NCBI GenBank assembly: GCA_051294905.1
Contig: CM119374.1
Coordinates: 23,374,001-23,438,000, forward strand
DNA: 64,000 nucleotides
Reading direction: 5' to 3'
Origin: Botryllus schlosseri
Lineage: Eukaryota
In this document: piece after piece, positions 1 through 64,000 of the stretch
How positions within the stretch are numbered: the stretch's first letter is position 1
Layout: every line of letters begins with the position of its first letter
Position numbers and translations under genes: made by a program
The notes under the pieces: generated by a model
What the model saw: only the letters and a program-made list of their open reading frames with translations
The model's database searches: none
What the model was told of the DNA's origin: nothing

Positions 1-3
1 CAG

Positions 4-3000
4 GTGGCGAGCTTACCATCAGTGGTACGGGATTGGGAACAGCTTCTGATGATAACTCGGTTTATGTCAATGGTGTAGCAGCCACAATCTCTGCGTGGAC
101 GGACACCTCGATAACAGTGACGGCGCCATCTTTGCCACCGAGCACGTATACCGTGGACGTATACGTACACCCTACCGGATATGCGGACATGAGGTATGGT
201 CCCGACTGTTTTTAATAATCGTGCACTGCCGATGGATATCATACTAGTTTAAGAAAATCAAGCAACACACTTAACCATAGCCAAGATATGGCGGAAAGAA
301 AATGGAAAATTGTACAAAAACTTGTCCTTCTGTATCATCATTGACACTGTCTGTTTGTATATTTTTTGTTTGGAAGAAAAATAAAGACTCTACATTCACA
401 GCGCCGGCGATTCCGTGGAATATATCTTCTCCGTGACGGGCGTCTCGGCCACCGCGTCATCGCTCATGGGCGGACGGGAATTGACCATCAGCGGCAGTGG
501 GTTTGATGGAGATGTCGAAGTGAGATAGATTGCTTGTCGTCAGGCTTGTAAGCCTGTGTGCCCTCATCAAATACGTTATGCGTTGCGCAGATTGTTAATA
601 CGTTATAGGATGTATTATAATGGGGAAGTACAACCGCAATCATTAAAAGCCACACAATGCGCACCTCTGATATACAATTACAGTAATTAATGGATTGGAG
701 AGAAATCACGGCAATATCATTTTAATCAAATTTGTGAAAGGTTCCTATGTTCTAATTGTGATTCCAACCTAATTCCTGGTTTTCCTGAATATGCTACAGG
801 AGAACTGTATAGTGCGAAACAAGCCAGGCTTGGTGTACATATATTTTCCATTCGCATGAAACTTGATGATTGTTGTGTTTCTTTCAAATGCGGAACGTAC
901 TTCAAATTTCTTTTTTTTTAAATTCGGAATTTGAATCAATTTCTAAGTCTTTGCAAAATTAGCAATTATTATTCCAATCTAATTTGGGAAAAAACTGTCT
1001 CTATAATACTAACTGGGAATGGCTGAAAATCCGACCCTTGTCGAACTCTCGATGTTAGTAGTAATGGATTTTATTTTGTGTGCATTGAATATGTAACGTG
1101 GAATAGCGAATGTAGACTTAATACAATTAGTACAGCGACAGACGTGTCAAATTGTGTAGGAAATATTCGTAGTCGGATATAAATCAAATTTTTCGTCATG
1201 ATTTTTCAGGTCTCCCTGGGCGATCTTCCTTGCTCGGAAGTTACGAAATCTGCAACGTCAATCACGTGCATGACTGGTTCCGCAAGCGCGACGCACCAAG
1301 TGCAGAACACCGGCACGGGAGGTATCTTTCGTACATGAATAGGATTTTAGAAACACAGAAATTCAATATGTATTCCACTCGAAGCTTTTCCACTGATTCT
1401 TATCAAAAGCAAACTTCAATAAATGCGGTTAACCAAATCTGAAATGTGAAAAGAATTCTATTGTTGTAACATAATAATTACAAGTGTCAAACTGCAGATA
1501 ACAATGCACAGTCATGGTAGCCTATAACAGATACAAATTCAACCATTAAAAAAATTAAAACATAAAATAGCCTAATAAGAATACATCACTTAAGGAAAGA
1601 TGCTCAGGGTATAGAGATGTTCCTTCTGGCGGCAGAGGATCAACTTTTGCAGCACATAATGGTAGATTTTAGGACCATTGAATAGAAAAGGGAGGGACCA
1701 CAAGCAATTATGGAAAACTAATTGGTACTATAATGTTTGGTGCACTCGGGGTGTTTCAATGACGGAATACTTATTTTCAGTCGACGGAGAGGGATACGCT
1801 TGGAGTACTACCGCACTTAATGTGAACACCGGGGATAAAGTGGTGTGGGCGTGGTCGCAGATCGCGGGCGTGTCAGGCGCCGCGTATCAAGTGTTTTCGA
1901 CTGCGTCCGCCACGGCCAGCGTCTACGACGGTAACGGATTCAACAGCGGCACTCCTACATCCGAAGGTAAACGCAGGCGAAATTTTTTCCAACTTTTTCA
2001 ACTTTACTACGACTTCGACTGGGGCAACAAAAAAAAGATACACGTTTGAACATCTCGAGTCATTATCACTGTTATTAGGTGCAGATCGGTAACGAAGTAG
2101 GCCATTTTTACCTCACTTCACACAGTTTTCACTCGTGTAGACATACCTACGCCTGGAATAGTTATATTTTTACTTGGAAATCTGATTTATTAGATATTTA
2201 CGGCGTTACTTATACTTCTACTTGAGTACTTATGATGACTCGGGTCATTTTATGTACTCGAGAATATATGACTCGAGTTGGGTCGCGTGAAAATCTTACC
2301 TCGAGTCACTTCACAAATCAAGTCATTTGTCATACTCAAGATAGTGCCTAGAGTCATTATAATTTATAACCCTGGTATCTGATTCGAATTCGCCATGACT
2401 CGATTTTGTCCTAATATTATCATGATAATTGATAGTTCAATAGCATTTAACATGCTACGATTTTGTCATAATTGATGGAATTTATGGCCAAAATAAAACA
2501 AAATTGAATTTTTGAATTCCCTATTTTGTGAATCTCACAGGAGCTTTCGAGTACCAGTTTAACCAAGCCGGCACTTATCACTACGGCGGGCTGGGCAACG
2601 CTGCGAGTAACATATTCATGCGCGGGGTCATCGTTGTCACCGACGCTGCAGACGCCTCGTTGCCCGTTGTTGTGTCGTCTAGTGGACATCAAGCTACAGT
2701 ACCGGTAGGTAACGCAGTTCTGAGTCACTCGTTTGCGCTTGCACAGGAGTCATTCATGTTGTATTTGTTGGCATGACTGCACAATTGGATGCTTGAATTT
2801 TTGAAATTCCATGTTCTGTGATGATTGCCCCTGAAGATGATCAGCTCTATAGCTTTACATAGTGGATGCATTTATGCATTATTGAAATGTATATGAAAGC
2901 TCTGTGCCCCCTAAAGTCTTTTCTACATATTCACATAACGAATACATTATTAGGATGTGTATTGAAATACTTCACCACAACAAAGTATTTTCACGGAGAT

Positions 3001-6000
3001 TTCCACATGTCTACAAAATGAATACATCATTAAAATGCATACTTAACATTTGTGCCCACTAAGTCTGCTCACGGATCTGTGCTACATATTTAAATGATGA
3101 ATGTATATTAAAATTTATGTTGTAGCTCTAAACAACCCCCAAGAAGTTTTTTCACGGTTCTGTTCTACAGGCTGGCGGTCTGACTGTGACTTACTCGCAA
3201 GATTCGACGCCTGTTATTACCAGTGTCAGCCCGTCTTCCGGCACCACGAACCAAGTCATCACGATTACTGGTCAGTTCGAGATCGATGATGCTCGATATT
3301 GTATCTAGTGTGTTTGTGTGTCTGCATATTTACCAACATTTTATTCTGCTATTTGCAATGTTTTGTTACCGGCGGACGACGGTGTTTTGAATATTATATC
3401 AGCACATTTTTCCAAGATTTTGCGCTATCATTGCAGCTATGTGCGAAATTTGTCACATGCATTATTTGAATGTTATATGTGCACTTTATCGCCAAGATTT
3501 ACCGCTGTCGTCGTGGCTATTTGCGATATTTTGTTGCAGGCGGTATTTCGAACACTATATCAACGCTTTTTCGCCATCATTTTGTGCTGTAATCGTTGGT
3601 GTTTGTGATATTTTAAATAATATATCTTGATTATATTTAGGAACTGGATTTTCCAACACTCTTGCCGAGAATCATGTCACAGTTGGAGACGCGGCTTGTG
3701 TTTTGGAAGCGGCTACCGAATCAGCGCTCGACTGTAAAGTTGACGGCAGTGCAGAATCTGTAGTCGGTACGTTGGTTCTTCTCAATATGCGATGTATCAA
3801 TATCTCAGCACAAACGTTACTGTGTATCTGTGTCTTGCATGGCATTTCTGAACAATATTTTAGATCCAGAACCAAAAAGTCTGAGTACTGCCAGCAAATT
3901 TTTGACCTAGTTATCGCGTCACGGCACCGTACACCGGGATAAAAACCGTACACCAAAATATGTATTAGTTTTGTATAAAAAACCTCCAAGAACGCAGTAT
4001 TTTATCCTCTTGATCTGATTGCATATTCAGCTAGCCCGAAATATCAGCCTTTTCAAAGAGGTAAAACGAAGGGCTTCTAATGCCCGTAAATATACTTTAT
4101 TTTAAATTTAATAGTTATTTAACTCTTCCAAGCCAAGTGGATTGGGTTAATTGGAGAACAGTCAAATTTTCTCTCATTAAATACTGAATTTATAAAGAAA
4201 TCGATTGTTATGTGCAGTTTTAAATTGGTTACTAATGCTTAAAAGCTAGAATAACCTAACTAAACAAATATGAAAAGCTTCTACCTACATGGCTTCCCTT
4301 ATTTGTTGTGGTTAACTCCATGCCCAATTGCCCATGCACAACTTTACTCGTAATAATTAGGTTATGCAAGTGATATAATCTATTTTCTCCAGGTACCTAT
4401 CTTGAGGTCAAAGTCCGCGTGGACGGAAAAGGCTACTCGATGAGTCAGATCAGAAGTAACGACCAGCGTTACCACGCTGTCCTGCCCCACATTTCGGCAA
4501 TTTCACCCAGCGTTGGGTCGCTGATCGGCGGAACAAGCATCACGATCGCTGTAAATTTGGAAAAATACTTATTTGTGACTTTGTGTCAAAATAGAACCTG
4601 AGAGATATCTTTATTGAAATATTGGATATCGGCCTTTCCAATGACATCAAGTAAAATTCTATTCTAATCAAGTAGAGGTAGTTTTGTATTATGCACACTT
4701 GAGTAATTAGTGCAAGTACGCAAAAACTAGTTGAGTAATTTGAGAAAATAAAATTACTTCTGTACCGACCACATCTGCTTCCGTAAAGCTTGGAACATCA
4801 ATTTGAGTATCAATTGCTGTGATTCAAATCAATTTTTTTTGCTTATCGATGTTGGGTAACCCTGTTACTAAATATTATTTTATCAACTAGAATTTACATT
4901 TTGATGCTTCCCAACGTGGGATTAGCTTATCGGAACCATCTGAGTTCACTTGGAGGTGAAATTACTGTGTTTTTTAAACTACTATATCGGACTGGAATTA
5001 CTAATTTCTTACTGGGCTGAAGTTTGAATGGAAATATATCAAGTTTATAGAGATACACTCCTCAAGTTACTGCCAATAATTAGGAGTTCTGGTTGGAAAA
5101 TGTTCCATTTTTATATTGGGATGTCATATTAACGATATTAGTTTGGAAATACGATATCAGCTGGCATCTTGTCCAAAACATCTGTTTTGTGCAGGGCGGC
5201 GGTTTCACCAACGTGGCGTCTGTCAAAATCGGCGGGGTGGACTGTTCCGTGACTTCCTCCGATTATGGATCGGTTGCCTGCGTCACTGGGGCTTTGCTGG
5301 CTGGAAGCTACGACGTCGACGTCGCTATGAACAATAACGGGTGAGTTTTGATGTTGGATACCTATTTTCAGTATTTAATTTCCGTTGAACTAATCACAAT
5401 TCTTATTTTTAGAGTTAACTTGGACGCTGTTTGTATAGCTGCGTCTTGCGAATTTGAATACGCGACTTCGGCCACGATTACATTGCAGTCAATTACCCCT
5501 GATGCCGTTAGCGGCCAAACGGAGTTCACTATCGCGTGGAACGGTGCGTATCACATCCAGGGGTAGTCGAAGTTGTCATTAGTGGTCATTGCCGGCACTC
5601 GAGTAGAAGTAATGCTGGAAATTTCTGCTCGATTACAGATTGAAGTCGCTGTATTCGGAACCACCCATCACTACTTCAACTAGTAGAAAACTAATTAAAA
5701 CGAGAAAAGTTCAATTTTGGAACATTTAATCTGTTGACACTGAGGGTGGTGTTGTTTTACTCATCAAAATGATGCGAAAATAGCTAAAGGAAATATGTCG
5801 TTCACGCCAAGGTGGTTTAGATACCACGTTCAACGGAAGATGTTAAGTTGGGAGATTTATGTCAAAATTGGGCCTAGTGCATTCTATTTCTTTAAGACAG
5901 AAATAGATCATGTCTAACAATGTTTTATACATAAGAATAGGACATGATCTAATTCTGTCCTTAAGAAATAGAATACACCAGGCCCGGTTTTTACGTAAAT

Positions 6001-9000
6001 CTCCTGACTGGACATCTTCCGTTGAACGCGGTATCTAAACCACCTTGGCGTGTACGACATATTTCCTTCATAACATCGGCTGACAACTATTTAAAGTTTA
6101 ATCTCTGCGTGACCGCTGGAGCGTGAAGTTTTTGTGGAAATTTCAATAACTTGCAGCTCCATTTCGGTGGCGTTCTGGAGAAAATGGCGGCGGCCAAAAT
6201 TTTTTTTTCGTTTTGCCCTTCAATTTGAGGCCACATCATTTTTAGAGTGCAGTGCCCCTTTAAATCAGAATGGACAGTCCCTTTTATTGGTGCTAGAGAA
6301 ATGCTGAAACTGAAGTATTCGAAATCTGCTCAGCACAGTGAATAAACCATGCGTATTACAGGATTAGCATCAGATACGGTCGAGGTCAAGCTTGGAACAG
6401 TGGTTTGCACCAGCACCGAAGTTACGGACGCGCACGTAAAGTGTTCGGTGGACGGGATGCCGGCCGGAACATACGATGTAACAATGAATATCGATGGAAA
6501 AGGTGAATTCCTGCGTTTTCAGGGCGTCCAGTAAATGCTTAAAAACGTTGTGTTTGCGCAGGATATGCCGACAGCTCTCTGACCGTTAGAAGCGCGGCTG
6601 TGCTAGACTCGGTGAGTCCGAGTGCGGGGAGCGTTAATGGCTTCACTACCGTCACGATTAACGGTAAGTATCTCAGCTCTGGTTTATCAACATTCAAGAT
6701 ATTCATGGTCGTTTTCCTCCAGGCTGTTAACATTTTGCTTATACATGTTCAACTCTTGCCAGGCAGACAAATGATGTGGTTTTATTCGTTCAGAGCAAAT
6801 TTGCACTAATGCTTGAAATCAGGCGATCGCAGCGATATGACCGCGTGTCAGAGACGCTATCATCAAGTCAGATGTAGTTGTAAGGGAGTTTACAGTGCAT
6901 AAATACAGTGCAACTGTGTATCAAGAGAGATAGTCCCTTCACAAGCCAAAAATTGTGTGCAGATTGGCAGCAGTGGGTGTTAATAATCTTTCAATATAAA
7001 TAGACGCACCAAGCAAACCCACGGCGCAACAGTAACAAAATAGGATATAGGTAAATATCAGATGTGATACTAGATTGAACCCACAATATCAAATCATGAC
7101 AGGCTATGACAGTTCAATAGAGGTAGTCCTTTTTAAGAGAGCTACTTTAAGTCCCTAAATAGTCATGTTACTATTGTTACCGCAGGTAAAGTGGTATATT
7201 TGTATAGAAGTCGTAATTGTGTTTTTTGTGTGCTTAAGGCAATGGTTTCGATCCGGACACTGCTGCTGTCACTCTTGGTGCGCTGACATGCGAAGTACAA
7301 TCTGCCACCACCAACACTATCGTGTGTGTGACCAGTCCGTCTTCCCAAGCCGAAACCGTGAATGTGAGCGTTGCGTCTTTCGGCGCGTCGGAGCTGTTGC
7401 AGTTCGCGTACGAGACTGGAATCACGCCTGAAGTTACCGCCATTAGCCCGTCGGAAGGTAAGTTGTATTTGCCATAGTAGTCGTTTGAAAAGTTGTGCAT
7501 ACTCGGCTACAGAGATGGTCATTACCAAAGTACTGCTTGTTCAGAAGGCTCAAATAGTCTTTGCCTACTTGGCGCTAATTGCTCACTGGATAGATGTTTT
7601 CTAGTATGGCTTTCACTGTAACTGTGAAGCTAAACTACGAGACTACTTGCTTTTTTACACTCACATTAGAAAGTAATAATGGGATTGATTTGCATCACTC
7701 TTATAGAATAAGTAGCCCCCTATGTCATCGTAACACAACGGAGATGCCTTTTAGCCAAACAATGACATAACGATTGTTGCGAATACGCTACAACTGGCAA
7801 TGACTTTTTTTCAGGGTTGTAACCAAGTCACAAGGCCAGCTCCGAGTCACAAGTCAATCTCACTGTTATAGCTTTGACTCGCGTCAAGTCGAGTATTTTT
7901 CAATTGACCGCCGAGTCAAGTCCGAGTCCAAGTTAGTGAGCAGATGGTCGAGTCCGAGTCCAAGTCATTGCGTTGGCTGCTCAGTTTCCAGTTAGAGTCT
8001 TGTTAAACCCGCTTTTTATTACTCTGTTTGGTGATGTCCAATGGTTCGCATTTTCAATATATTAAATTCCCACACTTTCGACAGTTTCTGGTCACATTTT
8101 CAAGTACCAGTACCGGTAGACGAAATGCATGGTTACTTTGCTGATCTTCGAAATTACAATGAAATTTCGGTCTTGGCCGTCTGAGTCTCGAGTCACATGA
8201 CTTGGTCCGAGTCCAAGTCGAGTTATTACGCAGATTGACTCGAGTCGAGTCATTTCCGTATTTTTGAGAAAACGACTCGTGTCAATCTTTGAAAATCACG
8301 ACTCGAGTCAGACTCAAGTCGAGTCATGACTCGAGTCAGTACAACTGTTTCTTTTTTGAGTCATTTGTGGGGGACTGAAAATGGACTAATTTCACCTTCA
8401 GGCTCACCGGGTGATACCATCACTCTCACTGTCACCGTTGGTGCGCATACCCAAGAACCGACCATCGAATTTGGGGGTGTAGCTTGCGTCGGCGCTCAGT
8501 CGAGCGGAAACACAGTGGATTGCACTCTGGGCAGCAGATACGGCGGCGACGCCGAGATTTCTGTGGTTTATACGGAATTGGGAAAAGCGAACGTGGCCGC
8601 CGGCGTGACGTTTGGTTACAGGTTTGACGTGACGCAAAGCAGCCCGGCTTCAGGTGATGATTGCCATACGTTGTGGTTGTTTGAGATTTTGCCCAGTTAT
8701 TCCTGCATTTGAGTACCTCGCGTTGAGACTCGATTAGTTGGAAAATAATTTCAAATCGCCCTGAAAGAGTGCCGACTAAAATTTGTCAAAGAGTGGATCT
8801 CATATTTCCCGACGATATAAGGTTTGAAACCACGTCTATATCCAGAGTAAATTTGGTGTTTTACCTGAATCTAAATTCGAATATTGTGGAAATTTGCATG
8901 AAAAGGTAATCGGAAATTATGTGTTCGAATCCAGCTTCGAGATATACGTATATCCGAATTTGGTCGAAATCAGAAATCAGTTTTTCCCTGATATCTCTGG

Positions 9001-12000
9001 TAAATCGAAAGTATAAATGCTTGGACAATAGTTTTACGGATGTTCGATGCCGAGATTTGCATATCACTAGCACGTTTATATGGACCCGTATAATGTCGTA
9101 ATGTTCTTACCGCTCGATAAATAAAGTAGCTATATCATTCCTTCAAACGATAACGCGAGTTACATATTTTGTGCTCGATATCGTTTGTGGTGTTTTCCCT
9201 GCACTGCTGTGTCGAAAAAGGGTTTCTTTCGACACAGGAAGTCTCGGCGGCTACCAAGAAGTGACGATTACGGGATTCGGCTTCACGGAATCGACGACTG
9301 TAACTGTTTGCGATGTGAACGCGCCTACCGTCAACTACCAATCGAGCTCGTCTATCACCATTCTCACCCCACCCAACGCCGCAGGTGAATATTGTTAGAT
9401 TACTTAACCCTTACGAGGTGGGCGTATCATATTTCATATGGCATGTCTCCGACACCGATTTCTCCATGTTGACACGCCCTAGACATCGGGTTATACGTTT
9501 TTTGAAAAGCTGAGACTTTTCCGATGTATTTGGTACCTTACTCAAAAATTTTGGTTTGTAAAAATAAAAAAAAATTAAAAATTAAATAAAATATGGTTAT
9601 CACCTAAAACTTCCGGGTATTTTCCGAGTGGGAAATATTGTCGGAAAATCTGCCAGAACATCAGAAGTCAACATGTACGGTTTTCTGTGTAAATTTTCAC
9701 CGTTTCAAACATCAAAACGTTTTCTGGAAAGTTTTCTGAGGGGGATTTGTAAATTTTGGTCACACTTCAGTGATTTTCAAGATCTAGGTCAAGTTCAAGT
9801 GCAAATGCAGTCGGCATATGAGTCATACTATGCCTGCAAATGGTTGGATATGACAAAAGAAAGCATATCGCGTTGTTTTATGCCATAAACCGGACTGTAG
9901 GGGCCGATTGAGTCTTGATCATTAACTTGACCTTGATGACCACTCACTGACCACGCCCATTTGTAAATTTTATATGTATTTTCCATTTTTCGATATCTGA
10001 CGAACCGCGCGGTTTACAACCATGGTTGACGGCTTGTTTGAAACCAGGCAACAGTGGCTACGCACTGAAGCATCACATTCCTCTCTCTGACGCCATCCTG
10101 AGGGTCAGCCTTGAAAATTGAGAGAGAGAGAGATTTTTGGGGGGGAAAAGCTTGTTTATTTAAACTTATTACAAAACCTCAGACATGTCATGGGGTGTCG
10201 ATCAAGGGTGGAATCGGTAGAGGGCTATACTCCGCCCACTTGTAAACCGGAACGGCCCAGATTCAAGACCTGGTGGGGTCACGGTGAGAATTTGAAAATT
10301 GAAGGTCAATTCTGCAAAATATGGCCCCACCTCGTAAGGGTTAAACTAGAATTATGCAATTCTGAACCAGGATTCGACTTGTGTTTACTTGTTATTTTGG
10401 ATCATAATTGTCCCGGTTGAATATTCGTATTTTTGTAGGCGCGTGCCGAGTGTCTGTGTCCAACGCCGGACAATCGGTGGACTCCCCCGATACTTTTACG
10501 TACGACGCAAGTTTGACTCCTGAAGTGACAAGCGTCAGTCCTACCACGGGCGGCACTGGGGGCGGCACGGTTTTGACCATCACAGGAACCCAACTCTCGT
10601 AAGGCTATAGTGTAGGCTAGTGGATGGATGCTCTGCATAAATATTTGTAATGATTTACTCTATAATTACTGCCTGACTCATGGACGGTGGGTATGATCGC
10701 AACCTATATGACATCAAAGTTGAGAAACAGATGTCTAGTGAACCATTGTCATTTCTATCTAGCAGCTCCTCTTATTGTTATTCTGGAATAACGGTTATGC
10801 ATATTGCATATCACAGACGAAAATGGATTTTTGCAATCAAATTTTATCCAAAACCCCAACAAAACATCTGCATACATGAAAATGTTTGTATTAGCAGCCT
10901 ATTGGCAATTAGGCATATAAATTGAGTTTGCACAGTAGAATAGTTATATCAGACGGCCGTTCTGATTATGCGAGTTATGAGATTTTAGCGGTTATCAAGC
11001 GAAACTGTCTCGTGATTTCTCTAATTTAAAAATATACAAATTAGGTTATCAACCATTTTGCAAATTTGCCGCGGACCCCCGTTCGAGAACCACCGCTTTA
11101 GGCTCTGGATTTTCTGAATTGTAAAGTAGTCCTGTGATGAGTTTCCGTCAATTTTATGAGCGAAATTGTCACGAGTGCCGCGTGAAGTAGACTCTTTCCA
11201 CTTTAAAGTAGTTCGGAATACTTATACTTGCAGTTGAGTAGAGATTCATGTCTTAAAACTACTTCGGTGTCAATATATACTGCCTTTTGGTCTCAGGTTG
11301 GTTGACCAAGTGACCATCGCCGGAAGTGAATGTGTTACATCATCGGTTACTGATACTGAAATTATATGCACTACTAGCAGCCATTCTGGATCTATCAACG
11401 CTCAGGTGGGTTTCCAATAGAATATATTAGTAGTGATATGATTAACCCGTGTAATTTTTAGGTCACGTGCACTACCGCTTCTGGTGGAATTGCCGCTGGT
11501 AACGCTGAGTTTTATTACGTGGATCGTTGGTCGTCGCTGTTTACATGGGGTGGCGAATCTTTGCCGCAAGACGGTGAATTCATCATTATACAGGAGGTGG
11601 GTGTCACGCGTGAATGTTGTCAAGGTGGAAGCAGTTGTAGACGCCAAAGTTGAGTTTCGTGCAGAGTCTTATAATAACGCGTCCAATTTGTGACGTTATT
11701 GTGACTCAAAGAATGAATTAGTTCTAGGTAATATTCGAAGACATTCTTGAAGACGTATAACTTCACTATACAATTGAATAACGTGTTCCTGTTCATATTG
11801 ACACTCGTCGGGGGTAAATGTCAGAAACTAGTAAAGATTTCAAAGATGTTTGCATATCAAAAGTCACATCACCGAATATGACGTCATTGACATGAAAAAC
11901 AGATGGCTTCGGCTTTTGAAATCTCTACTAGTTGCTGACGGTTAACCCGACGAATGTCGTCCGAAAATATTCATTTTTATTTTGATATTATTATATAATT

Positions 12001-15000
12001 CAATTCTTGGGAATACGCGATAGTTTGAAATTTGATAATCATACTCTCCTCATCGGTTTTGCACTTGGGATTTCGAATGTTTACCTTTGATAAATAGATA
12101 AATTGGAAATATCTGTCTCTGAGTATCTGGTGTTGGTTCACTATGATGCGTAATAAAATGCTCTGCTTTGCTGCTTTCTGTTGTAAGAGTAGTTAAATGA
12201 TATCTCAATTTTATTGTCACAACAACCTGGGAGACGTATGTATCAAGGCTGGCAAGGGTTGTTATGAAATAGCGTCGTTAGCCCTGTCTAATAAGCAAAC
12301 CATATCGTGCATCGACTAATCAAAAAATCTGTCGATCCCGCCTCAAAAGTTTAAAATCGTTCATGTCGACCGTTGGACTAACAGCCTTGTCTCAAATTTA
12401 GGGCCAGACCATTCTGCTCGATACGGAAACCAACGTCTTGAAGATGCTCCTGATCCAAGGCGGACAAGTTATATTTGAAAACAGCGGCTCGGTTCATTTG
12501 CAGGCCGAAAACATCCTGATTACGAGCGGCGGTTTGTTGCAGGTAAGACTGCGGTCAGTACCCAGCTATGTCTTTATGTTGTGAATTATATTACTTTGAT
12601 ATAGATCGGTACAGAAGAAGAGGAATACACGGCCGAAGCCATGATCACAATGTGGGGTAACCTGAGATCCACGGAATTGCCGATATACGGCGCCAAGACT
12701 CTGGGAGTGCGGGACGGCCGCTTGGAAATGCACGGGCGGCACATCCAGGACACGTGGGCACTCTTGGACTCCACGGCCGCGGCTGGATCCAACCAGGTTA
12801 CTTCCATATTTTTAATACTCATTCCTGGTTCAGAAATTCAAAATATCTTTATGACAAGTACCTTGCATCCTTTTTCTTGTGGCTGTAAATTACTTATGTA
12901 GAGCTGTTTTACTGTTATCATGTCGTGATAGGCAGTACTTGAATACTTGACTGGACGCTAAGCTTAATATTCGATTAGGAAATCGACTTATCCAGGATCT
13001 TCATTTTATCTAGTCCTAGAAATAACACTGCATTCTTCACTAACATTCTTCCCTAGCATGCGCGAAAACTCTTCTTTGTTGTAAAAAACAACGTGAGGTC
13101 AGCTGGTTGAAAGTGCCAAGATATTGACGGCTATCGAATACGTTTAGATCACTCTGAGTATGCCAGTGTCGTGGTCTGCCGGCAACAAAATTGTGATCGC
13201 GTCTACCGGACATCGCCACAGTCAGATTGAGAATGAAGAGAGAACAATAGACACTATTACCGTAACGGGTAAGCCTGACAATGCCTGATAATGCAGTTTT
13301 GCATGTCTATAGTCTTCTATTTCGTTACTGTATTTGTTGGCCAAGATGGAAGTTCGATTAACTGACTTCAACATTGTATTGATTGTGTGGCTAATATTAT
13401 GATGTTTTTGGAACGAAAAACGATGGTGATGGCTCCTACGACGCTACGAGTTTCCTTATTCCTGGCAGTGTAGATAGCTGTTCTGTCTTTATACATCTAA
13501 AAATTGGTTGGCGTTTACAGGCGCTGGGAAAACCGTTATTACTTTGACGGAAGCGTTGGAATACGAGCATCTCGGCGTCACTGAAACGTACACAGACTCG
13601 AGCGGAAACAGTCATTCCTTCGACTATCGCGGTATGATGATGCATAATTCAATATTGGAGTTATATAGAAGCAAGGGCTAGATATTTCTGCAACCGTAGA
13701 GATTTTTTCGTACTTGCAAGACCCATATCGACGTGTAGCATAATACTTAATCGGAATGATGTACATTGAAGCAGTTTTGTGTGCGATTTACTATGCATAA
13801 TGCATAATATGTACCGGGTTTCATCAATCAAATGATACCTTGTTAGAATAACACTTCGAAAAATGCGATTTTAATCGATTGAGTGATAGTAACACTGTTA
13901 TTTTAAGCGACACACTGAAGTTTTCTGTATGCACCAGCTGAGCCTAACCTAGGGGTTTTCAACCGGTATTTCACAGCGCTATTTGGTAAATTGTGGATGT
14001 AATGGAAGTCTCGTTATATTTGTCATGTTCTTCCCACAAAACATATATTCATATTGTCGAATTCTACGTTTGCCTGCATAAAACTTTTTATCCGACTCTG
14101 ATAATGAAACGTAGTGACAAGTATGGTGTCACAATGTATAAGTAGTCTGAGAGGTGAGCCACAGAGCATGTTCTAATCGGAAAATGAGCCACGACCATAA
14201 AAAATAGATCAAAACCTCTGGCCGAACCTAATCTAACCGCTCAATTAGTGCAGCTGAGTAAAACTACCACATTTGTTACTCCAATAAGTTGACATTCAGT
14301 TTACTGCCTACGTACAAGGACATACACCTTCTTCTTTAAAAAATTCAAGCATTTTAGTGTTTGATTTGAATCTAATCGCTCTCACTGACGTCATCTACGA
14401 TATAAAGAGGCAGTGAATATTAACGCATTGATGCACTCTTAAGGTGAGGTCGGCCTGCTGAGTCGTAACATCATTTTCCGGGGTAGCGAGGAAATAACTT
14501 GGTCGGAAACCGTCGAAAGATGCCCGGAGGGATTCGACACTGGGATGTTTGTGACCCAGACATGTTTCCAAGTAAGTTTTTATTTCCGTTGGTCATTGTA
14601 ATCGACTTTTTTATACTGCCGAATGTTGGAGGACGAAAAAATCGTGAAATGGTTTGTAGGGCCGATTTGGGGAGGAAGCTGGCTCGGACGAATTCGGGGC
14701 GTCTATCATGATCCATTCAAGAGCCCCGAACACCGACCCCAACAACGCCGTGGCGCAAGCCCGCATAGAATACGTCGAATTGAACTACGTCGGACAAGCG
14801 TTCAGACTTGGAAGGTAACGCGTTCGATCGATATGTGTGCTGGGCCTTGTCTTTGAATTTACGATCACTTTTAGATATCCGATACATTGGCATCTGATGG
14901 GTGATATGACAGGGAATTACGTGCGCGGCTGCGCCATACACAGGACCTTCAACCGGGCTGTCACTATTCACAGTGAGATGACGGTTTAGGATTGTGTGAT

Positions 15001-18000
15001 TTTGCAGTTTTCAATCTTGGGAAAACCTCTGTTTTCAAACCTTTATATTATGCGGCGACACGTTTTGCTGCCTAATACGAATCCTGCTGTTTTTTTTTAC
15101 TTCATTCTTAAAACCTCCGTTTCTGACTATGGCGTGTTTGGCTCGGTTTTATATCATATTCCAATAATGCTTCTTTAGTCTTAATATTTTCATTTTTATG
15201 GGTTTCATTCTTTTCTGTATTTTACTACTTTTGTTGGACTTTATTGCACTTATAGAAACTCTGTCGGTTTTGGCTAAAATCCAGATTTGACTACGTTAAT
15301 AATTCTATAATCAGTGCATTAGTGAATGTGTTATTTGTGAAGCTAGATTTGGATCATAATGTCTTTGTCGAAATTTAGACACTCACAATCTCCTTGTGGA
15401 ACGGAACGTGATATACAACATCATGGGTGGCGCCTTCTTCATTGAGGACGGTATTGAAACGGGCAACGTTATCCAGTACAACCTCGCCGTGTTCGTCAAA
15501 CAGAGCACCTCTTTACTCAACGACGACATCACACCAGGTAATGTTACGCTTCTTCGAAAAGCCCTTAAATAGATGCATTTTCGCACGACCGAGATTCTTC
15601 TTTTAAAGTATTATTATCCCTACTTCTGCGCATGAGAAAGCTTGTGTTTCTGAATGAGAGAGCCAAGAACTATGTTATTGATGACTTACAGTAAAATGGT
15701 ATCGCCTGCTAGCGTATTCAATCCCATCAAACTGGAAAACTCATACACTGACACCAATATTTTGCAACGTGTAATCGATTTCGTAGTTGCATATAGACTT
15801 CCCTTCTTTTTTATATCTTTCCAACGATAAAATTCCGCCACCTGCATATAATTCATGGCAATTGGCTTAAGAATTTGAACGATATGTGGAATTATACACA
15901 ATTAATTCATTACAAGGCGGTGGTTGATGGAATTAACCAACAGCTCGTGATGCAAAAGACCTTCCTTGTTATAACACATGCACCATCCCATGATATGATT
16001 AAAAGTAATACAGTTTTCACTAGAATCAAGTATGGATTTCAATTTGAAATGAATGAGTTTTTGAAGACTTTGTTCGAATTAGAAGTGCGTTAGTTACAAG
16101 TCTGGTCATTTCCAATTTTCATGCGAATTTCAAATTCATACCAGTCACCATCTTATTTGGACATGATTCGAAGTAAGTTTTTACTTTGGATTCGAACTCG
16201 ATATACAATGTCAAATTCAGATGAGAATTTGTTCCTGGTACAGTGTCTTCGGTTATTGTAACAAGTACACTGTTTCAGCCGCTTACTGGGTGACCAACCC
16301 CAACAACACCATACAGCACAACCACGCCGCCGGGGGCACCCACTTTGGATTCTGGTACAGAATGCACGAGCACCCGGACGGGCCCTCCTTCGACCCGGAC
16401 ATTTGCCAGCAGAACGTGGAGCTCGGCACCTTCCAAAACAACACGGCACACACCCAGGGCTGGTTCGGGCTGTGGATCTTCCAGAAATATCTGCCCCGAG
16501 AGGGGTCCGGGTGAGTGGTTTCGTTGGCGTATCAAATTGTGTAGATGTCAGCAACTCTCAAATCTTATCCAGGTGTGGCGCGGTGGCCCCCAGCGCCGCA
16601 AAATTCTACACCCTGACCTCGTGGCACTGCGAGAAAGGCTCGGAATGGGTGGAAGGAGGCGCGATTCAGTTTATCGGATTCAAGTCTGCCAGTCACGAAG
16701 ACTCGGCCATCGACGTCAAGCTGATTTTCGGCACCGAGTGGAGCAAGGAGGACCGGGGCTCGATGATTCAGGACAATCTCGTCGTGGGTCGGGCCAACTT
16801 TGAGACGGCCGCCGACGAAGGGAGATACGGAATTGTGAGTGTTTTGATGGAGTCGGCGTCTAGAAATTAAGGGAACGTGGGACTGTGCTAAGTTTGCGTT
16901 GAACATGTTGCTTTGGAAGTTGAAAAATGTTCATTTACAACCAAATTTCTCTATAAAATTTGTACTTTGTGATCTGACAAGTCGACCCTACCCAGAGTCA
17001 TATTGTTCACACTCTGTTCTACACTGCTAAGTTTTTTAGAGACGCGCTTGTACAGCACATACTAACGAATAATGTAACCATATTGAAATAAACCCAAATA
17101 TTTTCGGCTGACACTCGTTAGGGTAATTGTCATTACTGGGTTATTTCTACATGAATATATTATATAATAAAGTATTCTTTTATTATTTTCATGCATTATA
17201 GTGATTTTCTTTTCGGTTGGACGAATCAATAGATAACCTTGAACCACGCATTGATGTCTTTTGTCCCACGTTAACGTTGTCATTCCTGCTGAAATATGCC
17301 AAATAATGAAATATTCCTATTAAGTAGCAATTTCTACACACAGTAAATGTTCTGACTGCAGCAAAACAATCATACTTTCAGGTACTGCCATTTGCGCCTG
17401 GGCTCTGGCTGGATGGCATCACGTTCGTGAACTTTGCAGAAAGCGAAAACACTGCCTTTATCGTGACGCACATTTCCGGAACTTGCACCGTGTTATGTGG
17501 CGGATTTACGTATCGCATGGAACGTGAGTATCCGATAGAATGCATATTAATTGCGACTCGCAGTTACTCAACCGGTTGAGGTTCTAGACTACTGCTGCTA
17601 AACAGTTTTCAGTTTTACTGACAAAAACCAGGCCTTGAATACTTACTTTATTAATGACTTATAAATTTCTACATCCATTTGCGTTAAGGACTAAGCTTCA
17701 CAAACGTCAACACACGTATCACATGGAGATGGGAGCACGAGGGAGTCATTGAAGATCTCGATGGTACTTTTACAGGCGATATGACGCCCCAGAAAGTGGT
17801 GCCTTCCTCTGAGATATATTACGATGGAACATCGTGCCAGGTAACTGATATTCTTAGACTGCAGCACGAAATGAATGAAATTCGCTATGTCCCCCATCAA
17901 ACGGAAATTAGCCGTACCAAGCTTTACTATTTTGGCATTTATGGACATCACTCGCAAGAATTTGAATATTCACAGGGAATGCTAACAATAGAGAGGGCAC

Positions 18001-21000
18001 ATATTGTTTTTCAATACCTGGTTTTGTAACATTATTAGTTAGATCCTATTTCAATGATTCAGGAGATTGATCATTTCTGTAAGGAGTCTGTGACTATAAA
18101 AAGGATGAAAATTATTGATATTTACTCATAAGAGAAATTGCGGTGACACTAATCGCAATACATCAATGGGTTTGATTGACGATATATTGTGTTTCGCAGA
18201 ACTGTGTAGCATACCAGGGTGGGTTGGCTGCACCTTTTCTATTTCGTACGTGAATGTAAAAACGTATCTTTAGGTGTTGCTTTAACGAGTTTGAGAACCA
18301 CTGCTTTACAAAACAAGGCTCCCTGCGTGTTTCAAAATGCGCTTTTCCATTAGGTCATGACGGACCAGGCATTCAGCCGGAGCGACGCATACCCGTCCAT
18401 GAAATGTTCTCCCGACGTACACTTCCACCGTCTGGCTTTCAACGATATCTCGCCGGAATCGCTGCGATACAAAAACGCGACCTTCACGCGTGTAGACGCG
18501 CCCGAGCGCATGGCCAAGTCTTTGTTTGCCAAAAAGAGACTGACTCACGCTGAAGGTACGTTTTTTTGGGATCTATATGTGCTGGAAATTAAAACTAATT
18601 CAACGTGTCTTCATTCTGTACAAGCTAAAATATGCCTCAAAATACACAAAATGCCACAAATCTTGACGAAATATTGGTGTCAGAGCTCTGCTCGCTCTTA
18701 TAGGTAGAGCGTGTTTTCTTGGTTTTCCTGAAACCAATGTTGGTAATATATTCTCACTATTGCAGTTTTCAATTTCATCGACCGACAACATGATATATTC
18801 TGTTATAAATATGTTGTTCTGTGCGATAGTTATTGTGCATTATTTTGTCGGTAGGTTCGATGTTCCTCCTTCGCGGCGGTAAAGAATACGTCATGGGATT
18901 CGAAAACGGCGGCTCCTTCATCAACATGACCTACAACGCCAAGTTTTACGACCTGTTCGAGGGCGATTATGTCATCGTGAAGCACGAAATGCACCAGGCG
19001 CCGAGCAGGTAAGCGAGCAGGATATAGCCATTTCCAAGTAAGTACAAATGTGAATATTCTAGGCCTAAAAAAACTGTAAACCGTTAACTAGAAGCAGCTT
19101 ATCCGGGAGAATGGTAATCGCCTGAATGAAACTGTTGAACACGGTGCATGAATTTGAATAATATTTCGAGCCAAGATTATCCCAAACCTGCTCGAGTACT
19201 TCAAAGAAGTAGAAGTACTGCTTTGTCTTCAAACTACCGCCAGTAATTAGATCCCAGCCAACATCAGTTACGTTTTGTTATCTGTTATATTTGCAAAAAT
19301 ACGTTTCATAGCAATATTGGTACCCGGCTTGGAATTTTGAGCTCTATTTCTAACGGAATTCAGGGTACTTTGAGTAAAATACGCGATACACCTTTTAGAA
19401 TCGCAGTCTGCGGTGACGAAGGCGACTCTTGCGACCCTATTACCGTGCCGGCCTCTGGCGAGGGCACCGCTATCGATTCCACGAGCGACAACAAAGCCTG
19501 GCATTACGACGACGTCAACGGTCTGTTCACTTACATGGTGACGAGGCGTACTAGCAGCCGGAAGAAGCGCGGCAGCATGAGCTGGCAGCAAATGGACGGG
19601 TCGGAGTTGTCGAATTATGTCGTACGGATGACTATTGAACGGTGTGTCGTCGTATTTATTATTATTAGTGTATATCGTCGCAGTGGAATGCAGGGTTGTA
19701 GCCAAGTCACAAGGTTCCGAGTCACAAGTTAATCTCACTTTTATAGTTTTGACTCGAGTCAAGTCCAAGTCAGTCAGTAGAGGGTAGAGTCCGAGTTGTA
19801 GTTTTGTGTCTCGAGTCCAAGTCATTATGTTCACTGTTCAGTTGTGGGTCAACCCACTTTTTCGGCTCTGCTCGAGTGATATAGAATGGCTCGTATTCAT
19901 AATATCGTAATTTTCCTCAGTCCTAACAGTTTCTGGCCCTGTTTATCAAGTATCAAGACTGACAAACGAAATACCAATGATGTGGTGACTTTACTATTCT
20001 TCGAAGTTACAAATCTCTTCCTCTACTTGCACTTGATGGAAATTTACCATGTCATTTCTGCAGAAGTACGAACGATGACTTTACCCAACCCAGGATTTGC
20101 CACTCCTACGTAGAGCATATCGTAAAACGGTGCAAAATTTAGTAGATCATGAGATCTTTTCATGATAACCAAAGCGTCAATGTTGTAATTTCGTAGTCTG
20201 TTTTGACATATCTTGGACTCGCTACTTCCACTTTGTAGTTTAGTAGAAATTGATGGATAATTTGACATCTGGATGTCATTTACTTTACAGTTGCTTGTAT
20301 GAAGACTGCATAGTTCCCACTGCGAGCGGTGGTCTCGCCGATGTGTTTGCAGTCGACGATAGCGCCGTTTCCGTAAACAGCTTTGACGATACTAGCAGTT
20401 GCTTTGTTGTGGAGGTATGCGTTTGATTTTGTCAATATAATTTCGATTCAAACCCGCGATATCATTTGCGGCTACAGGGAGACGGTGCAGACAGAGTGGT
20501 CACCATACCGTCGGATTGCTGGATTCTGTGGAATATCTCGAGCGGTTCTGTGAAGAGGTTGAACGTTGACGGTAATTTGGTGTTTAGCGATACGCAAGAC
20601 ATCTCGTTGACAACTACTTATATTGTTGTGAAGGTAAGTGCAATAGAACGCGTTGGCGCTAATTTTGAAGTTTTACATTTCAATTTTTGATCTCACGTGT
20701 AATGAGGTAATCAGTTACTAATCACTCCTGCGTTTTTGAGTACTCAAATAGGTTTTGCTTGAAAACATAGCAGCTTGTGTATGTATTGCAAATGTAAAAG
20801 TATTTTTCACTCACCGCCTCTGGATATAAGCAGATATGTTTGTGGTTATCTGAATTGTTTTCCAATGCAGTAATGCCCTTTTTGGATGTATTTAACATTG
20901 CCGTACGCGTGGCAGGGGCGTTTCATCGCCGGATATTCCGTCTGGGACCCGAGAACGCACAAGCTGGAAATTACCCTCGAGGGCACGCCCACCACCGAAG

Positions 21001-24000
21001 AACTTGTGGCGTCGAGTAAGATTTTTGATTTTGCCACCGTGTTTTTACGATTTTGAGGCTTTCTCGGTGACGCTATCGGACACGTAGTGAAATTGACGAA
21101 AAAAGGAAAATTCCTTAAAAATGGATTCTACTTCCGACGTTAGTACATGGGAGTTAGTCAAAGTAGTCATTATTGCTGCTTGAGTCGAAGTAGAAACATT
21201 GGTGCTCTAAGAGTAACCCAAAAATAAATCGAAAATCATAACGCAGCTGCGGAATCATAGCAGCTCATGTTCACTTTTCAAATTTTGAGATCCATTTTCC
21301 AAATTTTGAGGCAGTCAAGTTTTAAGATTTTGATTTTTTTCAGCGATGCTGTGAAATCAAAGTGGTTTATGTGGATATTTCAGATTTTAAGATCCATTTT
21401 TCAAATTTTGAGACAATCAAGTTTTTTATAGAAAACATCTGCCATGCTGTGACACCGAAGTAGTTTATGTCCGTTTTTCAAATTTTGATACAATCAAGTT
21501 TTTATAGAAATTTTCCTTTTTTCGGTCATATCTTGGTCATGGTTACGTGTAAAATAGACATAAGCTACTCCACAGCGACGATAACCACTTTAGCACTGAA
21601 AGTAGGCAAACGTTAATTTAATACTTAGAAACACTTTGTTGATGACCACCTTTTAATACAGGTGGCGCTGTCATCGGCTCCAAGGCGTTGGCCTGTCACG
21701 GGACTTGCGACCTGCACGGCAGAGACACTGTGAAGACATGGACCAGATTGGGCGCCACTGCGAGCGCCGGGTCTAGCCAGATCGTGCTTGGCGAGGCTGT
21801 CAGCTGGACCGCGGGAGATGAGATTGTGATCGCGCCATCTGGATTCAAGTGAGTTTTAATGCATACTCAATGGGGATTACTGGAGACATGGATTACACAA
21901 GTCAGACTCGAATCACTGCTCGAAAATGCCTAAATAACCCAGTTTTAGTAGTTTTGAAATGGCGTTGGCACCTAGGCAGACTAGTTTGCCATGGTTTAGC
22001 CCAGTGCTTCCCAACCTTTTTCAAATCGGGACCCACTTTTAATGCAAGATTTCCTGTGCGACCCACAAGGAGATATGACCGAACTAATTAAAACCAAACA
22101 ATGAGGAAGGAAACCATGTATAAACATACAATTTAGTATCAGAAGAGCTTCTTGGAGGTACAGAAATTCGATATACAATTGAATAGTATATTCATATTAA
22201 AATGAACCCGAATATTTTAGGCTGACACTCGTCAGCAACTAGTAGAGAATTGTGAAGAACATTGTAACACAACAATCGTATCTCAAAATATGACGTCACC
22301 AGCATGAAATTTCAAATACGAGAGCGAAAAATTATCGAGACGACAGATTTCGTGTCGTTGGGAGGGGTCGTTCACACTTTCACTTGTTTGCCTTGGAGTC
22401 GACTTTTATCAAAATACACCAGCCAAGGCTGTGCCAACAAAAAGAGTTTGTGTACCATCTAAAAATAGTACGTTAAACTCTCTCGTATTCGAAATTTCAT
22501 GCCGGTGACGTCATATTTTGTGATACGATTGTTGATATACAACGTTCTTTCCGATTCTCTACTAGTTGCTGACGATTACCCCTGACGAGCGTCAGCCGAA
22601 AATATTCGGGTTCATTACAATATGAATATACTAGTCAATTTAGCTTCAATGCAAATGTTGAGCTTGCTTATTATACAACAGATATTAACAGATCAAGTCT
22701 AAGCTCTATTGGCTTTATTTTCCTGCTCCGAAAATATCCAGAAATGCTTTAATTGAGGTACACCTATTTTCACGCAACCGTCATATGACCGCACCCCATT
22801 TGTGTCGAGATTTAAAGCAAACTCGAAATGACTTGACATTGGATTTATTAACCGAGTCTCTATTTTCAATTTCCAGCGCTTGGCGGACTGAGAAAAACAC
22901 CATTTCCTCCATTTCCGCGGACGGACTGACTATCACGCTCGCGAGCAGTTTGCAGTACGAGCACAAGCACGAAAAGGCCACGTACGGATCGAGGCCGGAA
23001 GTGGATTTGTCTGCGGAAGTCGGGCTGCTTACCCGTTCGATACGTATCATAGGTAGGTAGGAAGGGAGCATACATTAACAGTATTTGGTTGACTATAGTC
23101 ATGACTTGACCCAGACTTGACGTGTTGAAATAAGTAATGACTCGTGACTCAAAAGGCAAATTTTCTAGTTATTTTTCAAGTCATCCAATATTCTACTTCG
23201 CAAACCCACGTGATCAAAGACAAATTTTCATTCATTGGATTCCATTTACATTTTTGATATGGCTAGTTCCACTGGCAGATAAAACAGCTTTGATATGGCC
23301 TTGACCATCATATTATTGGTACAGTCAGGCATAAGTATATTCAGTCATGTAAACATAAAGCGTAAGGTTTATAAATGGCGTGGTGTCAAGTCAGACTATA
23401 TTCATCCACTCATTAAATCAAACGGCATAAACTGAAAATATCAAATGCTTTGGAATTGACTCGAAATCGGAAAATCTTCGATGGCTTATCTTAGTAGAGT
23501 CACGTTGAATATTTTCGCTACCCGACCCTTGGCTTGACTTGATAAATTTTGAAACGAATTGACTTTACCCAGACCAAAATTTGCGGTGACTCGAAATGAC
23601 TTGTGACTAGAAGGTAGGAATTTAAGTCCATGGACATATGAGCTTGTGGGTCAAAGTTAGGGTTAGCTTTTGCGTGTATAAAGTCACAATAATCGCATGC
23701 TCAAGTGCCGCATGCTCGAGTATCGGTCAACCATTGATTTGATCCGAACACTACCTATTGTCTCATTTTAAATATTGTCTATATATTACAATTCATTTTC
23801 TAATGTTCAGGCGCTGAAAGCAGCGACAGCTACGGAGCCCGGGTTCTCGTCACAAGCACCGAGACCCAGTACACTGGTAAGTCCGCACGACACATCATGC
23901 CTCGGCAAGCTCTAGCGACGCCCTTTTTCAGCCAAGGGCCGGTTTTCCAACGTGGAGTTTTACCGCACTGGGCAGGAGGGCTACTACGACGATTTCGACC

Positions 24001-27000
24001 CGAGAAATTCGATGGCGATCAAAACGGCCGGGCCGGACGCTTCGCAAGTACGAAAATGCTCGTTCCACGACGGTTACGCCCCGGCTGTCGGCGTCTATGG
24101 CACGGACAAGGTGCGCGTTTCGGATAACGTGATTCATCACACCGTCCATGAAGGTTGGACTTTTAATATTTTTAATTTATTATATTTTATTATGTTCATT
24201 CTTTACAATTTGAGTTATTACAAATTTCCCTTGGTATGTTGTATAATGTTGACCAGTGATTTTCAATCTGACCAGAATATATCTACAATTCTATAAGTAC
24301 ACTCTTTGATGAGTTAAGTTTCGTATAATTCTATATATTGAGTCGTCACAAATTTTCTTTGGTCTTTAACATTAGATTACGTTGTTACGATACAGTCAAA
24401 ACCAATGTGATTTTTACAACAACACAACTGCTCCCTTCAACACGCAAAGACGTGCTTCCTGCACTTCAACAAAGTAATGTAGTGTACGAATATAGGTGCC
24501 ACTGTGATTGTGGCTACGTGGGAAGAACGTCAAGACGTCTGCAGGACCGCATAAACCAACATGTCCCCAGATTTATCAGAACACGTGCGTCACGCGATGT
24601 GAAAAGCTCACCCTTAACTCATCCACTTAAGATTGATGCTGATCGATCAAAGGCAATCAATTCTGCCATCGGCAAACATCTGTTGGATAATCCGATTTGT
24701 GCGAATAATTATCGAGACGACCGATTTCGAATCGTAGGTCGAGGCCGTTCACAATTCCATTTGTGTGCCTTGGAATCAACTTTTATCAAAATACACCAAC
24801 CAAAACTCTGTCAACAAAAGGAGTTCGTGTATCACCTAAAAATAGTACATTGAACGCTCTCTCATTCGAAATTTCATGCTGGTGACGTCATATTTTGTGA
24901 TACGATTGTTGATATACAATGTTCTTTCCAATTCTCTACTAGTTGCTGACGATTACCCCTGACGAGTGTCAGCCGAAAATATTCGGGTTCATTTCAATAT
25001 GAATATACTATTTAATTGTATATTGAAGTTCTGTACCTCCAAGAAGCTCTTCAAACATTAGATTACTAAAATTCCTCACATACAAGACGGCATTTGTTTT
25101 TTTCGGTTAAACCTCCGTTCCGAGGAAATGCTATTTTGCTATTTTCTTCCACAATTTTCATTAATCCGTTTCTACCCACTCTGAGTGAATATTATTTTCA
25201 AGTTGATATTTTGATGGGTGTTTATGACATGCATGTAATCATTGCGTCTGTATTGTTCTTTCGGAATGTAATCACAGTTCGATTGTGTCGCATACTATGT
25301 TTGAACTATAAACGTAGCATTCAACATCACAATTAATCACAATTGAATATTCTTTTTTAGCTGTTGTTATCAAAGGCTTTGGACATCAGCTCACCGATAA
25401 CTTGGTGGTTTTGAACGTCTTCAGTGGATCCTACAACGGCAGGTTTGAGTCTGCGAACTTTGTAAGAGAAAAATGCTTTTATTTGTGGATTCGCGGCTGG
25501 TAACAAATTATATGATTTGGTGCAGGATTACACAGCTGCTGTCAACGTGGAGACGGCCACCCAACTGACCATGACCGGCAATGCGGTTGCCGGGGCAGAG
25601 CGCGTGGCCTACAGGATATCCGGACAACCGTGCGATACTTCGGGAGAGATGTTGTGGTCAGGTATGTAAGTGTCTGAGCTGCGGCCGTAGACTAATCCTG
25701 GATTGATCTAAACAGCCAATCCAAATTTGAGAGAGAATTTGGCCTCAGTAAATCATTTTGAGTCAGCTTGAGTTGCCGGAATTTGTCAAATAACTACCAA
25801 TTAGTGATAATCAGGGCGATTTTTTGACATGTCAAAAAAATTTTTTTTCAAAATTGTAGCTTTGGGTCGAAAAATTGTCAAAATTGTTTGCAAAGTCGCA
25901 AAGAATTTGCAACCCGCATTTCGTTTGTATCGTAGATGTTTGGACTTATCATTTGACACTTTACGTCTGGTAGCCATCTTCGTATGTCCAGATTTCGTTA
26001 AAATAAAGTTTTTTCATGTAAAATTTGTCAGTTTTTAGAGTCTGAAAGTTTTTTCCGGCCAAACCACTTCTTGAGGACAGACAGAAATGAAAATCAGTTG
26101 TACAATTCTAGCATCATGTCCGAAAACGCCTAATTTATATGCATGAGGGCAAGATTTTGTCAAAATTAAGTTTTTTAGGTCAAATGAAATCGCCCTAGTG
26201 ATAAAACTATGCAGTCAACAAGGTTCGGAAGATTCGATTTTTGATACCGTAAATGTCGTATTTCAAAAACATAACCAATGGAGAAAGTAACTCGATTAGG
26301 AAAAACCTATCAGACTGCTCAAAGACGTAGAGGCACTACCTCACTGTTCAAGATTTGAGAAACAAATCCGGGTACGAACTCAAACTCGGAACTTCCATGT
26401 CTACATCCAATATCGACTGACATTTATTTGAAAGTCGCTCGAAAACTGGAAAATACTACAAATTTCTTGCCAAAAGTAGAAGCACTTGGCCACCTGTGGC
26501 ATGACCTTACTATTCCAGGCAACGTGGCCCACGCCACTCTTCTGGGCACGGGCCACATGAAAACGGCGCTGCAGGGATGCAATCTCGTCAACGGCTTCAC
26601 CATCTACAACGCGTGGGACTTTGCAATCTATCACCAGACCACGGACAGCGTACGCGTCGAAAACTGCACCGTCGTCGATTCCACCGTGAGCGACGTTGCG
26701 TTTTTTAGGGGCGACTGCATCCTGTATATCAGATATAACAGCTGGAATTGTACCTGACATGAAAATCTTTTCGCTGTAGTTCGAATACGGTGACTTTCTT
26801 AATGAAAATGACTGCTGCCATAATATTTTTCACATTTTCGACTTTAATTTGAGACCACATCATATCCACAGCAATCACATTACGTGACTATGTCTTAATT
26901 CACGCTATTTTGGTTCGAAGGTGGGTTACATGCCGCTGGTCGCCGGCCCGGACCCCCTGACTCACGAGTTTGCGGATAAAAGCGCGACCGTCAAGAACTG

Positions 27001-30000
27001 CCTGTTTGTGGGCAGGCGAGATTCGAACCAGTGCACCGACGATATGGATGAAGAGACCGACCGTAGTCTTATCATCAGACGAGTTGCTGGGTTCGTGCGC
27101 GCCACTCATGTTTTAGTAGTACAATTTCAATCGCTACAACTATTATAATTATTGCTGAGTCTATGATTGGAACTTCTTGTATTTTGGAATTGAGTTATAA
27201 AATTGTGTATAAAATATTGTGCAGGCGGTTGGGAACCACTGATCTTCATCATATACCCATATTTTCATTGATGCAATTTTTGTGTGATTTTTTGCAGAGT
27301 CAACAAGAAAGCATACCCGAATACTGCGGGGGGCAGGTCCGGCGTCATGCTGCCCCTGTTTGAAGGCGGCTACAACGGCGCCACGTTCAAAGCCCTCCAC
27401 GTCAACATGAACTATCCGGCCATTTACGGGTTGCTGAGTTTTGAAGGTAGGCCGAGTGCTTTTCAAAGTACGAGGCGTGATTTTAAGTCGTATACCCTCA
27501 GTCTATGATAATTATTACCACACAAAATGGTGGATAAAACACGAATCTTTGGAAAATTGAAACAAATCGATATGGTGTGATACTAGGGTTACCATACCTC
27601 TACCTTTAGGAGGATTTGTTCTCCTTTTTGACGATGTGTCCTCCTTTTTCACCTGAAATGCCCAAAAGGATCACGAAAGACGTGAAGTTTTGTCCGAAAA
27701 GACGGAGTCAGATCCGAAAAATGACCTTTTTTTAGTCAACACTGATAAAGTATTAGATGAATTAGGACAGCTTTTTCACTAACACTCGGGTACCATTTCC
27801 AAATTTATTTTCACCGTCTACCTAGACGTCACGTTCGCAAACTTCAAATCGACATGCAACGTGCGAGACGTGATGTTCTACACCAACCCGATCAATGAAG
27901 ACATATCCCACCCCACTCATTTGTCTGGCATCACCAAAGTTAACTCTGACGAAGATAGTACCGTACTCATCGACAGGCCATCTGTAGGGTGAGTAATAAT
28001 TGTTTGGTTAATCCTCAGCTGACATTTTTAAGTGTATGTCGAATTTCAGACTGATCAATCCGTCTGATTGCGTTGACATGCAGTGCGACGGCATGATTAA
28101 AATTTTGATTAATGATCTCGACGGAAGCTTTCTTGGGAGTTCTGGGTCGATTATTTCACAGGTATGCGAGTTTTTGTGTGTCTGTATCGTGTTTTTACGC
28201 TTGAATTCCTGATTTAAAAGTTAGTCGGCAAGCTCTCATTCCTACGGTTAGCAAAGTAGACTGAATAGTGGCAGTGTTGGGATGACTCGAGTCATGACTT
28301 GACTCGACTTGACATATGAGTAGTATGGAATGAGTCATGACTCGGAAACAAATTTTCAAATCAGGAAATATATTATTAAATCATTGAATCAAAAAATACG
28401 CAAATGACTTGAAATTGACTCAAAATCAGAAAATTTCAGATGACTTGACTTGACTAGGGTCGAAGTTTGCGGTGACTCAAAGGCGGTGACTTGATCCCAG
28501 CATTAGACGTCACCGGATTGTCTTTGTGACATTACATTGACGCTATATGCAATGGAATAGTAGTATATTCATAATAAAATGAACCCTAATATTTTCGGCT
28601 GACACTCGTCAGGGGTATTCGTCAGCAACGAGTAGAGAATTGGAAAGAACATCGTATCACAAAATATGAAGTTAACAGCATGAAATTTCGAATATTCAGA
28701 GCGAAAAGCCGGTGACGTCATATTTTGTGATACGATTGTTGATATGCAATGTTCTTTCCAATTCTGTAGTAGTTGTTGACGATTACCCCTGACGAGTGTC
28801 AGCCAAAAATATTCGGGTTCATTTCAATATGAATATACTATTCAACTGTATATAAAAGTAATCTGCACAAGGGAAAACGTTATGTTGTGACTAAAATATA
28901 GTTTGCTAATCTTACTTGTAACTGGAGGTAAGGCGTCTTTAATGTGTTGGTAGAGTAGATTCCAAAATTACATCTGTAGATCTGTTACGTGTGTCACTTT
29001 GTTTATCTTGAAAAAATTTTGTTGAATTCCTTATGATTTCATGAATTGTGTGCTGGTGAACGGTGTGCACTTTGTAAGTGTCACAAATCCTCTTTCGAGA
29101 TTGAAATTATTCTGTATTTTTTTTCAAGTCTGAGCACAAATGGGGAGACCAGACCTTGGGACTGGGAGATTATAGAATACCGAAACCAATGCTGACGGCG
29201 GTTGACGGCACTCGTATACCAGTAGAAGATGTCGTTCCCACGAAAGGTATGTAGCTTTAGCCTTTGGATAGTCCGTGCTAGACTTATCGTGAGAAAGCCG
29301 TCCTGTACATACTTTTTCGTTCCAGTCATCTACAAGTAGTGCGATAAAAGTCTATGTTAGGTTGATCCTATACTTCCATGTTAGTTCTGATTCGATGAGC
29401 TATCAGCTTTAGTGTGAAGTCGACAACTTTTGTGACTCTGGAGATGGCACGAATTCAGATTAGAAAAACAGGATTTTAGGATGTTGCACAGACTCATTAT
29501 GGATTATGACATAAAATCTTGAATGATCTTGAGCTGTCGAGTCGTGATTGAATAAACTGAGCACATTGTTCGGAATTGATTTGGACTTAATAGCTTGAGT
29601 ATAGATTTCATTTCGAAATATAAATGCGGTTCTGATCATTTACGTTGTAAATCGGAAGAAACTTGACTTTTGGTATTGTTTTTCGCAGGCATCGCCAGGA
29701 AAGGTAGCAGTTGCGAGCTGAACGACAATTGGCAGGCGTACAAGTGCACTGGCGACACCTACCGGTACAGGATGTTGGTCATTGAGAGTCTGGACGCAGA
29801 CACGGAGACAAGACGCCTGTCTCCCATTGCAATCAGAGTCGGAGACACCGTCGATCTCGTCAATGGTACGATATCATGTTCAATACTAGTCAGCCCGCAA
29901 GTTTACCGGACCACGACCTGATGTATCGATCTCGCGTTCCGACACATGCCACCTCTTTTGTCGCCTGTCATTTATATATTTCAATTCAATTTATTGCTAA

Positions 30001-33000
30001 TGATTTCAATACACCACAAGAGTGCGATACAATGAAAAGATAGGAACGTCTTATAGAAGTCTTCGAAATCAGACACCCACCTGGCCTAGGCGATATAAAA
30101 AAGGAGGCATGCACATTGAATGAGAAGTAAAAGAAGATAATAAGGACAGGTGATAAAATAGGTGGCATGTGTCGGAAGCAATGTTCCCTCTAAGCACGGT
30201 TGTTGCGCACAAAAAATCTGAACAGATAACTTCTTTTTTAGTCGTTACGCACTGTTGTCCAAGGGTCTGCGCAGTAAGTTGGTGAGTGTGCGCAGACTCG
30301 CCAAAAATTAGAGGCAAGGCGAGATCGATATGTCAGGTCGTGGTCATGTGCATGCCTTCTTTTTACATCGCCTAGGACAGGTGGGTGTATGATTTCAAAG
30401 ACTACTCCAAGTCGTTTCGACACCTTCCTATCTTTTCATTGTATTTAATTGTAATTTTTATGTAATTTTTAATAATAAATTGAATTGAATTTGGGGCTAT
30501 ATCTCAGTCGTTTGCATTTGCAGGACCGCAAGACCACGGCTGGTGCTCTGGCTACACTTGCCAGAAGAGGATATCGACTTTCTACACCATCGTGCCTCTG
30601 GGCGAACGCGTCGAGATCTACTTCACCAGCACGCCGCCGTTGAACTTCAAGCTGCATCTGCTCAATTCGGCGGCCGACGAGAAACTGGCAGTCGCGATAT
30701 GGTACGCTGTTATTCACCCAATTGACATACTTTTTCAGTGTATTTGCCTGACTATCCGGCCAATACATGCTCGAATATCTACCAAACAAAGAAACAGATT
30801 TGATAAACACCAATCTGAAGATTTTGCTTTTGTTTGTGTCACTATTACGATGGAAATCGTGGTAAAAACCGGGTAAAATAGCTCCCTTATAACGACAGCT
30901 GAATATATTTTTGAATATTGCGCCTATTCATAGTGTCTACAGAGAGAGAGAGAATCTATATTCGTATACATTACATATCAACATTACACTACAAAAATGT
31001 AACAGTGAAATGCGACATGCAAGGTAGACGGGAGGCTCGATATGACAAAGTCTTCATAGCCGAGCCACCCAGGACAGGAGCAATTTTCACAGTTGATAAC
31101 TAATAAACAAAAAATAAAAAATAATAAAAGTTAACTAACGAACGAAAAGAAAAATAAGACACAGTATCATGTACCAATTCGGAATACAATGCAAATACAA
31201 TTTAGCCGTAGTTAGAGATGAGGGAATGAAAACATTGTTTTTTAAATGCACAAGAGTCTAAATTGCGGAGATTAGGTGGTAGCTTATTCCAAACATTGAC
31301 ACCAATAAAACTGATCGAGTTTTTCGAGAGTCTACAGGTATGCCTCGACCAAATTTGCCGTCAGAACCACGAACTAAACTTCATTCCAGATCTTCATTTC
31401 CACTCAAAGTAGTTATGTCGTGCCTTGGAAATCACCAGAGCATAAATTTACGGCGCTGCTTCCACTCGCGGGACTGCTTGACAACCTATGAACAATGTTA
31501 ACATGAGATATTCTATCTCGAACGGAATGTTTTTCAGGATTCCGAACCCGCAACTCCTGGAGGTTTACTCGAATGACGCTCTAGTCGACGCCAACAACAA
31601 GAATGGATTTAAATTGGAGAAGCCCCCGGCGAACGACCCCGATAGATTCAAGCCTTCCCCGACGACCAGTGAGCACCGTTTTATTTTTTAGAGTGATTTT
31701 TAACGTTGAAATATATACTACCTACGAGCGCGCTACCGAACCTTAGAAGTCTTCTTTGGCAGAATTTACTTTGATAGGTTGCAAAGAAATATAGTGTCAA
31801 TACTGTTTCCAATGCGGACGACTGTACACCTCTATTGGTCATACAAAGTATCTAGTGCGGTGGCTCTCGTACTGATTTATGCATTATTCAGCATCGGCCG
31901 GCGAGAACTACCTGGACCTGGACACGAGACTTCTACACATCGGCGTCACCGGCGCCGGCCCGCTCGAAATCCAGACCAAGCCGGCGATCATCGTCAACAT
32001 GATGTTCCCGGCGATTTCCATTGACGATTTCTTCGAGACTAACCTTATCAGCAACCTTGCTAGTTTGTTGGAGATCGATTCGTCGAAGATACGCCGCGTT
32101 AACGTCGTGCCGGAGACGTCCAGGAGACGGAGAAGCACGTGGGTTGCTTTTGTTTGGTTCGCGGGCTCATGGCTAAACTTGTAGTAGTTTGCGTTTGTAA
32201 AATTTTGGTATATAATATAATGTAATATAATACAATCAGCATATATAACATTATCAGTATATTCAAAATAAGTAGTCCAACTGCATATCTACTGGAGGAA
32301 GTAGATCAAGAAGGCTGAGTTCCTAGGCACTTCGTCTCTGACCAGTTCTGCCTAACCCTTTGAGCAATCCGCATGTATTTGAGGTCGTGACAGTCACCGG
32401 AAATGTATTAGGAAATGAGAAATAGCTAGCTCCAAGACACGATTTGGAAATAACTTGAACTAAATTCGTATTTGATTTTTATGTCTCAGGATTAGGCCGT
32501 AAATATCACACAAGTAACGTCGACAGAACCATTCGAACGTGTGTTGTATCTGCAGGTCCTTGGAGGAGGTATCGGTTGAAATTGAACAAAGCACCCAAGC
32601 AGAGCTTCAGTCGGTACGCACGAAGGTGAGTTGTGTCGGAAGAGAATTTCGTGCAGTTTACATCTACCATAGCACCATACCTAAACTGATCACATCGACA
32701 ACCTCCGGTAATGTGCGTTATTTCTTACGAGCCCGCACTAAATTCTATGCCATTTCGATCCATTCCTGCTCTGTCCGGTGTCTCACTGCGCTACCCTTCA
32801 TCCTTACGTTTGGTTGCCTTGTCTTACAGCTCGTGACTGCCGTTCAAAGTGGCGGCGTTTCGGCGAACGGCGTGGTGGCTGCTGACGTAACAACTTCAGG
32901 AACTTTAAGCGAAGAGGACATCGCGACTATAGATACCGGTAAGCCATTCGCAGCTTGTTAGCAGGCTAGATTTGTTAAGGATCATATGAAATTCCACGTT

Positions 33001-36000
33001 TGTCCAATCTGTAATCTTATTCGGGTTGATTTCAGTATGGATGTATTATTCAATTATATCAGGTACCGATTTTGCCCAATCTCAATTCGTGAGCTGAAAC
33101 TTTTGTCGTGACATTGTGAAAAACAATATTGACTCGTGACTCATCCGAACAATCTCAGACAGACGGGACTCTTGTTTCGAGTCTCGTGGTCAATGTTGTC
33201 TAGTTTTTTTTCGGCTTTTCCTACAACCGCGCTCGTGTTTCTTCCAGCGCTGCGATCGGGTGAGGATGTCACTTCGAGAAACGCGGTCCGGGTACCGAGC
33301 AAAATTCGGGTCACGATGACGAACCCGGCGGGACAAGAATTATCGACCGTGTCCGCCCCGCCTCTGGTGGAGCTTTTGGATGATACGGTAAGCGGGCGTT
33401 ACGGTCTGTTGCGACTTAGCGTACACAGATGACATTGCGATGTTTGAGGATGAAATTTGTGGGGGTTAGAATATATTTCACCTCTGTGGCTGATGTCATC
33501 TTCAACCTATCTCTATTCGAATTTATTTGTTCTAAATTCCGCTATACTTCTCTGTTTCTACCGTTGGTACCAGGGGTTTGAACTAAGTCCTTTTTTGTGA
33601 TTGCTTTTTACAGGACATTGTGGTGGAAGAGTCTGCCGATTATCAAGTCGCCGTGACTCTCGATGTTAGCCACGCCAATGCTGACAGCCGGGCCGTTATT
33701 TCCGGCACGACCACGTTGACCTTCACGAGAGTGAGTTGAATTTCTGTAGTTCCAAAGTGATGCGGTATTGCAAAAGTGCTTGAAATCTATCTGCTCGGTG
33801 ACGTGTTCTATTCAATTTTCACTTTTGCAGGGCGTGGCCAACTTTACGGACATCACTATTTCGCATAGCGGGTCGTACAACCTCATTGTTACCCCCAGCG
33901 GCGGTAACGGAGTTGCCACGGCCGAAACCGTTGTCATCGTCATAGAAGATAGAAGCGTCTGCGCCGATGTAGCCAGAAATGGTGCTTTGGTCACGGAGGG
34001 CGACAGCCTTCAGTTTACGGCGCAACTGACCGACTGTGCTGGCGCGAATTTGCAAGACGTCGCCCATAAGGTATGCGGAATATGAAAAGTGTCACGTGGT
34101 GTTATTTTAGGGCCTCGTTCTCATCCGCTAACACTACTGAGTTTTGCGACGTAAAAATAAGTTTTTTACAATATCATCGTCAAAGTAACCAGAGGAGGTC
34201 AAAGTAGTCAGTGTTGGTACTTAAAAGAAGTAGAAGTAAATTCCTGCTCTAGTACATGTAGAAGTAGCTATTTACAGGACTTGTCAAAACTACTTCAATT
34301 GGAAAAGCTAACTAATGAGTTAACGGTATTACTTGTAATTCTAGTACCGCTGAGTACTTTACCGCATCTGGTTGCTACTCGAATAGAAGTAAAATACCAT
34401 CCTATGTCTTTAGGGATACACGTACAAACTGGACATCTCATTTGACGATGCGTCGCTGTACGTGCCAGCCACCTTGACAGGCACGACCACGTTTGACTTT
34501 GACGCCAACGGCGCCCTTACCGCAAGCGGACCGGCTCTCGGCACCACCACCGCATACCACCGATACAATTTGAATTTCCGACTGTACACCGACCCGGCTT
34601 CGAGTTACGACACTTCTGTGGCCGTGCACGAAATTCAGGTGATGTCCTTGGTCAAGTCAGGGATATATAGAACTCCGGGATGGCTGACTTCTTTTTGGCC
34701 TATACATAAGTAGGGCTATAAACCAACCTGCAATCTACCTCGAAATCTTCACTTTCTTTCGCAAGTTAGCGATGTAGGTGTTTATACAATCGGGTTCCTT
34801 GACCTTTCGCCGCCTTCCTGGTGAGCAAGCAAGACATTCTAGAAAACATGGGTCTTCCCATACCTCAACCTTTATGCTAAGCAAACTCAGACAACGTTGA
34901 ACATCAGCAATTTCATTCAGTAAATCATGAATACAGTTGTATACTTCAAATTAACCTAAATTTACCGACAGGTAATACATATAAAGGTGGATAACGAAGA
35001 AAATCAGTATTTTCTAAACGTTCAAGACATTGTTTTCCAAACTTTTTCAGTGTGGGTGATAATTTTGAGAAGTATTTGGGAGAAGTAATATAAGTCAAGC
35101 AGGAAAGAGTAACTATATGATGCTGAGACTTTTTGAATTGTAAAGGCTCTTTTGAATACTACAACACGCCCAATTTTCTCCACTTTTTCGTCGATAGACA
35201 TTCCTGAGCTTTATCGTCATTGGCTGTGCAGTAGCAGTACATCCCGAATCAAGCTTCTGAAGGGTTCGATACTAATTCGCAAGTATTGGAAATTATGTGT
35301 AAAGGTGATGCGTCCAGCTTCTCGATCGGTAGGTCGTGGGTTAGATTCCCGGCCGGATCAGACCAAAGACTCGAAAACTGGTATCCGCGGCTATCCTGCT
35401 AGGCGCTCAGCATCCACGGATAGCATGGAGGAGAAAAAAATGGGGGTGCAGACTAGGTTACCTTACGGTCGTATAGCATCTCCGCTGTCAAAGCATCACG
35501 ATGGTGCAGGCGAAAAAGAATATCATATCTCTCGCTCTCTCCAGAAGATTTTCGGACATGATAACTGATTCAATGGACTGAGTAGATATTAAAAGCGTCG
35601 CTGCTGAGACACAAGACCCAAACTTCCAGATTGAAGCCAATATTTGAAGATGGTAATGCAAGTATTGTATAGCAGCATATCCACTGATGATGTGCTGTAC
35701 AGAATGGAACGTCGCATTTCGTATCATGAATCTGCAACAAAAATTAACAATTTAGAGATACAAATCAATCATGAACCCAATCTTTAAGACTAGCTTGATC
35801 TGGGGATTCAACCAAGTGGTGCTAAACCGCCAAATATGTTAGATTTTTATATCTCAATTCCAAATGCATGAAGCTGGACGCTTGTCCATTAGAGAATGAA
35901 ACATCAAAGTTCAGATTGAATCGGATTTTTCTGCATGGTGTCGTAATACAGAGCTCATAGTTTACTTTGGTCTTGACGTACGTCACAATGATGCAAGTGT

Positions 36001-39000
36001 ACGGAACGAAATATCCTACATCTCTTTCAGCAACAGTTATATGTGAAAGCTATAAGACTATTAAAAAAAGTTCTTTAAATTTGGACAGTACAATTTAGCG
36101 ATCTTTAGCAGTGGAATAGAGCTTTGCTAGAAAACTGATAAGCTGCTGGTATTTATTTCAAAAGCAATCAAACAGTCAAACTGACGTTGGTGGCAGAACC
36201 CTTGCAGAAATTCATTAGCACCACCTATAATATCAAAAGGTATTCAATGTTGTTTCCAATATTTAGTTTTTAGTTGCATACATTTGTCCTATATGCTATT
36301 TAGGTTGCAAGGTGTGCAAGATCAAAAAAAGTTGAGAAGTGACAACCACTGATTTAACCGCCATAATATTCCAGCTATTAATTATAATGTCGACAAAATG
36401 CACACTGCAAAGTTGACAAAATGGCAGAATGATCTTTACTATAGTATAGTATAGCAGTGCAATACAGGGGGTAGGAAACTGATGAGCTGCTGGTATTTCT
36501 TTCAAAAGCAATCAAACAGTCAAGCTGAAGTTGGTGGCAGAACCCTTGCAGAAACTTCATCAGCACCACATATAATATCAAAAGGTATTCAATGTTGTTT
36601 CCAATATTTAGTTTTTAGTTGCATACATTTGTCCTATATGCAATTTAGGTTGCAAGGTGTGCAAGATAAAAAAAAGTTGAGAAGTGACAACCGCTGATTT
36701 AACCGCCATAATATTCCAACTATAGAGTACAATGTCGACAAAATGCACAGTTGATAAAATGGCAGGATGATCTTTTCTATAGCGAAGTACCTCAAGCCAT
36801 AAGCAGTTGATTCGCTCAACACAAACACACACACACACACACGACAATATATTTAAATGGATTTCAATCCTTGATTTGATATAGCTCACCAGAATCAGAC
36901 AAACTTACCCATGCATGCTGAGCAGAGGTCCTGGCTGTGTCGCAAGGATTTGACGAAACCTTTTTAACTGTGATGCAGTTTCAAGAGTTCAATCTTCCTT
37001 TGCCACATAGGCCTATACAGCATTTCCCCATTGCCACATCCTGACGATAGAGTTAACCTTAACATCAAGTCGATTGATGTGATAAATAGTCCTGTCTCTG
37101 TCTTGTATCTTCAAAAGTTTCAGTGGCCAGCAAATGACTTGGCTATATTTTACAGTTCACTGCAACGGAGGTATCTTTCCAGTATAGTGGCATTTGATTG
37201 CCAGTCATTAACAAACATATTCATGTATCACTAGTAGCCTATCGGTATCTGTAAAGACAGATTGAATTTAAATGGTGCCTGGACTGTTATACAATTATGA
37301 AAACTTCTAACTACCGTGTATTGTATTGTACCACTTAACCACTACCATACTCCAAGGGTTTGTATTTTGCGTAAAAGTCTAAAATTCATCCTGACTGTTT
37401 GACTGAAATGCAACTTGCATACTGGTACTTAGAGGCTGCAGTTCTTGGTCATTTCACCCTATAAAACTATATAACTGTCTTCTAGGAAACCACGGGTAGG
37501 TATAGAATCATTAGGCTCGTTGATACTCCTCTCCTTTCCTTTGTTCTCCATCATGTTCTACAATTAGGAACGTAGCATGGATGAACTATAATTATCAATT
37601 AACCTATTACATAAAATCCTGACAGACGAAGTCACTCTAAACTGGCGGCAGTTACTGTACGGTACACTGTACAGCCTAGGACTTGGGCTTATTATGCAAT
37701 TCTATGGCATCAGATCAGTCATTAAAAGCATAACGTAATCAATACTAAAATCATCCTGAAATGTAATTCTAAACATTCTGCTACATCCTGATATGCACTT
37801 ACGCTTATCAATGTAGCAAAACATACTCGATATGTGGAGATATTCCGAATACCAGCGGTATATCGTACAGGCATACCGATACCGGTAGTGCCGATAATAA
37901 CCTGCAGCTGAAGCTACATAACCAATACTGCTAAAATGATCAACTACCTGAACATCACATGAGTCCTCTAGCTTTATAAACGTTTATATATTGATATCAT
38001 CTACCACCAATCACAAACTAGAGAGGCAATTCCGAATCTCGAAGTCATGCACAGACAACGCGCTGTCAACAATCCTATCTGCAGTGAGTGCGCGAAAATG
38101 ACCCTACTTGTGTATGACCGCGATGACGCAATCGACGGAGTCAGCCATCCCGGAGTTCTATATATCCCTGGGTCAAGTCTTGTATGAACTTCTGGATTTT
38201 TACGTTGTAGAACTAGAACTAGAATTAGTCACCATTCAAAATACGCAACTAAACTGCAACTACTCACTTTTCAAAATATGCAACTAGAAATAGAACTACT
38301 CAGTTTTCAAAATATTTAACTAGAACTAAACTACTCACTTTTCAAAATATGCAACCAGAACTAGAACTAAAGTACTCGCTTTTCAAAATACGTAGCTAGA
38401 ACTAAACTACTCAAAATACAGTAGTTAGCTAACCAGATTGATAGTTCGTGCATGTCTACTTTTGTAGCGCGTGTTCACAGCATTGTGATGTCGTACCATC
38501 CTTCAATTTTAGATTTACCCCTCCGACCAGGCGGATTACATTCACGAAGATAACAGCAACCAGCGCAATCTGATGTATGTATTTCTTGTTGTTTTTGGTA
38601 TTATCGAAATCAGCATTGCTTGGGTTTAGTCTTGCGCACACGACAATGTGAAAGACGACACTTTTACTTCAACTGTTTTTCGAAACCTACTTGCTTTCTA
38701 CAATTTGAGCATTTCTTGAAAGTTATTACTTCCACTTGTAGTACTCGAGTACTGTCAATGGCCACTCCGACCCCTGAACAGGGCCCAATGCTGGTTCAAT
38801 TGTAATGCGTACATCGTGATGCCGTGATGTCTCTCTTTCGCTATATCTCTCCTAAACCTGGTTTGGTCGGTCTGAGACGTGCTTCTTTTCAGATTGACGT
38901 TCAGCGAAAATTATGACTACGTCGTCGATGGCACACACACTTTGGAGATGGCGCAGAGCGCGTTGTACAACAGCATGCTGACGCAGTACCCTCATTTGTA

Positions 39001-42000
39001 CTTCAGCCAGTTCCAAGCCAGCGCAAACAACGGTAGGTGTCGGAGACAGAAAGTTTCGATAAATATTGTCTTAATGGATTTGGAGTTACAGAAATTTTTT
39101 AACACCATTTGGAGTCGAAGTTGGTGAAGCGCGTACTGGATGGAGTCGGAGTTTGTTAAAACGCTATAACTCCGAATAATTTAAAATTGAACCATACGTT
39201 TTCAAATGTTGCTAAAAATTGAGTTTGTCACGATAAGCGGACTTTCGCAAACACAATTTCTTTCTGCAGGCACATTTTTTTTTGTGAATTGGTTGTTTCA
39301 CTCGTGTTGTTTGTTGCAACATTCCAATTCTGTACCACAAGGAAGATATTGGTAATAAGTCTAACTAAAAGTGTAGGAAGTGTTGGAATTTTCCGAGTAT
39401 ATTTACTGGTGTGTTGGAGTCAAAGTCCTGTGAAGAATATGTTAGAAGGCGGAGTCGGTAAAGTGAAAATGTCTGGAGTCGGTGATTCAAGCAATTTCTT
39501 CTAAATGAATACTAGCCAGCCCTCAGCATTACCGGACAGCGACCCAACATCGACCTCGCCTTCCGCCACATGCCACCTCATTTTGTCGCTTATGTCTTAT
39601 ATTCTCTGCATTACTTTTCATTCAGTGTGTATCTCTCTTCTTTACGTCTCCTAGGCCAAGGTGGGTGTCCGATCTTAAAGACTACTCCAAGCTGTTCCGA
39701 CACCTTCCTATCTTTTCATTGCATCGCAGTTTTGTGGTGTTTTGAAACGACGAAAATATTAATAAAACTGATTGATCGACTCCACAACTTTGGCTAGAAA
39801 TTCGTCAGTAGTCTGCTAGAGTGATGTACCATTTATATTTTTAGGATATATAAACTTCCATAGTCCCTTATTGTGAGATTTGTCATTATTTTTGAGTCTT
39901 CGCCAACCCTTTATTCTGCTTTAGCCGGAAAACTGCAGATCACCACATCCGTCACCGCGGCCAACCTGTCTTCGATCACAGGATTCTACAAGGAATTCGA
40001 CGCGCAGGGACAGCTGAGCTTTAGCTCGAAGTCGGTGTCCAGCAGCAGCTCGTGCGCCATTCAGATTTCAAACTCATGCTACCAATCCGCCCAGGTAAAT
40101 CCGAATGTGTTATGGTTGTGGGTATGGTTAAAGTAATTGGAACTGGTAGGACCGCAACAGGATTTTATCAGGCATCCGCTAAACGCCGGTTCTGGCCCCC
40201 AGAGGGTGTTCAACCTAATTTCTGGGGGCTTTGCCGCGCATACACACAATCTGCGCACACGCCATTTTGTAGTAAGGAAGTAGTGGTCTAAAATCATAAT
40301 CACTCAAGTAGGCAAAATCTACTTTGGTGCTACGAAATAGTAGAATTATTTGATGCTGACCAGTAGGGTTGTTCAAAAATAATTCATTTACTGATGTAAT
40401 TTTTGGGTTCACTGGAAGATGTGAACGCACAAAAGTTTGAAAATTCCGAATTTATTGAAAAATAACTTCAAAATTTACTATCAACATCATGAAATTGTCA
40501 AGTTGTCTAAAAAAACGATGCTTAAAATTTTTTCCCTGCTTCCATCTGGTAGAAGCGAAGTTATTGCAGTTGAAAATTTTGGATTCGCAAAAATAGGCTG
40601 GACGGTGGGTAGCCTAATCCCGGAATTATTAATGAAAAACTCAAACAACTTCGCTTCCACGGGTTGGAATTGCGTCAAATTTGTTTTGCGTCGTTTTTGT
40701 AGACAACTCAACGATTTTATGGGGTTGGCAGTAAAATTTGAAAAAAAAATTAATGATAAATTCAAAATTTCAAACTCCTGTGCGTTCACATTGAACAACC
40801 CTACTGACCACCTCCGGTAAACAGTAAGTTGTTTTTCTGAAAAATTGTCGAGCAGAATACAGTCGCTTGAATAAGTAGCAAAATATGCTTGAGTGCTCTT
40901 TAAAAAAGTGAGAGTACCCTGTTTGCATTTAGGCCGCGTCGGGCAGTGATGAAGCGGACGTTAAAGCGATCGTGTTTGGCGTGCTTGGTGCGTGCATTGC
41001 GTTGGCTATCGCGATTGTGGCAGCTACCTATCTGGTAAAGAGGCACAATGGTAAGTCTGTGTATTCTCTAATTATCTCGCCTTCCGTCACATGCCACCTT
41101 ATTTTATCGCATGGTATTTTATATTACTTTATTACTCTTCATCCAGTGTACATGCCTCCTTTACATCGCCTAGGCCCGGGTAGGTGTCTGATTTCGAAGA
41201 CTACTCCAAGTCGGTTCGACCCCCTGCCTATCTTTTCGTTGTATCGCAATCTTGTGGTGTATTGATCTGGTAAATTTGTTACCGGGTCGTGTCATGGCCC
41301 TTTCGAATCTGATGGAAGGTATACTACGTTGTTCTTTATAAGATCTGTGCCGTCTTGACCTTTTTTAGTCGTCAGGCAGCTCTTCAACTGGTGCATATCT
41401 CAATGAGGCGCCATCGGCAAACGAAGTGACCTTTTTCTTTCTTTTTTCGCCGTTAACTTCACAAATTTTTACCCAGAATTTTGTGCAAGTGCAATAATAA
41501 CATACATCATAAAAGCATATAACAGTGGTTCCCAACCTCAACCTTTCGACTCATCGCCCCCTTTTCAAGCTCCGCCCCGACCATCGACCCCCAGATTTTG
41601 TGAACCGAAAAATCGGTATACGATCTGTAGTCATCGGTTGACTAAAAAAAAAGGTCAACTTTTTGGATCGTTGTCGAATTTTACACTTTTGCAACCAAAT
41701 TTCGGTGGGTTGTCCAAAAAAAAAAGGTCATTTCTCCGAATTGACTCCAATATACCCGTTTCAACGCGTCATCGCCCCCTTCGTCATTTTGCCCCCCTAG
41801 GCCGCCAAATCGCCCACGTTGGGAACCACTGGCATATAACATACATTCATTTGTTGGTATGGAAATTTTGAAGGCACGTAATAACATTTGAAAGGATTTT
41901 AAACACGTTAAAATACGAGCAAAATATGTCCGCTTGTTTTTCAGCGTCGAAAGTTAGCGCGATGCGATGCATGGGCGGCTCACCGGACAGTACGCGTGCG

Positions 42001-42146
42001 TTGCACCGTGCTGATAACGAGCTGTAAGTCGGTTGCATCTTTGGTTTGAGTTCTCTTTGTTACAAAATATATTTTACAGATCCTGGTCGCGAACCAGCAC
42101 TCCCGAGCACGACGAATATCGCATGACTCCTGTGGCTGCGAACTGA
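4..42146 (+). CDS. PKHD1L1: Fibrocystin-L (PKHD1-like 1) homologue, 5'-partial, 64 exons in window, ~3189 aa visible
   Basis: GT-AG exons in continuous phase: 4-193, 402-519, 1210-1321, 1781-1966, 2541-2704, 3171-3270, 3641-3766, 4393-4550, 5195-5340, 5413-5543, 6362-6502, 6562-6663, 7239-7457, 8402-8653, 9238-9384, 10439-10598, 11297-11405, 11462-11596, 12402-12542, 12605-12796, 13148-13268, 13521-13631, 14444-14571, 14660-14814, 14875-14972, 15379-15537, 16279-16510, 16573-16834, 17382-17523, 17689-17840, 18354-18555, 18855-19008, 19399-19641, 20291-20414, 20478-20633, 20916-21015, 21662-21848, 22877-23052, 23811-23876, 23932-24153, 25361-25461, 25526-25661, 26519-26685, 26921-27090, 27298-27446, 27826-27988, 28050-28161, 29129-29246, 29689-29865, 30524-30701, 31538-31668, 31892-32138, 32556-32625, 32830-32938, 33248-33387, 33614-33730, 33831-34070, 34414-34638, 38055-38083 (inferred), 38893-39032, 39925-40094, 40933-41050, 41945-42023, 42080-42146 (TGA). 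Lengths sum to 9572 nt = 2 + 3190 codons. Peptides recalled as characteristic of PKHD1L1: GQTILLDTETNVLKMLLIQGG, LRSTELPIYGAKTL, GQAFRLGRYPIHWHL, AYWVTNPNNTIQHNHAAGGTHFGFWY, NPSDCVDMQCDG, IESLDADTETRRLSPIA, GPQDHGWCSGYTCQKR. IPT/TIG repeats in exons 1-17; TM helix AIVFGVLGACIALAIAIVAATYLV at 40966-41037. Confidence 0.93.
3348..3625. repeat. Diverged ~80-88-bp tandem repeat, about 3 units
   Basis: Units begin CTAT(T/G)TGC(A/G)A and share TT(T/C)GAA...TATAT...CCAAGATTT. Confidence 0.6.
5787..6068. mobile_element. Foldback/MITE-like palindrome with ~128-bp imperfect arms
   Basis: 5787-5914 (AAGGAAATATGTCG...GATCATGTC) is near reverse-complementary to 5941-6068 (GACATGATC...CGACATATTTCCTT), with a 26-nt spacer. 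Confidence 0.85.
7812..8347. mobile_element. GACTCGAGTC-rich MITE family (copies also at ~2055-2374, ~19691-19850, ~23097-23610, ~28272-28504)
   Basis: Ends CAGGGTTGTA / TACAACTG with dense subterminal GACTCGAGTC and GACTTGAC motifs; 19691 begins with the same CAGGGTTGTA.CCAAGTCACAAGG...GAGTCACAAGT.AATCTCACT; hAT-like termini, no clear TSD. Confidence 0.7.
9408..10340. mobile_element. Non-autonomous piggyBac-type DNA transposon (933 bp)
   Basis: TTAA at 9404-9407 and 10341-10344 flank terminal inverted repeats CCCTTACGAGGTGGG / CCCACCTCGTAAGGG; no transposase ORF. Confidence 0.9.
11920..11975 (+). mobile_element. Degenerate Penelope-like pseudo-LTR remnant (others at ~17090-17145 minus and ~46190-46235 plus)
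   Basis: CTCTACTAGTTGCTGACG...CCGAAAATATTC matches the pseudo-LTR; the hammerhead core is mutated (CCGACGA here, CTAACGA at 17.1 kb). Confidence 0.65.
21277..21510. repeat. Short tandem array (TTTTCAAATTTTGAGA.AATCAAGTTTT units)
   Basis: Four to five imperfect copies in the intron between exons 36 and 37. Confidence 0.6.
22141..22640. mobile_element. Penelope-like insertion: inverted pseudo-LTR (22141-22330, -) joined to truncated ORF end plus pseudo-LTR (22331-22640, +)
   Basis: The plus part encodes NYRDDRFRVVGRGRSHFHLFALESTFIKIHQPRLCQQKEFVYHLKIVR*, the same family as 24.3-24.9 kb; the left part is the reverse complement of the pseudo-LTR. Confidence 0.85.
22578..22611 (+). ncRNA. Minimal type I hammerhead ribozyme motif
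   Basis: ACCC-CTGACGA-GCGTCAGCC-GAA-AATATT-C-GGGT; intact core; predicted cleavage after C22607. Confidence 0.7.
24338..25050 (+). mobile_element. 5'-truncated Penelope-like retroelement: GIY-YIG endonuclease plus pseudo-LTR
   Basis: ORF 24338-24853 contains VVYEYRCHCDCGYVGRTSRRLQDRINQH...NSAIGKHLL...LESTFIKIHQPKLCQQKE, the GIY-YIG/CCHH pattern typical of PLEs, followed by a ~190-bp non-coding segment repeated elsewhere in the window. Confidence 0.85.
24955..24988 (+). ncRNA. Minimal type I hammerhead ribozyme motif
   Basis: ACCC-CTGACGA-GTGTCAGCC-GAA-AATATT-C-GGGT: intact core CUGANGA/GAA/UH, helix I ACCC/GGGT, 1-bp helix II, palindromic helix III AATATT; predicted cleavage after C24984. 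Confidence 0.7.
25812..26197. mobile_element. hAT-type MITE (386 bp)
   Basis: Termini CAGGGCGATTT / AAATCGCCCTA; flanking 8-mers GTGATAAT and GTGATAAA (7/8 TSD match). A lone matching terminus occurs at ~8753-8763. Confidence 0.8.
28553..28855. mobile_element. Inverted pair of Penelope-like pseudo-LTRs without ORF
   Basis: 28553-28705 is the reverse complement and 28709-28855 the forward copy of the 24.85-25.01 kb pseudo-LTR. Confidence 0.85.
28583..28616 (-). ncRNA. Minimal type I hammerhead ribozyme motif (UUA cleavage triplet)
   Basis: Reverse complement reads ACCC-CTGACGA-GTGTCAGCC-GAA-AATATT-A-GGGT; H17=A is permitted. Confidence 0.6.
30941..31400 (-). mobile_element. 3' end of a CR1/L2-group LINE
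   Basis: Minus frame 31342-31202 reads HTCRLSKNSISFIGVNVWNKLPPNLRNLDSCAFKKQCFHSLISNYG*, a typical ORF2 C-terminus (S-[FI]-x-x-x-G-x-x-x-WNxLP); ~250-nt 3'UTR ending in (TC)n at 30941-30952. Confidence 0.75.
35297..35540 (+). mobile_element. tRNA-derived SINE
   Basis: tRNA-like head with B-box-like GGGTTAGATTCCCGGCCGG followed by CAGACCAAAGACTCGAAAACTGGTA...GCTAGGCGCTCAGCA, resembling the body of SINEs common in marine invertebrates (recalled, not searched). Confidence 0.65.
36141..36783. repeat. Tandem duplication, period 344 bp, two highly similar copies
   Basis: AGCTGCTGGTATTT...CAAAAGCAATCAAACAGTC at 36141 and 36485, with similarity continuing ~300 bp to GATGATCTTT.CTATAG. Confidence 0.95.
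38055..38083 (+). CDS. Inferred 29-nt micro-exon of the PKHD1L1 homologue (TTRCQQSYLQ)
   Basis: The exon ending at 34638 is phase 0, while exon 38893-39032 is open only from phase 2. CACAG|ACAACG...CTGCA|GTGAGT is phase 0 to 2, stop-free and restores the frame. Its polypyrimidine tract is weak. Confidence 0.55.
38208..38435. repeat. Tandem array of ~35-45-bp AACTAGAACTAAACTACTCACTTTTCAAAATA units; related AGTAGAAGTA/TACTTC-rich segments at ~34200-34400, ~58918-59110, ~59600-59710
   Basis: At least five imperfect units are visible; likely subterminal repeats of a MITE family. Confidence 0.7.
39561..39750 (+). repeat. ~190-bp dispersed repeat of unknown class (copies also at 41082-41265 +, 30010-30180 -, 30345-30445 +, 29941-29965 + head only, ~51700-51790 -)
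   Basis: Shared CACATGCCACC...CCTAGGCC.GGTGGGTGTCTGATTTCGAAGACTACTCCAAG...CCTATCTTTTCATTG...TTGTGGTGT. Confidence 0.85.
41523..41831. mobile_element. hAT-type MITE (309 bp)
   Basis: Perfect 14-bp TIR CAGTGGTTCCCAAC / GTTGGGAACCACTG; perfect 8-bp TSD GCATATAA at 41515-41522 and 41832-41839. Related single termini at ~22003, ~27224-27240 and ~62927. Confidence 0.92.
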
Positions 42147-44427
42147 GTTGCGGATATGGATATGGCACAAGATTTTATTTTATTTTCAGTAGTAGTAGAT
42201 TGTGTGAAACTTTTTGATTTAGATAGGCTTTGCTGGCCCCTGTCATTTATTGTATCTTTTAATCTCGATCACTTTGATATATACTTTATACATGGTGCAC
42301 TTTAGTAACATATCTTCTATGTCAATACCATACTCATGACATGAGGTTTGCAATTATGACAGTCACCGACAGCTTTTTATCTCTATCACTGCGATATACT
42401 TTATAACACTGTGCACTTAACATCTATTCATCATCATGCATATCGATACTTCACCGTGAGGTTTGACGATCTGTTTGTTATCCTGCCAGCTCTGCCTGTG
42501 ATTTTTTTCTTTCGTAGATGTGCTATAAGGTAGCTTCGTGGATTGATATCCATTGCGTAGGAATAAACGTGTGATCTCGTACAAGTGCGTGATTGAATCA
42601 GTTATGTACGGTTTTGCGGAGATAGCTGTGTACCAGTTGACCAGCATGCCACGACTGTGTATGCACTGTTCCGGGAGTGCATTTGCAACGACTCCGATAC
42701 ACTAGCACGTAGCAGAGAGACTGTTCTGGGTATTAGGGCACGGCAGTTCCAACATATAGGGTGGGTGGAGTCATAAGTATACACCTGTTTGTCTTTCACT
42801 TCTGGCGGTATGGAAGACCGAAGATGTAATCTCTCATGTAAGAGGATCGAATCCGTGGGAAAGATCCAGAAATAGCTGAGTAGTCATCACCGAGCAAGCT
42901 GTCTAATCAGACAACATTCATGTAACCAAGTGTTGTCACAAAATCCTCCAACCTCCACCATATTTAACCTGCATAACTAGACACTCAAATCACACGCAGC
43001 CGTGTAACAAACAACTTCGCAAAATCGTTTAATGAAGATATGCACATGTCCTGGAAATAAAACAAGTCTAAAATATTGACATAGTACGCAGCATAGAGAT
43101 AGAGGCGACACATTCGAGCTAAAAACTGGCAAGAACATTATATAAAATAAATGTAATTTGGCGCACAAGTACATCGCACACTTATGAACTGGAATTACCC
43201 TAAGGTACACATAAAATACCGATCTCTAACAAATACAAGCTAAGAATTACATGGAAGAATTGTGGTAAATCAATGCTACGGTGGGATCAGTTAGAAATAT
43301 ACTACTTATGCTACTGGATATGCAAAGTTTGACAAAATTTTTGAGGCATAATATTGACTCAACAGACTAGGACTTCTATGTTAGGAGGGAGGATCAAATT
43401 AGGAATAATTTTCACAACGTTGGTAAAAATCGGAATCAAGCCAGTACAGACACGTTTCAATAAACTGGATACTAAATTCAGACATCAAAATTATGTTCCA
43501 TATTAATCGTTGTCCAGCGACACACAAAGATTAGTACGATCAGTAGCATTGCGATATCATCGGGGATGCAAAATAAATTCCCATCCTCATGATCATGATA
43601 GCGACTTGTGTGTGTAAGTGCTTAAAATAAGCTAGTGGCGTCAAATTAATATCAGGAAACTCTATTGTAAATAACGTCTGGCTAGTTGAAAGCGAATGTG
43701 CGGTGCGGGTAATAGAACATGATTGAGAAGAACGAAATAAACGAATGAACGGTGAAGAAAGGTGCTATGTGAAGGTCTCAGGGTGTCATATCTTGTTATT
43801 GTCAAGTATCGATAACGTTCACGATATTGCGTCATTACTTACGAATAAGACACAATGTCTGATACCGAATTCATTCACTGCGGATGTCGTAGCTTCACGT
43901 CTCATGCAAGCGAGCACATTTCGAGTCAAGAACACAGCAAAAACCAACCGGTGTCCTACACTAAATGAATTACAGTATTTTGTATTTTCAAAAACGGATT
44001 GCACAGGACTAGGGTGTCTATTTCGAAAACTTTCCAGACCAAACCACCCAGCGTCGAAAAGAATATCATGCCTAAACATGCCACAGAAACCGACTGTCGG
44101 CCAACCAAATTCGCATTATACACCGTTCGACATCCTTCTCACAGAATGCGGCCTGCATAATGTGCCGGTATTTACGAACAATCGATACGCAACGCAGATA
44201 GCTCGAGTTTTAAGACACCCTTTCATCGGAGCTCGATGAAAATTGCGTGCATCATCCATACTAGCAGACATCGAAAGACTTACAAAACAGTATTTTGTCT
44301 TTTGTACCCTATAAATATTTACTATAATTATTCTAGTGGAGTGGATAATACGATCTTATACACGTCAAATTATGACATTGCAGTAACTACACCGCTACGA
44401 TTAACCAGATGTGCTCAACAAGCGCCC

Positions 44428-47400
44428 CTAATCCAACTTCTCTTTAATCAATCTCGGCACGACCTTCGACATCTGACCCGAGGTCAAATAAGTGTCCATG
44501 ACCACGGTGGGCACCACCGGCGCCAGCGAAGTCACCATACGGTCTTGAAAGGACCCCACAAAATACCTGACTTTGGGCGAGCCATTGGTGACGGCCTCCA
44601 CTAACGCGTGTAAGACCCGATTAGTGTTACTTAACAACGGGGTGGACCTGGCTTTCAAGGTCCCTGTCGGGGTGCCGGTAGGACTGATTTCTTTTGTGGT
44701 ATTCGATCGGGCACGCGATAGCGCCGGTTTCGGACTGGCGGCAGGCCCTTTCACAGATGTAGCCCGTTTTTTCAACGATCCAGACGGGCTTGGGGTCGAC
44801 TTGGTTGGGGCTGGGGGTTCCAGCGTTTTGTGCGCTGGCGTCGAAGTTGGGGTCGTGTTCGGGGAGGGGTCCTTGTCGACCGAGTCCGAGACGGAGTTGA
44901 TGAATTCCACGAAATAGTCATCGCCGTAAATGTCGCGCAAATGCTTCGGGACCGTGTTCAGGCTGATGTTGATGTTTGACTCGCATAGTACGGACTGGCC
45001 GACTAAAAAATAATACATCAATGTTTATTTTATTTTTCATTATTTATTATACTTCAATTTTTTTCTCGCGGCTTCAGGACTCGGACAGACAGGCGATCAC
45101 AGCAATATGCAGTTTGTCTCTAGTCGACGGAAAGTTGACAATGCTTAAATATATTTCACCTACATATGGCAATAAAGCTAAACAAAAGAAAGATAACAAG
45201 TTTACGTAAGGATGCAGAACTGGGGCCCTTGACCAGTAGCCTACTTACGAGTGTTACAATGATAAAAGAGTAGCCTATAATACAACGCGCAGCAAACATG
45301 ACAATACATTGATTAGTTATTACAAAGTCATTTAAATGTGATAGTTGAGCTTGTTTTTGCTCTGACAATGTCTAAATTGCTGGTTTGGTGGTGGATAGAA
45401 GAAACAAAACTCGATACTAAGAAGCATGAGCACTGCTGTACAAGTGTACAAGTATTTATATTAGATTTCAAATTATTCCATGTATTATAGTGGAGTAGCC
45501 TTAGAGATGATAATTTTTCATGCCCCACCCCGGGTAAGGAACGGCTAGTGTAAAAAGTATAAAGGAGGTAACGCATCGGCTATAATACAAATTAAATATT
45601 TTCCTCAACATACCTGGAAAGAATGACGGCTCCACCAAAATAACAAACACTCCCCATTTCAACATCTCCTGCCGTAGAGAATCGCTGAACGCTTCGATCG
45701 CAAATTTCGTCATCGAATATGCGGACTGTCCGGCACGCGCAAGGCACCCTTAATTTTAAAAACGGAAAAAATACACTCCCATACTGATATCAATGTATTC
45801 CCACACTGTGTGCATATGCTGTACTACTCGTGGCATAGGTCAGGAAAAATACGGTGGCAGACATTGTTAAAAATACACCAACCACAGCATTTCGTTTAAC
45901 TTCTAATTTGGAGTAAGGCATCAAATCAATTCAATGACTCTGCAATGCAAGCATTGATCGGGGACCTCAAAACATTTGCCGATACACAGTGAGCATTCAT
46001 ATCAACTAAGTGACAAGTCAGTGCCTGAAAAGACCAAACAGGGCTGTTTTTGATGAGACTCTCGGAGGTATAGAATCTCAGTCTGCAATTGAATGATACA
46101 TTTGTATTGGCATAAACTCCAATATTTTTGGCTGACACATTTGTAAAAGGTAAAAAGTCAGCAACTGGTGAAGAATACAAAGATCTTTTGAATTCTCTAC
46201 TAGTTGCTGAAGATTACCTCTCACGAATGTCATATTCAGGTATAATTCAAGAAATATTATTCAAGTGATGCCTATGCAATGTAGGCTTCATAGAGTGGAT
46301 GACACAGACCAAATATGAACGGCTGTTAGGAAGCAAACAGCCGAGACAAAGCCATAGTCTACCTTTGAACGAGAAAAACGAGAAAACGTCGAAACGACAG
46401 ACATCTCACCGCAATGTACACAAATTAGCTCATCTGTATCAATATTTACCGGGGAAACGAGGTACCAGATAATTATGGAAAAGCTGGCGAAAACAAACAT
46501 AAAAGGCACGATAAAACATGATACGGTGGGAGTAGCCAGATGTCTTCTCCACAATATTTAACGCAAGACTAGCAGAGGTATGGAACTCTTGCGCCCTAGT
46601 AGTCATGTGTTCATAGAGCAGTGCTTTTCGAGAAAGTGTTTTCATTTTTATGGCCGTGAGAATTGAACGAAGCCACCATAGGAAAAATAGGCTCTGATTT
46701 AGGATGGTGGGATATAGCTGAAAAATGCATCTATTTTACCGTTGCAGGGGCATTATTGATTTCGTGATGCTGCCTTATCCTGCAAATTTGATAGCACTAA
46801 ACAGAAAAGGTGATCTTGAACTACTTGTTAATACAACTCAATTACTTTTGTGATTGTGCAAATGTGCATTCCATCACTTGCAGTAGTTTCAATCAACCAC
46901 GGACTACAAAATATAATTCAGAATATGCCTTCTACTTGCATGACATCAGTGACTACCATACCAGACCATATTGATTCCCTTGATCCAAATCAGATTGCTC
47001 CCAGTCAAGAGACCTAACGCTCCTTGAATACATATGCGAGTCAAGTACATTTCAGCACAAGGTAGGACATGCCCAATTATATTTTACTACACAAGTAGAC
47101 CAATAAGGCTAATCTTCAAATCAAATATAGGAGTTTCCAGGTCACTACACTGGCAAAACTTGATATACTATACAAACTGGCAAGTGACGTATCTGGTGTA
47201 TCACAAAAATTCCACAAGGTGTCAAATTTCACAATCTATCTTAAGATTCCTAAGCTGCTTATCAACATTAATCCCAGCTTTAATCTGAAATTGAAAAAAA
47301 AATCGATCCCTTACCTGCAATGCTGCTGAGATTAACAATTCTACCACGGGCTTTCCTTATCAAATGAAGCAAAGCTTTGGTAATCCGTATTGTTCCCAGT

Positions 47401-50400
47401 AAATTAATCTGTATTGATCTCTCAAAATCTGCCATTGGGCACCAGTCAACTTCCGCCACGCTGTACACTTCGTCACAGTTCACGAGCGCCCACACACCTT
47501 CAATTAATAATTAAAATATTAATCGTGAAGGGTTGCCACGGTTGATTACAGCGACGCAGTGGACATGCAGAACACACATTAGAAGGATTTTTCACAAAAG
47601 AATCACGGTATAATACTAGCTGGATAAAACCAATCAAACACAGGTGTCTAAGCATGTCATCAAATCACCTACCTAAGAAGCAACCTCTAATCAAATCAAG
47701 CAGCAGATGGCTAATGGCTGAATCAATCCTACAGCCACAATTGAGATTGATGACAGTAATTGAGTGATTGCAGTCACTATCAGAAATCTCAAGAGCTACC
47801 GAATCATTGATATAGCGGCAAAAATTTAGGAAGTAATTGGAACATTTGACAACGTATTCTCGACTACAGAAAGTGTGAATTATTTGGACAAGAGGTATAA
47901 TTTAAAAAATCCTACATGAGTGCGTTTGCTTGACTTATTCGCGAGAATTCCTTGCATGCTACAAGAGATCTTTGAGCATTACACGGGAGACAGCAAGAAA
48001 ATGGATCAATCAGAAGCGTTTGGGTAACTTTCACGTTCCATGATCTGGCACCCATACACAGAAAAGGTGAATTTATAGGCAAATTCACAATTTCCAATAG
48101 ACAGCCCCTGCCGATGTATATCTGATGCAGTAGAGAATGTAAGATTGTTGGCACTAATATATATTAAATGCGCTTACTACGGTTTGGCCCAGGAAAATCG
48201 AAAATGCTGACTAGAGGATGTAAGGGTAAGTGATATAAAAGGATATAAAAAGAGATGGATAAGTTTGAAGACTTATCTGAAATAGAAATACATATTACGG
48301 TACGGTTATGGCTCATTACCATGCCGACAGAGTCTTTTGTATCAGCTCACTACGACTTGAAGGTTTATGACAAGTGCGCGTTTAAGTTAACTAATCCTTT
48401 GTTTCTTTACAGCGTAATCATTTATTCAAGTGGGTAACTCATAAATAAGTGGTCTCTGATCGGGAATAATCAATATTCCGGCTTTTCTCATTTCAAGCAT
48501 ATGACAATGTAGCTTAATAATTGAAAATAGGCAGAATGTGCACAGAACCTCGTAAGATATTGTTAAAATCTCGCAATTACACATTTTTGATGCTCCAAAT
48601 ATGTTTTTCATCGTGAAGTAACAAGTATGAATGATATTACATTGTTGAGGTTGAAAACTTAGAGGGGAAAAGCAACTTCCTCTCTCCAGACTATGTCACT
48701 GGTTGTGTGTGTCACTGGTTCAGAAGTCAAAACCTTTGTGCCATTCCATACCTTCTTCTCCCACGGAATCCTGAATGAGTTCGGCGGCATTTCGAATTTC
48801 GTCTTGCTTCGTCACGTCAAGTTGCAGTATAGCTAACGAGGTCGAGCCCCTAGATGCCAGTGACCTAGCCCCGCTACTGTTACAGTCACGACACCCGGCA
48901 AAGACGTTGTATCCTTGTTCATCGAGACGCAACGCCAGCTCGTACGCGTAAGATGACCGCATGTCGCACCCTGTAAATCACGAGTATTTTACTAAAATAC
49001 ATTTACATGCCCAATAAGAGCTAGGCTGTATGTGCTGGCTATGTTGCAGGTAGGGTCTGCTTTCTTTGCATTGGTGTATAAGTTAAGTCTGTTTGAATGA
49101 TTTTTGCAGACACATTCATAAGTATGGTAGTGCTAGAAAAAGCAACACGCCAATAAATGGTCAAGAACTATGCAAATGGACGACCAACGATGGAGTCAGA
49201 CGTGGACAGCGAGTGCTAAGAAAAATGAACTTTTACCGCCTACACAAATTTTACAACCAGTCAGCAAAAATAGTGGCATCAGTCATTCACATGTATGGAC
49301 AGGTTTTTCCATTCAAAGCCCGAAATCCTTATCCAAGCAACTCTGTCGATCCCTTAAGGCATATTGGATTTGCTCAATCAATATTATTAGAACATAGCAT
49401 CATTACACAATAGCTGCATTGTCGCAATGTAAAGACATAGCATATCCTTCAGTAAGGCTTTAAATTCAGGGCACCAAGTAGATTAAATCTGACAATGGTT
49501 CCAAGGGAATTTGCCCAGAGGGATGTCAAAATTCTTAGTACATGTATGCTAAATCCCAACTGTCTATGAAGATCGAGATGTACTTGATTATCTTTTATCA
49601 AATGTTAGATCATTGGCAGTGCATCAAAACACAGCTGTTGAGATTCAACACATTTTCCTTTTGCACCTAAAGTGTACCAATCATAAGATTCATACTAACT
49701 GATGAACAAAATGAGCATGTACAATAGCCTACTATAGATTATTATATACCTCTCAACAAATTAGTGGTGCGATAAAAAATGTTGGGTTCAGTTACGGTTA
49801 AATTACCAATTGAGATTTCATCAATGGCCAAAATTTAGGTGGAGCCTGTTGTAAGTTTAAGCATGTGTGACTTACAGTGAGTAATATGATATTTGTATAG
49901 TTTGGGAGAAAAAAAAATGATTACAAGTGGGATGTTTGACCAAGGCTTATCATCATCCTATGACATCAAGCTTTTTATTTCCTGTGTCGGTATTTTTACA
50001 CAACAAACTTCCTTATTCGCGAAAGGCCATAGAATGGACTGTGCCGCATAAGCAAGCTAAGAGAGTCGAAGTCTTTTAGATCATTTCTAACTAGGATGCC
50101 TCGATCTCAGTTCCAGCTTTGGCTTGTAACCAATATTAATAAAATGTAGTAAAACATTCCCAAGTTTCAGTGCTGTCACGAAATGATATGGGGTTAATTA
50201 CAATTGGGCCCTTCTAAGTAGCCTTCACAAAATTACTTTGCGAGAAAATGGCCAGTCGCCGCGAAACCTACTACTTAAGTAGAACCTGTGTGTTGAAACA
50301 TTTCTAGCAAGCCATTTCGTACTAATCAATGGCCCAATATTAATTTTGTGTATGCTGTACTTAAAACTACTTTCAACTTTGTTTCATTTCCACAGTTTTT

Positions 50401-50930
50401 ATTTTTCAAATCATTGACCCAACTCCAAAATTGCAACTATGATCAAGTAATTCCAGTAATTTATGAAGCAATTTCACCATTTTTGCAAGTAAACTTTTCA
50501 CAGCCATACCGGTAGGCTATACTATGAAGGCACATTTCTACAACACTATTATACACACTGCATGAGTAACAGACGTGTTTCATGAAAAATTTTCAGCGTT
50601 TACAAAGAGCTGACAATAATTATTTGAGACATTCTTACATAACACACGTTATAAAGCCGTTCATTTGTTTGCGACTAATGGGATAGCATTTATCAGATAA
50701 CATGAAATGAGCAATATGTTTGAGTATAGAATGGCACAAAGACGCTAAACATATTCAATTATTCATACTCGTTAAATACCTAATAGATATTTTATAACGT
50801 TCCCCTTCACAGTAATCACATGGTCAATATTAGGCCTAGTACACTCATGAATATGCAAATGAAAAATATTTGATCCTTCAAGAAGAATTCACAAACCTGT
50901 GATAACCACGGTCTTCTGCATCTTGGCCAT
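44428..50930 (-). CDS. Atypical short-chain dehydrogenase/reductase, SDR9C (RDH/HSD17B6/BDH1-like) family, 381 aa
   Basis: Exons 50930-50897 (MAKMQKTVVITG), 48970-48752, 47497-47315, 45748-45614, 45002-44428 (TAG); GT-AG introns, all phase 1; 1146 nt. Family motifs: YNVFAGC, LQLDVT, QINLLGTIRITKALL, RGRIVNLSSIAG, YSMTKFAIEAFSDSLRQEM, VILVEPS, YGDDYF, AVTNGSPKVRYFVG. Confidence 0.9.
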
Positions 50931-52994
50931 TTCTGTTTTACAGGCCTATAAATATGATTTGACCAAGACTGTAAACAGATGTGCATCGTTATTATCTAGG
51001 AATGCACAATTTTATTACTTCTCAAGAGTACTAACCCAAGCAACACATGCCATTGAAATCAATAAGATACTGACACATGAATGACATGTCATGACCATCT
51101 GTTTAAAGCTCAGAATCAGTACTAAACACATTCTCAATGAGCAGACACTTTATCAAAGTACATAAGAGCTAATTGTATAAAAACCGGTCCGACTTCACGA
51201 AGTAGCTTTAGTGCAAAGCAGTTTATTGAGTGTCAGCGGCCACCCAGCTATCCATTGCAAGTCAGCACTATTGATCTGCATAAGCGTAACCATGTCTGTC
51301 ACAGCATTTCCTTTTACAAAGAAATTTACCGTAGTTGTAGCCAAGCCAGAGGAATGATTGAAACATTGTTGAATTGTGGTGTATATTAAGTCAAACAAAA
51401 TTTGCACTACACTAGCACAGTGTGATAAAGCATAATTTCGTCAACATGTCAGAATAGTCTGTAGCCTATTTCATTTCATTCAATTTCATATTAGGACATT
51501 TCATTAGGATAGTTCCATTCTTAGTCTAGGACATTTTTCAATGCATGATTAGTAGAAGTAAAATCGGCAAAACTGTAGGTAGGGGCAATAGCACAGTAGC
51601 AAGTTCGAGCTTCAGAACCGACTAAATTGATACTCATGATGCTTAGTTATATCTATAATTTCATTCATTCGTTTTAATTGCATTTCATCAACTCAAAATA
51701 CCACAAGATTTTGATAAAATGAAAAGATAGGGAGGTGTTCATCCAGACAGCAGACACCCAACTTGACCTAGAACGACTTTGACAAGCCCAAAGTGATACA
51801 AGAACGTCTTATCTTACTGTGAGAAGATTCATTGTTTTCAACCGTATCAAGTATATGCTAACAGCAAGTATCCTATACCAATAAATATCATAAGCAGGCC
51901 GAACCGAGCCTATGAAATAAATTCGTCGCATCATTTTCAAAACTCAGGAACCTACAGAACGTCTGAGACAACACGTAACTTCAACACGCTACAAATCTTA
52001 ATTCCCAGATGTATACAACAACATACGGTAAAACAAACCGGATACGAGTTGGTACGACAGGATGCTTGCTATAAGTTACAAACGTAAACCTATACAAGAC
52101 ACAGGTGGCTAATCACTTCGAGATCTTGAAATTCTATCATTCGAATACTGTTCGACTCAGACACGGGCTCTAAGCTATATTGCCTTCGCCGTTCACACGA
52201 ATATGAATCACGCTCGAATTCGTCACGTTTTCTCAACAACCGGAAGAGTTCGTTTCTCCTATCTCCACGAATCACACTCTCTACTTTCGTCAGACGAAGA
52301 TGAAAACCGATAATTCTCGTCCGCTAGATAGCGATGCTGAGCGACAAAACAGAAAGCGTAAAATGTCGCATTTCCCAGCTTTCCGCAACAGCGACTACCA
52401 CAACAACAGTCAACAACTGAGAGGGCAACAGCGCTTTGGAGTGGCCTGTTGTAGAAATAATATTCGCTGTCGATGCAGTTTCGGGTCCTTTCGAGTTAGT
52501 TCGCGGAGTCCTACACCTGGTCGTCGATGTATCATGTTACTGGTAAGGAGGCATTAGATGCGTACACGTTTTCTGTACACTGTGATCATAGCAATTTACA
52601 ACGCAGCTACGTTGTAAACAGCTATATGCTATGACGATGACCAGTAGATTATAATGAATAGATCGTGTGGGCTCACGAGATCGCACTAACGCAAAAGTCC
52701 ATGCTTTTGATGTTGGGATTCATATAGGTATAACATTGAAGAGCGAATCTGAATGTATGTGAATTGCTTGTCATGTTAGTTCTGGGCTCACAACGGGATT
52801 GCACTGATGCAGAAGTGCATGCTTTTGATGTAGAGATTCATATAGTTATAGATGAAACATTTAAGACCGAACTTGGAATATATATAGGTGTACTGGTAAT
52901 TATTGCTTTTTTAGGGGGGTGGTAATTCGGCCTGGTCAATGAATTTTTCAATTTGAACGTTTTCTGATTTTCCATTGTACTGTATGCAATCTTA

Positions 52995-53990
52995 ATTGCT
53001 CATAATGATGGTTTATTTAGGCTATGAAAAGAAGTGTCCAATGCAGATGTCATGCTTATTTTTCTCTTTGCGGTAGCACATGGACACGTCATCGCCCATC
53101 GGGTGTTCGTGTGAGATACTCGCCAGCTGAATAAAAAATGTCCATTGAAGTATCAACTGCTTACTCACCTCAAATTCTGTAGTGTTGTTCCTTGTGTACA
53201 ATAGATATTGGGTTCCCTTGTCTGTTCCTTGCTCTAGCAAAGCTAAAATGGCCCGTTATAACTGCTGTTCAAACCAATAGTGATGCTTGAATACTTCAGT
53301 TGAAAGATTGCATAAGTTTACCACGTGAGTGTCAGCCGGTTGTTGGGCTTGTGCATGTAACCACTTTAATATGTCCACTGCAGACTCGTTAGTAGCAAGT
53401 GTAATTTGGACTTGTACGAAAATGATTGCTGTCCTTTCTTTAGGAGTGGACAAAATCGAATCACATTAGATTCAAGTTGGGTCCTGGAGATTTAGCTCGA
53501 ATCAAATCACCACTTATCGCGATTTTTCTGGACTGAGATTAACCGCGCAACATCTTTTAATCGAAACATAATTGTAACTTTTATGCTCAGTGGACATTAA
53601 TTAATCATGAATCCTAAATTACACTCACAGTGTTTCGAGCGGCTAAAATAGTCTTACTGAAAGCATGGATAGAGGTAGCCGGGTGTTGGACATATTAATT
53701 CACCTGATTGGAAAGCCAAGGAAACCTTTCCTGGTTTGCGTTCATGATTCCTAACTGTTACACTACATTCTCTTGCACTCAATGTTCAAAGATCATTTGA
53801 CTATCAGATGGAGAAGGATGTGTTGTGGCACTGTCAAATTCATCATTTATGGTCAGGGTAGCTAACATATGGGCAACCTCATTAGCACGAATCAACATAA
53901 TTATTGAGTCTTGAGTGCTTAACTGATGGGAGTGCTGATATCCACTGTCGCCCTAAATCTGATAATTACCAGTAAAGCAGTAATACTGGG
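52995..53990 (-). ncRNA. Putative spliced non-coding snoRNA host transcript
   Basis: Alternating minus-strand splice signals: donor 53969 (GTAATT), acceptor 53755/53751, donor 53703 (GTGAAT), acceptor 53643, donor 53628 (GTGAGT), acceptor 53378, donor 53321 (GTAAAC), acceptor 53234, donor 53168 (GTGAGT), acceptor 53127, AATAAA 53017-53012. The spliced ATG ORF I found is only 33 aa. The last intron (42 nt) is suspiciously short. Confidence 0.4.
53800..53886 (-). ncRNA. Probable box C/D snoRNA with SNORD68-like 28S rRNA guide
   Basis: Minus strand: gcta-ATGAGGT (degenerate C, 53882-53876)...CTGA (D', 53856-53853)-ccataa-ATGATGA (C', 53846-53840)...ATCCTTCTCCAT-CTGA (D, 53807-53804)-tagt. The guide is complementary over 12 nt (two G-U pairs) to the conserved 28S segment GUGGAGAAGGGU (rRNA sequence from memory); the D+5 rule points to the A in GUGG-A-GAAGG. 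A 58-nt form using ATGATGA as box C (TGAC/GTCA stem) is an alternative. Confidence 0.65.
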
Positions 53991-55697
53991 AGGGAGCAAT
54001 CAAAATCACTATGCCCCGGCCCCGGAATATCATTATTCTTGTTCATTCGATTTGTCCATCCTGATTCAAAATCCCTAGTCCTTAGCATCTTATTATTAGC
54101 GGAAGTAATTGGTACCAGTGACATTTTGCCTCTTCCATATTTTCCTTCTCATCTAACATAATTGCCATGACACCCATCATCTCACCCAAATGATTTTGGC
54201 AGTGCAATTATAACTGAAGTTTGTAATCAAGGCTGTCTTCCATTTGTGTAAAATGAGGAAGTGAGAATGTCAAGACTTTACCTAATGATAATCCTACTAG
54301 ACCTACTTTCAAACAGGCTTCCCACCATTCAATTTAGATCTGGGTCAACCTTAGTCTAGCAGGAATTGACCTCCAAAATGTTTGCACAAATGATAAAGCA
54401 AAGCTTTGATTGAAATCTGTTGTCTCCGATTACCGACCTTGTTTCAATGGAATGAGTTCATTTGCAATTAGCCTTTTGGACAATATTTTGCTGAAATATC
54501 AGTTCAGACATGAGTCTGCTGACTCGGTGTGCCGTCTCAACTCGTGAGTGCATCATTTATAGTAGCTCGACCAAGACATCCTGAATTATGACTAGGACAT
54601 CCTGAATTATGACTTGACTATAATGCAACCACGCAATATCATCATAGAATTGAATCGGCATGATTTCTAGATGACGGATCCATTTAAATTTTTTATGTTA
54701 CGTGTTCTAGTATGTTGAAGATTGTTGTTTGTCATTATTGGTGTTCCATTGAATTATTATGGTAATTAAGTTACAATTGACTCATGTGAATTGTTGGAGA
54801 TAGTCTTTTAACTGCTACTGTATTCTGCAATCTGCATATCATAACTTGTTGGGTAGTCTTCAGTGAAATTGGAATTAATTGATACTTAAATCGATGTAAC
54901 AATGTTAATTTTTTTTTCAAATGCATGAAGTAGCATATAAAATACATATTTGAGAGGCAACTTTGGCTAAACTATTCCAAATTATGCATTCCGGTTCCTA
55001 ATAAATGCATTTCTAGTAAATAGTTCAACCTAAGCATTCTATTCATGTGACTTCATTCATCGTTTTTTTGTCACCTGACGAGATCAATAACATCGCTTCA
55101 GGGCATGGAATATCATGACACTTATTATGGATTTTCAGCAACTGTTTGCTCTACCAACAAGTAAATTGCACTGCAGGCTATGTTTGATTTTTGCATGTGA
55201 TCATGTGAATTGAGTCATGTGACGGCTATACAATGCATGCGGTTGCTTGCTTAAAACTGAAAAGCAACTCCCTGATTTGAAACAGTTGCATTTCCTTAAT
55301 TCGGCTGCTGGTGATAGGTGTGTCCAGTTAAATATATTGTTGATTTGATCATCTCAAAATGACACAGGAAGTAGTTGAAAAGACTTGGTGCTGAGGTCTA
55401 ACAATCAAACGACCACACTGAGTTACTGATATGCGAGTGCAGGCATGCACTGAATGAAAATTACCAGAAGATAGCATAAGATTATAAGCATTGTAAAATG
55501 TAAATTAAGTGTATGGTATACATCGATTGGTATGTCTGTGGTTTGGTAATCTCAGGTGCAGAGTGGTATGTATACAGTAGAATCTGTTTGTTTTGTCTTG
55601 AAGTCGACTAGTGTCTGAATCATTTCATGTATACAGCTTTAATTTTGTGTTTACAGTTTATCTTCACCATCAGTATAAGCATAGATTCACCTCAAGT

Positions 55698-56699
55698 ATG
55701 AGGGTCGTTATTCTACTCGCACTGATAGCCGTTGTGTTCGCGTTGCCGCAAAAAGTGCAATTCAAAGAAAGCCTCAAAGAAATTGTGTACACCGTGAACA
55801 GTATCGATTCGAGCTGGCAGGCTGGACACAATTTCGACCCGTCCGTGTATACACTTCAAGACATCGCTGGATTGTGCGGAAGCTTGAAAGGGCCGAAATT
55901 GCCTTACCGTGAACCGCTGTTAGAATACAGCGATATCCCAGACAGCTTTGACGCACGTACGCAATGGCCGGACTGTGAATCAATCCGCGAGGTTCGCGAT
56001 CAAGGAAACTGCGGTTCTTGTTGGGCTTTTGGTGCTGTCGAAGCCATGACTGATAGATACTGTATCGCCAGTGGCGGAAAGTTGAAGCATCACATTTCTG
56101 CGGAAGATCTTTTGAGCTGTTGCGGGTTTGAATGCGGTAGTGGTTGTAATGGTGGATTCCCATCAGGAGCTTGGCATTATTGGAAAAACAGAGGTCTTGT
56201 CACAGGAGGCCAATACGGCACGGGCCAAGGATGTATGCCGTATCAAATCAAACCTTGCGAGCATCACGTTAACGGCACCAGACAGCCTTGCACTGGGGAG
56301 GAACACACTCCTAAATGTTCAACGACGTGTGCAGGCGATGAAACTATCGATTACGGATCTGACAAGCACAAGGGTGTTTCAGCGTACAGCGTGTCATCGC
56401 GAGTGGAGCAGATTCAAATGGAGATCATGACCAACGGGCCTGTCGAAGGAGCGTTCACCGTGTACGCTGATTTTCCCACTTACAAGACGGGCGTGTACAA
56501 GCACGTGACCGGCGGTGAATTGGGTGGGCACGCGATTAAAATCTTGGGATGGGGTACAGAGGAAGGGGACCCATACTGGTTGGTGGCTAACAGCTGGAAC
56601 AGCGACTGGGGCGATCACGGATTCTTCAAGATACTCCGTGGCTCCAACGAGTGTGGTATTGAAGGAGAAATCGTGGCTGGAAAGCCGGATTTGAAGTAG
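55698..56699 (+). CDS. CTSB: Cathepsin B precursor (papain family C1A), single coding exon, 333 aa
   Basis: ATG at 55698 then signal peptide [15 protein letters not shown] and propeptide; [14 protein letters not shown]; catalytic Cys in [11 protein letters not shown]; occluding loop [13 protein letters not shown]; catalytic His in [11 protein letters not shown]; Asn in WLVANSW; TAG at 56697-56699. The longer ORF call from 55611 runs through an upstream splice acceptor at 55656. Confidence 0.97.
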
Positions 56700-57284
56700 A
56701 GAGCGTGTACCGCTTGAATCTGTGAAATGAATATTTTTTCCCGATTTTTGGCCTTTTTGAATGAGATGAACATTAGGCTATGTTAGAGCGAGTACCGCTC
56801 GAAATTTGAATCTGATATTTTTGATTTTTTTTTCGCGTGTGTGACTAAGTCGGCCGTTATGTTGAAGTGATCTCGCGGCACGTTACGTGCATTCGCTCGT
56901 TTTATACGTCAATGTTTAGTAGGTTTTTGATCAACATTTTGTCGGATGCAAATTTTACACTTTCGTGGCTATCAGTGTATTTTGGAAGATTTTTATGCTC
57001 CGCAATACACCTCCGTCCACAAAACTTCGTATTCTGCCTTTTCTAATAAGAAGGTGACACACGAGTCTGCTTATAGGAAAATGGAGTTGGGTGGATGTAC
57101 TGTAAAACGCTGATACATCTGAACCAATTGCAGCTATCGGCACTCTTTTAGCTTAGTGGAGGTCAGTACCGAAGGCATCATATCATCACTTGGGTCAATT
57201 ATCATCTTGTCCAGGTACCAGAGGAAGGAACAGTAATATGTGTTGCTTCTCAAGAATTAACGCCGTACTTTTCTATTCCTATAC

Positions 57285-58517
57285 CAGACTCGGACTAGAT
57301 AGTTCTAGTTGTCTAATTTCACCAAATTAGAGCGAAATGCCAGTAATCTAATTTGTGAAATGTTCCTACGATCTAATTCTAGTCTAATTTGTGAAATTTT
57401 CCAGTGCTATAATTTTAATTCTAATTTAATTTATTGTTTTCCTGAAAATGCCTCTTTGTCCGAGGCATTTTGCAGCGAGTTAACAAGAATATCCCTCTCG
57501 CGCATGGAAATCCAGGGCCAAGCCACCATCGCCTTACACATTACATTCCTAGTAGTTATTGTCACGAATAATAGCCTGCTAGGATAGTAGCTTGTAGTCT
57601 GCGAACAACATTCTAGTTTTTAAAACCCTACGTCAGTACAGCGCCGTGCTGACTAACAAGGGCGATGCTCGTGGTTACCACAAAAGAAGTAATATTTATT
57701 AAAGTAGTACAAATACAACAAGAAATATCATGAACATAAACGTTTTTAATTTTATTTTGAACTAGGAGCTGCGAACGATACCCGACAACGCTTTCCAGCG
57801 ACCAATGAATCGATATTTGGGCTAGCCAGAAATGTTACAATCTGAAAAACTATCTCATCTCATCCTAAAGATTGATCCAATGCCGTTTTCATAGCGTCTC
57901 GGTCTTGGCAGTGTCCGGGCCATGGCACGCAAAGGCAATATGCTTATTGATATCAGCTGACTCTCCATCGATGGAATGCTGTTGGCATCGCCGAAGCCTC
58001 TTCAGCTGGTGTGGAATAGTGTTGTTGGGCACAGGCGAAAAACTTATTTTGAAACAACAGCAATAATAATACCTTGAAACTGAAATCAATTTCATCTTTT
58101 CAAAGTGCTTTATTTCGCGTTCTTCCGTAATCTCAAATCAGATCGCTGGGTGCGATTGCCGTGACCTGTGGTGTAGCGCAAAACTAGCCAAGCTTGGTGT
58201 CCAGACGTTAATCATTCTCATGGTTACGGGAATGCACTATGATTTGATATGAACTGATTTTAGCTGTATTTATTTCTCATTCACAATTTCATTAAATTTC
58301 CAAGTTTTTGCGAGTTCAGTAATTCTAATCTAATTTGAAAACAAACTGTGTAGCTCTAATTCTAATTGTAATGTAATTTGGAAAAAGCTGTGTAGCTCTA
58401 ATTCTAATCTAATTTGGAAAAATCTGCGTAGCTCTAATTCTAATCTAATTTGGCAAAAGCTGTGTAGATTTAATTCTAATTCGGAAAAGCTGAAAAATTT
58501 CTAGCTGTCCAAGTCTG
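57285..58517. mobile_element. hAT-type non-autonomous element (~1.23 kb) with subterminal tandem repeats
   Basis: Termini CAGACTCGGAC / GTCCAAGTCTG; flanks TCCTATAC and TCCTATTT (6/8); subterminal arrays of CTAATTCTAATCTAATTTG at ~57340-57430 and ~58320-58490. Confidence 0.7.
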
Positions 58518-61500
58518 TCCTATTTCCGAGATATGTCCAAACTACTTCAAGTAAATGTAGAAACTGAAGGCCTGAACAGTACTCGAGTAGGTAATTTAAT
58601 AAGAAGATTTGGCCGATCGTTTGCAGACTTTTAGCAGCTGGGTGGACAATGGACATGAACACTTTCGAAGCTAGGTGCATCTTCGCAACTAACGCCAGTG
58701 AGAATACAAATATAAGGTGGAATTTTCGAAAATGTATTCAGTTACCACGATACGCCCATTTGTCATAACAATTCGACTCATAATAGGGATGCAATCATCT
58801 CCCGAAACTGCTTTCTATTTTATAAAATCCGAAAGTACATACTGTGTAAATTAGGTAGGCCTACGTCTACTTTAGCCTACGAAACTTTTCAGTACAAGTC
58901 GAATAGTCAAAAAACTAGAGATGGCCAGTAACGAAGTAGGCCTACTACTTTTTCGAAGTTCTCAAGTAGTTCCTTTGCTTGCAGTACTGACTTAAATCTA
59001 ATTTTTGGTTACTTATATACTTCGTTTTATTTTGTGACTTGCGTAGACTACTTACTTCTCGCTATTCAGTTTGTCAAGCAGAAGTAGTATGTACTGTACT
59101 TCCAATAATTAGAGAGTGGGACCAAGGCTGAGAAAGTTGGGCTCTGTTTTTGCGGAGAGTTGAGAATTTTCGTGATGCTTGGCACGATATATATGGAGTA
59201 ACCAATATTTTTTCACGAAAGACCCGGTCAATATAATTTATGTAGCAGTCGTGTGGTTAATGTGCGCAATTTCAGGCCGTGTCAGTTTTATTGCAATAAA
59301 AGAACTTGGCAGAGTTAGTAATCGTAGCAGCGACCATATTTTCGGTTGCCTTCCTAACGGCATTAATGTAGCATCCGATAAAACTTTTCCGTATCATTCG
59401 TCGTCTTATAAACTATACGGGCCTTGTAGGAGTGCACAATACCGTCGGATCCGTATACTGTGGAAGGTATTGATCTCCTATATACAAATAGGCCTACATG
59501 GGATATATCACGAGACAAATACAGCTCCTCTGCGCCGTCTGTATAATGTAGGCTATATGTCAATTCCGGGTTTTCATGGCTCATTGGAGAATACAACTGC
59601 GTTTCAACATCTTTTTACTGACTTGAATAGCTTTCAAAGGCCTCAAATTCTACTTCTACTTCTTCGAAAAGCACTACTTCTGCTCTTATTTGAGTAGAAT
59701 TCTGCGTCGCTACTTCTACGTGAGGTGATCCCTTGACCCCTTTGACCACATCTGCTAAAACTATAACCGCTTTAGTATATAGTACAAGTTGGTAAAACTT
59801 GCATGAATACTCGGACAAATTAGACGTAGGCTACTATCGCTACTGATCAGCTCTGTCGAGGAATAAGTTAAGGGATACGTAGCCTATGTAAGATATTTGA
59901 AGGGATTTGCATCACATTAAAAGGTATGTTATCCAGCCGCAATCAGTAGTGAAACTTCAAAAGTATATTCCACTCACTGACAGTACAGTGATGGAGGTAG
60001 GCCCAGACATTTTGGAAGTTACATCATTCGTCATTGATGTTGAAAGTTTTTTCGGTTACTATGAGAACTTTTGCAAGCCTTCTATTTTCAGTATCTGCGT
60101 GGAAGTAATTTTGGCCTGTTGTATTCCATCTTCACTTACACAGTGGAGCGTCACAGTCATCTCTGTCTTTATCTCACGCGACCTGCTGAAGTGTCACCGA
60201 AGCTCAAGCTTTGTAACGACTGGCGTAGCCTATGGGAATTCCGCTTTAGGCCGCTTCTCAGCCTCGTACTTGGCAAATTGTGACGTGACGCTATCTGTGT
60301 CCACCACGACATGCTGTGGTTAAATCTTATTCGCATACACTAATTCCAAACCGTCCTCATCCTGGTTACGTCTATGTTGTTGTTCGTGGTATTCATGGTG
60401 TTTCACGGCTACTATGGTCATTTACACCAAGCCAATTTTCTTCATGTCTATTCCGTAGCTGCCGATTTGTAGCACGGTCCACTTCTAGGCTTTTTGTAAG
60501 ACACCGCTTACGCGGATGATTGGCGAGGAGGAGCCTAGATAAACCTCCAATACTTAGGTAGGAATTCGGAGTCGGACTTGAACCCGCCATCCATTGTTGT
60601 ACGCTACCTCGGCACCTACACGTCTATCGATGACTTATCACCACAGATGCTATTAATAGGGCAGGGTAGAACCAGCGTGTACTCAAGTACACGCTGGTAG
60701 AATGATAAGGGTAATCGGACACAGAAGCGAGTAGAAATCGTAATGATTGGAGTCAATTTATTCGAGTGCTAAATTAGATAACCCTGCAACTATGAATTAT
60801 CTGATCAGCGACGAGATCGTTTCGGTAATTTCTTTCCAGCGTAGAACCTTTAAGCATACATCACAGCTGAAGGCTATTAGGCCTATACGAAGGTTGTTGA
60901 TTGTTCAAAATAAGTTCGGTTCGGAATTTTACTGGCTATATAGTTGAAAAATTTGTTGTGTTGTTGAAAAGACCCTGCACATAGTTGTAGTCCATTCAAA
61001 CCAGTAGAAGCGAAGTTATCAGTATTTGAATTTCGACCATTTTTATAAATAATAATAAATATAATTTACGGTGGCAAATTTCGTTCATACTTCATCGCCA
61101 TGAGAAACATGCCTTTTCACGCGGTTTTAACTCGGGATGAGCCTGCACTATAATCGAAAAGGGCGTGCATTTCTACCCGTGTACCAGCCATGAAATACGG
61201 GTGTGAATATACATCCATACCACACGAAACCAAAAACTATTCCTCAGACTTATACCGCTACCGCGGTATAAATCGAGTACAACATTTTATTCAAATTATG
61301 CATGCACGTAGTGTAGGATGGTATGTTATGCATGTATAGCATTTATGACCGCAATATAGGCCTACAATACACATATATATGAGTTAGGTTCTGTTGTCGT
61401 GTACCTCCCTTTTTGACCTTTTGGGCGTGGATACACACTAGTTTTGCTAAAGGTGTGTGTGGTAGCGTTTGGATGAAGAAATTGCGAATTATTGAAGCAA

Positions 61501-63240
61501 ATTACGACGCTGATAATCTGGAAATTATCCACTTCATCAAGATAGCCCGCATTATTAAACCCATGGTGATATGGATTGTAAAAGAAATACTTTCTACACT
61601 GTAATCGAGGAAATGTATAATAAATTTAGGCAACCTGCCATTTTTTCAACTAGCCAGTGAAAATTGGGAAATGTTATTTCTTGAAAAACCCTATCCTCAC
61701 GTTTGCTGAAATGGCGTTTATGTAAATTAATCGACTCGCAGCATCATCGTTTATCGCAAACCGTGGTTCATCATCAGAATTTTCTTTGCTGGGTCAAACA
61801 CCATATTTTCATATTTCGTTGGACTTGCATAAAAGGTACGCTACATATTTTAACAGTCTTACTATACTCGAATACAGGAGGCTTAATACACAACTTCGAA
61901 TTGAATCAGTCAAGTGCTCGACTTTGCTCTATGCTCATTATTGCTCAGCTCATGCAATCGCGAGCATGGTAGGCCTAATCGTCATACAGGAGTTGGGGAA
62001 AGTAGTCGTTGCTGATGTAATCGAGTAGCAGCAAATACCATAAATTTGCACCCGATGTTAAGTTAGCGATTTCCGATGGATATCGGAACTACTCTGAGTA
62101 AAAGTTTAGAAAGAAAGCTCTGACAAATACTCTGAAGTAGTACGGGAAAGCAGCGATTAGTTGCCTACGAGACGCCGTAGTCTTATGTTAGTCATGGCCG
62201 GTGGCAGTAGGCTATATAACGTTGCAAGATATGAGGGCAGAATGGCGATAAACACTGTAGGTGCAATTCCCGAAAATGAATCTGTTATCTTCCAGTTGGG
62301 CGAAGACAATGAAAATGATAAGAATCTTGGAATTGGCTACTCGCAAAAGAGCCTATATGATTGAAAGAATTCGAGACGAGAAGTGGTGACGACAGCTTAT
62401 GCTTTTGACTATGGAACTTACTCGACCGTTTGCAGTTTATCGGCGAGAATTGTTTCATTTCACTGTATGTAAACGATCGTCACGCTGCCTCGAAATTGGC
62501 CGAGGGTTTATCGCATCACACATTACACGCGATTCCAGGGCACCACATTAGTGATACTATATTCGGGGGCAGAGGTGGGAGAGAGTCCATTTTCGTTAGC
62601 CCCATTGTACGATCGAGAAGCATAGAAATCGCCAGGTTATCGTGTCATCTCCATTATTTTTCCTATCCTTCAATGGCGGTAAAGCCGTGCAGGTCAGTTC
62701 ACCAGCGTGCTAACCGATAAAAGTCATAAGTTCTGCATGCGAATATGCGTTATTTTGTCGCAATCAATGATGGTGAAGCGAGCGATTTTCCAACGCTATT
62801 CACTTCGACGATTGCCATAAGATTTCGTGAACTTATAGCCTTACGATGTTAGCGTATGGACGAATTCATGAAGCGCTCACACGCCTTACTACTGTATAGT
62901 ATATACATTGTTCTGTACATTGTAAAGCAGGGGTGGCCAACCTTTTCGGCCCACGGGCCACATGAGATTTATGGACCATTGCGCGGGGGCCACTTGAATG
63001 TTGATGACCTTTAGAGTCAGATAGAAGCGAACGGGATTAGGTAACGGTGAAAACAATACTCATATTACAACGCATTAAAATCGACACAATTATATCATGG
63101 AAACTGAGGGTGCAGTGATTATTTCATAGTTAATGAATGAATTCGTTCAATAATAGCAAGTGGCCTCTCATTTGGCAAGTACAGGATTATTCTGCGCTTG
63201 GACATGGACAATTGGACATATCAATATCGATGATTTCGGT

Positions 63241-63900
63241 GAGAGAGAGAGAGAGTCTTTATTTTCATCCAACCAAAATACATAACTCACGGCAGTGGTG
63301 GTGGTACAGAAAATATGCATGCACAGTATTCGGTATTAGATAGGAATGATCGATAAGACCGTGAAGGTCATCTAGTCTGATCACACCAGCATCAAACAGG
63401 TACACTTGACTCTAAACAGCCTGGCTGTAAAAAATGTTGCGGTATAGTTAAAAAAATAAAATAGAAGAAAAATTAAACAATGGTAGCAAATGATCAATGA
63501 AGCAATGTCTGGGCGAATTAGGGCAACAGTGTTAATGTAACGACAAGAGGTGATCAAGTAGGGCTTTTTTGAATCTATTATAAGGCAATTCATGGATATG
63601 TGGTGGTAATGCATTCCAGATGATAGGTCCCGAGTAGTCGATAGATCTCTTAGTTAGGTTGCTATTGGGTGGGGGCAAGTAGATATTTCCTTTAGACGAG
63701 GATCTCGTGTAATGGGAGTGGACATTTTTAGCAGGCATGAAAAAGTCATCAAACATCCGTCTATCATTTTGTTCAAAGGTTTCATCGCCAAAGATCTTTC
63801 TATGAGAGTAGACGCGAAGTCACGTGTTAGGCGACAAGTTCTCTCATAATTGCGACTCAATTCTATAAATTGGGAGTATATCTAATTTTGTGGACGGGGT
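63241..63900 (-). mobile_element. 3' end of a CR1/L2-group LINE, frameshifted
   Basis: ORF 63756-63532 contains HSHYTRSSSKGNIYLPPPNSNLTKRSIDYSGPIIWNALPPHIHELPYNRFKKALL; upstream frames are interrupted; (TC)n tail at 63241-63255. Confidence 0.8.
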
Positions 63901-64000
63901 ACCAATACTAAACGCAAGAATTCGAGTGACAATAAATCGCGCGAAGTGCTAAGAAAATCAAGTGAAATAAATCTGCCACGAAATATTCTACTCTATGTTC

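What the first reader, a model, noticed from the sequence alone, without database searches (positions are those of the whole stretch)
45705..50930. SDR with intact catalytic residues but both dinucleotide-binding motifs destroyed: candidate pseudo-dehydrogenase
Seen: the Rossmann motif TGxxxGxG (TGCDSGFG in SDR9C enzymes) reads TGCDMRSSYA (48970-48945), losing both distal glycines and gaining a residue. NNAG reads NCDE (47480-47469). LDVT, the helix Asn (INLLG), Ser (NLSSIAG) and YSMTK (45719-45705) are retained, the frame is intact over five exons, and no N-terminal membrane anchor is present. Established: both altered motifs contact NAD(P). Inference: their concerted loss suggests a non-catalytic sensor or scaffold, or a changed ligand, rather than pseudogene decay.
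Basis: partly seen in the sequence, partly recalled or inferred. Interest (0 to 1): 0.72.

Follow-up and report, generated by a model that had tools for sequence, protein, structure and literature searches.

The report
Sea-squirt SDR with remodelled cofactor site
This is a real, expressed sea-squirt gene for a short-chain dehydrogenase whose NAD-binding motifs were rebuilt once in an ancestor of sea squirts and kept ever since, so it is not a decaying gene, but whether it still binds NAD remains untested.

Summary
A five-exon minus-strand gene (50930-44428) encodes a 381-aa SDR9C-type protein reading TGCDMRSSYA for TGxxxGxG and NCDE for NNAG. The N-S-Y-K tetrad is intact and there is no membrane anchor.

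- **Expression:** spliced transcript contigs from three studies carry exactly these junctions, including exon 1-2, and no alternative Gly-motif exon exists.
- **Conservation:** the gene is single-copy and belongs to an orthologue group found in all three ascidian orders sampled (Styela, Ciona, Phallusia, Clavelina). All members share the same changes.
- **Selection:** it is strongly purifying. Core dN is 0.056 with dS saturated, and 8 of 9 transcript variants are synonymous. The tree shows a long stem and short internal branches.
- **Paralogues:** canonical SDR9C genes with intact motifs sit elsewhere in the same genome.

"Destroyed" overstates the change. A 2-residue insertion (not 1) turned the loop into G-x5-S-x-[A/G], the motif with which enoyl reductases (FabI/InhA) hold the NADH pyrophosphate. 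The adenine-side residues are invariant.

Against retained binding, the Thr that binds the nicotinamide/phosphate is lost and an invariant Glu replaces the NNAG glycine.

My best reading is a still nucleotide-binding homodimeric oxidoreductase with a rebuilt cofactor site (about 0.45). A true pseudo-dehydrogenase is about 0.35, and a pseudogene is excluded.

The parts
50897..50930 (-). Exon 1: ATG and MAKMQKTVVIT plus the first base of G12. No signal or anchor sequence. An in-frame TAG lies at 50948-50946 upstream.
   Evidence: Joint 48969/50896 in the X2 transcript contig.
48752..48970 (-). Exon 2: the remodelled Gly-rich loop G12-CDMRS-S18-Y19-A20 (48970-48945), beta2 with invariant D40 (48887-48885), and LDVT (48821-48810).
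   Evidence: Joints seen in X1, X2 and X6.
47315..47497 (-). Exon 3: NCDE in place of NNAG (47480-47469), helix Asn N116 (47405-47403), catalytic Ser S143 (47324-47322).
   Evidence: (PF00106 33.1 bits)
45614..45748 (-). Exon 4: Y156-S-M-T-K160 (45719-45705) and VEPSFFP (P186-P190, 45629-45615), where canonical SDR9C has IEPGxFKT.
   Evidence: (PF00106 28.6 bits)
44428..45002 (-). Exon 5: end of the lid region, the disordered insert, the conserved C-terminal helices (NRVLHALVEAV...PKVRYFVGS...MDTYLTSGQMSKVVP.LIKEKLD), and stop TAG 44430-44428.
44638..44880 (-). Ser/Thr/Pro/Lys-rich insert of about 80 aa (residues about 232-312). It is absent from canonical SDR9C and present in every orthologue, but its sequence is barely conserved.
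   Evidence: Alignment. Invariant fraction 0.01 against 0.43 in the core. dN 0.5-1.0. pLDDT below 50 over 241-327 of the orthologue model.

Best explanation
What is shown:
- A real, expressed, single-copy, five-exon gene encodes a 381-aa, anchor-less (hence probably cytosolic) member of the SDR9C family.
- It belongs to an ascidian-specific orthologue group, automatically named 'HSD17B6-like' in Styela and Ciona.
- Its cofactor site was rebuilt once on the stem of that group and has been held by strong purifying selection since.

What is inferred: the site still binds a dinucleotide, most likely NAD(H).
- A 2-residue insertion converted TGxxxGxG into G-x5-S-x-[A/G], the loop by which FabI/InhA-type SDRs grip the pyrophosphate.
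- In the model, Ser18 sits as the N-cap of helix alphaA.
- The adenine-side residues (D40 after beta2, D63-V64) and the whole Asn-Ser-Tyr-Lys tetrad are invariant.

The protein would then act as a homodimeric, Tyr-based oxidoreductase on an unknown hydroxy/keto substrate, lipid-like by family. The nicotinamide half would be handled differently (C92, E94, P190 new and invariant; Thr lost). A disordered Ser/Thr-rich loop near the substrate lid could serve for regulation.
For: Gene model and expression: spliced contigs from three studies carry joints 45002/45614, 45747/47314 and 47495/48750, and X2 also carries 48969/50896. There is no retrocopy or second copy in the genome.

Family: PF00106 on exons 3 and 4. 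The best solved relative is DHRS9, E 1.4e-37. The AF2 model has core pLDDT 94-99 and its best Foldseek hit is DHRS9+NAD, TMt 0.84.

Orthologue group: nine proteins including Styela clava, Ciona, Phallusia and Clavelina share every change. The group is monophyletic (SH-aLRT 100), with a stem of 1.12+0.18 substitutions/site and short internal branches.

Selection:
- Core dN is 0.056 against the nearest orthologue, with dS saturated.
- 8 synonymous to 1 non-synonymous transcript variants, P = 5.7e-5.
- 60 of 72 positions that are at least 85% conserved in canonical SDR9C are kept.

Remodelled rather than decayed:
- S18, Y19, C92, E94, P190 and D40 are invariant in the clade.
- GxxxxxSxA is the 'divergent' SDR cofactor motif (PMC2792337, Table 3).
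- In InhA, Ser20 OH, Ile21 NH and Ala22 NH bind the NADH phosphates, and Asp64/Val65 bind the adenine (PMC4682841).
- Helix alphaA starts at Y19 in the model.
- 8 of 12 DHRS9 NADH-cavity residues are retained (PMC12538056 mapped through).
- N116, S143, Y156 and K160 are invariant.

Homodimer: ipSAE 0.79 against a best control of 0.06. The runs share at least 96% of contacts and partner pLDDT is at least 82. The interface runs through helices 100-128 and 145-173, as in DHRS9. The mark was reached by 21 of 30 solved homodimers and 0 of 23 single chains. The pass may come from memory of solved SDR dimers.
Against: - The Thr after the PG motif is 100% conserved in 91 canonical SDR9C. It binds the nicotinamide in DHRS9 and the phosphate in InhA. 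Here it is lost and variable (V/E/D), which looks like relaxed constraint (PMC12538056; PMC4682841).
- Asn112 of DHRS9, a cavity residue, is Cys here.
- An invariant Glu replaces the NNAG Gly, which even divergent SDRs keep as Gly (Gly96 in InhA, PMC4682841). In non-stolidobranch members a second acidic residue replaces the Thr. Two carboxylates near the pyrophosphate site could repel it.
- No binding or docking result could be obtained. The co-fold tool does not score the ligand and the structure tools return no coordinates.
- The structure and dimer were modelled on orthologue P0152 (92% identical in the core, with identical motifs), not on the window protein itself.
Confidence: 0.45

Rival explanations
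1. True pseudo-dehydrogenase. The rebuilt pocket no longer binds NAD(P), and the protein works without catalysis, as a ligand sensor, a scaffold, or a regulatory partner of an active SDR. It keeps the SDR dimer interface, with the Ser/Thr-rich loop as a signalling handle.
For: - Three cofactor-contacting segments changed together on one branch.
- The universally conserved Thr became variable.
- Acidic residues E94 and E/D191 now sit where the pyrophosphate and ribose would lie, inferred from the DHRS9 and InhA contact lists (PMC12538056, PMC4682841).
- The membrane anchor typical of SDR9C is lost.
- The dimer interface is retained.
- Canonical SDR9C paralogues that could supply catalysis exist in the same genome.
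Against: - All four catalytic-tetrad residues and the adenine-binding D63-V64 are invariant across ascidian orders. From my own knowledge, known non-catalytic SDRs usually show the opposite pattern: they lose catalytic residues and keep the nucleotide site.
- The new loop matches a known functional NADH motif (PMC2792337).
- D40, at the position that defines NAD(H) specificity (PMC2792337), is newly invariant.
Confidence: 0.35
2. Changed ligand. The adenine half of the site is kept but the nicotinamide half is re-specified. The protein would then bind another adenine nucleotide or derivative (for example ADP-ribose or a modified dinucleotide), or bind NAD(H) as a permanent, non-exchanging prosthetic group.
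For: The adenine-side residues (D40, D63, V64) are invariant, while every change clusters around the pyrophosphate and nicotinamide side. The new residues are invariant rather than drifting (S18, Y19, C92, E94, P190).
Against: There is no positive evidence for any other ligand. K160 and Y156, which bind the nicotinamide ribose in SDRs, are kept (PMC12538056).
Confidence: 0.15
3. A young pseudogene or decaying paralogue whose open frame survives by chance.
For: Only the unusual motifs themselves.
Against: - The frame is intact and the mRNA is spliced in three studies.
- Orthologues with the same changes occur in Styela, Ciona, Phallusia and Clavelina.
- Core dN is 0.056 with dS saturated.
- The polymorphism ratio is 8:1 synonymous to non-synonymous.
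Confidence: 0.01

Closest known systems
SDR9C family: DHRS9 (SDR9C4), the RDH5/RDH16/HSD17B6/SDR9C7 cluster and BDH1
   Same: - DHRS9 is the best sequence and fold match (E 1.4e-37; Foldseek TMt 0.84 to the NAD complex 9b2f).
- The family signatures are shared: TGCD, (L/V)W.LVN, VNLLG, GR(I/V)VN.SS, Y...K, FSDSLR.E, P..RY..G.
- The alphaE/alphaF dimer interface is the same (PMC12538056).
   Different: - No N-terminal membrane anchor or mitochondrial presequence.
- A 2-residue insertion in the Gly-rich loop with G to S.
- NNAG reads NC[D/A/S]E.
- PG...T reads P[S/A/V/L]..P[V/E/D].
- A disordered insert of about 80-100 aa.
- A conserved C-terminal extension.
- It forms its own long-stem clade, separate from the ascidian's own RDH-cluster-like (C16) and BDH1-like (C10) genes.
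'Divergent' SDRs: enoyl-ACP reductases FabI and InhA
   Same: The cofactor-loop motif is GxxxxxSxA. This gene reads G12-CDMRS-S18-Y19-A20; other orders have G at the last place. It also has the Asp-Val adenine contact and the Lys ribose contact (PMC2792337, Table 3; PMC4682841).
   Different: - The active site is the classical YxxxK, not YxxMxxxK.
- The beta4 Gly (Gly96 in InhA) is Glu here.
- The Thr (Thr196 in InhA) is missing.
- There is no overall sequence kinship beyond the superfamily.
- The resemblance is a convergent loop, not membership.
Non-catalytic or partner SDRs (from my own knowledge): HSDL1, the psi-KR subdomain of fatty-acid and polyketide synthases, the HSD17B8-CBR4 heterotetramer, the RDH10-DHRS3 pair
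   Same: They are precedents for SDR-fold proteins that act through the oligomer interface rather than their own catalysis. CBR4 (4cql) appears among the sequence-related solved structures.
   Different: As far as I know, these typically lose catalytic residues or truncate the fold while the nucleotide site is kept or removed wholesale. Here the catalytic tetrad is fully kept and only the nucleotide-contact motifs are rewritten. No partner was tested.

Membership tests
SDR superfamily (Pfam adh_short, PF00106) | A match to the family HMM above the curated cut-off of 26.6 bits. | tested here: met
   Exon 3 alone scores 33.1 bits and exon 4 alone 28.6 bits. All full-length orthologues carry PF00106 in the precomputed annotation.
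'Classical' SDR type | Cofactor motif TGxxx[AG]xG (PMC2792337, Table 3). | tested here: not met
   It reads TGCDMRSSYA: two extra residues, with Ser and Ala at the distal Gly places.
'Classical' SDR type | Active-site YxxxK with upstream Ser and helix Asn (the N-S-Y-K tetrad). | tested here: met
   N116, S143, Y156 and K160 are invariant in all nine clade members.
'Classical' SDR type | NNAG on strand beta4, and PG...T after beta6. | tested here: not met
   NCDE (clade NC[D/A/S]E) and PSFFPV. The canonical N, G and T are 99-100% conserved in 91 SDR9C proteins.
'Divergent' SDR type (enoyl reductases) | Cofactor motif GxxxxxSxA. | tested here: met
   G12-x5-S18-Y19-A20 in this gene and the other stolidobranch sequences; G-x5-S-Y-G in the remaining orders (PMC2792337, Table 3).
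'Divergent' SDR type (enoyl reductases) | Active-site motif YxxMxxxK. | tested here: not met
   The sequence is Y156-S-M-T-K160-F-A-I. The Lys is at +4, as in classical SDRs.
SDR9C family | The closest relatives by sequence and fold are SDR9C members, and the family's conserved positions are shared. | tested here: met
   DHRS9 is the best PDB hit. All non-clade database hits are RDH, HSD17B6, SDR9C7 or BDH1 proteins. 60 of 72 highly conserved SDR9C positions are kept. The SDR Nomenclature Initiative HMM itself was not available.
SDR9C family | An N-terminal membrane anchor or mitochondrial presequence, typical of but not formally defining the family. | tested here: not met
   The protein starts 6 residues before beta1. 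There is an in-frame stop upstream within the transcript. The same holds in all orthologues.
Pseudogene | A broken frame, no expression, or neutral evolution. | tested here: not met
   The frame is intact. Spliced transcripts occur in three studies. Core dN is 0.056 with dS saturated. Polymorphism is 8:1 synonymous to non-synonymous.
Pseudoenzyme (pseudo-dehydrogenase) | No cofactor binding and no catalysis. | not testable with these tools
   The ligand is not scored by the co-fold tool and no coordinates are returned by the structure tools. This needs binding and activity assays.

The most novel reading that the evidence does not exclude
An ascidian-wide pseudo-dehydrogenase that has been NAD-independent since before the ascidian orders split. 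It would keep the SDR catalytic tetrad, not for redox chemistry but to hold a small lipid ligand or a partner, and would signal through a phosphorylatable disordered loop. That is the reverse of the usual pseudoenzyme pattern: catalytic residues kept and cofactor site lost.
Probability: 0.3. Interest if true: 0.7.

Novelty: new variant of a known kind. Interest (0 to 1): 0.45.

Why it matters
SDRs are identified and classified by exactly the motifs that are rewritten here. This clade combines a classical YxxxK active site with the loop of the 'divergent' type, an invariant Glu at the near-universal beta4 glycine, and a disordered insert.

If it still binds NAD(H), it shows a second, independent route to the FabI-type pyrophosphate grip on a classical scaffold. 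It would also warn against calling SDRs dead from motif loss alone.

If it does not bind, it is a rare pseudoenzyme that kept its catalytic residues.

Either way it is an unstudied chordate gene that automatic annotation mislabels as 'HSD17B6'. It has an orthologue in Ciona, where knockouts and expression maps are routine.

Tried and rejected
- **Organism guess:** I first took the genome for amphioxus (about 495 Mb, notes on 19 pieces).
- **Own-genome searches:** exon 3 alone found only itself. PF00106 returned only single-exon SDRs. A canonical amphioxus RDH query was needed to find the canonical paralogues.
- **dN/dS:** dS is saturated against both available orthologue transcripts, so only a bound can be given, not a ratio.
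- **PDB search for equal-length Gly-loops:** the N-terminal 45 residues gave only chance SH3 hits.
- **Literature:** no paper on the Ciona orthologue under the name HSD17B6, and nothing on this clade in the SDR9C and Ciona papers found.
- **Raw RNA run X21:** only 6% of the run was read, too few reads on the exons to measure level or strand.
- **Alternative exon:** a scan of all six frames of 44-53 kb found no canonical Gly motif.
- **Co-fold with NAD:** the dimer passed, but the ligand is not scored, so it says nothing about cofactor binding.
- **Window protein in remote tools:** a spliced protein has no reference, so I used orthologue P0152 instead of pasting letters.
Full report
**1. Gene model and observation**

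Reading the minus strand and assembling it in a script gives five exons:
- 50930-50897
- 48970-48752
- 47497-47315
- 45748-45614
- 45002-44428

Every intron is GT/AG and phase 1. The CDS is 1146 nt and encodes 381 aa.

Three corrections apply. The Gly-rich loop is two residues longer than the canonical TGCD(S/T)GFG, not one. The fifth exon lies outside the stated span. The PG...T motif after strand beta6 is also changed, to PSFFPV.

The window holds only this one SDR.

**2. Expression and the exon 1-2 junction**

Contigs from three separate studies of the same organism are spliced exactly at 45002/45614, 45747/47314 and 47495/48750. One contig (X2) also carries 48969/50896 and runs past the ATG.

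The tool labels these runs as RNA only by guess. However, the genome holds no intron-less copy of the gene, so the spliced contigs must come from mRNA.

An in-frame TAG lies 15 nt upstream of the ATG, within the stretch that contig covers. The short N-terminus, and so the lack of a membrane anchor, is therefore real.

No alternative exon with a canonical Gly motif exists on either strand of 44-53 kb.

**3. What family it belongs to**

Exons 3 and 4 each pass the Pfam adh_short cut-off on their own. The best solved relative is DHRS9 (SDR9C4), with E 2.2e-10 for exon 3 alone and E 1.4e-37 for the core of the nearest orthologue.

An AF2 model of that orthologue was built. P0152 is 92% identical to the window protein over residues 1-225 and has identical motifs. 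I used it because a spliced protein has no reference. The model has pLDDT 94-99 through the Rossmann core, and its best Foldseek hit is the DHRS9-NAD complex (TMt 0.84).

**4. The orthologue group**

An exhaustive search with exon 2, followed by a full-length search, found eight full-length relatives:
- *Styela clava*, labelled 'HSD17B6-like'
- *Ciona intestinalis*, XP_002121207
- *Phallusia mammillata*
- *Clavelina lepadiformis*
- four unnamed transcript assemblies, two of which I fetched as intron-less contigs

The named species cover Stolidobranchia, Phlebobranchia and Aplousobranchia. The organism of the window is therefore an ascidian, nearest to the stolidobranch sequences.

All nine proteins share these features:
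- no anchor
- GCD-x-[P/R]-x-S-Y-[A/G]
- NC[D/A/S]E
- P[S/A/V/L] for PG, and V/E/D for the Thr
- a 70-100-aa insert
- a conserved C-terminal tail

In a maximum-likelihood tree they form one clade (SH-aLRT 100). The stem is 1.12+0.18 substitutions per site and the internal branches are 0.02-0.35, shorter than most terminal branches of canonical SDR9C proteins.

The same genome keeps two canonical SDR9C genes with intact SGCDSGFG/TGCDTGFG, NNAG and PG..T. One groups with the chordate RDH cluster (99) and one with BDH1-like proteins. The odd motifs are thus specific to this gene lineage, not to the organism.

**5. Selection**

| Comparison | Result |
|---|---|
| Core dN against the nearest orthologue transcript | 0.056, with synonymous sites saturated |
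| C-terminal dN | 0.077 |
| Insert dN | 0.5-1.0 |
| Variants between transcript contigs and the assembly | 8 synonymous, 1 non-synonymous (T65M); about 77% non-synonymous expected by chance; P = 5.7e-5 |
| Core positions invariant across the nine sequences | 43% |
| Positions at least 85% conserved in 91 canonical SDR9C that keep the canonical residue | 60 of 72 |

The radical exceptions in that last comparison sit mainly at cofactor-contact positions: G to S18, N to C92, G to E94, and the Thr. Pseudogene decay is excluded.

**6. Is the cofactor site destroyed or rebuilt?**

The new residues do not drift. S18, Y19, C92, E94, P190 and D40 are invariant across the ascidian orders.

The loop G12-x5-S18-x-A20 is letter for letter the GxxxxxSxA cofactor motif of 'divergent' SDRs (PMC2792337, Table 3). 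In InhA, the Ser20 hydroxyl and the Ile21 amide bind the NADH phosphates, the Ala22 amide binds through water, and Asp64/Val65 bind the adenine (PMC4682841).

The model starts helix alphaA at Y19, which puts S18 at its N-cap, facing where the pyrophosphate binds.

D40 lies two residues after strand beta2. This is the position class that sets NAD(H) specificity (PMC2792337).

I mapped the twelve residues said to shape the NADH cavity of DHRS9 (PMC12538056) through the HMMER alignment:
- Kept (8): G12, D14, Y19 for Phe, D63, V64, Y156, K160, F189
- Changed (4): Thr39 displaced by the insertion, Asn112 to C92, Thr211 to V191, Glu212 to G192

The full N-S-Y-K tetrad is invariant.

**7. What argues the other way**

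The Thr after PG is invariant in the 91 canonical proteins. It binds the nicotinamide in DHRS9 and the phosphate in InhA. In this clade it is variable, which looks like lost constraint.

The beta4 glycine, kept even in InhA (Gly96), is an invariant Glu. Outside the stolidobranchs a second acidic residue replaces the Thr. Two carboxylates next to a pyrophosphate site could block it.

None of my tools returns coordinates or scores a ligand, so this cannot be settled here.

**8. Quaternary structure and the insert**

A two-copy co-fold of residues 1-240 of P0152 scored ipSAE 0.79 against a best control of 0.06.
- The three runs share at least 96% of contacts, and partner pLDDT is at least 82.
- The mark was reached by 21 of 30 solved homodimers and 0 of 23 single chains in the tool's calibration.
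- The pass may reflect memory of solved SDR dimers.

The interface (100-128 and 145-173) is the alphaE/alphaF bundle described for DHRS9 (PMC12538056).

The insert (window 44638-44880) is predicted disordered. It is present in every orthologue but hardly conserved in sequence. It sits between the lid helices and the C-terminal helices.

**9. Verdict**

| Reading | Odds |
|---|---|
| Rebuilt but still nucleotide-binding oxidoreductase | about 0.45 |
| True pseudo-dehydrogenase | about 0.35 |
| Changed ligand | about 0.15 |
| Pseudogene | about 0.01 |

I found no paper on this clade. I class it as a new variant of a known kind.

Noticed in passing
window 46175-46232 (intron 3 of the gene): A short stretch is covered thousands-fold in every RNA run, with loose ends on both sides and many variant letters. 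It looks like an abundantly transcribed interspersed repeat, not part of this mRNA.
   Followed up: no
window 45339-45404 (intron 4): A second repeat-like stretch has depth of about 90-175 in the contig runs and diverging flanks.
   Followed up: no
G000:C16:7124266-7127881 (L004) and G000:C10:8068703-8071618 (L005): These are two multi-exon canonical SDR9C genes with intact Gly motif and NNAG; the PG..T motif was recovered only in the C16 gene, since the C10 match ends before that segment. The C16 gene groups with the chordate RDH cluster and the C10 gene with BDH1-like proteins. The C16 match begins at 'FSGCD', which suggests it shares the phase-1 intron inside the Gly codon of TG with the window gene.
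   Followed up: partly
window 48811 (codon 65): One transcript allele (run X6) carries T65M in the LDVT motif. It is the only non-synonymous variant among nine seen.
   Followed up: partly
G000:C3:2390346-2554230: A tandem array of at least seven single-exon adh_short genes (E 1e-45 to 1e-54) turned up in the Pfam search of the genome.
   Followed up: no
window 46318-48112 (introns 2 and 3): Low-depth (3-6) unspliced contigs appear in run X1 only. They are probably pre-mRNA or a trace of genomic DNA in that library.
   Followed up: no

Follow-up and report, generated by a model that had tools for sequence, protein, structure and literature searches.

A candidate box C/D guide RNA for the SNORD68 site of 28S rRNA in an intergenic region of the Botryllus schlosseri genome

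An intergenic region of the Botryllus schlosseri genome carries, on its minus strand, a series of short motifs in the order of a box C/D small nucleolar RNA (snoRNA), and the question is whether they form a gene whose product guides a methylation of the large-subunit (LSU) ribosomal RNA or are a look-alike arisen by chance. The region was studied within a window of 64,000 nucleotides, the whole stretch of DNA that was analysed (contig CM119374.1, positions 23,374,001 to 23,438,000; hereafter contig C4), in which the element occupies positions 53886 to 53800 on the minus strand (87 nt). A sequence-only reading had proposed that it is an orthologue of vertebrate SNORD68, or a convergent guide, lying in a different host. 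Our preferred explanation, held tentatively and at somewhat less than even confidence, is that the element is a functional box C/D guide for LSU-Am1740. It is in any case an ordinary, unconfirmed candidate, and no sign was found of its being made or conserved.

Along its 87 nt the element reads GCUA–AUGAGGU–19 nt–CUGA–6 nt–AUGAUGA–32 nt–CUGA–UAGU, where the last 12 of the 32 nt are AUCCUUCUCCAU. The 5' stem half GCUA (53883..53886) is complementary to the 3' half UAGU (53800..53803), pairing by G-U, C-G, U-A and A-U, and the resulting terminal stem of 4 bp with one G-U abuts both terminal boxes. Next to the 5' half lies a C-like box, AUGAGGU (53876..53882), followed by the D' antisense region UGCCCAUAUGUUAGCUACC (53857..53875), the D' box CUGA (53853..53856, an exact motif) and, 6 nt downstream of it, the C' box AUGAUGA (53840..53846, the exact consensus). 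The D antisense element AUCCUUCUCCAU (53808..53819) is joined directly at its 3' side to the D box CUGA (53804..53807), again an exact motif and 4 nt from the proposed 3' end. Boxes D', C' and D, with the 12-nt antisense element directly 5' of D, are thus where the sequence-only reading had placed them on the minus strand. One correction concerns the terminal C box: AUGAGGU is not canonical, agreeing with the consensus RUGAUGA at positions 1-4 and 6 and deviating at positions 5 and 7. The C-box bases critical for a kink-turn are U2, G3, A4 and G6, and these AUGAGGU would appear to keep.

The same DNA can also be read as a 58-nt core (53798..53855, minus strand), in which AUGAUGA becomes box C and a stem UGAC/GUCA encloses AUGAUGA ... 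CUGA. The 87-nt form has an abutting stem but two deviations in its C box, whereas the 58-nt form has the exact AUGAUGA but a stem offset by 5 nt from box C and by 2 nt from box D. In the minimum free energy fold the 5' GCUAA pairs with UUAGC inside the D' guide, in competition with the terminal stem; the D' antisense region becomes part of a predicted 5' hairpin in which the 5' stem and the C box are paired (GUGCUAAUG with AUGUUAGCUAC), and the 58-nt 3' domain is left separate. The overall fold of the element is not stable (z = 0.45), and C/D RNAs usually have no stable overall fold. The surroundings are rich in TGA triplets, as the 120 nt surrounding it contain nine where the window averages 2.5 (top 0.2%), and five of these nine are the boxes themselves.

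The rRNA targets were examined in the species' own rDNA. The array, on G000:C28, was located with a 25-mer and the genome's own sequence was used thereafter, the rRNAs being delimited by Rfam (SSU 1824 nt, 5.8S 154 nt, LSU 3726 nt). Complementarity to the species' own 28S, on which the proposal turned, is present: the D antisense element pairs with GTGGAGAAGGGT at LSU 1736-1747 in 12 contiguous pairs (10 Watson-Crick and 2 G-U) that begin immediately upstream of box D. As a correction to the earlier description, this is not a perfect 12-mer; the longest contiguous Watson-Crick run is of 9 pairs only, and it is flanked by G-U. By the D+5 rule the fifth pair falls on LSU A1740, and at offsets -50, -38 and -36 from it the LSU reads C, A and C, respectively. 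Since these offsets are the ones at which we take human 28S C2338, A2350 and C2352 (the U24/U76 sites) to lie from A2388, position A1740 fits the equivalent of human A2388, as had been predicted. SNORD68 is documented as the guide for 28S A2388: the methylation of this base in human has been shown experimentally, depends on SNORD68 and is fractional in HeLa cells, and the same RNA also guides 18S U428 (PMC6124571, PMC5027482).

The second antisense region has no such partner. No credible target of the D' guide was found in the own SSU, 5.8S, LSU, U2 and U6 RNAs; its best rRNA match, at SSU 135-144, has 10 bp of which 2 are G-U and does not begin until guide position 4, and against U6 or U2 it reaches 8 bp at most. 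It has no complementarity to the own SSU segment GATTCCGGAGAGGG either, in agreement with the earlier statement that it does not match the 18S target of SNORD68.

If the element is a gene, it would encode, in single copy and from the minus strand, a box C/D snoRNA of about 87 nt. One kink-turn would be formed by the C-like and D boxes, with the 4-bp stem closing them, and a second by the internal C' and D' boxes; Snu13, Nop56/Nop58 and fibrillarin would bind both. Through the 12-nt antisense element ahead of box D the RNA would pair with LSU 1736-1747, placing A1740 opposite the fifth nucleotide of the guide, where fibrillarin would add the 2'-O-methyl group. The D' element would serve as an orphan guide or be inactive. 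What is shown is the anatomy of the sequence, its complementarity to the species' own rRNA and its uniqueness in the genome; the production of the RNA, its assembly into an RNP and the methylation of A1740 are inferred from there on. Three non-intronic sources of the RNA are proposed because no host intron is visible. It may come from an unseen non-coding or low-abundance transcript, from the outron (the discarded 5' region) of the trans-spliced SDR gene downstream (described below), or from divergent transcription from the strong promoter of a cathepsin B gene 1.5-1.8 kb away.

The points in favour of a functional guide are that the box set is complete, canonically ordered and well spaced (19 nt, 6 nt and 32 nt) with a stem abutting both ends, that a 12-bp duplex starts at guide position 1 and falls on a site documented in human as methylated and guided by SNORD68, and that the locus is unique in the genome. 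Against it stand a silent, lineage-specific intergenic setting, a deviant and self-paired 5' half, a duplex with no more than 9 Watson-Crick pairs in a row, an orphan D' guide and the want of homology and of conservation. Rough products of the likelihoods of these points under 'real' and 'chance' differ by less than twofold. To our knowledge guides for the methylation of 28S A2388 are known from vertebrates and are absent from yeast. If the functional reading is true, a guide for A2388 was already present in the ancestor of tunicates and vertebrates, or arose twice, and such a guide can outlive the loss of its ribosomal-protein host intron. This would be a modest addition to snoRNA evolution, and even a real element would belong to a very well-known kind of RNA.

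With vertebrate SNORD68 (HBII-202; 28S Am2388 and 18S Um428) the element shares the predicted LSU base within the conserved segment GUGGAGAAGGGU, and in both the guide adjoins a CUGA box. The element differs in that it has no second guide for the 18S U428 region (own SSU GATTCCGGAGAG): the 5' guide of human SNORD68 (primer CGTGATGACATTCTCCGGAATC, PMC6124571) is complementary to the own SSU GATTCCGGAGAG, whereas the D' element here is not. Outside the boxes and the guide no sequence similarity to SNORD68 is seen, and the element is neither in RPL13 nor in a visible host transcript. No Rfam family was matched by the window at gathering score, nor by segments of 1.1 kb and 116 nt around the element at E<=10, the only hits being noise (snoZ159 at 16 bits, snR55 at 11 bits and sR35 at 9 bits). 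No C/D family of Rfam 15 therefore exceeds 16 bits on the element, a statement that leaves the presence of a SNORD68 model in Rfam 15 unconfirmed, as RF00573 and RF00574 are SNORD67 and SNORD69. The SNORD69 model gave over the whole genome a sub-threshold match with no convincing guide. A genome search for a SNORD68-like 18S guide elsewhere (UGAUGA plus guide) returned two loci, neither with snoRNA features, and no literature on SNORD68 in tunicates was found. The proposal of an orthologous or convergent guide is hence borne out for the LSU target base, and not for the remainder: there is no similarity beyond the guide and no Rfam match, and no second 18S guide, expression, host transcript or conservation was found.

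The published assignments of the two human guides are themselves at variance. Krogh et al. (PMC5027482) give LSU-2388 to the D' guide of SNORD68 and SSU-428 to its D guide. The SNORD68 forward primer (PMC6124571), however, reads as the C box followed by CATTCTCCGGAATC, and because it is complementary to the 18S segment GATTCCGGAGAG it suggests that the 5' (D') guide serves 18S, contrary to the assignment of Krogh et al.

Compared with the intron-encoded box C/D snoRNAs of metazoans, the element has the same C-D'-C'-D order, spacer lengths and 4-bp terminal stem, and the same 10-21 nt antisense ending at box D with its fifth-nucleotide rule. Unlike them it is not in the intron of an expressed gene and gives no sign of RNA accumulating, and it has two C-box deviations and a 5' half that is predicted to be self-paired. 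Intergenic snoRNA pseudogenes are usually copies of an expressed parent, whereas the element is a single copy with no parent in the genome. It resembles unexpressed intergenic snoRNA-like sequences and pseudogenes in being likewise intergenic, silent in RNA data and partly degenerate in its boxes. Among the intergenic snoRNAs annotated in human 591 of 658 are undetected and only 10% are expressed (PMC13736004).

Transcription of the region was assessed in RNA-seq run X23, which has essentially no coverage between 50.9 and 55.4 kb and no splice junction over the element; the cathepsin B gene beside it is covered 300-450x in the same run. In contig sets X1-X3 there is no more than scattered background (1-11x). 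X23 is apparently SMART/oligo-dT cDNA with 150-nt reads, which could not contain an 87-nt non-adenylated RNA and which should show the exons of any reasonably expressed host. By X23 and X1-X3 the element is not within an intron of an expressed transcript. No clear PSE or TATA of an snRNA-type promoter was found upstream, as judged against the genome's own U6 and U2 genes. The RPL13 gene is on a different contig (G000:C14:3944973-3945509, locus L042; the candidate is on C4), and its whole Ribosomal_L13e Pfam domain lies in one open frame of 218 aa, so that the coding region is intronless; no snoRNA was found within 3.5 kb of it. The claim that the element is hosted away from a ribosomal-protein gene is right in so far as it is not in RPL13, but the 'different host' carries little weight because the vertebrate arrangement in an RPL13 intron cannot apply to an intronless coding region.

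Downstream of the element and on the same strand lies the SDR gene (exons 48977-44431, minus strand), which is nearly silent and whose first matched exon is 4.8 kb away. On the opposite strand, about 1.8 kb from the element, is the cathepsin B gene (55698-56699, plus strand; Peptidase_C1 and propeptide), which has no introns and is expressed at a very high level. The closest homologues of both are proteins of Styela clava, with 69% identity for cathepsin B and 83% for the SDR exon. The S. clava cathepsin B homologue is 4.1 kb long, has introns and is not beside the SDR gene there, and the window's cathepsin B may be an inserted retrogene; an exact-protein look-up of it returned nothing on record. 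Upstream of SDR S. clava has a Carb_kinase gene and then a gene of 380 aa, neither of which is matched anywhere in the window. The synteny upstream of SDR thus differs. The S. clava loci of the cathepsin B homologue and the SDR orthologue, each taken with flanks of 10 kb, contain nothing corresponding to the guide or to the 600-nt region, and the candidate's stretch has no counterpart at either.

The cathepsin B mRNA appears to be spliced-leader trans-spliced. Its reads include 300 with a non-genomic 5' part that ends at 55655, with the consensus ...ATTGGAGTATTTGGTTGTATTA, and the junction is at a tttacAG acceptor 40 nt before the ATG (window 55640-55700). The 19-mer GGAGTATTTGGTTGTATTA has at least 554 dispersed copies in the genome, against none for the reversed control. 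Among the copies inspected (loci L063-L066) some are followed by AG/GT, as in SL RNA genes, and others run into unrelated sequence, the latter resembling what retrocopies of trans-spliced mRNAs would look like.

In the genome of 495 Mb the element is a single copy, and pattern searches in which G-U was tolerated show it to be the only locus that joins UGAUGA, this guide and CUGA. No second guide for A1740 was found by five genome-wide pattern searches, the G-U-tolerant ones included; each remaining match is a repeat, a fragment of rDNA or a sequence that has no boxes or no stem. If A1740 is methylated, the element is the only guide found for it.

The most serious rival is that the element is a chance look-alike, a piece of untranscribed TGA-rich intergenic DNA in which box-like motifs and a short rRNA complementarity have come together and from which no RNA is made. 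We give it the same confidence as the functional guide, somewhat less than even. In a Markov simulation (70 Mb, with the window's dinucleotide content and a 12-bp duplex with <=2 G-U) a CUGA preceded by a 12-bp rRNA duplex is expected 5.5 times per window, and 7 are observed. Five CUGA-guide sites with >=10 bp fall within 2.1 kb of the candidate. The chance rate is further illustrated at window 53260-53271 (plus strand), 550 bp from the candidate, where a perfect 12/12 complement to LSU 1754-1765 (BLAST E = 0.47), a site 18 nt 3' of the candidate's target, stands with no boxes. When an exact UGAUGA 12-45 nt upstream is added to the CUGA and the 12-bp guide, the expectation is 0.08 per window and 637 per genome. 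Some 2% of chance matches fall on a known site, given 106 known human rRNA sites (Krogh et al., PMC5027482) and 5704 nt of rRNA. In an architecture simulation 25% of random contexts contain a 4-bp stem placed as loosely as that of the 58-nt form; about 1.5 look-alikes of the 58-nt core with such a stem are thus expected at known sites per genome. The missing transcript, Rfam match and synteny point in the same direction, as do the deviant C box, the self-paired 5' half and the orphan D' guide.

The complete architecture is far less easily obtained by accident. The full C-D'-C'-D geometry was defined by a CUGA (D') that precedes C' by 2-12 nt, an RUGA box that precedes D' by 10-25 nt and a 4-bp stem abutting the terminal boxes. 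Given the core, it arises in random contexts with P = 2.45e-4. The expectation per genome is then 637 x 0.5 x 2.45e-4 = ~0.08 when every rRNA position is counted and ~0.0015 when only known human sites are, rates that are optimistic as the architecture criteria were written after the candidate had been seen. Coincidence must also account for the target being a documented methylation site and for the element being the only such locus for A1740 in 495 Mb. If the element is a coincidence after all, the work yields a measured false-positive rate for the spotting of boxes plus guide, of about 640 core look-alikes per 495-Mb genome.

Raw motif counts need care in this respect. The motif CCTTCTCCATCTGA occurs 24 times in the genome, and 17 of the 20 loci inspected (L021-L040 of G000) belong to one repeat family, alongside two unrelated single sites. 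This near-identical dispersed repeat carries the motif by coincidence and inflates the counts.

It is less probable, and in our view rather unlikely, that the element is a relic, a once-functional C/D snoRNA that lost its host transcription (for example by a rearrangement upstream of the SDR gene) and is now decaying. In both wobbles of the duplex a U of the guide faces a G of the rRNA, as expected if a perfect guide ACCCUUCUCCAC had decayed by C-to-T changes, but the human SNORD68 3' end, which we take to be ...CCCUUUUCCAUCUGA, presumably also has G-U pairs in its guide for A2388. The C box is damaged at two positions and the region is silent in RNA-seq, as a decaying gene would be; three perfect boxes, a stem and a guide should nevertheless not long survive unconstrained. 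A change of neighbourhood can be pointed to, as S. clava has the Carb_kinase gene upstream of SDR where the intronless cathepsin B gene is found here. On the other side, the genome has no functional parent or paralogue that shares the guide.

A more specific version of the functional guide, in which the element is the sole LSU-A1740 guide and is made with no host intron, from the SDR outron or by divergent cathepsin B transcription, seems to us improbable, more so than a relic. It would mean that a chordate can make a modification guide by a non-intronic route, and that the A2388 guide predates the tunicate-vertebrate split, its 28S and 18S guide functions being carried by separate RNAs.

Two further origins were rejected, that of an rDNA-derived fragment, as there is no rDNA similarity beyond the match of 9-12 nt, and that of a repeat or transposon copy, as the element is single copy. 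Sequences derived from rDNA do occur elsewhere in the genome. A 25-mer of the LSU rDNA (0-2 mismatches) has about 39 dispersed copies outside the C28 array, and the locus L045 (C2:17019368) is a diverged antisense rDNA fragment.
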